A DNA stretch of 64,000 nucleotides from Cyanophora paradoxa CCMP329 (lineage: Eukaryota; Plantae; Glaucophyta): the NCBI GenBank assembly GCA_004431415.1, contig QPMI01000087.1, positions 1-64,000 on the forward strand, in the 5' to 3' direction. The notes under the pieces were generated by a model, which saw only the letters and a program-made list of their open reading frames with translations, was not told the origin of the DNA and made no database searches. The stretch's first letter is position 1. The number at the start of each line of letters is the position of its first letter. Both the position numbers and the translations under genes were made by a program. Shown piece by piece: positions 1 through 64,000 of this stretch.

Positions 1-623
1 GCGATCGCTAGGCCCTGGTACCGAGTACTCCGGGGAGATCGCTAGCGCGAACCGTCGGACGACGGACGCGGCGCCGGCGATCGCTTGAAAAAGGCCCCGG
101 CCGATCCGAGCCCATGGCCGGCGGGCATAGTGAACATAGTGCCAAAATGTCGCCCCGAAACACGTTTTTTAGCAGGATCGGAAGACAGCGCGCCCAGGCA
201 GGTCCGAGGGGCGGTTCCGGGACGGACCTACTGGCTCAGAGCTGCTTGCGCTGGGCCCGCCGGGCGACGCCATAGTTGAGAGCTCGAGTCCCTGCGCGCC
301 GCCTTACAGCTGCCGAGGATGGGGCGACGGCTGCAGAATTCGAAGATGAGTACCTCGGACAAGCGAAAGCGTGTAGCTAGCGCGCCGCCGGCGCCGCGGG
401 TGAGCCGATGAAGCAAGCGATGTGTACTCCTCGCGTGCGCGGGCGCGGCGAAGACGCCTGCGGGGCGGGCGTGGCGCCGCGGGGCTGAGCACGGCGTGCG
501 CGCGGCAGTGCGCATGCGCAGCGGACGGAATTCGCGCGCTGCATGCATGGCCGGGCGCGCGGAAGTTCCTTTTTTTTCCTATTCTTCCCCCCTGCGCTTC
601 TCCCCCCTGTTCATTCCCCCCCT

Positions 624-647
624 AAGTTAGCCACCGGTGGCTAACTT
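624..647. other. Perfect 24-bp palindrome AAGTTAGCCACCGGTGGCTAACTT (one per tandem unit)
   Basis: Read directly; also at ~4331 and ~8136. Confidence 0.95.
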
Positions 648-1344
648 GCGATCGAAGGGTACAGAGTTCGGCCTCGTGAAATTGATCTCATACAAAACCA
701 ACGATGTCGTAGAACCCTAGACTATAGCTGCATGCGGAATCAGGCTATCTGCAGTCCTACAAAAGCCTTGCACCGCTGCAGTAGCCCTTTTGCCTGCTCT
801 TCGTTCGCGAAGATGTCAGGACGCCCCGCGCGGGGCGCGCGGAACCACTCTGTGGACGTGACCACAAATGGTGCGCATGCTGTCGGATCGCGCAGGTGGT
901 GGCCACTGCACACCACCCGACCCAGCGCGCGCGGGAGAACAGGACCTCCAGGACCCGGTCGACCCAACACTTCGCTTTGAATGTAGACCCGGCGGTCGTG
1001 CGCAGCCCGTTGTTACTTTTGCAAGCGTCTCGACTCGAGCGCACCTAACAGCAATTGAGAGCAGAATCGCAAGATAAGTTGCTGTAAGAAACGCACCGAG
1101 CTCAAGAATTGCAATTGCTTCAAAGCATTGAGCTCGTCCAGGGTCCGATCCCGGCAGTCAGGGGCGGGAGCTCGACGCTGGCGGCCGGCTCGTCGTCGTC
1201 GAAGAGGGGCCGCCTGTGTAGGGCGGCCCAGCCCTGGCGCCCTGTGAACGAAGAAGCAAAGGAGAGAGCCGCTCAGGACTCGGAAAGTAAAGAAGCTCAG
1301 AGGAAAGACGCTCGCCTTGTCGGAGTCCCGCCCCTCCCCCGCAC

Positions 1345-2355
1345 CCCGGAGTCGGGCTTGACGTTGTAGTTCTCGAGGAGGGGGCGGACGGCGCCGGGGT
1401 ACATGAGGACCGCCTGCCGCAGGAGGGCGGCGGCGAGGGCCCGGCAGAGGGCGGGGCGGCGCCGGCGAGGCGGGGTCCAGCGTGTGCGAGAAGAGGCGCC
1501 GGAGGACCTGCCGCGCTTCAGTCTTAGAGGAGATTCGGAGGGGCGCAGGGCACCAGCTCGTCGACGGGCGCGGCGCCGCCGTCCCGCGCCACGCGCATGA
1601 GCGCGTACGCTGCGAGCCGGCTCGGCGCCAGGAAAAAAGGGGGAGAGGCTAAGTGGGGGTACCCGAGGAGTTGAGGGCGATGGGAGGAAGAGGGGCGGCT
1701 CCCGCCTCGAGAGGGGCGGCTCCCGCACGAACGAGGCGGAGCGCCCGGGGAGCGCCGGCGCCGCCACAGCTCCAGAAGGAACTTGTACTCCCTGAAGAAA
1801 AATGAGGTGGGGGGGGGGGAAGTTGGGGGGGGGGGAAGGTTATGGGTACCTGGCGCGGAGGGCGAAGTAGTCGATGCACTGGAGCACCCCCATCAGGTCA
1901 CTGTCGGGGTCCAGCGCAAGCAGCAGCTTGGCCGTCTCTGGAGGTACGACGTTCGGTTCGAAATCCGAGTAGGGGGGAAGCGGTCGAGGGGGTACGAGGA
2001 GGTGCGGGAGCAGCCGCCGCGAATGAGCATCTGCAGGCGCCGGAAGACCAGGCCCTGGGGGTGGCGGGTGAGTTCCGGAGGAGGGTACAGGTTATCCTCG
2101 GGGTACAACGGGTTCTCTGCGCACTTGTTCTCCATGACTGCGAAGTCGAGGCGGCAGGCGCCGCTCGCCGGCTTGAACTGCGGGTGCCTGCCGGGACGGA
2201 GCTCAAAACCAAGTGAACGAACTGCAGCGCAACGCATCCTCCGCCCCGCCGCGCCCGTGCCCGCGCCCCGCCCCGCACCAGGCTGCCTCGAGGCAGTAGA
2301 GGGCGCGGTCGAGGAGCTCGGTCGCCGCGTCCAGCTCGCCGCTGTACTTGTAGAT
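1345..2355 (-). pseudogene. TCF25: Internal multi-exon fragment of a TCF25/RQC1 (DUF654) gene, copy 1
   Basis: Spliced minus-strand exons give ELDAATELLDRALYCLEAAW / HPQFKPASGACRLDFAVMENK / RGGCSRTSL / TAKLLLALDPDSDLMGCLQCIDYFALRAR / EYKFLLEL / ALLRQAVLMYPGAVRPLLE, matching the TCF25 core (RGCxRTALExxKLLLSLxPxxDP...IDxxALRAR). No N- or C-terminal exons recognised in the unit. Confidence 0.85.
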
Positions 2356-2399
2356 CTGAGGCCGGCCGCCGGCTTCAGGCCCCCGGGCCAGCTTCGTGT

Positions 2400-3348
2400 G
2401 CTCGGGGGTTCGTGTGCTCGGGGAGGGGGGCCCGGGGCCCGGGCAGGGCCGGGAGGGGGGGCCAGGGGGAGGGGCGGGCCGGGGCCCGGGCGGGCCGGGG
2501 GAGGGGCGCGCCCGGGGCCCGGGCGGGGCCGGGGGGGAGAGGCGGGGCTGGGGAGAGGGGCGGGCCGGGGGAGGGGCGGGGCCGGGGAGGCGGAAGGCGG
2601 GGGCGGGGCCCTCCGAAGAGGGGCTGGGAGAGGGAAGGAGGTCCACGTCCTCTCTTCCCCCCGAAGAGGGCACTCCGGGGGTAGGGAGGTCCGCCTCCTC
2701 TCTCCGGGGGTCAGCATGCTGCGGGTGCTCGGGGGAGGGGCGGGCCCGGGGCCCGGGGCAGGGCCGGGGGAGGGCGGGCCAGGGGAGGGGCGGGCCCGGG
2801 GCCCGGGCGGGGCCGGGGAGGGGCGCGCCGGGGCCCGGGCGGGCCGGGGGAGGGGCGGGGCCGGGGGGAGAGGCGGGGCTGGGGAGAGGGCGGGCGGGGG
2901 AGGGCGGGCCGGGGGAGGCGAAGGCGGGCGGGGCCCTCCGAGAGGGCTGGGAGAGGGAAGGAGGTCCACGTCCTCTCTTCCCCCCGAAGAGGGCACTCCG
3001 GGGGGTAGGGAGGTCCGCCTCCTCTTCCGGGGGTCAGCATGCTGCGGTGCTGGGAGGGCGGGCCCGGGCCCGGGCAGGGCCGGGGGGAGGGCGGGCCAGG
3101 GAGGGGCGGCCCGGGCCCGGGCGGGCCGGGGGAGGGGCGCCCGGGCCGGGGCGGCCGGGGGAGGGCGGGCCGGGGGGGAGAGGCGGGCTGGGAGAGGGGC
3201 GGGGCGGGGAGGGGCGGGCGGGAGGCGGAAGGGCGGGGGCGGGCCCTCCGAAGAGGGCGGGAGAGGAAGAGGTCCGCTCTCTTCCCCCCGAAGAGGGCAC
3301 TCCGGGGGTAGGGAGGTCCGCCTCCTCTCTCGGGGTCAGCATGCTGCG
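2400..3348 (+). repeat. G-rich minisatellite, 3 x ~320-350 bp (also ~6140-7150 and ~9930-10912)
   Basis: The marker GGAGGTCCACGTCCTCTCTTCCCCC...GGGGTCAGCATGCTGCGG occurs three times per unit (one copy is degenerate), separated by GGGGCGGGGCCGGGGGGA-type tracts. Confidence 0.95.
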
Positions 3349-5053
3349 GAGACGGGCATAAGACACCGAAAACCAGCGATCGCTTGCCAATGAGAAGGCT
3401 GTGACGTCAAGCCCGCGGCGACCGTTAGAACTGAGAACACAGAAGCGATCGCCGGCCCAGCAGCTCTTTGTTAGAGATCGGATCGCTGGGTATGGCGCCG
3501 AACACAAAGCGATCGCCGAGCAATGAGAAGGCTCTATGCGCGGGGCAGAGATGTAGCGATCGCATTGAATAGAGAATCTCTATGCGAGCATGCCCACAGC
3601 GCTACGGGAGGCGGGCACGCACTGCAGGCGTTGGCGTTGCTGGTGCGACGAACTTGAAGCAGCTCCTGCGCAAGCGATCGCCGGTCAGAGAGCCTTCTCA
3701 TCGCTTCGGCGATCGCTAGGCCCTGGTACGAGTACTCCGGGGAGATCGCTAGCGCGAACCGTCGGACGACGGACGCGGCGCCGGCGATCGCTTGAAAAAG
3801 GCCCCGGCCCGATCCGAGCCCATGGCCGGCGGGCATAGTGAACATAGTGCCAAAATGTCGCCCCGAAAACACGTTTTTTAGCAGGATCGGAAGACAGCGC
3901 GCCCAGGCAGGTCCGAGGGCGGTTCCGGGACGGACCTACTGGCTCAGAGCTGCTTGCGCTGGGCCCGCCGGGCGACGCCATAGTTGAGAGCTCGAGTCCC
4001 TGCGCGCCGCCTTACAGCTGCGAGGATGGGGCGACGGCTGCAGAATTCGAAGATGAGTACCTCGGACAAGCGAAAGCGTGTAGCTAGCGCGCCGCCGGCG
4101 CCGCGGGTGAGCCGATGAAGCAAGCGATGTGTACTCCTCGCGTGCGCGGGCGCGGCGAAGACGCCTGCGGGGCGGGCGTGGCGCCGCGGGGCTGAGCACG
4201 GCGTGCGCGCGGCAGTGCGCATGCGCAGCGGACGGAATTCGCGCGCTGCATGCATGGCCGGGCGCGCGGAAGTTCCTTTTTTTTCCTATTCTTCCCCCCT
4301 GCGCTTCTCCCCCCTGTTCATTCCCCCCCTAAGTTAGCCACCGGTGGCTAACTTGCGATCGAAGGGTACAGAGTTCGGCCTCGTGAAATTGATCTCATAC
4401 AAAACCAACGATGTCGTAGAACCCTAGACTATAGCTGCATGCGGAATCAGGCTATCTGCAGTCCTACAAAAGCCTTGCACCGCTGCAGTAGCCCTTTTGC
4501 CTGCTCTTCGTTCGCGAAGATGTCAGGACGCCCCGCGCGGGGCGCGCGGAACCACTCTGTGGACGTGACCACAAATGGTGCGCATGCTGTCGGATCGCGC
4601 AGGTGGTGGCCACTGCACACCACCGACCCCAGCGCGCGCGGGGAGAACAGGACCTCCAGGACCCGGTCGACCCAACACTTCGCTTTGAATGTAGACCCGG
4701 CGGTCGTGCGCAGCCCGTTGTTACTTTTGCAAGCGTCTCGACTCGAGCGCCACCTAACAGCATATTGAGAGCAGAATCGCAAGATAAGTTGCTGTAAGAA
4801 ACGCACCGAGCTCAAGAATTGCAATTGCTTCAAAGCATTGAGCTCGTCCAGGGTCCGATCCCGGCAGTCAGGGGCGGGAGCTCGACGCTGGCGGCCGGCT
4901 CGTCGTCGTCGAAGAGGGGCCGCCTGTGTAGGGCGGCCCAGCCCCTGGCGCCCTGTGAACGAAGAAGCAAAGGAGAGAGCCGCTCAGGACTCGAAAGTAA
5001 AGAAGCTCAGAGGAAAGACGCTCGCCTTGTCGGAGTCCCGCCCCTCCCCGCAC

Positions 5054-6077
5054 CCCGGAGTCGGGCTTGACGTTGTAGTTCTCGAGGAGGGGGCGGACGG
5101 CGCCGGGGTACATGAGGACCGCCTGCCGCAGGAGGGCGGCGGCGAGGGCCGCGGCAGAGGGCGTGGGCGGCGCCGGCGAGGCGGGGTCCAGCGTGTGCGA
5201 GAAGAGGCGCCGGAGGACCTGCCGCGCTTCAGTCTTAGAGGAGATTCGGAGGGGCGCAGGGCACCAGCTCGTCGACGGGCGCGGCGCCGCCGTCCCGCGC
5301 CACGCGCATGAGCGCGTACGCTGCGAGCCCGGCTCGGCGCCAGGAAAAAAGGGGGAGAGGCTAAGTGGGGGTACCCGAGGAGTTGAGGGCGATGGGGAGG
5401 AAGAGGGGCGGCTCCCGCCTCGAGAGGGGCGGCTCCCGCACGAACGAGGCGGAGCGCCCGGGGAGCGCCGGCGCCGCCACCAGCTCCAGAAGGAACTTGT
5501 ACTCCCTGAAGAAAAATGAGGTGGGGGGGGGGGAAGTTGGGGGGGGGGGGGGGAAGGTTATGGGGTACCTGGCGCGGAGGGCGAAGTAGTCGATGCACTG
5601 GAGCACCCCATCAGGTCACTGTCGGGGTCCAGCGCAAGCAGCAGCTTGGCCGTCTCTGGAGGTACGACGTTCGGTTCGAATCCGAGTAGGGGGGAAGCGG
5701 TCGAGGGGGTACCGAGGGAGGTGCGGGAGCAGCCGCCGCGAATGAGCATCTGCAGGCGCCGGAAGACCAGGCCCTGGGGGGTGGCGGGGTGAGTCCGGAG
5801 GAGGGTACAGGTTATCCTCGGGGGTACAACGGGTTCTCTGCGCACTTGTTCTCCATGACTGCGAAGTCGAGGCGGCAGGCGCCGCTCGCCGGCTTGAACT
5901 GCGGGTGCCTGCCGGGGACGGAGCTCAAAACCAAGTGAACGAACTGCAGCGCAACGCATCCTCCGCCCCGCCGCGCCCGTGCCCGCGCCCCGCCCCGCAC
6001 CAGGCTGCCTCGAGGCAGTAGAGGGCGCGGTCGAGGAGCTCGGTCGCCGCGTCCAGCTCGCCGCTGTACTTGTAGAT
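5054..6077 (-). pseudogene. TCF25: TCF25/RQC1 internal fragment, copy 2
   Basis: Same exons as copy 1, in repeat unit 2. Confidence 0.85.
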
Positions 6078-8858
6078 CTGAGGCCGGCCCGCCGGCTTCA
6101 GGCCCCCGGGCCAGGCTTCGTGTGCTCGGGGGTTCGTGTGCTCGGGGGAGGGGCGGGCCCGGGGCCCGGGGCAGGGCCGGGGGGAGGGGCGGGGCCAGGG
6201 GGAGGGGCGGGCCCGGGGCCGGGGCGGGGCCGGGGGGGAGGGGCGCGCCCGGGGCCGGGGCGGGGCCGGGGGGAGAGGCGGGGCTGGGGAGAGGGGCGGG
6301 CCGGGGGGAGGGGCGGGGCCGGGGGGAGGCGGAAGGGCGGGGGCGGGGCCCTCCGAAGAGGGGCTGGGAGAGGGGAAGGAGGTCCACGTCCTCTCTTCCC
6401 CCCGAAGAGGGCACTCCGGGGGTAGGGAGGTCCGCCTCCTCTCTCCGGGGGTCAGCATGCTGCGGGTGCTCGGGGAGGGGCGGGCCCGGGGCCCGGGCAG
6501 GGCCGGGGGGAGGGGCGGGGCCAGGGGGAGGGGCGGCCCGGGGCCCGGGGCGGGGCCGGGGGGAGGGGCGCGCCCGGGGCCCGGGGCGGGGCCGGGGGGA
6601 GGGGCGGGGCCGGGGGGGAGAGGCGGGGCTGGGGAGAGGGGCGGGGCCGGGGGGAGGGGCGGGGCCGGGGGGAGGCGGAAGGGCGGGGGCGGGGCCCTCC
6701 GAAGAGGGGCTGGGAGAGGGGAAGGAGGTCCACGTCCTCTCTTCCCCCCCGAAGAGGGCACTCCGGGGGGTAGGGAGGTCCGCCTCCTCTCTCCGGGGGT
6801 CAGCATGCTGCGGGTGCTCGGGGGAGGGGCGGGCCCGGGGCCCGGGGCAGGGCCGGGGGAGGGCGGGGCCAGGGGAGGGGCGGGCCCGGGCCGGGGCGGG
6901 GCCGGGGGGAGGGGCGCGCCCGGGCCCGGGGCGGGCCGGGGGAGGGGCGGGGCCGGGGGGGAGAGGCGGGGCTGGGGAGAGGGGCGGGGCCGGGGGGAGG
7001 GGCGGGGCCGGGGAGGCGGAAGGGCGGGGGCGGGGCCCTCCGAAGAGGGGCTGGGAGAGGGGAAGGAGGTCCACGTCCTCTCTTCCCCCCGAAGAGGGCA
7101 CTCCGGGGGTAGGGAGGTCCGCCTCCTCTCTCCGGGGGTCAGCATGCTGCGGAGACGGGCATAAGACACCGAAAACCAGCGATCGCTTGGCCAATGAGAA
7201 GGCTGTGACGTCAAGCCCGCGGCGACCGTTAGAACTGAGAACACAGAAGCGATCGCCGGCCCAGCAGCTCTTTGTTAGAGATCGGATCCGCTGGGTATGG
7301 CGCCGAACACAAAGCGATCGCCGAGCAATGAGAAGGCTCTATGCGCGGGGCAGAGATGTAGCGATCGCATTGAATAGAGAATCTCTATGCGAGCATGCCC
7401 ACAGCGCTACGGGAGGCGGGCACGCACTGCAGGCGTTGGCGTTGGCTGGTGCGACGAACTTGAAGCAGCTCCTGCGCAAGCGATCGCCGGTCAGAGAGCC
7501 TTCTCATCGCTTCGGCGATCGCTAGGCCCTGGTACCGAGTACTCCGGGGAGATCGCTAGCGCGAACCGTCGGACGACGGACGCGGCGCCGGCGATCGCTT
7601 GAAAAAGGCCCCGGCCCGATCCGAGCCCATGGCCGGCGGGCATAGTGAACATAGTGCCAAAATGTCGCCCCGAAAACACGTTTTTTAGCAGGATCGGAAG
7701 ACAGCGCGCCCAGGCAGGTCCGAGGGGCGGTTCCGGGACGGACCTACTGGCTCAGAGCTGCTTGCGCTGGGCCCGCCGGGCGACGCCATAGTTGAGAGCT
7801 CGAGTCCCTGCGCGCCGCCTTACAGCTGCCGAGGATGGGGCGACGGCTGCAGAATTCGAAGATGAGTACCTCGGACAAGCGAAAGCGTGTAGCTAGCGCG
7901 CCGCCGGCGCCGCGGGTGAGCCGATGAAGCAAGCGATGTGTACTCCTCGCGTGCGCGGGCGCGGCGAAGACGCCTGCGGGGCGGGCGTGGCGCCGCGGGC
8001 TGAGCACGGCGTGCGCGCGGCAGTGCGCATGCGCAGCGGACGGAATTCGCGCGCTGCATGCATGGCCGGGCGCGCGGAAGTTCCTTTTTTTTCCTATTCT
8101 TCCCCCTGCGCTTCTCCCCCTGTTCATTCCCCCCTAAGTTAGCCACCGGTGGCTAACTTGCGATCGAAGGGTACAGAGTTCGGCCTCGTGAAATTGATCT
8201 CATACAAAACCAACGATGTCGTAGAACCCTAGACTATAGCTGCATGCGGAATCAGGCTATCTGCAGTCCTACAAAAGCCTTGCACCGCTGCAGTAGCCCT
8301 TTTGCCTGCTCTTCGTTCGCGAAGATGTCAGGACGCCCCGCGCGGGGCGCGCGGAACCACTCTGTGGACGTGACCACAAATGGTGCGCATGCTGTCGGAT
8401 CGCGCAGGTGGTGGCCACTGCACACCACCCGACCCCAGCGCGCGCGGGAGAACAGGACCTCCAGGACCCGGTCGACCCAACACTTCGCTTTGAATGTAGA
8501 CCCGGCGGTCGTGCGCAGCCCGTTGTTACTTTTGCAAGCGTCTCGACTCGAGCGCCACCTAACAGCATATTGAGAGCAGAATCGCAAGATAAGTTGCTGT
8601 AAGAAACGCACCGAGCTCAAGAATTGCAATTGCTTCAAAGCATTGAGCTCGTCCAGGGTCCGATCCCGGCAGTCAGGGGCGGGAGCTCGACGCTGGCGGC
8701 CGGCTCGTCGTCGTCGAAGAGGGGCCGCCTGTGTAGGGCGGCCCAGCCCTGGCGCCCTGTGAACGAAGAAGCAAAGGAGAGAGCCGCTCAGGACTCGGAA
8801 AGTAAAGAAGCTCAGAGGAAAGACGCTCGCCTTGTCGGAGTCCCGCCCCTCCCCGCAC

Positions 8859-9874
8859 CCCGGAGTCGGGCTTGACGTTGTAGTTCTCGAGGAGGGGCGG
8901 ACGGCGCCGGGGTACATGAGGACCGCCTGCCGCAGGAGGGCGGCGGCGAGGGCCGCGGCAGAGGGCGTGGGCGGCGCCGGCGAGGCGGGGTCCAGCGTGT
9001 GCGAGAAGAGGCGCCGGAGGACCTGCCGCGCTTCAGTCTTAGAGGAGATTCGAGGGGCGCAGGGCACCAGCTCGTCGACGGGCGCGGCGCCGCCGTCCCG
9101 CGCCACGCGCATGAGCGCGTACGCTGCGAGCCCGGCTCGGCGCCAGGAAAAAAGGGGGGAGAGGCTAAGTGGGGGTACCCGAGGAGTTGAGGGCGATGGG
9201 GAGGAAGAGGGGCGGCTCCCGCCTCGAGAGGGCGGCTCCCGCACGAACGAGGCGGAGCGCCCGGGAGCGCCGGCGCCGCCACCAGCTCCAGAAGGAACTT
9301 GTACTCCCTGAAGAAAAATGAGGTGGGGGGGGGGAAGTTGGGGGGGGGGGGGGAAGGTTATGGGGTACCTGGCGCGGAGGGCGAAGTAGTCGATGCACTG
9401 GAGCACCCCATCAGGTCACTGTCGGGGTCCAGCGCAAGCAGCAGCTTGGCCGTCTCTGGAGGTACGACGTTCGGTTCGAATCCGAGTAGGGGGGAAGCGG
9501 TCGAGGGGTACCGAGGGAGGTGCGGGAGCAGCCGCCGCGAATGAGCATCTGCAGGCGCCGGAAGACCAGGCCCTGGGGGGTGGCGGGGTGAGTCCGGAGG
9601 AGGGTACAGGTTATCCTCGGGGTACAACGGGTTCTCTGCGCACTTGTTCTCCATGACTGCGAAGTCGAGCGGCAGGCGCCGCTCGCCGGCTTGAACTGCG
9701 GGTGCCTGCCGGGGACGGAGCTCAAAACCAAGTGAACGAACTGCAGCGCAACGCATCCTCCGCCCCGCCGCGCCCGTGCCCGCGCCCCGCCCCGCACCAG
9801 GCTGCCTCGAGGCAGTAGAGGGCGCGGTCGAGGAGCTCGGTCGCCGCGTCCAGCTCGCCGCTGTACTTGTAGAT
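8859..9874 (-). pseudogene. TCF25: TCF25/RQC1 internal fragment, copy 3
   Basis: Same exons as copy 1, in repeat unit 3. Confidence 0.85.
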
Positions 9875-11105
9875 CTGAGGCCGGCCCGCCGGCTTCAGGC
9901 CCCGGGCCAGGCTTCGTGTGCTCGGGGTTCGTGTGCTCGGGGAGGGGCGGGCCCGGGGCCCGGGGCAGGGCCGGGGGAGGGGCGGGCCAGGGGGAGGGCG
10001 GGCCCGGGCCCGGGGCGGGGCCGGGGGAGGGGCGCGCCCGGGGCCCGGGCGGGCCGGGGGGAGAGGCGGGGCTGGGGAGAGGGGCGGGGCCGGGGGAGGG
10101 GCGGGCCGGGGGGAGGCGGAAGGGCGGGGGCGGGCCCTCCGAAGAGGGGCTGGGAGAGGGAAGGAGGTCCACGTCCTCTCTTCCCCCCGAAGAGGGCACT
10201 CCGGGGGTAGGGAGGTCCGCCTCCTCTCTCCGGGGGTCAGCATGCTGCGGGTGCTCGGGGGAGGGGCGGGCCCGGGCCCGGGGCAGGGCCGGGGGAGGGC
10301 GGGGCCAGGGGGAGGGGCGGGCCCGGGGCCGGGGCGGGGCCGGGGGAGGGGCGCGCCCGGGCCCGGGCGGGGCCGGGGGAGGGGCGGGGCCGGGGGGAGA
10401 GGCGGGGCTGGGGAGAGGGCGGGGCCGGGGGAGGGGCGGGGCCGGGGGAGGCGGAAGGGCGGGGCGGGGCCCTCCGAAGAGGGGCTGGGAGAGGGGAAGG
10501 AGGTCCACGTCCTCTCTTCCCCCGAAGAGGGCACTCCGGGGGGTAGGGAGGTCCGCCTCCTCTCTCCGGGGGTCAGCATGCTGCGGGTGCTCGGGGAGGG
10601 GCGGGCCCGGGGCCGGGGCAGGGCCGGGGGAGGGGCGGGGCCAGGGGAGGGGCGGGCCGGGCCCGGGGCGGGCCGGGGGAGGGGCGCGCCCGGGCCCGGG
10701 CGGGCCGGGGAGGGGCGGGGCCGGGGGGAGAGGCGGGGCTGGGAGAGGGGCGGGCCGGGGGAGGGGCGGGCCGGGGGAGGCGGAAGGGCGGGGGCGGGGC
10801 CCTCCGAAGAGGGGCTGGGAGAGGGAAGGAGGTCCACGTCCTCTCTTCCCCCCGAAGAGGGCACTCCGGGGGGTAGGGAGGTCCGCCTCCTCTCTCCGGG
10901 GTCAGCATGCTGCGGAGACGGGCATAAGACACCGAAAACCAGCGATCGCTTGGCCAATGAGAAGGCTGTGGACGTCAAGCCCGCGGCGACCGTTAGAACT
11001 GAGAACACAGAAGCGATCGCCGGCCCAGCAGCTCTTTGTTAGAGATCGGATCCGCTGGGTATGGCGCCGAACACAAAGCGATCGCCGAGCAATGAGAAGG
11101 CTCTA

Positions 11106-11410
11106 TGCGCGGGGCAGAGATGTAGCGATCGCATTGAATAGAGAATCTCTATGCGAGCATGCCCACAGCGCTACGGGAGGCGGGCACGCACTGCAGGCGT
11201 TGGCGTTGGCTGGTGCGACGAACTTGAAGCAGCTCCTGCGCAAGCGATCGCCGGTCAGATGCGCGGGGCAGAGATGTAGCGATCGCATTGAATAGAGAAT
11301 CTCTATGCGAGCATGCCCACAGCGCTACGGGAGGCGGGCACGCACTGCAGGCGTTGGCGTTGGCTGGTGCGACGAACTTGAAGCAGCTCCTGCGCAAGCG
11401 ATCGCCGGTC
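11106..11410. repeat. ~152-bp local tandem duplication ending the array
   Basis: TGCGCGGGGCAGAGATGTAGCGATC...GCAAGCGATCGCCGGTC occurs twice in succession, followed by unique DNA. Confidence 0.95.
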
Positions 11411-11851
11411 CTCGATTTTGATCCGTGTGTTCGGCTCATGATCAAGGCCGCCGGGCGCCTCAGACGAACACCACACTTACCGAGCCACCGCGATCGGCCA
11501 CATCGCGATCGCCCGGCTCTGCGGCCCGGCCACATCAACAACAGGAAAGATCCGCGCAAAGACGCGCAGCAGCAAGCCTCCCTCGTCGCTCAGCAGGTGC
11601 AGGCCGCGCAGCAGCAGCAGCAGACGCCATCGATCGATCGATCGCAGCACGCAGCGCCCAACTTGCTGGCAAAGGTTCCCGCGACCCGCGTGCGAACAGC
11701 GCGCACGCCTGAGCGTACGCGTGACAGAACCGTTGAACCGAGCGTTTCCTAGGCGCCATCGCCCCCCGCGGCCGCCGCGCCAACGCGTTAGCCCCGCTCG
11801 AGGATCCGGACGTTCGACCGGACGCACCGGTACCGGCACCAGGCCGCCAGG

Positions 11852-13009
11852 ATGGGCCAGAGCAGCGGATCGCTCCATGGCCATTCGTCCCCGAAGAAAG
11901 GCTCTCTGTACCGCGCGGTCTGCGTGGGGCTCGACGAATCCGGCAAGACGAGCTTCGTGCAGCGCCTCGCGCGCGAGGCCGGCGAGTCGCCCTCCAACTG
12001 CAAGCCCCCGCAGCAGGTGCGCGCGCGCGCGCTCCAGTTGAGCTCGCTGCGCGGGCGCTGACCTTCGCGGCCCGCCCCGCGCCTGCGCGCAGACCCTCGG
12101 GTTCTCCGTCTCCATCCTCCCGCTCTACCTCCCCCACGGCCGCTCCAAACTACAAATATGGGACCCGTGCGCACGCATCTTAAACGCTCCTAATCTCGGA
12201 TCTGGCGCTCAATATTGACGGCTCGGCGCGCGCGCGTGGCAGGGCGGGGCGGGAGGACATGCGGGGCCTGTGGGACGCGTACTTCGCGAAGTCGCACGTG
12301 GTCGTCTTTGTCGTCGACGCGGCGGACCGGGGGCGGCTGGAGGAGGCGCGGGACGAGCTCCAGCGCCTCCTGAACGCGCCGGACCTCCTCGGCAAGCCGC
12401 TGCTCGTGCTCGGGAACAAGAGCGACGCGCACGGGGCCTGCACGCCCAGCGAGCTGGAGGACCGGCTGGGCCTCCACAAGCACGCCGCCCGCAGCCGCCT
12501 CCGCGTCATCGTGCGCCCTTTCCCCCGCCCGCCCGCCCTTTCCGGTTCGCCGCTGACTTGCACTTGCCGCGCAGGGGATGTCGTGCGTGACGGGCGCGGG
12601 GGTCGACGAGGCGAAGGCGTGGCTCGTGTCCGAGCTCGCGGCCATCCAGATGGGCGCCCGGCACGCCGCGCGCCACGCCGCGAAGTCGGGCTCCCTGGGC
12701 CTGGGCCTGGGCCTGCCCCGAGCCAGCCCCGTCCCCGGCTCCGAGGCCTCCGGGACCCGCCGGCACAGCAGCCTGCCGACCCTCGGCCTTCGCGCCGGCT
12801 CCGCGCGGGGCTCCCTCTCGGTCTCGCCGCCCTCGCCCTCCTCGGGCTCCTCGCGCGACGTCTCCCCGGGCGCCCGCTCCGCCTCCTCCGCCTCCGCCTC
12901 CGCCTCCTCGCCCGCCCTCCTGCGCCTCTACAGCCTCCCGGGCTCCAACTCGTTCGACGACCTGGGCATCCTCCACCCCCGCGCCTTCCAGTCTGCCGCC
13001 TCCGCGTAG
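11852..13009 (+). CDS. ARF-like (ARL) small GTPase with Ser-rich C-terminal extension; 4 exons (11852-12016, 12093-12166, 12243-12510, 12575-13009)
   Basis: MG start (possible myristoylation), G1 GLDESGKT, G2 TLGF, G3 WDPAG, WxxYF, VFVVDAADRGRLEEARDEL, G4 NKSD, G5-like SCVTG; GT-AG introns keep the frame. Confidence 0.9.
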
Positions 13010-13539
13010 CCTTTATCAGCCGCACGCTTATTTACGTACTAGTACGTACTTTACCTAGGCCTGGTGTGTTTTATCTTCTTAAGTAATATTAATGCTCGTC
13101 GAGCTCCTTCTTCTTCTTCGTAGCCCAGTAGCCTACATATCGATCCGCCGCACGCTTAAGCCTACTTACTTGCCTATTTGCTTTGTTATAATTACGCATA
13201 TCATCTTCAGAAGTGCTCGTGAACTAGACGATGAACTAGCTACGTATATACAGTCTTCACCCTGCGACTTGGTCTCGGTAATGGGACTAAAGCTAAGGAT
13301 AAGATATTCTGACCTACTAAAGCGCGACCTAGCTATAGCTATAGGCGCTCCCAACGACGTTGCTGAAGCGCGGGCCGGGAGCGATTAAAGAATGGGAACT
13401 GAGCGCTTCTGCGGAAAGAATTGAAATGAAAGGAGGGTGCTGGGGGGTCCGACGGTCCAGAACGGTGTGGCTCAAAGAACGAAACCGCAGTGCAGACAGC
13501 AGCTGCAGGGCCGAAGCCCCCCTCGCCATAGCTAGCCGC

Positions 13540-16500
13540 TCACCCCGGCGGGAGGGCGCCGCCGCCAACGCCGGCGCCGGCGCCGGCGCCGGGCTCATGA
13601 TCGGGGCCCACCTGGACCCCCCTCCTGGCGAAGGCGGGGAGGCTGAAGACGCTGTACCACGCGGGCGGCGCCGCCCGCCGCTCCGCCCGCAGCTCCTCCA
13701 TCGCCGCCTCCACGCGCTGCGCACGACCCCGCCTTCAGACAGGAGGGGGAGAAGGAGGGGGCGGGATCGGATTCGAGCGCACGCGGACGCGGGGGTGGTC
13801 GGGTGGGAAGGCGCGGGGGAACTTGGAGCGGTACGAGGCGAGCGCCGCCTTGAGGAGCGGCAGGGCGGCCCCCGCCTTGCCTGCCCCCCCCGGCCCGGCT
13901 CGAGCGCGAGCGAGCGAAACGAACGGGAGCGGGGCGGGGCGCGGGGCGGGGCGGGGCGGGCGCACCGGCGGCGCGGAGGGCGTCGGCGCGCCGGACGAGT
14001 ACGTGGGCCAGCATCGGCGTCCGCTCCTCCGGGTCCGCAGCCTGTTCTCGTACCCCGCCCGGCCCGGCGCCCCCGGATCAGCGATCAGGCGCGGCGCCCC
14101 CAACTGGAGGAGAGCGGAGGCGGGTCGAGAACCCGCGTCCGCCCTCCGCCCTCCGCCCTCGGCCTCGGGCGCGCACCTTGACGATCTTGGCGGCGACGGA
14201 GAGGACGCGCGCGCGCACCGCCGGCGTCATATTCGCCCGCGCCGCCGCCACCTGCGCCCGCGAAGGGGCCCCGGCCCCCCCGCTCAGCTCAGCTCAGCCC
14301 GAGAGCCGTGGCGGAGCTCGAGGCCGGCGCGCCTCCTGGTGGGACAGCCTGCGCCCCAATATGAGCCGCGGCGGGGGCGGGGGCGGGCGGGCATCTGGTT
14401 CTTCCAAAGAAGAGCTACGAACTGCTTTCTTAAAGAGGGCGGCTCCGCTTGAAGCTCTATCAGGGCGCTAGTAGAATCTATCGTGAAAGTTCAAGAATCT
14501 ATCAGGGCGCTAGGGCCGCGGGCACCAGTCCAGGTCGGGGAGGGCCGGGTCGTCGAGGGCGACCAGCACCCGCAGCGCCTCCAGCCGCGTCCCCCGCGCC
14601 GCCAGCAGCCGCCCTGCCCCGCCCCGCCCGTCAAACCGGGGGGAAGGGGGGAGGGGGAAGGGCGGGGGGTACGCGGGCACCGGCGACGAGGAGATCGGTC
14701 GCGTGGACGTGCAAGATGCGGGCCAGCAGGAGCCTGAAAAAACTGAGGGGGGGGGAGGGGCAGGGGGGTAGGGGCGCACTCGTGCCCGGGCCCGAGCCCC
14801 TGCGCGACTTCGACGGCGCGCGTGGAGAGCGCGATGGCGCCCCCCGCGTCCAGCACCCTCCGGCACGCCGCCACTGGGAGCGAAGGGGTTCGGCTCCGCG
14901 CGGGACCATTGTTTGCGAGGCGCGCGTACCGTGGGCGTGGAGGACGAGGAACTGCGAGACGGCGGCCTCGACCCCCTCCCCCGCCAGCGTGTACGACTTC
15001 TCAGTGACGCGTATCCCCATCTTGATGCGGCCGATCGAGTCTAGCGTGGGCGTTAAGAAAGGTTTGGGGGGAAGGGGGGGGGGGGGGGGGGGGGGAGGGG
15101 GAGAAGGGGAGAAGGGGGAAGAGGGTTACACTGGAGGTCCGCGAGGGCCGGGATGAGCGCCGCCTCCATTCGCGAGGGCGTCATCTGCCGCTTCACCAGC
15201 TCCGACCACGCCTGCCGGGGTACACGCTCGCTCGGGAGGGGTACAGGGCCCGAAAAGGGGTACGGGCCGGCCGACCTCGAAGTAGAGACCTATCGCCTCT
15301 TCCTTCCTCTCGAACTGGCCGGTCGCGATGGCGTCACGAAGGGTGCGGGGGTACGATGCGGTCCCATAAACGCGTACCCTGTCCAGCGCGGAGGCGTGGA
15401 AGAGGATGGCCTTGGGGCGGAGCGGCCCCGGCGACTCCGCGTACTCGTTGGAGAGTTGCAGTACCCTCCGCAGGAGCTGCGCGGGCGGCGCGGCGGGTTC
15501 GGAGGGGGCGATAAGCGCGGCTCGGTAGGGGTACGGCGATGCGCACGCGGGAGGTCAGATCCCAATCCAGCGCGAAGAGGTCCTCGCTGGCCCGCGGCAT
15601 CTCCACCGTACCCGCCTGGGAGGGGGTACGGTTTCGGCGGAGACTGGGGAGGGAGGGGGAGAGAGAACGGAGGGGGTACCAGGAGGAGCCCCGTGGCGCT
15701 GTCGATGAGGAGCTCGGCCTCCTCGACGGAGAGGGGCGCCGGGCCTGCCCGCTGCAGCGCGCTCACCAGCGCCGCGAGCGCGCCCCGCGCCTGCGCGAGG
15801 GCCGTCGGGGGCGAGGGGGGTGGAACCCGAGGGGGGTACGCGTCCGTACGAGGCGGGGGTCGTGGGAGGCGCGCAGGACGGCGAGTGCTCGGCGGACGGC
15901 CATGCGGCCTTTGATTGTTTGGAACAGGTTCGAATTCAGCAGGCGCGCGTCCGAAAGGGTCTTGGGCGAGGGGGGTACGTGAGAAAGCGCAGCCGGGTGC
16001 GGGCGGGAAGGGGCGGGGGTACCAGAGCGAGCTTGTCTGCAAGAACGGGCCGACTCGCGGGTGCGCCTCTTGAAGCCTCCGTCAGGCTGAGAATGCTCGC
16101 CACTAGCGCATCTCCGGGGGGGCCAGGCGGCAGACGGTATGGCGGTTTGCTCTGCGGCGGGTCCCCGTCAGAGCGGGTGGGGGGAGGGAGGCCGCGATAG
16201 GGGGACAAGGGCACTGCGCACCGGCTGGTGGAAGAGGAGTCCCGCGACGGGGGGCGTGTGGGGGAGGGCGGGCGCGGCCTCGGCCTCCGGCTCGCCCGGC
16301 CCGGTCCCGGCGGCCTCCGAGTCCGGATCGGGCTCGTCGCCCTGGCGCACGACCATGTCGCCCACGGCTTGCGCGCGCCCCGCGGAGGAAAAGAACTCTG
16401 CGCGCTCGCTCGCCTCGTCTCGCGGGCGGCCAGCGCTCGACGCTCGCGGGGGGCGCGTGCGCACCGTGAAGCCAGTCGCTTTTGCCGCGCTCCCACGCCT

Positions 16501-16603
16501 CGATCCTGTTCTGCTTGTCCGCCTCCACGAGCCAGCTGCTCACCTCCGGCCGCGGCGGCGCCGGCGCCCACGTGCACGGCGCCGGCTCGAAGGCGGGCTG
16601 CAT
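13540..16603 (-). CDS. Multi-exon unknown alpha-helical protein with a TPR-like C-terminal segment, paralog A (start uncertain)
   Basis: Exon peptides shared with paralog B: MQPxxxPAPCTWAPAPPRPEVSSWLVEADKQ, TLSDARLLNSNLFQTIKGRMAV, QAWSELVKRQMTPS, ALxxLxAALASYRSKFPRAFPPDHPRVR (kinesin-light-chain-type TPR-like). Confidence 0.65.
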
Positions 16604-17096
16604 GGCACTCCTTCGGGACTAGGGAGTCCTCCAAGCGGGGCGATTTCACGCCGGAGCGTGAGCTCCGCGGCGGATGGCGTTACGCGCAGAACGGGGAGGC
16701 GGAGGCGGACGGCCACAGACACCGCCTCCAGGATCCGGAGCCGCTGCGCTGCCGCCAGCAGGTTGCTTGGCGTTGCAGAGCGTGGGCGCTTACACCTGTA
16801 GTCGCATCCGCGCCACAGCAAGCAGCGAGCTTGATCCTTCGAAGGCGACAACGCGTCCCGCCGACGAGTGCTCTACATGCTGTGGGAGCCGCAGCCGCGC
16901 GCCGCGAAGTCTTCGTTACCACCCGTACCCCCGTACTGCTCGCGGTACGTATACGTATACGTCTATACGTCACGTCCAGCAGCAACTTGCAACGTTAACG
17001 TTAACCGTTGAACGTAACAGCGACTCAACATATGCATATACAACGCCGTCCGCACTAGTACTTCGCGATCGGCTCTAGTATACGTAGATCTAGATC

Positions 17097-17181
17097 TTTT
17101 TTTTTTTTTTGGTGAATTACCGGCCACAGTCTCTAGACACCAGCACTGCGGGGGCTGCCCAGGGGGCCTAAAGACAAAAAA
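17097..17181 (-). mobile_element. ~70-nt short interspersed element with poly(A) tail and 9-bp target-site duplication
   Basis: T14-GGTGAATTACCGGCC...TAAAGACAAAAAA flanked by AGATCTTTT on both sides (17092-17100, 17181-17189); second copy at 56028-56112. Confidence 0.7.
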
Positions 17182-17614
17182 GATCTTTTGGGGCGTGCCA
17201 CATGCACGGTGTACTGTATATAACGTGCGAGCTCTCCCTGCAGCTGCATGCGCATGGCCACTGGGCCAGCTGCAGCAGCCTGGCAGCTCGCTCGCGATCG
17301 AGCGATATCAATTGCAATGAATTCGAATGGAATCGCTTCAAAAGTCACTGCAGCTGATCATGACTACTTTAGTGTTTCTCCTTCTTCTTCTTCTGGTAAT
17401 GCGACTAAAGCTAAGGACAACATATTCTGACCTACTGAAGCGCGACCTAACTATAGCTATAGGCGCTCCCAACGAGCGATTAAAGAACGGGAACTGAGCG
17501 CTTCTGCGGAAATAATTGAAATGAAAGGAGGGTGCTGGGCGTCCACGTCCAGAAGCAGTGTGGCTCAAAGAACGAAACCGCAGTGCAGAAAGCAGCTGCA
17601 GGGCCGAAGCCTGG

Positions 17615-20600
17615 CTAGCTGCTGGCCCCGGCCCCGGCGGGAAGGGCGCCGCCGCCCCCCACGCCGCCGCCGCCGCCGGGGGGCTCGGGGCCCACCCGGA
17701 GCCCCCGCCTGGCGAAGATGGGGAGGCCGAAGAGGCTGTGCCACGCGGGCGGCGCCGCCCGCCGCTCCGCCCGCCGCTCCGCCCGCAGCTCCTCCATCGC
17801 CGTCTCCACGCGCTGCGCACGACCCCGCCTTCAGAAAGGAGGGGGAGAAGGAGGGGCGGGATCGAATTCGAGCTCACGCGGACGCGGGGTGGTCGGGGGG
17901 AAGGCGCGGGGGAACTTGGAGCGGTACGAGGCCAGCGCCGCCTCGAGGGGCGGCAGGGCGGCCCCCGGCTTGCCTGCCCGCCCGGCTCGAACGGGGCGGG
18001 GCGGGGCGGGGCGCGCGGGCGGGCGCACCGGCGGCGCGGAGGGCGTCGGCGCGGCGCACGAGCACGTGCGCCAGCATCGGCGTCCGCTCCTCCGGGTCCG
18101 CCGCCTGGCCCGCGGATACGGGCACGGGCCCTCGAATTAGAACGCGGCGGACGCGCTGGAGGCGGCGCGGCGGAGAGGAGAGGGGGCGCCCGCGCCCTAA
18201 AGCTTCGCTTCCTCCTATCCTCGAAGCCCGCGCCCCGGCCCGCAGACCGCCGGATCCGGAGGGAAGCGCACGCGGCGCAGTTGCAATTGGCGCACCTTGA
18301 TGACGCCGGCGGCGACGGAGTGGAGGCGGACGCGCACCGCCGGCCTCATCTTCGCCAGCGCCGCCGCCACCTGCTCGCCCAGCCCAGCCCAGCTCACCTC
18401 AGCTCAGCTCGAGAGCTGCGCCGGGGGCCGGCGCGCCTCCTGGTGGGATAACCTGCGCCCCAATATGAGCCGCGGCGGGCGGGGGCGGGGGCGGGCGGGC
18501 ATCTGGTTCTTCCAAAGAAGAGCTACGAACTGCTTTCTTAAAGAGGGCGGCTCCGCTTGAAGCTCTATCAGGGCGCTAGTAGAATCTATCGTGAAAGTTC
18601 AAGAATCTATCAGGGCGCTAGGGCCGCGGGCACCAGTCGAGGTCGGGGAGGGCCGGGTCGTCGAGGGCGACCAGCACCCGCAGCGCCTCCAGCCGCGTCC
18701 CCCGCGCCGCCAGCAGCCGCCCTGCCCCGCCCCGCCCGTCAAACCGGGGGGAAGGGGGGAGGGGGAAGGGCGGGGGGTACGCGGGCACCGGCGACGAGGA
18801 GATCGGTCGCGTGGACGTGGAGGATGCGGGCCAGCAGGAGCCTGAAAAAAATGAGGGGGGGGGAGGGGCAGGGGGGTAGGGGCGCACTCGTGCCCGGGCC
18901 CGAGCCCCTGCGCGACTTCGACGGCGCGCGCGGAGAGCGCGATGGCGCCCCCCGCGTCCAGCACGGTCCGGCACGCCGCCACTGGGAGCGAAGGAGTTCG
19001 ACTCCGCGCGGGACCATTGTTCGCGAGGCGCGCGTACCGTGGGCGTGGAGGACGAGGAACTGCGAGACGGCGGCCTCGACGCTGTCCCCCGCCAGCACGT
19101 ACGACTTCTCAGTGACGTGTATCCCCATGTTGATGTGGCTGATCGAGTCTGCAGGGGGCGTCAAAAAAGAAGGGGGAGGAGGGGAAGGGGGAAGGGGGGT
19201 ACACTGGAGGTCCGCGAGGGCGGGTATGAGCGCCGCCTCCATCGGCGAGGGCGTCATCTGCCGCTTCACCAGCTCCGACCACGCCTGCCGGGGTACACTC
19301 TCGCTCGGGAGGGGTACAGGGCCCGAAAAGGGGTAGGGGCCGGCCGACCTCGAAGTAGAAACCGATGGCCTCTTCCTTTTTCTCGAACTGGCCGGTCGCG
19401 ATGGCGTCACGAAGGGTGCGGGGGTACGATGCGGTCCCTGCAATAAACGCGTACCCTGTCCAGCGCGGACGCGTGGAAGAGGATGGCCTTGGGGCGGAGC
19501 GGCCCCGGGGAGTCTGCGTACTCGTTGGCGAGATGCAGTACTCTCCCCAGGAGCTGCGCGGGCGGCGCGGCGGGTTCGGAGGGGGCGATAAGCGCGGCTC
19601 GGTAGGTGTACGGCGATGCGCACGCGGGAGGTCAGCTCCCAGTCCAGCGCGAAGAGGTCCTCGCTGGCCCGCGGCATCTCCACGGTACCCGCCTGGGTGG
19701 GGGTACATTTTCGGCGGAGACTCGGGAGGGAGGGGGAGAGAGAACGGAGGGGGTACCAGGAGGAGCCCCGTGGCGCTGTCGATGAGCAGCTCGGCCTCCT
19801 CGACGGAGAGGGGCGCCGGGCCCGCCCGCTGCAGCGCGCTCACCAGCGCCGCAAGCGTGCCCCGCGCCTGCGCGAGGGCCGTCGGGGGCGAGGAGGGCGG
19901 AGCCCGAGGGGGGTGCGCGTCCGTACGAGGCGCGGGTCGTGGGAGGCGCGCAAGGCGGCGAGGGCGCGGCGGACGGCCATGCGGCCTTTGATTGTTTGGA
20001 ACAGGTTCGAATTCAGCAGGCGCGCGTCCGAAAGGGTCTGGGGCGAGGGGGGTACGTGAGAAAGCGCAGCCGGGTGCGGGCGGGAAGGGGCGGGGGTACC
20101 AGAGCGAGCTTGTCTGCGAGGAAGGACAGACTCGCGGGTGCGCCTTTTGAAGCCTCCGTCAGGCTGAGAATGCTCGCCACTAGCACATCTCCGGGCGGGC
20201 CCGGCGGCAGACGGTATGGCGGGTTGCTCTGCAGCCGGTCCCCGACTCCCCGTCAGAGCGGATGGGGCCGGGAGGGCGCGAGGGGGTACGAGGGCACTGC
20301 GCACCGGCTGGCGGAAGAGGGGTCCCACGACGGGGGGCGAGTGGGTGAGGGCGGGCGCGGCGGGGCCGGCGCGAAGGGAACCGGAGCCGCCGGCCTCCTC
20401 CTCCGGCTCGCCCGGCATGGGCCCGGCTGCCTCCGAGTCCGGATCGGGCTCATCGACCTGGCCCGCGGCCAGCCCTTCCACGGCGCGCCCCGCGGAGGAG
20501 ACGAACTCTGCGCCCCCGCCCGCCCGCTCGTCTCGGGGCGCGGGCGGCTAGCGCTCGACGCTCGCGTGGGGCGCGAGCGCACCGTGGAGCCAGTCGCCTT

Positions 20601-20727
20601 TGCCGCGCTCCCACGCCTCGATCCTCTTCTGCTTGTCGGCCTCCACGAGCCAGCTGCTCACTTCCGGCCGCGGCGGCGCCGGCGCCCACGTGCACGGCGC
20701 CGGCTGGAGGATAGCTGCAGGCTGCAT
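17615..20727 (-). CDS. Multi-exon unknown alpha-helical/TPR-like protein, paralog B (start uncertain)
   Basis: As paralog A; the indel just downstream of the ATG is in frame between the copies. Confidence 0.65.
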
Positions 20728-21416
20728 GGCTCTCCTTCGGGAGCCCTCCAAGCGGGGCGAGTTCACGCCGGAGCGTGAGCTCCGCGGCGGGCGGCGTTAC
20801 GCGCAGGGGGACGCGGAGGCAGGAGGGACGCTACAGCTACGGCAACAGACACCGCCTCCAGGATCCGGAGCCGCGGCGCTGCCGCCAGCAGGTAGCTCGG
20901 CGTTGCAGAGCGTTGCCGCGGACGGTGGGGAAGTTGGGGGATCCAACAGCTGTAGCCGCATCCGCACCGCAGCAAGCAGCGAGCTCGACCTTTCGGGTCA
21001 CTGCGCGTCCCGCCGGCGTGCTCTACGTCTGTCGCAGCCGCAGCCGCGCGCTTCGCGCAAGTCTCGTTACCACCCGTACCCCCAGACGCACCGACCGCCC
21101 GCCTCCCAGGGCGCCCAGGGCGCCCATTGGCGGTGCGAGGGCGCTCAGCAAGACGCGGTAAGGAGGGCTGCGCAAGGCGAGGGCGCTGGGCACGTGCAAT
21201 GAATTTCATAATTGCCATGATGGACCTAGCGCCTGGGTCGTCTTAGGTCCTGGGGGGTACAATTGTTCTCAGGTGGACCGTCAATAACGAGGCCCGGCCG
21301 CCTTCTCACTCACTCCGGTCCAACGACAACAGCGACGCACCAGCGCCGTCCGCACTTCGCCTCTTTCGGGGCGTGTACAGTACCAGCACTCCAACTAGCT
21401 CAGGGCCACTTCTTCA

Positions 21417-24400
21417 ATGGCGTTCCTCTCCCTCGCGGTCGGGGCCCCGGCCCGCGACACGGTCTCTGCCCAGCAGCTCGTTCAATGCGATGTCACTGCT
21501 CGCGTCTCCAACGCGCCCTCCGGTGAGCCGGCCGCTCTAGGTCTAGAACTTACGTACGCGTACGCATGCGCGTGCAATGATGTACGCGCGCCCCGCGGTC
21601 GGGCCCGGGCGTACGCGGCCTTAAATCGCTTCACAAGTGCTCCAGTGTTCCTCCTGCTTGTTCTCCGCCCCGTCTATCGGCTGGTTCGCCCGAGCCCGCG
21701 GTCTGACGCTTCGTGTTCGCGCAGGTTCTCGGGCGCGCCGCCAGCTCCGGCGCGTGGCGGCCGACGTGACCGAGGCCCGCCAGTTCTTCGGCAGCAATGT
21801 GGCCTCCAGTAGCCGCGCGACTCCGGCGCCGTCGGCCTCGGTCCCGCAGCCCATCCGCGCCATCGCCGACCCGCCGGTCAAGCCCGCCAAGAAGACGAAG
21901 GAGCAGTACGTGTTCAGCTTTGGGAAGGACGTCGAGTCCCCTCCGCTGGACCGGAACCTGCTCGGCGGTACGCGCGCGCGGAACCTTCGACGCCTCCGCC
22001 GAGCGTCGCCGCCGCCCCTGCAGCTGACTGGGGCCGCTGCGCGCAGGCAAGGGTAACAACCTTTGCGAGATGAGCACCATCGGCATCCCGGTACGTGCTG
22101 CCGCGCGGAAATTATTACCCGCGGCGGGGGGCGGCCCTTCGGCCAGGCCCCTGGCCCGGCCCGCTATATCGTTCCGTGGGGCCTAGTTTAGTCGAATATG
22201 CGCGGAATTTAGCTCCAGAGTCGCCCAAACTCGCGTGCGCCGCTGACCGGAGCGCGGCAGGTGCCGCCGGGCTTCATCATCACCACCCGCGCCTGCAACG
22301 ACTACCGCGGCAGCGGCCGCCAGCTCCCTGAGGGCCTTCGCGAGCAGGTAAGCCCCGCCCCGGTCAGGTCCGCGGCCGCCGGCTGACGCCGCGCCGGCAG
22401 GCGATCAACGCGCTGCGCACGCTCGAGGCCCAGATGGGCGCGAAGCTCGGCGCCCCCGTCAACCCGCTGCTTGTCTCCGTTCGCTCGGGCGCCCGCGTCT
22501 CCATGCCCGGGTGCGCTGCGCGAACTCCTGCGGCGCCCGGCGCGGCCCGCGCCGGGCTGACGCCTCTGGGCCCGCAGGATGATGGACACCGTTCTGAACC
22601 TCGGCTGCAACGACCTCTCGGTCGTCGGCCTCGCCAAGGCGACCGGCAACGAGCGCCTGGTGCCTGATTTGAATTCTATCCGGATTTGATCCGAATTTGA
22701 TCCGGCCCGCTCCGCGCGCCGCAGGCGTACGACAGCTACCGTCGCTTCGTGATGATGTATGCGGACGTCGTGATGAGCGTGGAGCGCCGGCTCTTCGAGA
22801 AGGCCTTCGACAAGCTGAAGGAGGCCGAGGGCGTCGAGCACGACGTCGATCTCTCCGTGGACGGCCTCAAGAAGGCCGTCGAGGTCTTCAAGGGCATCTA
22901 CAAGGAGGAGCTCGGCGAGGAGTTCCCGCAGGACCCCGTCGAGCAGATGTTCGGCGCCGTCCGCGCCGTCTTCAACTCCTGGGACTCCGAGCGCGCCAAG
23001 GTGCAGCTTCTCTCTCAACTCTTTCCTCCCTTTCCTTCCTTGTTCTGACCCGCACCGCCAGGTCTACCGCCGCGTGAACTCGATCCCGGACGACTGGGGC
23101 ACGGCCGTCGTCGTCCAGTCCATGGTCTTCGGGTGCGCCGCCCCCGGATCGAATCCCGGCCTCTCCCGTTCCTTTCTCTTCCTCTTTCTGACCGCTCCGC
23201 AGCAACAAGGGCGACACCTCCGCCACCGGCGTCGGCTTCACCCGCAACCCCATGTCCGCCTTTCTTCTCTTCTTTTCTTGCAAAACGATCGGCGCCTGAT
23301 TCGAACCCGCAGCTCCGGCGAGGACTCGTTCTACGGCGAGTTCCTCGTCAACGCCCAGGGCGAGGACGTCGTCGCCGGCATCCGTACCCCCCTCCCCATC
23401 AACAAGAAGCAGGCCCAGGAGACGGGCCGCACGGGGCAGCCGACGCTCGAGGAGGTCATGCCCGAGGCGAGCCGTACCCCTCCCCCCCCTTCCGCCTGGT
23501 GCCCCCCCTAACGGGGCCGGGCCACAGGTCTACCAGCAGCTCATTGATACCGGCAAGACTCTCGAGAAGCACTACGGCGACATGCAGGTACCCCCTTCTC
23601 CGCCCGTTGTCGTTCGCGCACCCCCGTCCGACCGAGTGCCGGTACCCCCAGGACCTCGAGTTCACGATCGAGAACGGGCGCCTGTACATGCTCCAGACGC
23701 GCTCCGGCAAGCGTACCGGCATGGCCGCCGTCACGTGCGCCCCTTTACCCCCCCTCACCGAATCCGCCCAGCCGATCTGAGCCGGGCGCAGGATCGCGGC
23801 GGACATGCTGAAGGAGGGGGCCATGAGCGAGACGGCGGCGCTGAAGAACGTGCAGCCGGAGCAGCTCTCGCAGCTCCTCGCCCCCGTCTTCGACCAGAAG
23901 GCCAAGGACGCAGCCAAGGAGAAGCGCGCCGCGAAGGGATTCAACGCGGGGCCCGGCGCCGCCTCGGGCCTCCTGGTCCTCTCCACCGAGAAGGCCGTCC
24001 AGTGGGCCGCCGAGGGCAAGAAGGTCGGCCTGTGCAGATCTAAGCTTGATTTCTTGTCCTTATCTTCTCCGGATCCTTAGGTGGTTCTGGTGCGCGAGGA
24101 GACGAGCCCGGACGACTACCCCGGCATGGTGGTGGCGCAGGGCGTCCTCACCGCCCGCGGCGGCTCGACGAGCCACGCCGCCGTCGTCGCCCGCGGCATG
24201 GGCAAGCCCTGCGTCGTCGGCTGCAGCTCGCTGCACGTCGACGAGGAGAAGGGCGTCGTCGCTGCCGGCGGCATGTCCATCAAGGTCTGTGCCTATTTCT
24301 TACTTTCTGCTCTCATATTATTTCTTATAGAAGCGCTGACGCCGCCCTCCGCCGCGCAGGAGGGCGAGGCGATCTCGATCGACGGCTCCACCGGCGAGGT

Positions 24401-26562
24401 CTTCTTCTGCGACCTCCCCACCAGGTGCCCCCACGCGCCTTCCCACCCCGGCCCCTCCCCGATCTTACTCCTCCCCGCGCAGCCCGTCGGAGGTGGTGCA
24501 GGTGCTCGTGGAGAAGACGCGCAGGCCGGAGGACTCGCTCGTGTACCAGCGCTTCGCCTCCATCATGGAGCTCGCCGACAAGTACGGCACCATGCAGGCA
24601 AGCTCTCTTTCTTCTTTTTGGTTCTTCCTCTTTAAGTTCTTACTCTTCTTCTCTCCTCTTTAGGTGCGGACGAACGCGGACACGCCGGCGGACGCGAAGG
24701 CGGCCCGCGCCTTTGGGGCCCAGGGCATCGGCCTCTGCCGGTCCGCCCCGCCCCGCCCCGCCCAATTCTATCGTCTAGACCAGTACCCCTTCCTTCCCCC
24801 CGCCTCTCCGCCCCGCCCCGCCCCCCGCCCCTCCGAAATCTATCGTCTAGACCGGCACCCCTTCCTTCCCTCCGCCTCTCCGCCCCGCCCCGCCCCGCTT
24901 TGCTTTGACTCTAGATCTTGAACTTATCCTCTCCTTAGGACGGAGCACATGTTCATGGACCCGACCCGCCTCGCGGACGTGCGCCGCATGTTCTTCTCCA
25001 CGGACGCCGCCTCCCGCACGGAGGCCATCTCCCGCCTCAAGAAGTACCAGAAGGCGGTGCGCCGGCCTTGCATATAATTAGATCTCACCTCGCCTTGGCT
25101 TTTCTAAGTCGTCTCCGCTTAGGACTTTGCGGCGATCTTCGAGGCGATGGACGGCCTGCCCGTGACCGTCCGCCTCCTCGACCCCCCGCTCCACGAGGTA
25201 CTCCCGATTCTATTTTTAGAAGCCTCCGCGTCCCTGAGCTGTATACCCCCCTCCGCAGTTCATCCCGCACTCGGAGGAGGAGCTGCGGGAGCTGTCGGGG
25301 GTACTGGGAACCAGCTTCGAGGAGCTCAAGGCGACCCGCGAGGGCCTGCTCGAGGCGAACCCGATGCTGGGGCACCGCGGCTGCCGCCTCGGAATCACCA
25401 TCCCCGAGCTCACGTGCGCCTCTCTTCTTATCTTCCTTATCATCTTCTTCTTCTCTGATCTTAACTTCGTGCGCAGTGAGATGCAAGTGTCTGCGATCCT
25501 CGAGGCCGCCATCGAGTGCGAGGCCAAGGGCATCAAGGTCGCCGTCGAGATCAAGGTACCCCCCTTCCCTCCTCCTCTCTGCCCCCCTCCTCTCTAAGGC
25601 CGTCCGGCCAGGTGCCGCTGGTGACGACGCACCGGGAGCTTGAGCACCAGGCGAGCCTCATCCGCCGCACCGCCACCCGCGTCTTCGAGGAGACCGGCAA
25701 GACCGTCAAGTACAAGGTGAACCCGTACCCCCCTTCTTCTCTCCTCCTCCCTCCGCGCTCTTACCTCGGCGTTCGCGCGCGCCAGGTGGGGACCATGATC
25801 GAGCAGCCGCGCGCGGCTCTCACCGCCGAGATGATGGCCAAGCACGCCGAGTTCTTCAGGTACCCTGTACCCCCCTCTTCCTCCCCCGGCCCCCTCTCAC
25901 GCCCGCCCGCCCGCCCCCTGCGCAGCTTCGGGACGAACGACCTGACGCAGACGACGTTCGGGATCTCGCGGGACGACGCGGCCAAGTTCTTGACGCCCTA
26001 CCTCGAGGGGGTACCCGACCCCGAGAGCCCCAGCGAGCTCATGTCCATGTGCGCCCCGCTCATATATATGACACCTGAGCGACCCGCGTGATCTGATCTG
26101 ATGCAATCCCCGGGCAGCCTTAGCGCGGACCCCTTCCAGAAGCTGGACCAGGAGGGCGTGGGCGAGCTGATGCGCATCGCCGTCGAGAAGGGCCGCCGCA
26201 CGCGCCCCGGCCTCAAGATCGGCATCTGCGGCGAGCACGGCGGCGAGCCCAGCTCCGTCCTCTTCTGCCAGTCCATCGGTCCGCCCTGAAAATCTCCTAC
26301 CCCCCCTCCCCCCGCGTCTGAGCTTCGTCGTTCGCCCGCAGGCCTCGACTACGTCTCGTGCTCGCCGTACCGCGTACCCCTGGCGCGCCTCGCGGCGGCG
26401 CAGGCGAGCCTGAACCAGGCCGTCGAGTCCCGCAACGTCACCTTCCCGGGCGCCAAGAGCTGGATGTGCGCTCCTTCGTTTTTGCCGTACCCCGCCCCGG
26501 GGGGGAGGGGGAGGGGGGGGAAGGAAGACCGAGAGCTGACCGGGGCGCGCGCGCGCAGGTAA
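21417..26562 (+). CDS. PPDK: Pyruvate, phosphate dikinase with plastid transit peptide; many short exons
   Basis: [72 protein letters not shown], phospho-His motif [55 protein letters not shown]-terminus MAFLSL...QFFGS...IRA is transit-peptide-like. Confidence 0.97.
24740..24900. repeat. ~70-bp direct repeat inside a PPDK intron
   Basis: TCTATCGTCTAGACC.G.ACCCCTTCCTTCCC.CCGCCTCTCCGCCCCGCCCCGCC occurs twice. Confidence 0.85.
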
Positions 26563-26841
26563 ACGGACGATTCAAAATCGATCGTCGTCAATCGAGCTGT
26601 ACACTAGTCTCATTGTACTTTTCGTTTTCGATCTCACCATGAGTCCTTTAATTTCGGGTGGAGTGGAGATCGCTGTCAACATCTTTTTGTGCAGTAATTA
26701 TGAAGCTCTTTGTACATTGCAGTCTCTTAAAATTATGCGGTTTTGTGTGCCAAGATTATCAATATCTGATAGCTTACGTAGTCCGGCTGTACAAGTGTAG
26801 AGTCCCTTTGAATGTACAACAGCGTGTGCCAATTAAGACAT

Positions 26842-28900
26842 TCAACTGCAATCTCTGAGCCTCCGAGGCTCGAAATTTGGCGGAGCGGGGGTTGGCAGGC
26901 ACCAGCCCGCCCCGCTCCGGATCTCCTGCTCCCCGACCGAGAGGAAGCGCCCGTACCCCACCACGTGCTCCCGAAGGGGATGGGGCTCGGGCCGGGGGGC
27001 GGATAGGGGAGGGGATGGGAGGCGGGCCGGGGCGGGGGGAGCGGATGGGGGATGGGGGGATGGGGGGGAGGGGGGAGGGGGGGATGGGCCGATGCGCCGT
27101 TCGATGCGCGAGTCGCCCGTGTCCGCCACGAGTGACATCATGTTCGAGACCGCGTTCGCCTCCTGGGGGGAGCGCGAGTCAGAGATGCGAGGGGGACGTC
27201 GGGCGGGGGGGGATGCCTCATGGTCGAAGTGGGACGAGCAGTACGACTGCGCGTACCCCGACTGGTGCTTCCGCACGCTGGCCAGAGAGGGCGGTCGGGT
27301 ACAGCGACGGGGAGCGGAGGGGTACCGCACCAGTGGGAGAACAGCTGCGAGACGCGGTACCCGATTTCCGCGTCGGCCTCGGCGCTGGAGAGGGGTACCG
27401 GTTCGCCCTCCGGTCCGGGCCAGCCCCGCCCCCTCGCACGTGCCTGCGGAGCGGGGGTTCAAGACTTGGAGGAAGGCGGCGGAGAGGGGGTACGGGGGCC
27501 GCGCCTGCCGAGCTCGGCGACCTCGTGGGGCTCGAGGGGGCGGAGGCGGCCCAGGAAGGCCCGTACCCGGGCCGTGCTCGAGATGAATGACAGCAGGACC
27601 TGGGGGGTACACGCTCGCCCCGCTTCGAGGGCGCGGGGCGGGCCCCTCACCTCGGGGATCGAAAGCCAGGTGGGCGATCTGGGCGGGGGGTACAACTCAA
27701 AATGGCGGCGGTGGGGCGGAAGGGCAGCGCTCGAGCGGCTCACTCGGGGTCGGGCATCAGCTGCGGCGAGGGGGGTACGTCAGTCGCGGCGGAGCGAGAT
27801 GCAGTACCCGGCGCGCCCACCTGGGTATACGTGGCGAGGTCCGCGCAGACGGCGTCGACCGTGAGGTAGTCCCGCATGAGGGTGCACAGCTCGTCCGTGG
27901 CCTTCTGCGGGGGTACGGGCCTCGCCCGGGGGGCGCGGGGCGGGGGCGGGGGGTACGACACCGCGGTGAAGGCCTGGAGGTTCGCGAGCATCTGGTCCCG
28001 CGTGAGGCCGTCCTCGCGGGCCGGCGCCGCGGGGTCCATCTCCGCCAGCTCCTGCGCCGCCTCAGCGTCGCCCCGGGGGGGCGGGGTCCGGGGGCGGGGG
28101 GCGGGCGCGCCAGGCGGAGGGCTTCGGCCTCCTCGAGGGCCTCCTCGAGCGCCTCGCTCCGCTCCTCCAGCCGCCACTCGGCGACCGCCGCCCGCACCAG
28201 CGCCACGTCCCGCTCCAGCCGCCGGCACTCCTGCCCGCCGTACTCCCCGCAGATCAAATCGTACGCCGAGTTCCACACGAGGCTGCCCTGCACCAGGTCG
28301 CTCTCGTCGCTGCCCGGCGGCGGCTCCGACGGCGGCTCCGACGGCGGCTCCAGCGGCTCCGCGCCGGCGAAGTTGTTCGACTGCGAAGACAGCCGCCGCG
28401 CGTGCGGCCGCCCCGCCGCCGGCGCGACGGAATTCGAACCCGCGGCCCGCTGCGCCGACGGCGCTTCGCTGCCTGATGGGAGAGCCCGCGCATGGGACGG
28501 CCTCCGCGCCGCGCGCTCATCGGGCTGCCTCAAGGGCGCGAGCTCCGCCGGTCGCCCGAGCGTCGCAGCCGCTGCTGGTCTGAGCGCTCGCGCCGCCTCG
28601 AGCTCGCCACGCAGCTGCAACCGATGCACCGAGCTCGCCACGCTTCCTGATATCGAGGCAGATGCATCGGCGTGCCAGGCACTGCCAGCTGTAGCTGCAG
28701 GCTGGTACAAGGCAGCGTCCCGGTCACGACCCCACCCGTGCGCATATACGCCGTGGACGCAGCAGACTAGGACGTGCACCCGTACCCCAAGGGGCGCTCA
28801 CTTCGGCTCAACGAACGCGGGCACAACGGAGCGGACGGAGGATGAACTGAGAGTTTTCAGGCCGCCGTGGCGCCTGCCGCAGGTGCTAGCGCTTGGCGCC
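26842..28900 (-). CDS. Multi-exon hypothetical protein, copy 1 (5' end not resolved)
   Basis: Coding-like blocks between splice sites: LERDVALVRAAVAEWRLEERSEALEEALEE, KATDELCTLMRDYLTVDAVCADLATY, GYAQSYCSSHFDHE, EANAVSNMMSLVADTGDSRIERR; no family recognised. Confidence 0.55.
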
Positions 28901-29153
28901 CCGGTACGGATGTGACCCTTCCTGCAATTACGAGGTGGTGCTGTACCCGTGCGCTACAACTGCTGCGGAAACTGCAAGAAGCAATCGTTTTGGCGAGAAG
29001 GAGGCTGGGCTCGGTTTGAGCAGTTTGATCAGGCACGCAGATCTAGATCACTCGCGTCCGATCAGTTTGATCACTTCCTAACGCAGAAGCCAGCGCTAGC
29101 GCGCGCCCACCCCAGCCCGTGCCTTCCAGCCCGGCCAGTTCTGCGCGGCGCAC

Positions 29154-30730
29154 ATGCCAGCAGTCGAGATGTCTGCGGCACAGCAATTCATGCCGGAGGC
29201 ATCGTCCTCGTCTTCTTCTTCTTCGCGGCCAAGGCTACAGCCCGCGGCACTTGTTTCGGCAGCTGCGGAGGACGACGCGCAGCTGCCCACCTCGCGGGAA
29301 CTTGATGCCGACCCGGAGCTGGCCGATCCGCGGGCGGAGCTTCGGCGTTTGGGCATCACGGGGCCCGGAAAGGACATCAAGAAGGCCGGCGACGGATCGT
29401 GCGCCCGCGCCCGCCCCGCACCCGCGGAGTTTCCCGACCTTACCGCAGTGCGCGCAGCACCCATGTCTCGGCCGTGGACAACGTTCCCGGACTGCCGGGG
29501 ACGTACGCAGCGCCTCCCTCGGGGCGGGACTGGCGCTGGGCGGTGCCGGAGGAGAAGCCGGCGCGGCCGGAGGTTTTCGACGACGAGTGCGAGCTGCCGG
29601 CCGGCAGCCTTCCCTACATCGAGCGGCGGCCGATCCCGACGCCGGCGGAGGCGGCCAGCTCGTCCGCATCGTCGCGCCGCGACTCGCTCGTCCCGCACAA
29701 GAAGTCCCTAAAGGGCGCCCTCCAGGTCGGCCCGGCCGCCCGCCTCGATCCCGACCATCGAATTTCATCGCTGACGTCCTCTGCCCCTCCTCTCAGTCCA
29801 TGTCCACGAACATTGCGGCGCCGCTGAAGCTGGAGGACCGGTGGGCGTCCGCCAAGCAGCTCGCCACGCCCCGCGGCCTCCTCGGCCTCGCCAAGCGCCA
29901 CAAGTTCACCATCGCCGCCACGATCTTCTACGGTGCGACGATCTTAAACCCGCGGATCGGAGCGCCCGCGCCCGCCCGCGTCGCGATCGCTCACGAACAG
30001 CCGCGCAGCTATCTTCTTCGGCACGCTCGCGAACACGATCTGGAAGGACAAGCTCGGCTTCAAGGGCCACATCATGCTCGTCATCCTGTGCGTACTCTTT
30101 ACGCTCTGGCCGGGCCTGCGCGGGCCTGACCTTCGAATTCTCCGCCTCCGCCAGGTACTTCCTGATGTTCGCGCTCATCAAGGACTTCTCGGCGGGCCTG
30201 GCGTTCCTCGGCGCCCTCACCGCCTGCCTCATGTTCGACGTCGTCTCCCAGGCCGACGCCCTCGCCGGCTTCTCCAACGCTGGCGTCTTCCAGGCTCGCC
30301 CGCCCGCCCGCCCGCGAGATTTGATCCGCGGATCGAATTCGAATCGAGTCTGAACCCTGCCGCGCAGGTCGGAGTTCTGTACATCATCGCGGCCGGCATT
30401 GAGGAGACCGGAGCCCTCGACTACGCCCTCCGCCGGTGCGCCCCCCTTCCTTACTTTGCCGCCGCTCTTCCGCCCGCCCCGCCCGCCTCGCCCTGACCGC
30501 GGCTCTCCCGCCCGCCCGCCCGTGCGCAGCGTGCTGGGGACGCCCAAGTCGAAGTCGAACGCCATCTTCCGCATCTCCGCCTCCTGCATCTTCCTCTCTA
30601 CCTTCCTCAACAACACGCCCATCGGTGCGGGCGGCTGGCGCCCCCGTCCTTGAGAATTCCAGCGCCGGCCGCGGCTGACCGGTGCCCGTCGCGTCGCCCG
30701 ATTCTCCTTCGCCCCACCAGTCGCCATGAT
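29154..30730 (+). pseudogene. 5' part of the SLC13/TrkA-C transporter, cut at the duplication junction (possible chimera with PPDK)
   Basis: Matches the 5' part of 36564-40202 up to the 10-nt microexon at 30721-30730, then switches to PPDK sequence. Confidence 0.85.
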
Positions 30731-30767
30731 GTGAGCTCGGTCTCGATTCTCGGGTCTCCTCCCGCAG

Positions 30768-33700
30768 CTCCGGCGAGGACTCGTTCTACGGCGAGTTCCT
30801 CGTCAACGCCCAGGGCGAGGACGTCGTCGCCGGCATCCGTACCCCCCTCCCCATCAACAAGAAGCAGGCCCAGGAGACGGGCCGCACGGGGCAGCCGACG
30901 CTCGAGGAGGTCATGCCCGAGGCGAGCCGTACCCCTCCCCCCCCTTCCGCCTGGTGCCCCCCCTAACGGGGCCGGGCCACAGGTCTACCAGCAGCTCATT
31001 GATACCGGCAAGACTCTCGAGAAGCACTACGGCGACATGCAGGTACCCCCCTTCTCCCGCCCGTTGTCGTTCGCGCACCCCCGTCCGACCGAGTGCCGGT
31101 ACCCCCAGGACCTCGAGTTCACGATCGAGAACGGGCGCCTGTACATGCTCCAGACGCGCTCCGGCAAGCGTACCGGCATGGCCGCCGTCACGTGCGCCCC
31201 TTTACCCCCCCTCACCGAATCCGCCCAGCCGATCTGAGCCGGGCGCAGGATCGCGGCGGACATGCTGAAGGAGGGGGCCATGAGCGAGACGGCGGCGCTG
31301 AAGAACGTGCAGCCGGAGCAGCTCTCGCAGCTCCTCGCCCCCGTCTTCGACCAGAAGGCCAAGGACGCAGCCAAGGAGAAGCGCGCCGCGAAGGGATTCA
31401 ACGCGGGGCCCGGCGCCGCCTCGGGCCTCCTGGTCCTCTCCACCGAGAAGGCCGTCCAGTGGGCCGCCGAGGGCAAGAAGGTCGGCCTGTGCAGATCTAA
31501 GCTTGATTTCTTGTCCTTATCTTCTCCGGATCCTTAGGTGGTTCTGGTGCGCGAGGAGACGAGCCCGGACGACTACCCCGGCATGGTGGTGCGCAGGGCG
31601 TCCTCACCGCCCGCGGCGGCTCGACGAGCCACGCCGCCGTCGTCGCCCGCGCATGGGCAAGCCCTGCGTCGTCGGCTGCAGCTCGCTGCACGTCGACGAG
31701 GAGAAGGGCGTCGTCGCTGCCGGCGGCATGTCCATCAAGGTCTGTGCCTATTTCTTACTTTCTGCTCTCATATTATTTCTTATAGAAGCGCTGACGCCGC
31801 CCTCCGCCGCGCAGGAGGGCGAGGCGATCTCGATCGACGGCTCCACCGGCGAGTCTTCTTCTGCGACCTCCCCACCAGGTGCCCCACGCGCCTTCCACCC
31901 CGGCCCCTCCCGATCTTACTCCTCCCGCGCAGCCCGTCGGAGGTGGTGCAGGTGCTCGTGGAGAAGACGCGCAGGCCGGAGGACTCGCTCGTGTACCAGC
32001 GCTTCGCCTCCATCATGGAGCTCGCCGACAAGTACGGCACCATGCAGGCAAGCTCTCTTTCTTCTTTTGGTTCTTCCTCTTTAAGTTCTTACTCTTCTTC
32101 TCTCCTCTTTAGGTGCGGACGAACGCGGACACGCCGGCGGACGCGAAGGCGCCCGCGCCTTTGGGCCAGGGCATCGGCCTCTGCCGGTCCGCCCCGCCCC
32201 GCCCGCCCAATTCTATCGTCTAGACCAGTACCCTTCCTTCCCCCGCCTCTCCGCCCCGCCCCGCCCCCGCCCCTCCGAAATCTATCGTCTAGACCGGCAC
32301 CCCTTCCTTCCCTCCGCCTCTCCGCCCCGCCCCGCCCCGCTTTGCTTTGACTCTAGATCTTGAACTTATCCTCTCCTTAGGACGGAGCACATGTTCATGG
32401 ACCCGACCCGCCTCGCGGACGTGCGCCGCATGTTCTTCTCCACGGACGCCGCCTCCCGCACGGAGGCCATCTCCCGCCTCAAGAAGTACCAGAAGGCGGT
32501 GCGCCGGCCTTGCATATAATTAGATCTCACCTCGCCTTGGCTTTTCTAAGTCGTCTCCGCTTAGGACTTTGCGGCGATCTTCGAGGCGATGGACGGCCTG
32601 CCCGTGACCGTCCGCCTCCTCGACCCCCCGCTCCACGAGGTACTCCCGATTCTATTTTTAGAAGCCTCCGCGTCCCTGAGCTGTATACCCCCCTCCGCAG
32701 TTCATCCCGCACTCGGAGGAGGAGCTGCGGGAGCTGTCGGGGGTACTGGGAACCAGCTTCGAGGAGCTCAAGGCGACCCGCGAGGGCCTGCTCGAGGCGA
32801 ACCCGATGCTGGGGCACCGCGGCTGCCGCCTCGGAATCACCATCCCCGAGCTCACGTGCGCCTCTCTTCTTATCTTCCTTATCATCTTCTTCTTCTCTGA
32901 TCTTAACTTCGTGCGCAGTGAGATGCAAGTGTCTGCGATCCTCGAGGCCGCCATCGAGTGCGAGGCCAAGGGCATCAAGGTCGCCGTCGAGATCAAGGTA
33001 CCCCCCTTCCCTCCTCCTCTCTGCCCCCCTCCTCTCTAAGGCCGTCCGCCAGGTGCCGCTGGTGACGACGCACCGGAGCTTGAGCACCAGGCGAGCCTCA
33101 TCCGCCGCACCGCCACCCGCGTCTTCGAGGAGACCGGCAAGACCGTCAAGTACAAGGTGAACCCGTACCCCCTTCTTCTCTCCTCCTCCCTCCGCGCTCT
33201 TACCTCGGCGTTCGCGCGCGCCAGGTGGGACCATGATCGAGCAGCCGCGCGCGGCTCTCACCGCCGAGATGATGGCCAAGCACGCCGAGTTCTTCAGGTA
33301 CCCTGTACCCCCTCTTCCTCCCCGGCCCCTCTCACGCCCGCCCGCCCGCCCCTGCGCAGCTTCGGACGAACGACCTGACGCAGACGACGTTCGGATCTCG
33401 CGGACGACGCGGCCAAGTTCTTGACGCCCTACCTCGAGGGGTACCCGACCCGAGAGCCCCAGCGAGCTCATGTCCATGTGCGCCCCGCTCATATATATGA
33501 CACCTGAGCGACCCGCGTGATCTGATCTGATGCAATCCCCGGGCAGCCTTAGCGCGGACCCCTTCCAGAAGCTGGACCAGGAGGGCGTGGCGAGCTGATG
33601 CGCATCGCCGTCGAGAAGGGCCGCCGCACGCGCCCCGGCCTCAAGATCGGCATCTGCGGCGAGCACGGCGGCGAGCCCAGCTCCGTCCTCTTCTGCCAGT

Positions 33701-33990
33701 CCATCGGTCCGCCCTGAAAATCTCCTACCCCCCCTCCCCCCGCGTCTGAGCTTCGTCGTTCGCCCGCAGGCCTCGACTACGTCTCGTGCTCGCCGTACCG
33801 CGTACCCCTGGCGCGCCTCGCGGCGGCGCAGGCGAGCCTGAACCAGGCCGTCGAGTCCCGCAACGTCACCTTCCCGGGCGCCAAGAGCTGGATGTGCGCT
33901 CCTTCGTTTTTGCCGTACCCCGCCCCGGGGGGGAGGGGGAGGGGGGGGAAGGAAGACCGAGAGCTGACCGGGGCGCGCGCGCGCAGGTAA
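30768..33990 (+). pseudogene. PPDK: Duplicated 3' two-thirds of PPDK with many 1-nt frameshifting deletions
   Basis: Colinear with 23313-26562; lacks the 5' exons; the indels resemble long-read errors. Confidence 0.85.
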
Positions 33991-34268
33991 ACGGACGATT
34001 CAAAATCGATCGTCGTCAATCGAGCTGTACACTAGTCTCATTGTACTTTTCGTTTTCGATCTCACCATGAGTCCTTTAATTTCGGTGGAGTGGAGATCGC
34101 TGTCAACATCTTTTTGTGCAGTAATTATGAAGCTCTTTGTACATTGCAGTCTCTTAAAATTATGCGGTTTTGTGTGCCAAGATTATCAATATCTGATAGC
34201 TTACGTAGTCCGGCTGTACAAGTGTAGAGTCCCTTTGAATGTACAACAGCGTGTGCCAATTAAGACAT

Positions 34269-36300
34269 TCAACTGCAATCTCTGAGCCTCCGAGGCTCGA
34301 AATTTGGCGGAGCGGGGTTGGCAGGCACCAGCCCGCCCCGCTCCGGATCTCCTGCTCCCGACCGAGAGGAAGCGCCCGTACCCCACCACGTGCTCCCGAA
34401 GGGATGGGGCTCGGGCCGGGGGCGGATAGGGGAGGGATGGGAGGCGGGCCGGGGCGGGGGAGCGGATGGGGATGGGGGATGGGGGAGGGGGAGGGGGATG
34501 GGCCGATGCGCCGTTCGATGCGCGAGTCGCCCGTGTCCGCCACGAGTGACATCATGTTCGAGACCGCGTTCGCCTCCTGGGGGGAGCGCGAGTCAGAGAT
34601 GCGAGGGGGACGTCGGGCGGGGGGGGATGCCTCATGGTCGAAGTGGGACGAGCAGTACGACTGCGCGTACCCCGACTGGTGCTTCCGCACGCTGGCCAGA
34701 GAGGGCGGTCGGGTACAGCGACGGGGAGCGGAGGGGTACCGCACCAGTGGGAGAACAGCTGCGAGACGCGGTACCCGATTTCCGCGTCGGCCTCGGCGCT
34801 GGAGAGGGGTACCGGTTCGCCCTCCGGTCCGGGCCAGCCCCGCCCCCTCGCACGTGCCTGCGGAGCGGGGGTTCAAGACTTGGAGGAAGGCGGCGGAGAG
34901 GGGTACGGGGCCGCGCCTGCCGAGCTCGGCGACCTCGTGGGGCTCGAGGGGGCGGAGGCGGCCCAGGAAGGCCCGTACCCGGGCCGTGCTCGAGATGAAT
35001 GACAGCAGGACCTGGGGGTACACGCTCGCCCCGCTTCGAGGGCGCGGGGCGGGCCCCTCACCTCGGGGATCGAAAGCCAGGTGGGCGATCTGGGCGGGGG
35101 GTACAACTCAAAATGGCGGCGGTGGGGCGGAAGGGCAGCGCTCGAGCGGCTCACTCGGGGTCGGGCATCAGCTGCGGCGAGGGGGGTACGTCAGTCGCGG
35201 CGGAGCGAGATGCAGTACCCGGCGCGCCCACCTGGGTATACGTGGCGAGGTCCGCGCAGACGGCGTCGACCGTGAGGTAGTCCCGCATGAGGGTGCACAG
35301 CTCGTCCGTGGCCTTCTGCGGGGGTACGGGCCTCGCCCGGGGGGCGCGGGGCGGGGGCGGGGGGTACGACACCGCGGTGAAGGCCTGGAGGTTCGCGAGC
35401 ATCTGGTCCCGCGTGAGGCCGTCCTCGCGGGCCGGCGCCGCGGGGTCCATCTCCGCCAGCTCCTGCGCCGCCTCAGCGTCGCCCCGGGGGGGCGGGGTCC
35501 GGGGGCGGGGGGCGGGCGCGCCAGGCGGAGGGCTTCGGCCTCCTCGAGGGCCTCCTCGAGCGCCTCGCTCCGCTCCTCCAGCCGCCACTCGGCGACCGCC
35601 GCCCGCACCAGCGCCACGTCCCGCTCCAGCCGCCGGCACTCCTGCCCGCCGTACTCCCGCAGATCAAATCGTACGCCGAGTTCCACACGAGGCTGCCCTG
35701 CACCAGGTCGCTCTCGTCGCTGCCCGGCGGCGGCTCCGACGGCGGCTCCGACGGCGGCTCCAGCGGCTCCGCGCCGGCGAAGTTGTTCGACTGCGAAGAC
35801 AGCCGCCGCGCGTGCGGCCGCCCCGCCGCCGGCGCGACGGAATTCGAACCCGCGGCCCGCTGCGCCGACGGCGCTTCGCTGCCTGATGGGAGAGCCCGCG
35901 CATGGGACGGCCTCCGCGCCGCGCGCTCATCGGGCTGCCTCAAGGGCGCGAGCTCCGCCGGTCGCCCGAGCGTCGCAGCCGCTGCTGGTCTGAGCGCTCG
36001 CGCCGCCTCGAGCTCGCCACGCAGCTGCAACCGATGCACCGAGCTCGCCACGCTTCCTGATATCGAGGCAGATGCATCGGCGTGCCAGGCACTGCCAGCT
36101 GTAGCTGCAGGCTGGTACAAGGCAGCGTCCCGGTCACGACCCCACCCGTGCGCATATACGCCGTGGACGCAGCAGACTAGGACGTGCACCCGTACCCCCA
36201 AGGGGCGCTCACTTCGGCTCAACGAACGCGGGCACAACGGAGCGGACGGAGGATGAACTGAGAGTTTTCAGGCCGCCGTGGCGCCTGCCGCAGGTGCTAG
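34269..36300 (-). CDS. Hypothetical protein, copy 2 of 26842-28900
   Basis: Duplicate sequence with small indels. Confidence 0.5.
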
Positions 36301-36563
36301 CGCTTGGCGCCCCGGTACGGATGTGACCCTTCCTGCAATTACGAGGTGGTGCTGTACCCGTGCGCTACAACTGCTGCGGAAACTGCAAGAAGCAATCGTT
36401 TTGGCGAGAAGGAGGCTGGGCTCGGTTTGAGCAGTTTGATCAGGCACGCAGATCTAGATCACTCGCGTCCGATCAGTTTGATCACTTCCTAACGCAGAAG
36501 CCAGCGCTAGCGCGCGCCCACCCAGCCCGTGCCTTCCAGCCCGGCCAGTTCTGCGCGGCGCAC

Positions 36564-39500
36564 ATGCCAGCAGTCGAGATGTCTGCGGCACAGCAATTCA
36601 TGCCGGAGGCATCGTCCTCGTCTTCTTCTTCTTCGCGGCCAAGGCTACAGCCCGCGGCACTTGTTTCGGCAGCTGCGGAGGACGACGCGCAGCTGCCCAC
36701 CTCGCGGGAACTTGATGCCGACCCGGAGCTGGCCGATCCGCGGGCGGAGCTTCGGCGTTTGGGCATCACGGGCCCGGAAAGGACATCAAGAAGGCCGGCG
36801 ACGGATCGTGCGCCCGCGCCCGCCCCGCACCCGCGGAGTTTCCCGACCTTACCGCAGTGCGCGCAGCACCCATGTCTCGGCCGTGGACAACGTTCCCGGA
36901 CTGCCGGGGACGTACGCAGCGCCTCCCTCGGGGCGGGACTGGCGCTGGGCGGTGCCGGAGGAGAAGCCGGCGCGGCCGGAGGTTTTCGACGACGAGTGCG
37001 AGCTGCCGGCCGGCAGCCTTCCCTACATCGAGCGGCGGCCGATCCCGACGCCGGCGGAGGCGGCCAGCTCGTCCGCATCGTCGCGCCGCGACTCGCTCGT
37101 CCCGCACAAGAAGTCCCTAAAGGGCGCCCTCCAGGTCGGCCCGGCCGCCCGCCTCGATCCCGACCATCGAATTTCATCGCTGACGTCCTCTGCCCCTCCT
37201 CTCAGTCCATGTCCACGAACATTGCGGCGCCGCTGAAGCTGGAGGACCGGTGGGCGTCCGCCAAGCAGCTCGCCACGCCCCGCGGCCTCCTCGGCCTCGC
37301 CAAGCGCCACAAGTTCACCATCGCCGCCACGATCTTCTACGGTGCGACGATCTTAAACCCGCGGATCGGAGCGCCCGCGCCCGCCCGCGTCGCGATCGCT
37401 CACGAACAGCCGCGCAGCTATCTTCTTCGGCACGCTCGCGAACACGATCTGGAAGGACAAGCTCGGCTTCAAGGGCCACATCATGCTCGTCATCCTGTGC
37501 GTACTCTTTACGCTCTGGCCGGGCCTGCGCGGGCCTGACCTTCGAATTCTCCGCCTCCGCCAGGTACTTCCTGATGTTCGCGCTCATCAAGGACTTCTCG
37601 GCGGGCCTGGCGTTCCTCGGCGCCCTCACCGCCTGCCTCATGTTCGACGTCGTCTCCCAGGCCGACGCCCTCGCCGGCTTCTCCAACGCTGGCGTCTTCC
37701 AGGCTCGCCCGCCCGCCCGCCCGCGAGATTTGATCCGCGGATCGAATTCGAATCGAGTCTGAACCCTGCCGCGCAGGTCGGAGTTCTGTACATCATCGCG
37801 GCCGGCATTGAGGAGACCGGAGCCCTCGACTACGCCCTCCGCCGGTGCGCCCCCCTTCCTTACTTTGCCGCCGCTCTTCCGCCCGCCCCGCCCGCCTCGC
37901 CCTGACCGCGGCTCTCCCGCCCGCCCGCCCGTGCGCAGCGTGCTGGGGACGCCCAAGTCGAAGTCGAACGCCATCTTCCGCATCTCCGCCTCCTGCATCT
38001 TCCTCTCTACCTTCCTCAACAACACGCCCATCGGTGCGGGCGGCTGGCGCCCCCGTCCTTGAGAATTCCAGCGCCGGCCGCGGCTGACCGGTGCCCGTCG
38101 CGTCGCCCGATTCTCCTTCGCCCCACCAGTCGCCATGATGTGAGCTCGGTCTCGATTCTCGGGTCTCCGGCGGCGGCTGACGGGCCGCGCCCTCGCGCAG
38201 GATCCCGATCATCGCCTCCTACGCGAAGCGAACGGGAATCGCCCCCTCGTACCTCCAGATGGTGCGCTTTGGCTCGGCTCGGCCCGCCCTGGAGGGCCTC
38301 GAATCCGGAACCCTCACGCGCCCTTCGCCGCAGCCGATGTCGTTCGCGACGATCCTGGGCGGGACCTGCTCCTACATCGGGACCTCGGTGAACCTGGTCG
38401 CCTTCTCGCTCGCCAAGGCCCGCGAGCCGACCCTCGAGATGAGCAACCTCTTCGAGATCGGCGTCATCGGCGGTCCCGTCGCCATCGTCCGCACTCCTGC
38501 ACTTTCGATTCTACATCTAGATCTGAATCTAATTCTAAATTCGGCGCAGGTCGGGCTCCTCTACCTCGTGTTCCTGGGGCCCGTGCTGCTCCCGAACCGC
38601 AAGTCGATCGCCGACGAGGAGGCGGAGCGGTCCGCCCGCAAGTACCAGGTCTCCATGCAGGTGCGGGGCGGCAGCTTCGTTCAGTTCAGTTCAGTTCGCG
38701 CTTTATTGACGTGCGCGGGTCGTTCTGCAGGTGACGAGCAAGTCCAAGATGGTGGGGCAGACGTTCAAGGCGGCCGGATTCGAGGACGTGGCGGCGACGG
38801 AGATCCTCTGGATCGGCCGCGGGGGCGCCAACTACAGCGCGCGCGCCTTCGACGTCAGCGGGGCGACCGTGTGCCACCACGACGTGATCCAGTACTCGGG
38901 CCCGCAGTACGCGATCAAGGAGGTGCTCAAGGTCGAGGGCCTCAGCGTCCTCGGGAACCAGCTCATCAAGCTCGAGGAGGAGGAGCGCGATCGCAAGGAC
39001 AGCGGCGACGGCCTCGTCCTCGGCGACTTCTGCGTGGCCGTCAACTCGCCCTACGTCGGCCGCACCGCCCGCCAGCTCCGCATGCGCAGCAGCCTCCGCG
39101 CCGCCCTGCTCGCCATCCAGCGCCCCGGCGTGACCCTCACCACGCCCGTCTCGGAGACGCCGCTCGTGGCCGGCGACACGCTCCTCGTCGCGTGCCCGCC
39201 GGCCCTCATCAAAGCCCAGAAGCACCTGCCCGACTTCGCCAGCGTGGCTGAGGTCGAGGACTCCGAGCGCTTCGTCAACCGGGTGCGAGCGCTAGCTAGC
39301 TCCCCGCGCGCGCGCCGAGCCGGCCGGCCGTCTTCTAACCGCAGCGGGCGCAGCCGTCGGTGGTGAAGATGGTGGTGGCGACGCTCCTGACCATCGCCAT
39401 GATCGTGCTCCCGTCGATCGCGGACGACGTGCCGGCCCTCTGGTACTCCCCCTGGAACGCCAAGGCGAACCCCAACAAGCTCTCCCTCACCCACACCGTC

Positions 39501-40202
39501 CTCCTCTCCGGTGCGAGGAGCCAAGCCGTGCTAAGCCGTCTGGATCTGACAGGATCTCGCCCGCAGCCTTCCTCATGATGGCGTTCCGCGTCGTCAAGGC
39601 CAAGCGCGCGTACGGCTACGTCGGCGCCGACGTCCTCCTCACCATCGCCTGCGCCTTCGGCATCGGCACGGCCCTCGAGCGCTCCGGCCTCGCCAAGGTC
39701 TTCGCCGACTCCATCGTCGACATCTTCAAGGTGATTACAATAAGCGAAATCTGTCAAGCGTCTTGTTGTTTGTATCTTATAATCTCCTCAGGGCTCGGAG
39801 CTGGGCCTCCTATTCGGCGTCTACATCGCCTGCGTGCTGCTCAACGCCGTCATCTCCAACGCCGCCTGCGTCGCCCTCGTCTTCCCCATCGTCTACAACA
39901 TCCTGGTGCTTAATTTAAGCTTAAGCTTAAGCTTCTATACTTCTTCGTCTTGTTCTTACGTTTCTTGCTATGATAAATTGCAGAAGGGGAAGATGGCTAT
40001 CAAGGTCCTCATCTACATCCTCATGATGGCCGGCTCCGCCGACTTCTCGACGCCGATCGGCTACCAGACGAACCTGATGGTGCAGAAGCCCGGCGGCTAC
40101 CGCTTCCTCGACTACACCAAGTTCGGCCTCCCGCTCCAGCTCATCTGCATGGGGATGTCCGTCCCCATCGCCTACTTCGCCTTCCGCGGCGGCCAGATGT
40201 GA
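36564..40202 (+). CDS. SLC13/DASS-family Na+/anion transporter with TrkA-C domains (SAC1/SLT-like)
   Basis: [52 protein letters not shown], TrkA-C-like SKMVGQT and SPYVGRT...LLAIQR...[55 protein letters not shown]. Exon 1 has a 1-nt deletion relative to copy 1 (probable error). Confidence 0.92.
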
Positions 40203-41099
40203 GCCCGAGACCGAGCGCTCGGCCGACGCTCCGCTCTAGCTTGCTTTCGTGCGCCAGAGAGCGTATCTATAATCTCTGCTTAGCTGTCTTCTTTAATTTC
40301 GTAGAACCAATGCCTGTACAATAGAAACCTTCTTTCTTTTTAATGCTTTTTTATCGATGATTCGATGATTCGTTTGAATGCACTAGTGTTGTGCTTTCCG
40401 CTATTCGCGTTATGTCATTATATATGGTATGTATCTAGGTATAAACTAGATTGCATGGCAGCAGCGCTAGCACTAGGCCTAGATATTCAAGTAGATCCTT
40501 TACGTATTCGATCCAGACCACAATACTTGGTGCCGAAGCAGTTGTAAAAGTCGTAATTGATCATGAACTGCACAACACCGATATATTCGCCAGTGGGGCG
40601 GACCGGAGGAAGGGGAGCAGGACGCGCGCGAGGCCTAGGCCTGGCCCTGGATCAAGGCCCTTATAATTAAGTTTCAGGCTTGGGGAGCTCGAGGGCCGGG
40701 CCCGGCGCCCGGGGGCGCGCGCGCGCGAGCTTCCTGAATTCGAACTTATCCCGGGCCCCGCCGGGCCGGGCCTGAACGTGATGCACTGGGCCCGATTTAA
40801 ATTTTCCCCCGCAGGCAGCGCTAGCTATAGCGCTGGCGCTAGCCCAGTCCGGATCCTTTCCCCAGCTGCAGCGTCTATATATATATAGCCCGCGGACCCC
40901 GCCAATTTGAGGCCGGCTCACCGAGTCAGGATCCGGATCGAAACGCGGCTGTAAGGCGACCGATAAAACTGGCTTGATCGAAGGAAAGCAAACTGCGACT
41001 AGCACCGCGACTACCTATAGCTATAATTACATAGATGAAGAAAAGAGTATTGTGTGTGGCTGCGGGCGCCTAGCCTAGTAGGCGTGGGCGCGCCGGCGC

Positions 41100-43500
41100 C
41101 CGTCGCTGCGGGGCCGGGGCGCACCTCGCAGCGCTGGGAGTGAGCCCGAGGGCGAGAATACGGTACAGGATGGTGGTACAAGCGCGAGGGCCCCGCCGCC
41201 TGGCCGCCGGGGGGCGGCTCAGGCGGCGCCGGAGGGGACGAAGCCGAGCTTGCGGGCGGCCTCGCGGATGCGCCGGGCGCTGCCCTGCAGGCTCTCCAGC
41301 TCTGCCCCCGCCCGCCCCCGAGTGAGTGAGCGCCCGAAGCTGAAGTTTGGAGGGCGACGGCCTCGGGGTGGGATCGGAGCGGGGCGCGCGCACGCTTCTG
41401 GAGCTGCTTGGCGACCTCGTCGGACTCGCGGCGCTCGGCCGCATCTCGCGATCGGCGACCTTCCAGGTAGAAGAGGCGCGGGTCCGCCCGCATCCGCTGC
41501 GCCCGCCCCGGCCCGTCGGCCCTCGGCCCCGCTCGGCCCCGGCCCCCGATCCTATGAAGCGGAGGAGGCGCGCCGGGCGGCCCTCGCCCTCACTAGTACT
41601 CACCTCGGCCTCGGCGATGACGTCACGGATCTTGTCGTGCTCCAGGCGCGGGAAGCTCAGGTCCGCCTCCAGGATCTCCTGCGCCCGCGATCGAGATCGA
41701 TTTATAGCCCGCTAAGAGGGGCGCGCGGGGCGCGGCGGGGCGCGGCGAGGGCGGGCGCGCGCGCGTGCGGGCGCGCACCCGCGTTTCTGAGAGGAGCTTT
41801 GCCAGGGCCCCGACGCGGCGGCCGGGCCAGCGTTGCACGCCCAGATTCCGCACCTGCTTCTTGAGCAGCTGCACCGGGCCGGGCCGCGCCGCGTCGGACG
41901 CGCAAGGAGAGAGCGAGAGAAAGGCGAGGAGAGAGGGAAGAGCTACCGTCTCGCAAACGCCGAGGGCGTGGGCGGCCTGGGTCTGCTGGAGGTGGAGGAA
42001 GGGCTTGAGGTCCTCCAGCGAGAGCTGCCGCACCTCCTGCGGCGCCGAGAGGACCGTCCGGGCGCTCTTCCGGGCCTTGCCCTTGGCGCCGCCGCCCTTG
42101 GCCGGCGCCGGCGCCCCGCGCCGCCGCTTGGTCGCCCCGCTGGCCGCCACGAGGAAGACGTGCCGCCCCTCCGCCTCCGAGGCGCTCCCGAGCGATTCCG
42201 AGTCGGACTCGTGCCGCGCCGCCGGCCCCGCGCGGGCGGCCGCGGCCGGCGCCGAGTCGAGCTGGAGGCGAGCGAGGTCGGGACGCAGGGGGCCCAGGAG
42301 CGCCGGCGCCGGCGCCGGCGTCGCGCTCGGGGGCTGCGGCTGCGGCTGAGTCGCCTCGGAGGCCCCGAGCTGGAGACACGCGAGGTCGCCTAGCGACGTC
42401 GGCGGCGCGCTCGGAGCCACCTGGAAGGCCTCGAGGTCGTGGGCCGGCAAGAAGGGTCCCAGCTCGCGTAAGATCGCCCCCATGCTCCCGTCGTCGGCCA
42501 GAAGGCCCTCCCAGTCGATCTCGACGTCGGGGGAGGAGGGCGAGGCGGAGCAGAGCGAGGGTACCGCCTCCGCCTCCGCGTCGGCCAGAAGACCCTCGGG
42601 GCTGAGCGCCGCCTCCAAGTGGATGTCGAGGTCGATCTCGGCGTCGGAGGAGGAGATCTCGGCGTCGGAGGAGGAGGGGGAGACGGGGCAGAGCGAGGGC
42701 GTCGCGTCGGGCCCGGGCTCCAGCTCCCGCTCCGGGCACGCCTCGGGGTGCGACCAGGCCGAGGGGCGCATCGCTAGCGCCTGCCGCGGGGAGGGGGACG
42801 CGGGTCAGCGGCCAGCCTCCTGCGGGCGGCGGGAGGCGCGCGATCGCGAGCACGAGGGTGCGAGGCGAACCTCCCCCGCAGGCTGCTGGGCGCTGGTACA
42901 CTCTAGAAGCCGCCCAAGGTTGAGACATTTGAGAAGCGCATCCTGTGCGGCCGTGTGATTGCACGGAGCGGCGTGCCAGCGCGGGGGAGGAGAAGGATCG
43001 GCGGACCTCGAACTCTCCCGCGGCAGGCGCCGCAGCCGCGAAGGCGCTGCCGCTTTCGCTGGCTCCATAGAATGCCGGCTGCACTACGGCTGCAGCTGCG
43101 GTCGCCGTGGCGGTGCCCCAGGCCTCGTACGCATGCGCGACGAATTCCGCCGGGGGCTGCGGCTGCGGCTGCTTTGACGCCTTCAAATCTTCGGCCGCCG
43201 CGGGAGGCACGAAATGCAGCCCCGCTATGGCCGCGTGCGCGTGCCTCCTGAATTCCTTTGCCGACGGCGCTCCGGAGATGCGCGGCGCCAGCTGCAGGCT
43301 CGCCGTGCGGCTGGAGGCGTGGAGCGCGCTGGCGACGCTGGGCAGGATGTGCGGGCTCGAGCTCGCAGAGAACGAGATGGGAGTCACATGCTCAGCAGGC
43401 CTTGGCGGCGGCGCGTCGTCATCACAGAGTTGCTGGATGATCGGTCGTAATCGATTTGCGCAGCGGACATTCCGCGTGCGACAGGCCGCGCTGGTGGTGT
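41100..43500 (-). CDS. RWP-RK domain transcription factor (RKD/MID-like); ends approximate
   Basis: LSLEDLKPFLHLQQTQAAHALGVCET|LLKKQVRNLGVQRWPGRRV (motif at 41815-41832), preceded by a basic patch and an acidic low-complexity N-terminal region. Confidence 0.85.
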
Positions 43501-44106
43501 TCATCTGCAGCTGCGGCGGATGGTCGAGGTCAGAAGCGGCCGAGGCGAGCCCGTGCGCCACTTCAGCCGGGGGCCCATACGCATGCGGACGCACTTTATC
43601 TTATCCAGGCGGCAGACGCGCTGATCTTATCCAGGAGAACTCGTATACTCCGCTGCGCAACGGGGCGGGTGTTTAGATCATGGCGGAAGACCGGTCACAC
43701 CAGTTCGCCGCTCCGCCCCACATGCGGTCTAAAGTGTGCGGCAAATGCTTTTAAGAAGCTATCTAGCAATGCGCGCACACCAAAGCTGCGGCCGGAAGGC
43801 CGCCGAACGCGCCCGAACAAGCGCCTTTGCGGAGGGGTACGGTGCTCGTTCAACATGCGGTCCACGCTGCATCCGGCCAGCTGGCGCCTGTAGTCAGCGC
43901 TGCTGCCTAGGAGCGACCGGGGTGCATCATAGCTCTTCGCTCTTGCCGATCAAACCGGCGACATCCACATCCTCCGGCGCCCTATCCGGCCACTTACCGC
44001 TGCCTCCATCCTCGAGCTCGCGGCGCCAATCGATATCGGCGGCTCAGCATTCTTGTCGTTCTTTCACGGCGCTGGCTGCCCGTCGGGCGAGGCGATGCGG
44101 TTGCGC

Positions 44107-46208
44107 TGACAGACAGCAAACTGCGGATGCGCAACGCAGACGCTGATCGCATCGTGCGCGCTCTCCTACGGCCGTTTCTCGCCTCGTTTCATCGGCAGTT
44201 CACCGCCACGGGGCCTGCTCACGCCGCCTCGCTCAGGAGCGTTATCTTTCGGGCTCCGACTACCGGTGGCGAGGCGGAGGCGCCCTGCGAGATGATGAGC
44301 GACCGGTGCGCCATTAAGCGCCTCCCTGATCTTCTTCGGGCGTCGCCGCGTGTGGGTCGCCGCCGGGCCACTGGCGTCGCTCCACGGACGGGACCGGCCT
44401 GACGCCCATTTCGGCGTCGCGGCGCAGGATGAGCTTGAGGCGGCGGCTGGACTGGGACCGATGCGCGAGCTCCCGCGGCATCGAGGACCTCGTCACCCTC
44501 GCGCTTTCGATCCGCGACCAGGCTCCCGCGAGCCTGCGCGAGGCGAGCGCACGTGCCGGGCCCGCCGCGCTCCGCCGTCTCTGACATCCCCCGCTTTGCG
44601 CACAGGTCAAGCCCGAAAACGGAATCTTATCTGAGATTCGTTGCATCGAGTTCCGCGGGCTCTCCAGAGAGGTGCGCCGGGCCGGGCGGAAGGGCGCCGG
44701 CGCCGCCGGCCGCGCTCCGGCTGACGGGCGGGCGGGCGTCCCCGCGCGCAGGTGATCGTGACCGCCTTTGCGGTGCCGCACGTGCCGCCCCGCGAGGCCT
44801 GCTCCTTCATGACCGTCGACGAGCTCCGCTTCCAGTGGGAGCTCATGGCGCGCACGTGCCCCCCTCCCTTCTTCCCCGCTTCTAAGCGACCTGCGCGCGC
44901 AGTTCCGCGGGACGAAGACGCAGATCCCGCTGGACGGGTTGCGCCTCGGGGGCGCGGCGCACTGCGACGTGGCCTACTCGGTCGAGGAGAAAGGCCTCTC
45001 GGACCTCTTCCGCATCGCCAACGCCGCCTCCACCGTCCTCCGCGGCAACACCGCCCTCCCCCCGCCCTTCAGCTGCTCCCGCCCCGACCTCGCCGACGCC
45101 TGGGTACACTTCCGCTCCGACGTCACCGCCCTACCCCCCCGCTGCGACGACGCCTCCTCCCTCCCCGGCATCCCCGAGTGCGCCCCCGCGCACCGCGCCA
45201 CGTACCCCCTCCCTCGCCCTTCATACCCCTGTCCTCCTTCTACAGGCACCCCTTGAACGTGGACTGCAAGGCAGCGGTCTGTACCCCCCTCGTGCCCGGC
45301 AACCCGCAGAGCGGCTCTCGCGTGATCATCTTTTGGGCCTGGGAGCGGGTGCGCGGGGGGTACCGGGTCCTCCCGCCAGCGGGCGGATCCAGCTGAGCGC
45401 TCGTACCCCCCAGCGCTACCTGGAGAGGCACCTCCCCGCCTTCCTCATCGCGCGGGCCCTCAAGTACGTCATATCCCACGCCGCGAACCTGCAGTGCGCC
45501 CGTACCCGTGCCCCCCTCCCCTTTCTCGTATCGCCGCCGCTGATTCCCTGTACCCCAGCTGGATGAAGCTGCAGAAGGTGATGCTGGAACGCGCGGCCGC
45601 CATCTCCGAGGAGAAGAGTACGCGCTCTTTTTCCCGGCAGGGGGTACGCGTGCACGCCTCCGCGCGGGCCTGACCGGCGCCCCGCCCGCCCCGCCGCAGC
45701 CGCCGTCGCCGCGGCGCAAGGGAGCGTCCTACCCCGCATGCGGCTCTCCCCCCCCTCCCAGGGGCCCGCCAGCGCTGTACCCCGCTCCCTGTCCCCCCCC
45801 GAAGGCGGCTCGCGCCCCTGCAGCGCCGGGGCGGCCCTCTCCGACGAGGCCGCCGTCGACGTGCGCCGTACCCCCTCCGAATTCGCCCCCCCCCCGTTCG
45901 ACGATAACGTACCCCCTCGTTCGCCGCAGTCGTTCTCGTCGTTCGTGGACACAGAGCTCGAGGTGGACCGGCTGCAGTGCGCCATGGCGGCCGCCTCTCT
46001 GCGGGACCGATCCGTCAGCCCCCCCCGCGAGCCCTGGCCCACCGAGCCGCCCTCCGCGCCCCGCGCCGCCGAGCCGGCGGCGTACCCCCCTTGCGCCCAG
46101 ACCTTTGCCCAGCCGGCCCGCTCCTGTCCCTTCTCCGGTCTCGCTGCCGCGTTCAGCGCCGTCCCGACGGGCATTCTCCCCAGACCATCTATGGCCTTCG
46201 GGGCCTGA
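44107..46208 (+). CDS. Multi-exon protein with a probable divergent START/SRPBCC fold and a low-complexity tail
   Basis: VPPREACSFMTVDELRFQWE resembles the START 'xxR-x-x-W' helix; beta-rich middle; C-terminal LPAFLIARALKYV helix. Confidence 0.5.
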
Positions 46209-46866
46209 CCCGCGGCGCCGGCCGGCGCCGCTGGACCATCGTTTAGCTATCTCGGTACTCTTTCTCTCCAGTCAACCCTTACGTGCAGCCATCACATCAA
46301 GTCAAGTAGTGCGTCAGGATTTTCAGAGTTTAGTGCGTCAGGTTTGGCGTTAGCTCAATTTCTAGCTGTACATGTAAAGCCCCCGCGGTGCAGATGATAC
46401 ATCTAGATCCAGGTATATGGACGTGCGATTGAAGCGATATCGGTATCTCTAAGCAATATACGTGTATTTCTATAACTTAGTGTACGGTATCAGCTATTAT
46501 AGTTATGCACAGAACCTCCTCAAATTCGAGCTTGATCGCTGCTCATGAGTTATTTGTGCTCTTTGCGAGTGTTGACGTTCTGATCGATCTTCTTTTTTCA
46601 ATATCGATGAGTGAAGGCTCTTGTCTCGAGCTTGAGACGTGGCCGAATGGGTGCGAGCTTGGGGGGGAGGGGGTTGCGGCTGGGCCGTGCCACGGTGGGC
46701 ACCGCTCGCCAAGTCGGGAAAGACTGCGAAGCCCAGTGCGATGGGAAAGCCTAGGACGGAAGCGGAGGCGGAGGCGGAGGCGGAGGCGGAGGAGTAACGG
46801 CCACGGGCCGGTGCGGGTGCCACGGTGCGGCGGCCGGCTGCGACCTGACCGCAGCCGCGGGCGCTT

Positions 46867-47577
46867 CTACTGCTTGGGGAAGGGGGGGCCCTGGCACGCC
46901 TCCCCGCAGCGCTCCAGGCAGTACTGCGAGTGCGTTAAGTTAGGGGGGGCGCGCGCGGCGCTCATGGGGCGCGGGGCGGGGCGGGGCGGGGCTTAAGCGG
47001 ACCTTGCGGCTTCGGAATCCCTCCTTCAGCGCGATAGGACTCTTCCTGATATCTGCGGCCGGCAAGTTAAGGCGCGGGGCGCGCGACCGTGGGCGTGGTG
47101 GGGGCCAGCCGCAGGCGCACTCAGCGGGTAGTCGCCGGGGGCGTCGCCGGGCCGGATCTGCGCGTGGACCCCGGCCACAACCGGGGGGCGGTCCCTCAGC
47201 CGCAGAACGCACGGCACGTGCGCAGACACAAGCTTAAGGTGCGTGGAGCGTACGCATGTAGCGACGCATTTCCTGAGGCACGCGTCTCTCTCTTTCGCGA
47301 ACTTCGGGTCGACGTCCGACTTCGAGCCCGCGGCCGCGCTGGCCCTGTCCGCGCCTGCGCCCAAGGCCAGCGACGCCAGGAGCGCCGCCAAGGCTCTCCT
47401 GCCGAGCCCCTGCGCGTCCTGTTTACGTTCGCTGCCGCTTCTGCTGCAGCTTTCGCCGGCGCCGTGCGCGACAATCGGCGCTGGCGCAGCGCCGAGCCCA
47501 GCATCCGCCGGAACCCGCGCTTCGCGCTCCCTGCGCGGTGCATGGGCATGCCAAGGCCAGGTGAACGCCCCGCTCAT
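46867..47577 (-). CDS. Small Cys-motif protein with bipartite plastid plus Tat thylakoid-lumen targeting
   Basis: MSGAF start, GLGRRALAALLASLALGAGADRASA (twin-Arg, H-region, AxA); mature part CLRKCVATC...APGDYPL...IRKSPIALKEGFRSRK|YCLERCGEAC. Confidence 0.75.
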
Positions 47578-47668
47578 CGCCACGCGTTGTCTGCGCCGAG
47601 ATGACTGCAACTGCCGGGCCGGGGTACTCTGAATTCGATCAGCGGTAGCAGCGGCCCCGATCCGAGCG

Positions 47669-50600
47669 ATGCGTCTCCGCCTGCTGCCCCTGCGGAGCAG
47701 CGCAGAGCGCACGGTCGCGGTATGGACCTTGTCGAGCGATGGCTCGGGGGACGGCTGGGTCGGGCTGCTCCCCGCGCTGCAGGAGCTCGAAGCAGAAGGA
47801 GCTGCTGCTGCAGGATTCAGCAGAGCTGACATCGAGCGCCTGCGGGTCGCCGCGGCTGACGTGCTGCTGTGGCTGGAGCTCTCCGTCGGCGCCGCCGGCG
47901 AGTTTGACGTGCGCGCTGCGACGAAGAGGCTGCTCGAGTTCGTTCAAGCGGATCGATCGCGCTGGGAGCGCTGCACGTGAGTCCGAGGCGCCGGCGCATG
48001 GTTGTCAAAATTGCTCACATTGATCGAACAGGGAGGCATGCGACGCGGCGGCGACGCTGCTTCCATTCGCGCCGAAGTCATTCCGCGACTTCAGCAGTGC
48101 GCCTTCCGAGTCCGGCTCGAAGCGCCTCGCGCGACCTGACCGGCCCCGGGCCCTGCGCCGGCGCCGCGCACGCACGCGTCCGCAGTCTACACGCCGCACC
48201 TGAAAGCGGCGACGCGCGGGCTGCTCAAGCTCTCCCCAAGCTCGGCGCTGCAGGTCCCCGCGCGCCCGCTCGGATTCGGCGCCGCCGCCGCCGCCGCCCC
48301 AGAGCCTCAACAGATCCTCTGCGGTGGCCTCGCCCGCATCCTCCGCCTGCCCCTACCCCTCCCCGACGTTCTCCACGCTTTCAAAAACAAGGCGCGCCCC
48401 TACCTTTAGAACCGTTTGGTCTGGGAACCCTCACGCTCGCGCCCCCAGCCGATCTACTACTGCGCCAACCACCTCTCCTTTATCCCCCCCAACGCCGAGG
48501 TCCCCTGGCCCCCCTACGCCCGGTCCGCGCCCCCCCCCCCCGTACCGGGTACCCCCCGCCCAGCTGAAGTAGGGTGTAACCCCTAGGACGCTGGACTACG
48601 AGCTGGAGATCGGCCTCGTGATCGGTCGACCCGTCCCTGCAAACACCCCGCCCGAGGAGGTGCGCGTGTACACGTACCCCCATCCGAGCGAGGAGGGTAC
48701 CGCGTTCGACTCGGGGTACGGCAGGCGGCGAAGGCGGTGGCGGGGCTCGTGCTGCTGAACGATTTCACAGCGCGTGACGTCCAGGCCCGCGAGATCTTCG
48801 AGGGCGCGCCGTACCCCCCTCCTACTCTATTCACCCCCCCCCCTTGCGATCCGAGCCACGGCGCAGGTAACTTCGGGATGGCGAAAACAAAGAACTTCGC
48901 GACCGCAATGGGCTGCGAGGCGCGCCGCCCCGTGCCCCTATACCCTCTCTCGGTCGCCCACGTACCCCCCGCAGGTCGTCACGGCGGACGAGCTGCTCCC
49001 CAGGCTCCACTCGATCGACGGCCTCCGCGCCACAGTCGCGATCGACGGTGCGCGGGACGCGGTACCCCTCCGCCGCCTGCGTCGAAGGGGGGTACGATGC
49101 TCCGCTTTCGGCGCAGGCAAACCGGTGGCGACGTCCTGCACCGCCGAACCCGAGCACAGGTATGCCCGCGAGCCCCAAACTCTTTCTCCTCCTCCGTATC
49201 TGAACCCGCATGTCAAACCCAACCAGCGTGGCGGACATGGTGGGGTACGCGTGTCTCGGGGAGGCGCTGCACCCCGGGGAGGTCCTGGGCACCGGTACCG
49301 TCACCCGCTGCGCCGGCGTCGAGAACGGGTGCGCTCTCTGCCTGTACCCCCTCCCGCATTATTCCGAACGATCCCGACGCGCAGCCGCTACCCAAAGCCC
49401 GGTACGTACGGGAGCAGAAGTACAGCCGCGCAGCGCCCGCACGCGCACGCGCGCGCCCGCCCGGCCGACGCGCCCGCTCAGGCGAGCGGTTGGAGCTCGC
49501 CGTGGAGGGCTTCGCCCTGCCCCTCGCCAACCCCGTCGGGCGGCCCCAGCGGCACGCGGAGCCCGCCGCCAACGGCGCCTGGGACGGCCTCGGTGCGGGC
49601 GGCCTCGGCTTCCCCCCCGCCCCCCCCCCCCCCCCCCCTCTTCTTGGCTCAGGCGCGCACGGGGCAGTGCTCCGGGGCGGCCGCTTCTCCCGCCAGCGCC
49701 GAACCGGCTGCCTCCTCTTCCTCGCCGCCCTCGCCGCCCTCGCCGCCGTCCTGTACCCCCTTCTCGCCGGGCCCTCCAAGGCGCGCTCCTCCCCCGTACC
49801 CCCCTTCTTGCCCCGTCCCCTCTGAGCTCGCGCGCAGATTTCTCCCGTTGCGTGGGTGCCCGATCCGGCCCCGGCGTGGTGGAAGACGAGCCTGCCGGGC
49901 CGCGGCGCCCTCCGCAACGCCAGTGCGGCACCCCGCGCCTTGTCCGCGCGCGTGACTCACGCGATCGCGTACCCCCGCCCGCCAGCGATTCTGTTCAGTG
50001 GGGAGCTGAACGGCCCTGAGAGCTTCGCGTTCGACTCCGCGGGGCGCCTCTACGCTTCCCTGTGGGGTACGCGACGCTTCAATCTTCTTCCCGTGTCTTC
50101 ATGCCAACCGGTACCCCCCGCGCAGACGGACGCGTGGTGCGAACGCGAGAGCCATGGAGGGACCCCACAGAATCGCGTACCCCCATCGACTTCGAAGACT
50201 TCATACCCGCGGGGGCGCTCAACCCGCGAGGGCCCGACCCCCGCTGCGGGCCCGGGGTACTCTCCCACGAGGAGGTCGGAACCGTACCCCTCCCCCTCCT
50301 CCGCGTCCCCGTCTGATATCCCCCCCCCCAGGAGTGCGGGCGGCCGCTGGGCCTGCACATGACGCGGGGGGGTACCCTCATTCTCTGCGACGCCTACTTC
50401 GGCCTCGTCTCCGGTGCGCCCTGTACCCCCCCTCCACACCGGTGCCGCATCCCCCTGACCCCCCCCCCCTCCCAAGTTTCTGCGGAGGGGCGGGTCGAGT
50501 GGCTGGCGTCGGAGGCGGGCGGGCGTCCCATCGTGTTCGCCAACCAGGTCCGAGGGCGGGGGCGGGGGGGGTCGGGCCGGGCCGGGCCGGTCCGGGGAGA

Positions 50601-52017
50601 TCTGGACGGCTGGAGAATGTATTTGGCGGCAACGAGCGGCTAAGTGCCGGGCGGGCGGGCGGGCGGGCGGGCGGTGCTCGGGGAGCGTCGCAAACTTTCG
50701 TTCGCTCGTTTGCCTGAGCCGACGAACGTTCCCCCGGGCAGCCGGCGGTGGACGAGGAGGCCGGCGTCGTCTACTTCGCCGACAGGTGCCCCCCCCCCCC
50801 CCCCCCCGCCTCGAAAGGAGAGAGAGAGAAAGAGGAGCCCACTGCCCCCCGCCCCCCCCTCCCCCGGGCTCTTGATCTCCTCCCTCGCCGGAGAAGGAGA
50901 AGAAGAGCAGAGCCGGCGCCTTCGCAACTCTCCCAACTCTCCTAACTCTCCCGACTCGCCCCCGGGCAGCTCGGGGCGGTCGCGGCGGCGGGAGGTCGTC
51001 CTCCTCGTCCTCGAGAGCGCCTGCGACGGCCGCCTCCTCCGCTACGACATCTCCAAGCGGTCCGCCGGCGCCCCCCGCTCGGAGAGGAGATCTTTTAGAT
51101 CCAGGAGAGGAGAGCGCCGAGCCGCGGCTAACATGCCCGCGCCGGCCTCTCCCGCTTCGCTTCCCTGAAGCTTCCCTTCGGGGCGCTCCCTAGGCCTATC
51201 CCCTCTCTCTCCTCCTTCCTTCCCGGGGGGAGGGACCCTGCTCTCTCCTCGTGGCTGGCTCCCTTCCCCCCTCCTTCCCTCCTCCTGCTGCCCGCCCCCG
51301 ACCTTAACCCAGTTCTTTTCCGCGCTTCTTTCTCGCTCTCTTTCTGACGGGCGGGGTCCCGCTCGCAGGGAGGCGTCGGTGCTGGCGGAGGGCCTCTGCT
51401 TCCCCAACGGCCTCCTCCTCTCCCCGGACCGCCGCACCCTCGTCGTGCGCCCTGCAGGAACAGGGGGGGGAGGGGGGGGGGGGGGGGGGGGGAAGCCTTC
51501 GGGGACCTAGTTGGGGAGGGGGGTTCTTCTGCAAGTCCCCCGCCCGCGGCCGCAGCTAGCCCAGCTCAACTTAGCCGCGCGCCCTCCTCACCGCACCGCA
51601 CCGCACCGCACCGCGCAGGTGGCGGAGACGACGCGGATGCGGCTGCGCGCCCTCGACGCGGCGACCGGCCGCCCCCTCGGGCCCGAGACACCGGGCGCCC
51701 GCCTCTCCGTCCCCTGCATGCCGGCGCGCCCGCCCCGCCCCGCCCCGCGGCGCCGCCTTTAGAGAGCTTATCCTCCCGGCGGCAGGACAACCTCGCGTGG
51801 CTGCCGCCCCGCAACGCGAGCGGCGCCGGCGCCGGCGGCCCGAGCTTCCTCGTCGGCTGCGCCAACCAGTACGGGCTGAAGTTCTCCCTGCCCCCCGCCA
51901 TCGCCGGGGTGCCCCCCCTCTGCTTCTCGACTTCCGTATCCCTTCTGACATCGTACCCGGCAGTACCCCGGCCTCCGCAAAGTCGTCGCCTCCCTCATAC
52001 CCCAGGCGAGCCTTCCC

Positions 52018-52048
<31 letters not shown>

Positions 52049-52443
52049 ACACACACGCACGCACACGCCCTTCTTCTCCGCCCCGTCCGCCCTTCCAAGC
52101 TCATCGCAACGCGGTTCCCCAGGACCTCATCGCCCGGTTCATCCCCCCCTACGGCGTCGTGCTGGAGGTGGGGTACAGCGAGGACCGGGGCGCGGGGGCG
52201 CCGCTCCTGACGCTGCGGCGGGCGCTGACGGACGCGCGGGGCGGCGTGGCGCACGTGAGCGAGGCGGCCGCCACGCCCGAGGGCGGCCTCCTCCTCGGCT
52301 CCTACCGGTCCCCCCGCCTCGCCCGCCCCCCGTCCCGCCCGCCCGCCCTCACGCGGCCCCGCTCGCGGCGTAGGAACGACCACGCGGCGTACCTGTCCAA
52401 GGCCGCCCTCGACGCCGCGCTGGGCCTGGGCCCTGGGGCCTGA
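47669..52443 (+). CDS. Apparent fusion gene: fumarylacetoacetate-hydrolase-family domain + TM helix + strictosidine-synthase-like (APMAP/SSL) beta-propeller
   Basis: FAH: LLPFAPKSFRDF, PIYYCANHLSF, LDYELEIG, NDFTARDVQ, AKTKNF, PGEVLGTGT. TM: CLLFLAALAALAAVLYPLL. SSL: GPESFAFD, CGRPLGL, DAYFGL, FAN, YFADS, GRLLRYD, FPNGL, VAET, DNL, LLLGSY. No stop or Met between the domains. Confidence 0.8.
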
Positions 52444-52752
52444 TCGTCGTGTGAGATTCATATTGTTGAATTCGAACGGGCGGGTCGGCGTCCTATCCGA
52501 CTCGATGAAGCATGCGCGTGTGCAGAACATGTACATGTAGATACGCACAATGGCAACAAATGAAACAGGGGAGAAAAAGATAAAAGCTACCCTGCAGTTG
52601 ATAAACGAACTAAAGTCGAGCCGTACAGGCAACCATACTATTACTAGTACTGTACGTTCTTGAGCTAGCTGTATTGGGCGCGTGCTGAAGCTTATAATTA
52701 CTAAGTTAATTGCATAAGCAATTTGTAATACGAGTCAACTAAACATGTACAG

Positions 52753-55043
52753 CTAGATCGCGGCGCCGGCACACTCGGCGATGGTGAAGCCGATGTCGAG
52801 GCAGCACTTCGTGCTAACGTCGACCTCCGCCTGCTGAGGGGCGATGCGCTGCTCGAGGCTGTTCTTGATGCTCTCCTGGCTCATGTGCCGGATCGCGCCG
52901 ACGAGCATGAAGAGGCCGTCCGCGGCGGTCGAAAGCGCCGTCAGAAGTTTGATGCCCTCCGCAGGGGTGCACGTGCGCAAGTTGGTTTCGTTGTCCAACT
53001 CGCAAGTTTCTGTGCCGCTGGCTTGCATGACGAGCCCCACGACTTTGATCACGAAGCACGTCACCGTGAAGATGTAAATGTTCTAAAAGACACGAATTCG
53101 AAGTCGAAGTCAACGAAACGCGAGAGCGCAGAAAACTACGTATACACGCGCGCGCACGAAGATTTCGCTGTAGTGCATGTTCTTCTTGTAGCGCGTGGGG
53201 ATGTCCAGCATTTTGCTCTTTAGAACTTTGGAGGCGATGTAGAGCTTGTAGAAGGGCGTGAGGATGCTGAGCTTGTGGGGGAACTTGCACCAGCACGATT
53301 TCTCCCCGCAGCACGAGGGGCAGCAACACCTGAACGCGCGCGGCCGGCTCTTATCAGGCGAAGTCGTTAAATAAAGCGATAGACGGTCAAGGACATCTAG
53401 ACCTCGATATCAACAGTCGAGGTTACAAAACCAATGGGATTTAAATTTAGCGGATACTTGCCAAGTTGGCTAGGCCAATATAGGGGATTCATATTTAGAT
53501 TGAGCGATCGCGATTGCGATGTGAATCCGGATCCGCACGCATGCGCACTTGCCCTTGTTGGAGACACAGCGGAAAACAGCCCAGATGATGACGTAGCATG
53601 CGGGGAGCAGGGGGGCCAGGAGCACCGCCCTGCCGACGCCGAGGGCGTGCTCGTACGCGTCCAAAACGGTCAAGACGCCGGCTGCGCATGCGCAAACCGC
53701 CTCACACACTATAATATACCGGTGCTCGCGCTCTTTATTATAAAGCATAGCTGTATAGCTCTAATCTTATTCATAATCTTTGAGTGTTGTAATTAGACAT
53801 GTACGGCTTGAAAAAATGTATGTTGGGGGCGCACCGATGGACGAGAAGTCGAGGAACATCGAGACCCAGGCCGCGAAACGGATGAGACACAGCTTGTTAT
53901 CCCGAATGATGAGCAGCTTAATATCAGCGGCTGCGAAGAAAATGCGGAATTGATTAGACATTGAATGCGCGCGAGCGCATGCGCAGTGGTTGCAGCCAGA
54001 TCTAGAATCTAGATCTTGCAATAGGTCTTCAGAATAAACAATCGCAAGGGCGTTATTTATATTGCACGCACGCGTGGTCCAGTTGCAGCAGCACGCGCAG
54101 CATGCGTCGCCGTTATCGGCCGCGGGCGCCTGCTCGGACTCATTCTGCGCATACTTTATAGTCAGTACTAGTTGCGTGAGACACAGGATCCCGGATGAGC
54201 CCAGGCCTGGGAAAGAACCTTGCTCGGTTGCGCTGGCCATGGAGCGTGCTGCACGTTCACGTTGACATCCGAGGGCTGCACGTACCCTGCAGGTGGCTGC
54301 CGAAGCAATTGCGAACAGGCATGAGGATTCGAGCCTTCGAATTCGAGCGGGCTCGAAAGCTAGACAGGCCTAGGCCTAGGGTCGGGCTATTGCTAGCGCT
54401 CACATAGAAGTGCGGTGCCTGCGGATGCGGATGCGGGTGCTGATTCATGTACTGCGGTGGGTGCTGGCCATGGTACGCGTACGGCCCCGCGGGCGACTGC
54501 GCATGCGGACGCAGGCTACCGTGAGAACGAGAAGGAAAAGGCTCCGTGCACGCGGCCAGGCAAGCATATGCTTTGATCGGTATACGTAGCTATATATAGC
54601 TGCAGATCGCCTAGCACAAATATATATAATGCAATGCGCATGCGCGAGGCACAAACCATTTGCATCTGTGGGTGCCCCTGGAACCCGTACGCGTGCGGTG
54701 GCGGCGGTGGCATGTACATTTGGACAGGAGGAGGTGAGAACCCCGGAGCGCCGGGCTGCCAGACAGGCGGCTTCGTCAGTTACAGAAGTATACGCGCACG
54801 AATGCATATGCGCAGCGGTCGGACAAACAGATCTAGACGGCCGCGGGAGCTCACTTTGTCATACATGTACACAGGACCCTGCGACGCGTACGGGGCATGA
54901 AGCTCTTGCAATTGGCCGTCTTTGCTTTCTCTGCCGTTTTCGTTGCCGTAGTCCTTCGAGCTCTCATGATCATGATCGCTCGCATTCTCGTCTTCATCGT
55001 GCTCCGGATCCGTCAACTTGTTGTCCTCTCCAGCGTCAGCCAT
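52753..55043 (-). CDS. Unknown multi-exon, multipass membrane protein with acidic and Pro/His/Tyr-rich N-terminus and Cys clusters
   Basis: MADAGEDNKL..., MPPPPPHAYG, DACCACCCNW, several hydrophobic exons (IIVCEAVCACAAGVLTVL; VLLAPLLPACYVIIWAVF; IYIFTVTCFVIKVVGLVM), CCCPSCCGEKSCWC. Confidence 0.65.
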
Positions 55044-55454
55044 TCCTGTACGTATGCGTAGCTTGATCTGGGAGCCTGCAGCTGGCAGACTAGCCTAGCA
55101 GCTGCTAAGCGATCGCCTCGAGCGATCGCGAGCGAGCTAAAACTCTGTATACGTAGCAGGCTGGGCCTGGGAGACGGGGGCTGATGCCGAGGAGACTCTG
55201 AGTCTCAGAGCAAGATACAGGTGCAGGCGAATTCCCGCTGCAAGCAAAGTCTGCAACTCTAGCTCTTACTAAGTTACGTATACACTGCTATACCGTAGTA
55301 CAGTATACTCGACAGCTTACAAGTTAAGCTACAAGATAGTTGAAGATAGTCTCGGCTGTCAATGTCGCGAGTCTCGCGACTTCTTTAAATTTTGCTGCGC
55401 GCGCGGCGGCCGCGGCCTGCCAGGCTGGCCAGGCTGGCCGGCGGGCCTGCGGAC

Positions 55455-56027
55455 TGGGGCCCTCGTGAATGAAAAAAGCCCCGCCGTCCGCGAATAAAAA
55501 AGTCGGCCCCAGCAAGAAGTGTCATGATCACGATCAGCATTCATGAATCGCTTTTGCGCTAGGCGCCGCCGCGCCGCTAGCTAGTAGCTACTAGGGGTAG
55601 CTAGAGGCTAGAGGCCTAGAGCTATTTGTCGAACCCCGCCGGTCCCGGCCCCGCGCCGAGCCCGCGGTCCTCAGGGGCCAGCCTGGCAGGGCCTGCGCAC
55701 TGCGGCATGCCGGCCGCCGCGCGCCGGGCCGGCGGCCGGCCCGAAAGCCCCGAACCCCGGCCCGCCGCCCGCGGCCCGCGGGCCGCGGGCTCGGCGACTC
55801 CGGCCCGCGACTCCGGCCGCGAGGGCCGCGGGCCCGCGACCCGGCTCTCGGCGCCGGGCCCCGGGGGACGGCCGCCGGCCCGGCGCCGGGCCGGCGCCGG
55901 CCCGGGCCCCGGGGTCACCTGCACGTGAATGAATTTTCAATGAAACAAAGCCCCGGCCTCGTGAATAAAAAAGTAGACCCCAACAAGACATGTCAATAGG
56001 CATGAATCTCGATCAGTGGATTCCATG
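55455..56027. repeat. Imperfect ~90-bp direct repeats bracketing a ~300-bp almost pure-GC core; probable transposon relic
   Basis: GTGAATGAA..AAAGCCCCG..GAATAAAAAAGT.G.CCCCA.CAAGA..TGTCA at ~55465-55545 and ~55925-56025. Confidence 0.6.
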
Positions 56028-56112
56028 TTTTTTTTGGTGAATTACCGGCCACAGTCTCTAGCTACAGACACCAGCACTGCGGGGGCTGCCCAGGGGGCAT
56101 AAAGACAAAAAA
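56028..56112 (-). mobile_element. Second copy of the short interspersed element at 17097
   Basis: Near-identical core with a 6-nt insertion and one substitution; no TSD evident. Confidence 0.7.
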
Positions 56113-56779
56113 GCAAAATAACTAAGATAAACGTTGTACGTTATATAATTAATTCTAAACTTAATTTCTAGCTATATATATAGCTAGCTATATATATATA
56201 TATATATTATATAGCCTATATACAGCTAGCGCTATAGCACTGATAATAGCCTAGTAGCAGCCTGGCAGCCAATTGCAATTGCAAACACTGCGCAGTGCGC
56301 ACTGCGGCGCGCATGCGCATGCGCACGCCGCATGCGCAGTGCACGTGCGGCAGTGCGCTACTTGGTAGCGCTGCTGTACATGTTACTACATGTGCGCATG
56401 TGCGCATGCCAGTGCGGCCCGGGCGCCGACGCCGGCTCGCAGGCTGGGCCGGGGCCGCTGGGCCGCAGGCCCGCAGCTGCAGCTGCGCGGGGCCCGTTTC
56501 CCGATGCCCTCGAAGCGCCGCGAATTCGAAGCAGCCCGGGGTTGCAATATTTAATATATTAATTAAAAAACAAAATATTACACAATTAGTTTAATTTGCA
56601 CATACTGTCAATGTATTATGTTAGATTATGTTAGATCAATTATGAAAAGTTTTTACGATCCTATGATTTCGACATTCATTACTACCGACACTTCTTCTTT
56701 TGCCTAGGCATTTTTATTCGTGCGGCCCGCTTCTACCCGGCTAGTCCCCGCTACGGACGCATACGCCGTGACGACGATG

Positions 56780-57205
56780 CTAGTACTCAGGCAGCCGAGT
56801 CAGGCTACCCGCCGGGCCCGGGTCCCCGGGCCCGGCTACCTGGCCGGGAGTCCCGGGACTCGGGACTCGGGAGTCGGGAGTCGGGAGTAGTAGTACTCGG
56901 GAGTCGGGAGTCGGGACTCCGGGAGTCGGGCAGACTCGGCCCGGACTCGGGCTCAGCCTGGCACAGCTGCAGCCTGCAGGCTGGCAGACTGCCGCTCACT
57001 GAGTCACTCGTGAGTCGTGACTACTAGGCTAGTACTGACTCCTGAGACTATGAGAGTCAGTCGGCCCGCGCCGCAGGCTCCCGCAGCCCCAGGCCCCCAG
57101 CCGGCCCTGAGCCGGGCCCCAGGCTCCCCAGCCTCCCCCAGCCTGGGCCCCAGGGCCTCATGACTCAGTGATCAGCTGCTGCAAAGGCTAGTCAGTACGA
57201 CTCAG
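56780..57205. repeat. GAGTC/GACTC-rich low-complexity repeat
   Basis: (CGGGAGT)n/(CGGGACT)n heptamers and many GAGTC/GACTC words. Confidence 0.8.
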
Positions 57206-57600
57206 TAGCTGATAGCGCTGCAGCGGCTGTTGATCCCAGCTTGGGGCGCGAGTCGCGGCGAGGGTACCGGTGCAGCTGCAGCGTCGGGCCGAAGTCACCG
57301 GGCGCATTGTCACTTCCAGCCTGGGCTCGTCCGACGGTCGCGCCCCTCGGTGCGTGAAGACAGCCAGCCGTTGACGTTGCAATGGAAAAAGGCAAAGGCT
57401 CCCGCTTTCAGGGTGCGCACATATGCATGATGCATATGCATCAACTGCCCCGCGGCCGGGCCCGAGCCCGGTGGCCACAAGTTCAGGGCCGGCCGCGGGT
57501 GCTTGCAATTGTGACCAGGAAACTTTGAGGTCTTATTCGCTCAGCAGCTGCGCATGACGGTCGGCCAAGGCTCGGATTGGGCGCGCCGGCGGCCCTTGGA

Positions 57601-60600
57601 ATGAGCGCCGGGCCGCGTTCATCGGACGCTGCAGCAGTAATGCCGGCAGCCGTCGTCTACACTGCTGCAGGAGTCTCGCAGCGAGCGCAGGACGACGACC
57701 GCTCGCCCTTTCTCGCGAGCATGCGCATGGCCAATATCGATCTGGGCCAGGCCATGGGCAATATCGAGAGCTTCTTCTTGACGTCAACATCTGTGCGGGT
57801 TCCGGGCCGCTCTGCGGAGCCGGAGGCCTCTGACGAGGAGCCGGACGATGGAGATGATGACGACGGAGACCGGCAAGACGGCGCAGACGAAACGGACAAG
57901 CATCGACAGCTGCACAAGGCGGCCGAGGACGGGAACCTTGATCTTGTGAAGTGAGCCGATTAAATGTTCGATGAACGCTAGCTATAGCTCTTCGATCTAA
58001 TTTATGATCGTTTTGAATTCGCGATGGACCAATTTGACCTTTTCGCCTGTGCTCGTGCAGAACTATCCTGGATGAAGCAAGCGTACGCAAATCTCAAGAT
58101 AATACCCCGATGGATCAAGTTTATGCGAAGGATCCTCTGCCTGGGGGCCGAGACAGCGAGTGGACCGCGCTTCACTACGCAGCCTCGGGGGGTCATGCGC
58201 CAATCATCGAGTGCGCATGCATGCGCATACGCATATGCATGTCGGTCTTAAGCCTCGTAATGGGTCTAATCATGGTCCGGCCTGGACCGCGGGTTCTGCA
58301 GGGTGTTGCTGGGTCACGGTGCTGATGTGGATAAGAAGAATGCGGATGGTCAAACAGCTCTACATTTGGCAGCGCGGGGGGCTGGAGCGGCTCAGGATAA
58401 AATGGCGCTCAGGTGCATTTGCATTCGTATCTAGACGTTCTCTAGCTATAGTCCACCTCGATATCGATGCCTTGCAGCAACGTTAAAACGTTAACGGTAA
58501 CACACAAATATCTATGTTTCTCGAATTCTCAGGCTTTTGATCGAGACATACGACGCAAGCGGCGATGATAACCAAGTGAAGAATATCGTCAAAGACGAGA
58601 GCCGGTGGGCCGGTGGGAAGCATGTCAAACTCCTCCGGTCTCCACTCCGGATCCCTCCTGCGCGCTTTGCCGCGTGTGACCTCCAAACAGAATGCTTATT
58701 CTCAACGGGGCCTATGTCCGCTCACTGGATAAGTTGAAATTGCCTCCAGTAGCTCATGCTATTGAGAATTTCCAGTGGAGCAATCTTGATGCGATCCTGA
58801 AAGAAGATGATATCAAAATCTCCCTTGAATTTTCCTTTCCTGTCTGCCAGTCAGCGACCAAGATGGCAACTACCCAAGACGTGGATCTTGGTGCTGTGGT
58901 GGATTACTTCGCATACGGAAAACCGCTTGTCTCGATGCTCTTGGTAAAGATTTTCAAGGTAAATGCAACAATATTTTCATTGAAGAGCGTGTGCTATCGC
59001 CCGCGCTTTCGCACGGCCTCGAGAGCAAAACCCGTTCTCAGGACGCCGCTGCAACGGACTCTACGCACGCTTCAATTCTGCTGGAACGCAAGCAAGACGC
59101 AGAAGACCTTACAATCCAACTGTTGGACGCGTTGGAGGCCAAATGGAGCGTGCTGTTAGACCCCCCAGTCACCGGTTCAAAGAAGCTTGGCCGCGCTGCA
59201 AAAAAGCATCGCAGGAGCGCCATCGACAACTGCATCCAGGTGAACTTTTATCCTGAAGTGGGGGCACACTCATCTATTGTAATCTTGCCATTCTTGCAGA
59301 CATTGGATTACGAAGTATCTTTAGTGGGCTTGAAAGACCGTACCAGTTTTCTGGAGCTTGCCGTTGAGCTTGATCAGCAGCAAGTTATGGTAACAATCTG
59401 CGCTCGTGATCGCGATCGGCAGTTTCAATCTGCGAGCTCAAAAATATATAATGCGGCTGCGTGCAGGCGCATCCTTTTGTCCGTCGTTACATCAACAAAC
59501 TGTGGAATCCATCAGACAGCTCCTTTTGGAGCAATTTAAATCTATTTTCCGTTTTTATGCCACGACGCCTGGTCGACAGTCACGGGGTTTCTAATCAATA
59601 CGCAAAGGTCTGATCTTGGAAGAAAGCTGTTTTATAAATAATAGCCACAGCCGATCTGATGCGCTACAATTGCTCTGCGCAGGAGGTTGTTTGCTACTTA
59701 ATTTTTCTTGCACTCTACGCAGCTGGTAAAATGCCTTGACTTTATGCATATAACTTCTTGTTTCCGAATTCGAATTGAAGCTGAAATTATATATGTACCT
59801 CATACATTTATACCAGCTATGATCGTCGGTCTGGAGGCTGGACGGTCTACAGATGCGATTCTGTGGTGCTTGCTTATTCACGACGTCGCCATGCTTATCT
59901 ACGAAATGCAACAGGTCAAAATTCGAATGCGCGCGTGCAATCTGCCAATGGCTACTCCTTCTGACACCAATACATTCATCCCCATTTCTCAGATTATGAA
60001 CTTCAAGTGGCACGAGTATTTCAGCGACGTGTTCAATCTACTTGACTTTCTCCTTTACATAATATCCTTTTTTATTGCAATTTTACTCCGCGGTTTATGG
60101 ATATCTTTCTTCTTTGACATACTCGATGGTTACGCTGTTCTTGTGTTATCAATTCTTTGCCTTCTCCGGAAGGGAACTGCTCTCGCGATCTTGTCGATTC
60201 GTAAGCAATTTCAAAAATTATTGTCACGCACTCGCTCAAATCTTTGTGTCTTCTATTTGCCATTGATCCCCTGCTGTCGCAATTGATGCGATACCGGTGA
60301 TTTCCAGTCTTTGCTCCAGCCTGTCTTCGCTTCCTCGAATTCGCGTCCATCCAGGAAGACCTGGGGCCCATTCTCATTGTGCTCGGCAAGGCGCGCTCTC
60401 GTAATCCGAATCTGGAGCTTCCCTCGGCTATGCTTATTTAAATTCGGAGCCAGATGTTTAAGAATGTGGGCTCGATTGCCATCATAATTGCCCTGGTGCT
60501 AGCAAGTTTCTGTGTTTCGATGGTCGGCTGGTCCAGCGCAATCGGCTCGGAGCTCGACCCGAAAGACCTGAGTTTCCTGGAGACAGCGTGCGCGCATATG

Positions 60601-61958
60601 CAGCTTATGTTCTAATCTAGATCTCTGAATAGGTGGCGCTCACACATGTAATCTTGCTCAGAGAGATTCTCTACCTAGCAGTCATTGGAGAAACGGATTA
60701 TGAGGCTTTCGCAACTCGAGTCCCTTACATCGGTGAGAATTTGTTGTCGTGCGCATGCTGCGGACCAGCTTGCAATAGCAAACTTTAACAAACAAAACCT
60801 TTCACGTGTGCCTGGAGCAGGGAAGTACGCTTTGTCCGTCTTCCAGATCTTCACCGTGGTGATCATGCTTAATGTACTTACGGGTCTTTTTAGGTACGAT
60901 GGATGGAATCGGCATATAGCTGTAGCTGCGCGATGGCTATTAGCTAGCGCTGACTGATCGCGATCGTACGACACAGCTTTTCGTTCACATCGGTGTTCGA
61001 AAAATCTCGTCTTACAAACGCTTTTGGAGTTTCCAAGGTTCGATTTCGCGTTGGAGCGATGCCTGAATAATAAGTACTTTATTTAATAATAAGTACTTTT
61101 GTCTGCAGCTCATTCTACGGTACCACCGGGAGATCTCGGATGAGGACCTGCAGGTTGCACCTCCGCTGAATCTCCTTTATTTCTGCTGCATCACTCGGTG
61201 CTTCTACTACCCCGTTGCGTTCTTTGTGGGGTGCGCCTGGGCGATCTTCTTCGTGCCTTTCGCCATCCTTGGAGGCATCTTTGCGTGCTTCGGCAACTGC
61301 ATGGGGTCGTGCACCGCCGGCGAGTTGTACACGCGGAAGGCGTTCGTGCTTCCGAGTTATAGGGGCCACAAGAACGAGGCCTCGATGTGGACGAAGGCGA
61401 TCGAGGATTGGCGCAAGGATCGGAAAACGGACTTCTCGCTGGGCACATTTAAGTACACGTACGACGACTCCGCCGAGGCCGACACATCCAAGAAGACACT
61501 CGCATGCTTCCAACCTGACGAGATTGTGGCTTCCAAGCTGCCATCCCGCATAACTTCCGAGAATCTTCCGAAAAACGTCGAAAAACTTCAAAGAGATGTC
61601 GCGCGCGTACGTAGACACTCTTATTATTCGCAAGAACTGTACCACGCGTACGTGTATATATTAAATATAAAATCGACCACTGCATTCGCAGATTCAAGAC
61701 AGATTGAAGTCGATGCAAATTGCATCTTTCGATCTGCAAGGAAAGGTAAGCGTTTGCTTGAAATCTGCTTGCAGGCTGCGCGCGCGTTCAAGCTTTTCAT
61801 CGACCGCGGGCCCGGGGTGCACGTGCCCCTCGCAGATGGGGGTGCAGCTCGCGGCCATTGCTGCCGCCGTTGGCGTGAAGGAGGAGCCGGCATTGCACGC
61901 TGCGCGCGCGCGCGCTGAAGCGGGGCTCATGGCCGCTTTCGCGCGGCGCTTTAAGTAG
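57601..61958 (+). CDS. Ankyrin-repeat TRP-family cation channel, multi-exon
   Basis: Ankyrins (QLHKAAEDGNLDLVK, WTALHYAASGGH, LLGHGADVDKKNADGQTALHLAA), pre-S1 AHPFVRRYINKLW, S3 YFSDVFNLLDF, S4-S5 linker LGPILIVLGKM, pore helix LYLAVIGE, S6 VVIMLNVLTGLF, PPLNLL, C-terminal coiled coil. Confidence 0.88.
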
Positions 61959-62039
61959 CCATAGCGCTAGCTGCTGCCGGCCCCTTCTCGTGACCCGAAG
62001 CCCCTCGAGCTCCTTTTTCGTATTTTATAATGCGAACGC

Positions 62040-63170
62040 TCATTGCGTCACCCCCGTGGCTCAGCGGCTGACGTCAGATAGTTGACCTCACGCGAACTGT
62101 GCTCATGCGCATGGCGGGTATCCGGAGCTTGAGGGGCGGCCCGGCCCGGCGGGGGAGGAACAGATCTTTGGAGGCGGAGGGCGTGGCGGGCCGGGGACAA
62201 AATTTCTCGATCGGGCCATCGATATCGTGCAAATGGGAGGGGCCGGGGAGGAACGTGTACGGAGGGGTGCGGGATCACGCGCGGGGATCGAGCTCGATTA
62301 CCTAGTGGCCCGGCCGCGATTTTAGCGCCGGGGGTGCAAGGGGGGAACCGGGATCCAATGTCCAATGTCCGGGATTTTAGCGCCGGGGGTGCAAGGGGGG
62401 GTGCAAAGAGTCCTAGTGGCACGCACATGCGCAGAGTCCTCCCCTCGGGGTCGCGCGCGAAGCGCTCGACCCCTCGGCTCGGTCACGCGTGCTCGGCTGC
62501 GGGCAGCGGCACAGCTAGGCAGCGGCGCAAGCGGTTTTGCGGTGCAAGCTCAAGCACGAGTGCCGGGCAGCGTGCTCGGCTGCACTCGGCTGCACATGCG
62601 GGCAGCGGCGCGTGCTCGGTAGGCGGTGCCACGGTGCTGCGGTGCAAGCTTGATGCAGTGGAAAGTAGTCCAGGCGGCACGGGTACCGTGCGGCGTACGC
62701 GGCGCAGTGCGAGGAAGCGGAAATCTAGAGGAGACAGCTAGGGAGAAGTGGTTCCATGCGCATGCAGAACCGCGCAAGGAAGAGCCCGGAGTGAGAGAGA
62801 AGTTGGTTTTCCCCTCGAAAACCACTTTTCGCGAGTTCGAGAGAGCTCTCGCGAGCTCGACTTTGACGCTCGCGATCGAAAGTCGAAGGCTTAATTTAAC
62901 GCGCGGCAGGCGTCAAGGGCCTCAAGGCGAGAGAAAACTGGTCTTCGCCCTCGAAAACCGCTTTTTGCATGGACGGCCGCAGCGACAAACACGTGGCGCA
63001 ACCCAATTTCCACTCATGTTTTTCCCGTGTTGCATACTGGCCCTCGGAAACGGCCTCGTAGAAAAATTTTGGCTGAAGCGAGGGAACGGGAAGCAAGCTG
63101 GGAGAAGCCCTTCGGTCTTCGTCCCCCCTTGCAATTACGTCCATAATATTAATAAGATCAAGTCGGGGAT
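62040..63170. mobile_element. Non-coding segment with paired internal direct repeats; possible non-autonomous DNA transposon
   Basis: GATTTTAGCGCCGGGGGTGCAAGGGGG twice (~62317, ~62373); GAGAGAA...GGT.TTC.CCCTCGAAAACC.CTTTT twice (~62793, ~62929). No termini identified. Confidence 0.4.
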
Positions 63171-64000
63171 CACGGGCGCGGCCGGCCGCGACTAATCGAC
63201 ATGTCGTAGAGCCACTGGACCTCGGCGGCGGCCGCCCCGCCTCTGCCTTCGCCGCCCTGCGTCGCGTCCCGCACCAGCAGCGCCACCTGCGGCACATGTA
63301 CAGCTGAGGCGGGCCGCGGAGGAGGCTCGGGATCGATCGACATCGGCATCGGCGCCGCACCTCGCCGTCGAGGGCGTTGAGGACGGCCTCGAGGGCGCCG
63401 GAGAGCTCGGCGGCCGCGCCGGCCTCCAGCGCCTGCTTGCGCGCGATCGCGAGCAGCGGCCGGCGCAGCGCCGCCGCCGGGTGCATCAGCAGCGCCCGGC
63501 CCGTCAGCGACAGCTGCCTCAGGCACTCCAGCCTGCGAACGACGTCCGGAGTACGCGTGTGAGGCCAGCTAAGAATGCGCATGGCTGGAAGAAGAGCAGT
63601 GCGGAGGGCGGACTCGAGCTTTGCGTCGGGGTCCGAGAGGAGGCACTTCTCGTGTAGCCAGTCGAGGGCGACGGCCTCGGGCCAGTCCAGCACCGTCGTC
63701 GGGTCCCGCCAGTCCGGCGTTGCCGCGCTCGCCGCCGCGGCGTCAGCATCGGAGTCGGCATCGGAGCCAGCGTCGGCGACGGCGACGACGCTGGCAGGGA
63801 TGACCGGGGCGGCGATCGCGAGATCGATATCCAGACGCTGCGCGATGGCAGCTGCGAGCTCGAGGGCGGCCGCGAGAGGCTGCAGCTGGCCATGGGAGGC
63901 GGCGGCTGCAGGGGCGGCCGCGACCGCGAGAGGCTGGGCGGGGGCAGACGAAGGGGCGGCGCCGGCCGGGGACGGATCGGCGGCCTCGCAGGGCTCCACG
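63170..64000 (-). CDS. Partial gene (continues beyond window) with SAM-like motif
   Basis: VLDWPEAVALDWL...LRQLSLTGRALL resembles a SAM domain with an insertion; GT-AG intron ~63286-63360. Confidence 0.45.

Follow-up and report, generated by a model that had tools for sequence, protein, structure and literature searches.

The window analysed here, a 64,000-nucleotide stretch of Cyanophora paradoxa contig QPMI01000087.1, holds a nuclear locus with one gene, one mRNA and one open reading frame (ORF). Its spliced mRNA encodes a single protein in which an FAH-family enzyme, a hydrophobic helix and a strictosidine-synthase-like (SSL) propeller follow one another. We consider it reasonably probable that this product has a type II topology and hydrolase or decarboxylase chemistries that would be linked. 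The Cyanophora fusion itself had already been predicted in EukProt; new here are FAH-SSL ORFs in bacteria and FAH-only relatives with a C-terminal anchor.

Three runs, belonging to two studies, supplied spliced contigs over the locus, and two of these contigs (2605 and 2607 nt) run end to end: record 2 of run X1 (2605 nt) corresponds to genome positions 47642-52561 and record 13 of run X2 (2607 nt) to 47648-52569, and record 15 of run X5 starts at 47652 and extends past 50272. Only assembled contigs were examined, and the RNA label of the runs is a guess; X1, X2 and X5 were read as RNA because introns have been removed from them precisely, in contrast to a 2012 run (X12, taken as DNA), which is colinear with the genome and unspliced across 47300-49558. 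Working from the joints reported and the coordinates of the records, we rebuilt the exon chain as a transcribed unit on the plus strand (47642..52561) of 27 exons and 26 introns, 20 of them GT-AG and 6 GC-AG. Its exon total is exactly 2605 nt, matching X1 record 2, and a single 819-aa ORF lies inside it (47669..52443, from the ATG at 47669 to the TGA at 52441-52443). The public EukProt prediction (P0001, 838 aa) shows the same architecture and is identical except for one extra exon of 57 nt (19 aa; 51195..51251). This exon receives no support from the RNA contigs and the record arithmetic of X1 record 2 leaves no space for it; the alignments with bacterial, plant and TGW6 sequences show a gap at its segment, which has a pLDDT of 54.

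A preliminary description of this DNA had proposed a single fused gene, and the spliced contigs spanning the locus with one ORF bear this out. As it had stated, the frame continues from the final strand of the FAH domain (GERLELAVEGFALPLANPVG, 49482-49540) to the basic stretch and helix (49679-49765), and neither a stop codon nor an ATG intervenes. The phase-compatible intron that it had placed in between is intron 13 (GT-AG, 49593..49667), which is 75 nt long, a multiple of three, and is excised in the RNA contigs (49591 and 49667 are adjacent in X2 record 13 and X5 record 15); its acceptor is now corrected to 49667. Since the long C run sits in this intron, a run-length error cannot shift the frame of the mRNA. 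The GC-AG intron reported at 49781 was recovered from the joints of the spliced contigs as intron 14 (49781..49837, donor GCGCGC). The earlier exon reading had missed a 17-nt micro-exon (RYPKP, 49385..49401); in both X1 and X2, 16 letters stand within the joint 49328>49481.

Two neighbouring genes, FAH and then SSL, could in principle look like one through read-through or de Bruijn assembly, their real products being separate. A contig that spans two genes does not establish one transcript, and the assembled contigs used here prove no single molecule and allow for an additional internal transcription start; the anchored eukaryote-like relatives described below stop just past their anchor, so the stop-less junction could also be recent. 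However, a stop codon between the halves is absent from genome and mRNA alike. Met occurs in the 819-aa protein only at positions 1, 253, 263, 309, 534, 652 and 679; the gap from 309 to 534 leaves the SSL half, together with the helix, lacking a separate start. Furthermore, introns 13 and 14 both lie inside the FAH/SSL junction, each of the three runs shows them removed in frame, and the three contigs from two studies agree with the public gene prediction. We regard separate products as extremely improbable.

Residues 1-366 form a complete FAH-family enzyme of the ~340-aa bacterial type, consisting of a lid domain and a catalytic barrel. Exon 1 (47669..47976) encodes the N-terminal lid domain (residues 1-102), for which the AF2 model gave pLDDT values of 86-98 except in one 10-residue block (80). 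This half is in register from residue 1 with the bacterial protein P0008 and with actinobacterial fusions (MRL... start), indicating that it carries no targeting extension, neither a signal nor a transit peptide. The FAA_hydrolase catalytic domain (PF01557, 3e-36; residues 172-356, exons 4-13, 48386..49516) contains DYELE (48594-48608), ND (48758-48763), K255 (48884-48886), R239, Q242 and GTGT (49288-49299), and was aligned to FAHD1, HpcE and a fumarylacetoacetase. Conservation covers the acidic metal site, the lid His and the oxyanion residues (Arg/Gln/Lys), the alignments showing that D122, H129, E203, E205, D235, R239, Q242, K255 and E337 are kept. The elements ELE...ND, ARD.Q, K and TGT are common to fumarylacetoacetase, FAHD1, HpcE/HpaG, YisK and L-2,4-diketo-3-deoxyrhamnonate hydrolase, and the fold matches the last two at TMt 0.71-0.80. 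Nevertheless, no NCBIfam model reached its cut-off (fumarylacetoacetase, 46 versus 375 bits; rhamnonate hydrolase, the best, 48 versus 500), so the substrate is not readable from homology, and in the tree this half belongs to a separate, uncharacterised clade of ~340-aa proteins. Tentatively, it could require a divalent metal and act on a 2,4-diketo or beta-keto acid, either as a C-C hydrolase or as a decarboxylase.

Behind the GC-AG intron, residues 420-819 (exons 15-27, 49838..52440) make up a full SSL/APMAP-like six-bladed propeller, in keeping with the preliminary description; Pfam (SSL_N, Str_synth, SGL), sequence matches in the PDB (TGW6 8kg3 and strictosidine synthases) and the fold (TMt 0.74-0.77 across ~390 columns) all agree. 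The pairing of FAA_hydrolase with Str_synth/SGL was found in P0001 (FAA_hydrolase 3e-36, Str_synth 1e-14, SSL_N 2e-8, SGL 3e-6) and again exon by exon, where the FAA_hydrolase and SSL_N/Str_synth matches are colinear. Within the propeller lie GPE (50012-50020), Cys515 and Cys526 (50245-50247 and 50335-50337), N574 (50542-50544), FPNG (51400-51411), an intron-split PDN (51721-51791) and a C-terminal L.LGS motif (~52291-52302). The earlier reading had seen likely metal or catalytic residues in both halves, and alignments to relatives showed that the conserved polar residues are indeed kept: E459, N574, N633 and D681/N682 are retained in the SSL half, and several such positions of both halves are invariant between the alga and bacteria. 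Cys515 and Cys526 line up with the two Cys of strictosidine synthase 2fp8 and, approximately, with those of TGW6; the plant SSL P0007 has this Cys pair and the bacterial fusions do not. The SSL half also contains two N-x-S/T sequons.

The C-terminal third of the propeller is divergent, with lower pLDDT values (51-88) and no Pfam match, and searching it against 1.84 billion proteins returned its own gene product but no relative. This divergence, and the many SSL proteins without a known activity, would suit a protein in which one half is catalytically dead and serves the other as a binding, regulatory or anchoring module. We find this decidedly unlikely, given that every conserved polar position is retained in FAH and SSL, including those invariant between alga and bacteria.

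The SSL sequences compared were plant P0007, TGW6 and strictosidine synthases; the GPE, CGRPLG, DSS, FPNG and PDN motifs presumably liken the algal SSL to APMAP itself as well. In APMAP and plant SSLs, a helix is likewise followed by SSL_N and Str_synth in a six-bladed propeller, but APMAP has a short cytosolic tail before the helix where Cyanophora has a complete 390-residue FAH-family enzyme. Strictosidine synthase (STR1, PDB 2fp8 and others) shares the fold, the Pfam family and both paired Cys; its Pictet-Spenglerase function is not implied for the alga, and the region of the STR1 catalytic Glu309 falls beyond the aligned range. Rice TGW6 (Os06g0623700, PDB 8kg3), a reported IAA-glucose hydrolase, is the best sequence match of the SSL half among solved structures (1e-20) and among the best folds (TMt 0.74), and has GPE, CGRPLG and the Cys pair in common with it. 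TGW6 differs in being a stand-alone plant protein at ~22-30% identity, and despite this likeness nothing suggests auxin-conjugate activity for the algal protein. As the closest solved SSL, it does offer a precedent for a hydrolase. The conserved E/N/N/D pattern of the algal SSL points to the hydrolase branch, and this half might be a Ca-dependent esterase or lactonase.

The halves are joined by a flexible linker (residues 367-392, 49547..49699) that is split by intron 13 and ends in the basic stretch RGGRFSRQRR, placing five Arg before the helix. The hydrophobic helix (residues 396-414, 49709..49765; 19-21 residues in length) is the sole Kyte-Doolittle peak of at least 1.5 in the protein (2.52 over 19 residues) and is largely encoded by three CTCGCCGCC copies (49721-49747). 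The architecture read earlier reappears in the AlphaFold (AF2) model: both halves are well folded, the linker has a pLDDT below 50 and a helix is modelled at 393-414. No confident domain-domain arrangement was obtained for the algal or the bacterial fusion (pTM 0.61 and 0.55, respectively).

FAH-only proteins of the same clade provide a further comparison. In P0010 (an MMETSP transcript), P0012, P0015 and cluster members, a hydrophobic anchor at the C-terminus aligns with the Cyanophora helix; it directly follows the FAH domain and precedes a W..P-rich motif. The contigs that were read for these proteins are compact and eukaryote-like (picoeukaryote-like). Unlike the Cyanophora protein, they end 5-40 residues past the anchor and have no SSL domain, and their anchor is longer (~30 residues, with a central Pro-Pro).

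A type II topology with a cytosolic FAH domain and a lumenal SSL domain is likely the correct one because of the single helix, the five Arg, the FAH half free of a targeting extension, the Cys pair, the sequons and the precedent of APMAP, an animal SSL shown by experiment to be type II, with its propeller in the lumen (bioRxiv 10.1101/2024.01.26.577049). The helix would then act as a signal anchor: the FAH domain would face the cytosol at the ER or endomembrane, and the SSL hydrolase would be lumenal or extracellular. Alternatively, the stretch could be a low-complexity Ala/Leu insertion from (CTCGCCGCC)n, or a monotopic or peripheral anchor, with both domains on the same side. Same-side domains suit sequential catalysis, the ~30-residue FAH anchors could be hairpins, and the segment, coded by a GC-rich 9-nt tandem repeat, is missing from the bacterial fusions, whose linker is shorter and disordered, and could be a lineage-specific insertion without a membrane role. 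We nonetheless hold this alternative to be unlikely: a segment of 19 residues that averages 2.5 on the Kyte-Doolittle scale and is flanked by five Arg bears a strong signature of a span or signal anchor, the secretory-type Cys pair and N-glycosylation sequons of the algal SSL are missing in the cytoplasmic bacterial forms, and the equivalent helix of APMAP is a proven type II anchor (bioRxiv 10.1101/2024.01.26.577049).

The preliminary description knew of no protein with this architecture; apart from the EukProt model, we found FAH and SSL in a single intronless ORF, without the helix, in many actinobacterial metagenome-assembled genomes (MAGs) and in metagenome contigs chiefly of soil or peat origin. 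Such ORFs (680-711 aa, no Cys pair; P0004 and P0005 are examples) have FAH before SSL, as in Cyanophora. They were found at 14 MAG loci of Streptosporangiaceae, Trebonia and other Actinomycetota and at 58 of 80 metagenome loci, mostly from soil or peat. Among the metagenome loci, 39 complete ORFs were distinct and 680-711 aa long, and a further one, of 911 aa, looks like an outlier. The searchable literature holds no description of these proteins. They share with the algal protein both families, the FAH clade and the conserved polar residues, at a BLAST identity of 34-46% per half (37% in the full-length alignment A4), but are presumably cytoplasmic, since they have no signal-type hydrophobic segment. 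Neighbours encoding GH2, Xi-type GST, TANGO2 and GlnA-like proteins occur in a subclade only.

The FAH-SSL pairing is probably functional, because soil actinobacteria fuse both enzymes too, without a helix, and the chemistries appear linked, because Streptosporangiales-like actinobacteria also have an FAH of this clade fused ahead of an SSL. The catabolic coupling across a membrane that had been suggested earlier fares less well: the bacterial domains share one compartment, a better fit to sequential chemistry, and metabolic coupling over the membrane is speculation. Sequential activities, which the helix-free bacterial ORFs suggest, would be hard to square with a membrane separating the domains.

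As to the origin of the gene, horizontal transfer of a ready-made bacterial fusion, with 26 introns, the helix and the Cys pair gained later, is possible but doubtful. One FAH clade (support 100/99) unites Cyanophora with the bacterial fusions and a few unfused proteins, with the same domain order in the fusions; alignment A1 shows a few shared linker and juxta-helix positions (W378, V382, R384, G386, W425, P427, P431 and A432), and monophyly of the fused SSL halves was not rejected by an AU test (p = 0.23). In the maximum-likelihood SSL tree, however, the fused SSLs of bacteria branch from within unfused bacterial ones (86/91) and Cyanophora falls outside them, beside a plant SSL. In addition, BLAST matches the Cyanophora FAH half best to a Calditrichaeota protein that is not fused (251 bits versus 179-204 for the fusions), the SSL half scores a plant SSL (110 bits) and the bacterial fusions (106-117 bits) equally, BLAST shows no linker similarity, and the Cys pair and helix are eukaryote-type features. 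The trees do not choose one fusion event over two. Independent algal fusion of a membrane-anchored FAH with a type II SSL is the alternative to a transferred fusion. The type II orientation would fit both parent families, the C-terminally anchored FAH relatives (whose N-terminus would be cytosolic) and the APMAP-type SSLs (type II, with a lumenal propeller); because it agrees in both, two membrane-tethered enzymes may share one helix.

The gene region on the plus strand (47669-52443) has a GC content of ~0.67-0.81 and many short introns. Its three-frame translation yielded exon pieces resembling fumarylacetoacetate-hydrolase-type (FAH) enzymes, followed by pieces resembling strictosidine-synthase-like (SSL) propellers, with one stop-free frame (48587-49822) crossing the junction between the two. 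Sequencing runs were classified by their content, since none was recorded as RNA: seven contained about one-third of the words found at this locus, a share expected of spliced RNA, and three runs from 2012 contained 56-76%. The interval 47300-52800 was then compared with three putative RNA runs from two studies (X1, X2, and X5) and with one 2012 run. Contigs of the latter followed the genome colinearly, one of them over 47300-49558, and carried no intron-removing joints. Introns were cut out in one contig of each of the other three runs, namely, record 2 of X1 (47642-52561, 2605 nt), record 13 of X2 (47648-52569, 2607 nt), and record 15 of X5 (47652 to beyond 50272). From the contig joints, the record coordinates, and 16 letters "between" that mark a micro-exon, we rebuilt a chain of 27 exons and 26 introns (20 GT-AG and 6 GC-AG), whose exons total 2605 nt and match the X1 contig exactly in length. 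The micro-exon (17 nt, 49385-49401, plus strand) lies inside the FAH domain and is correctly spliced in the contigs. The sole open reading frame (ORF) of the rebuilt mRNA encodes 819 residues, from the ATG at 47669 to the TGA at 52441-52443. It is preceded by a 27-nt leader devoid of ATG, and an in-frame TGA is present at 47630, upstream of the 5′ end of the transcript.

The preliminary description had proposed that one gene joins the FAH and SSL parts, and the spliced contigs from three runs with their single 819-aa ORF bear this out. The alternative would be a separate SSL transcript with its own ATG. Met occurs in the ORF only at residues 1, 253, 263, 309, 534, 652, and 679; the SSL half thus has no Met start, the next Met after 309 being 534. 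At the FAH/SSL junction, 49481-49591 and 49667-49778 are neighbors in the contig records with the intron between them removed, and both junction introns are spliced out in frame. The GC-AG intron read at 49781 from the genomic sequence is likewise spliced in the RNA contigs. The long C run that may conceal a sequencing error lies inside intron 13 and leaves the reading frame unaffected. Although assembled contigs are not proof of one molecule, the missing SSL start and the in-frame junction splicing were counted for the fusion. These data indicated that the gene is real and expressed.

The public product of the gene is EukProt EP00741_Cyanophora_paradoxa_P025171 (tig00000344_g24296.t1, 838 aa), hereafter P0001, which equals the rebuilt model plus 19 residues encoded by a 57-nt exon at 51195-51251. 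There is no room for this exon in the contig arithmetic, it is gapped in every homologue alignment, and its residues were modeled at pLDDT 54. We conclude that the public gene model is wrong at this one exon and that the exon should be removed. Once retrieved, P0001 was used for the database, fold, and family analyses, and the rebuilt 819-aa model for the ORF check, local BLAST, and trees. A low-depth unspliced contig, record 3 of X1 (51121-51335), covers the same interval.

As anticipated in the preliminary description, a Pfam scan of P0001 detected FAA_hydrolase, Str_synth, and SGL, as well as SSL_N. FAA_hydrolase (PF01557) was matched at residues 172-356 with 125.5 bits (cutoff, 23.9; E = 3e-36), and the exon-by-exon matches are colinear along the profile (positions 58-78, 80-102, and 159-183). 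In alignments with FAHD1, HpcE, and a fumarylacetoacetase, residues E203, E205, D235, R239, Q242, and K255 occupy the ELE, (N)D, ARD.Q, and K motifs of these enzymes. We take these six residues to be metal or active-site ligands, as in the published structures of FAH and FAHD1, and most of them are invariant in an alignment of the algal fusion with its relatives, including bacterial fusions. The motifs RDF...H129, DYELE, ND, ARDVQ, AKTK, GTGT, and E337 are retained, among them the metal or catalytic residues read earlier from the DNA (DYELE, ND, K, and GTGT). Foldseek related the fold to YisK, L-2,4-diketo-3-deoxyrhamnonate hydrolase, FAH, and HpcE (E = 1e-16 to 1e-13; TMt, 0.60-0.80). Residues 1-366 share 40% identity with residues 1-337 of the bacterial FAH-only protein P0008. 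Since the alignment with such ~340-aa bacterial proteins starts at the first residue, the FAH half is a complete enzyme that includes the lid domain and lacks a targeting extension. It came near the cutoff of no NCBIfam equivalog, scoring 46.3 bits against the fumarylacetoacetase model TIGR01266 (cutoff, 375.3) and 48 bits against the 2,4-didehydro-3-deoxy-L-rhamnonate hydrolase model NF053535 (cutoff, 500). By these scores, the FAH half falls outside both named subfamilies. To our knowledge, the ~340-aa FAH clade has no characterized member.

The SSL half was matched in P0001 by Str_synth (PF03088; 54.8 bits, cutoff 25, E = 1e-14), SSL_N (PF20067; 34.7 bits, cutoff 18.9, E = 2e-8), and SGL (27.3 bits, cutoff 26.3, E = 3e-6). 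Its closest solved relative by sequence is rice TGW6 (8kg3, 1e-20), followed by strictosidine synthases, and its fold matched STR and TGW6 with TMt of 0.74-0.77 over ~390 columns (Foldseek). TGW6 is reported to be an IAA-glucose hydrolase in a passage of PMC7084539 that cites Ishimaru et al. 2013. The six-bladed propeller is complete through a C-terminal L.LGS motif that lines up with bacterial and plant SSLs, the last third of the half being modeled at lower pLDDT (51-88). Also consistent with the preliminary description, its polar residues are retained: in the SSL-half alignment, the algal, plant, and bacterial sequences all have E459, N574, N633, and D681/N682. By analogy with PON1, DFPase, and SMP30, these columns may be Ca ligands of the central tunnel. 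Pictet-Spenglerase catalysis by STR1 employs Glu309 with Tyr151 and His307; the phmmer alignments to STR1 end near STR1 residue 205, before Glu309 and His307. The Cys pair flanking CGRPLG (C515 and C526) matches both Cys of strictosidine synthase 2fp8, those of the plant SSL P0007, and, approximately, those of TGW6, and it is absent from every bacterial fusion aligned. In STR1, the corresponding pair forms a disulfide. Further searches added little: the C-terminal SSL frame 51949-52440 retrieved only P0001 and two low-complexity chance matches among 1.84 billion representatives and no match in the PDB; the 412-aa stop-free genomic frame 48587-49822 yielded none as a protein query, which was swamped by words from translated introns; and a look-up of P0001 in the ESM Atlas gave no usable match.

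An AF2 model of P0001 from a 34-row alignment had a mean pLDDT of 81 with both halves folded. Residues 371-433 between them were disordered except for a helix at 393-414. This helix coincides with the sole hydrophobic peak of the protein (396-414, KD 2.52), is largely encoded by three copies of CTCGCCGCC, and is immediately preceded by RGGRFSRQRR, with five Arg. The SSL half contains two N-x-S/T sequons, at N446 and N690. APMAP, the animal member of the family, is a type II protein with its propeller in the ER lumen, as established by detergent, protease, and proximity-labeling assays (bioRxiv 10.1101/2024.01.26.577049). In the Cyanophora protein, the single helix directly before the propeller would hold it in an APMAP-like orientation. 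Because the sole helix with its Arg flank, the Cys pair, the sequons, and the APMAP precedent come together, we infer that a cytosolic FAH half and a lumenal SSL half are the likeliest arrangement, and a probable one. The type II topology read earlier is plausible as a predicted orientation. In AF2 models of the algal fusion and a bacterial one, the domains were good and no inter-domain packing was confident (pTM, 0.61 and 0.55), which lends no support to a fixed interface or a substrate channel.

Related FAH-only proteins of eukaryote-like origin, namely, P0010 (an MMETSP transcript), P0012, and P0015, carry a terminal hydrophobic anchor of ~30 residues right past the FAH domain, and this anchor aligns with the Cyanophora helix. 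P0015 and one member of the P0012 cluster are carried on compact eukaryote-like contigs; FAH homologues on such intron-poor contigs lie at 780-1952 of L018, 2318-3103 of L019 (labeled marine metagenome), and 675-1460 of L020. Thus, the FAH clade is soluble in bacteria, C-terminally anchored in some eukaryotes, and fused to SSL in one actinobacterial group, and the Cyanophora form is anchored and fused at once. In full-length members of the L018-L020 clusters, the C-terminal anchor has a central Pro-Pro, and two such tails terminate in KKDL and KKQA, sequences similar to dilysine ER-retrieval signals.

The preliminary description knew of no protein with this architecture, a statement that proved too strong. 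A word search with P0001 retrieved P0004 (686 aa) and P0005 (602 aa), two metagenome proteins whose Pfam set equals that of P0001, on intronless, gene-dense contigs with actinobacterial neighbors (Lsr2, BTAD, sigma-70, and AsnC). A genome scan found 14 loci with 75-86% identity to P0004 in Streptosporangiaceae, Trebonia, and other Actinomycetota metagenome-assembled genomes (MAGs), and scanning metagenomes with the SSL alignment gave 80 SSL loci, 58 of which have an FAH part directly upstream. FAH and SSL share one ORF in 39 distinct complete loci (680-711 aa, with one apparent outlier of 911 aa; 59-88% identity). Hence, FAH-SSL as one ORF recurs in actinobacterial MAGs and metagenomes. Neither a hydrophobic segment nor a Cys pair was found in the bacterial fusions, whose linker is 20 residues long and disordered. 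P0005 (8001-9809 of contig L003), which is 84% identical to P0004 up to residue 521 and diverges beyond that point, probably represents a damaged copy, frameshifted or truncated. One actinobacterial MAG, MFD01248.bin.3.64, has two FAH-SSL copies on different contigs (L007 and L009). A profile search with the alignment of fusions and relatives returned FAH-only proteins and no new fusions, and a literature search found no paper combining "fumarylacetoacetate hydrolase" with "strictosidine synthase-like." The arrangement of these two known enzyme families is new and undescribed, and it has a bacterial counterpart.

In one bacterial subclade, a divergent Xi-type GST (GST_N_2/GST_C_2, 329 aa) lies upstream of the fusion, and a GH2 glycosidase, a TANGO2-domain gene, and a glutamine-synthetase-like (GlnA-like) gene lie downstream (892-1881 and 4289-6574 of L001; 13095-17765 of L003). 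GH2 was found at 11 of the 80 metagenome loci and GST, full-length or remnant, at 7, all of them fused. This neighborhood was rejected as a functional clue, being conserved in one subclade only.

Whether alga and bacteria share one fusion was addressed with trees of each half. The FAH tree grouped Cyanophora with the bacterial fusions, P0008/P0009, and the anchored eukaryote-like proteins (support, 100/99), with no resolution inside this clade. In the SSL tree, the bacterial fusions are nested among unfused bacterial SSLs (86/91) and Cyanophora lies outside with the plant SSL, and in BLAST neither Cyanophora half is specially close to the bacterial fusions. The SSL tree favors two fusion events. 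A single origin would unite all fused SSLs in one clade, which the AU test did not reject (P = 0.23), and Cyanophora sits on a long branch. We lean modestly towards independent fusions, give a single one a smaller though appreciable chance, and leave the rest undecided; independent origin is not claimed.

On the cytosolic face, the FAH half would act as a metal-dependent C-C hydrolase or decarboxylase; on the lumenal face, the SSL half would act as a Ca-dependent esterase or lactonase. The recurrence of the FAH-SSL pairing argues for linked chemistry, and the bacterial form, lacking the helix, is in keeping with a single compartment that houses two steps of one pathway. In the alga, an intermediate would have to cross the membrane, or the domains would serve different pools. 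A more far-reaching reading, unlikely when taken as a whole, has the pairing arise twice, in a glaucophyte from an anchored FAH and a type II SSL sharing the helix and in Streptosporangiales-like actinobacteria without a helix. If true, it would provide a Rosetta-stone link placing the orphan APMAP/SSL hydrolases and the FAH clade in one pathway, such as one that opens an ester or lactone and then cleaves a C-C bond of the keto acid so formed, with the alga running both steps on opposite endomembrane faces by means of a single polypeptide. As far as we know, few physiological substrates of SSL/APMAP proteins have been established, whether in animals, plants, or bacteria. A fusion expressed in an alga and recurring in soil actinobacteria is a testable hint of linked chemistries, and the bacterial version, soluble and intronless, should be easy to express and screen. 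The predicted algal layout, in which a membrane separates two enzyme domains of a single chain, is rare; if confirmed, it would prompt one to ask whether the activities communicate at all and, if so, how.

Several features of the introns and surroundings were also recorded. Half of the introns (13 of 26) contain GTACCCC, often as GGTACCCC, with variable spacing from the splice sites; these are short introns of 55-69 nt, each located within 48523-50476, and 22 of the 32 GTAC sites of the gene are intronic. The motif resembles a common intron element or family. The six GC-AG introns (48392, 48804, 48920, 49781, 51724, and 52006) are all spliced in RNA contigs, and five of their donors read GCGCGC. 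Summed contig depth is far higher at 48220-48403, 49692-49875, and 51716-51899, where many odd long-range joints appear (e.g., 48297>49721). GCC-rich simple repeats are common to these bins and to contigs of other transcripts, and the joints were rejected as splicing, being artifacts of repeat matching. A separate transcript contig of a neighboring gene (within 47300-47621) stops at 47608-47621, ~20-45 nt before the 5′ end of the mRNA (47642-47652), leaving a very short spacer between the two transcription units. The 3′ untranslated region ends near 52561-52569, and right past the stop codon the GC content drops from ~0.7-0.8 to 0.46-0.6 and stays low for ~3 kb (52400-55400).
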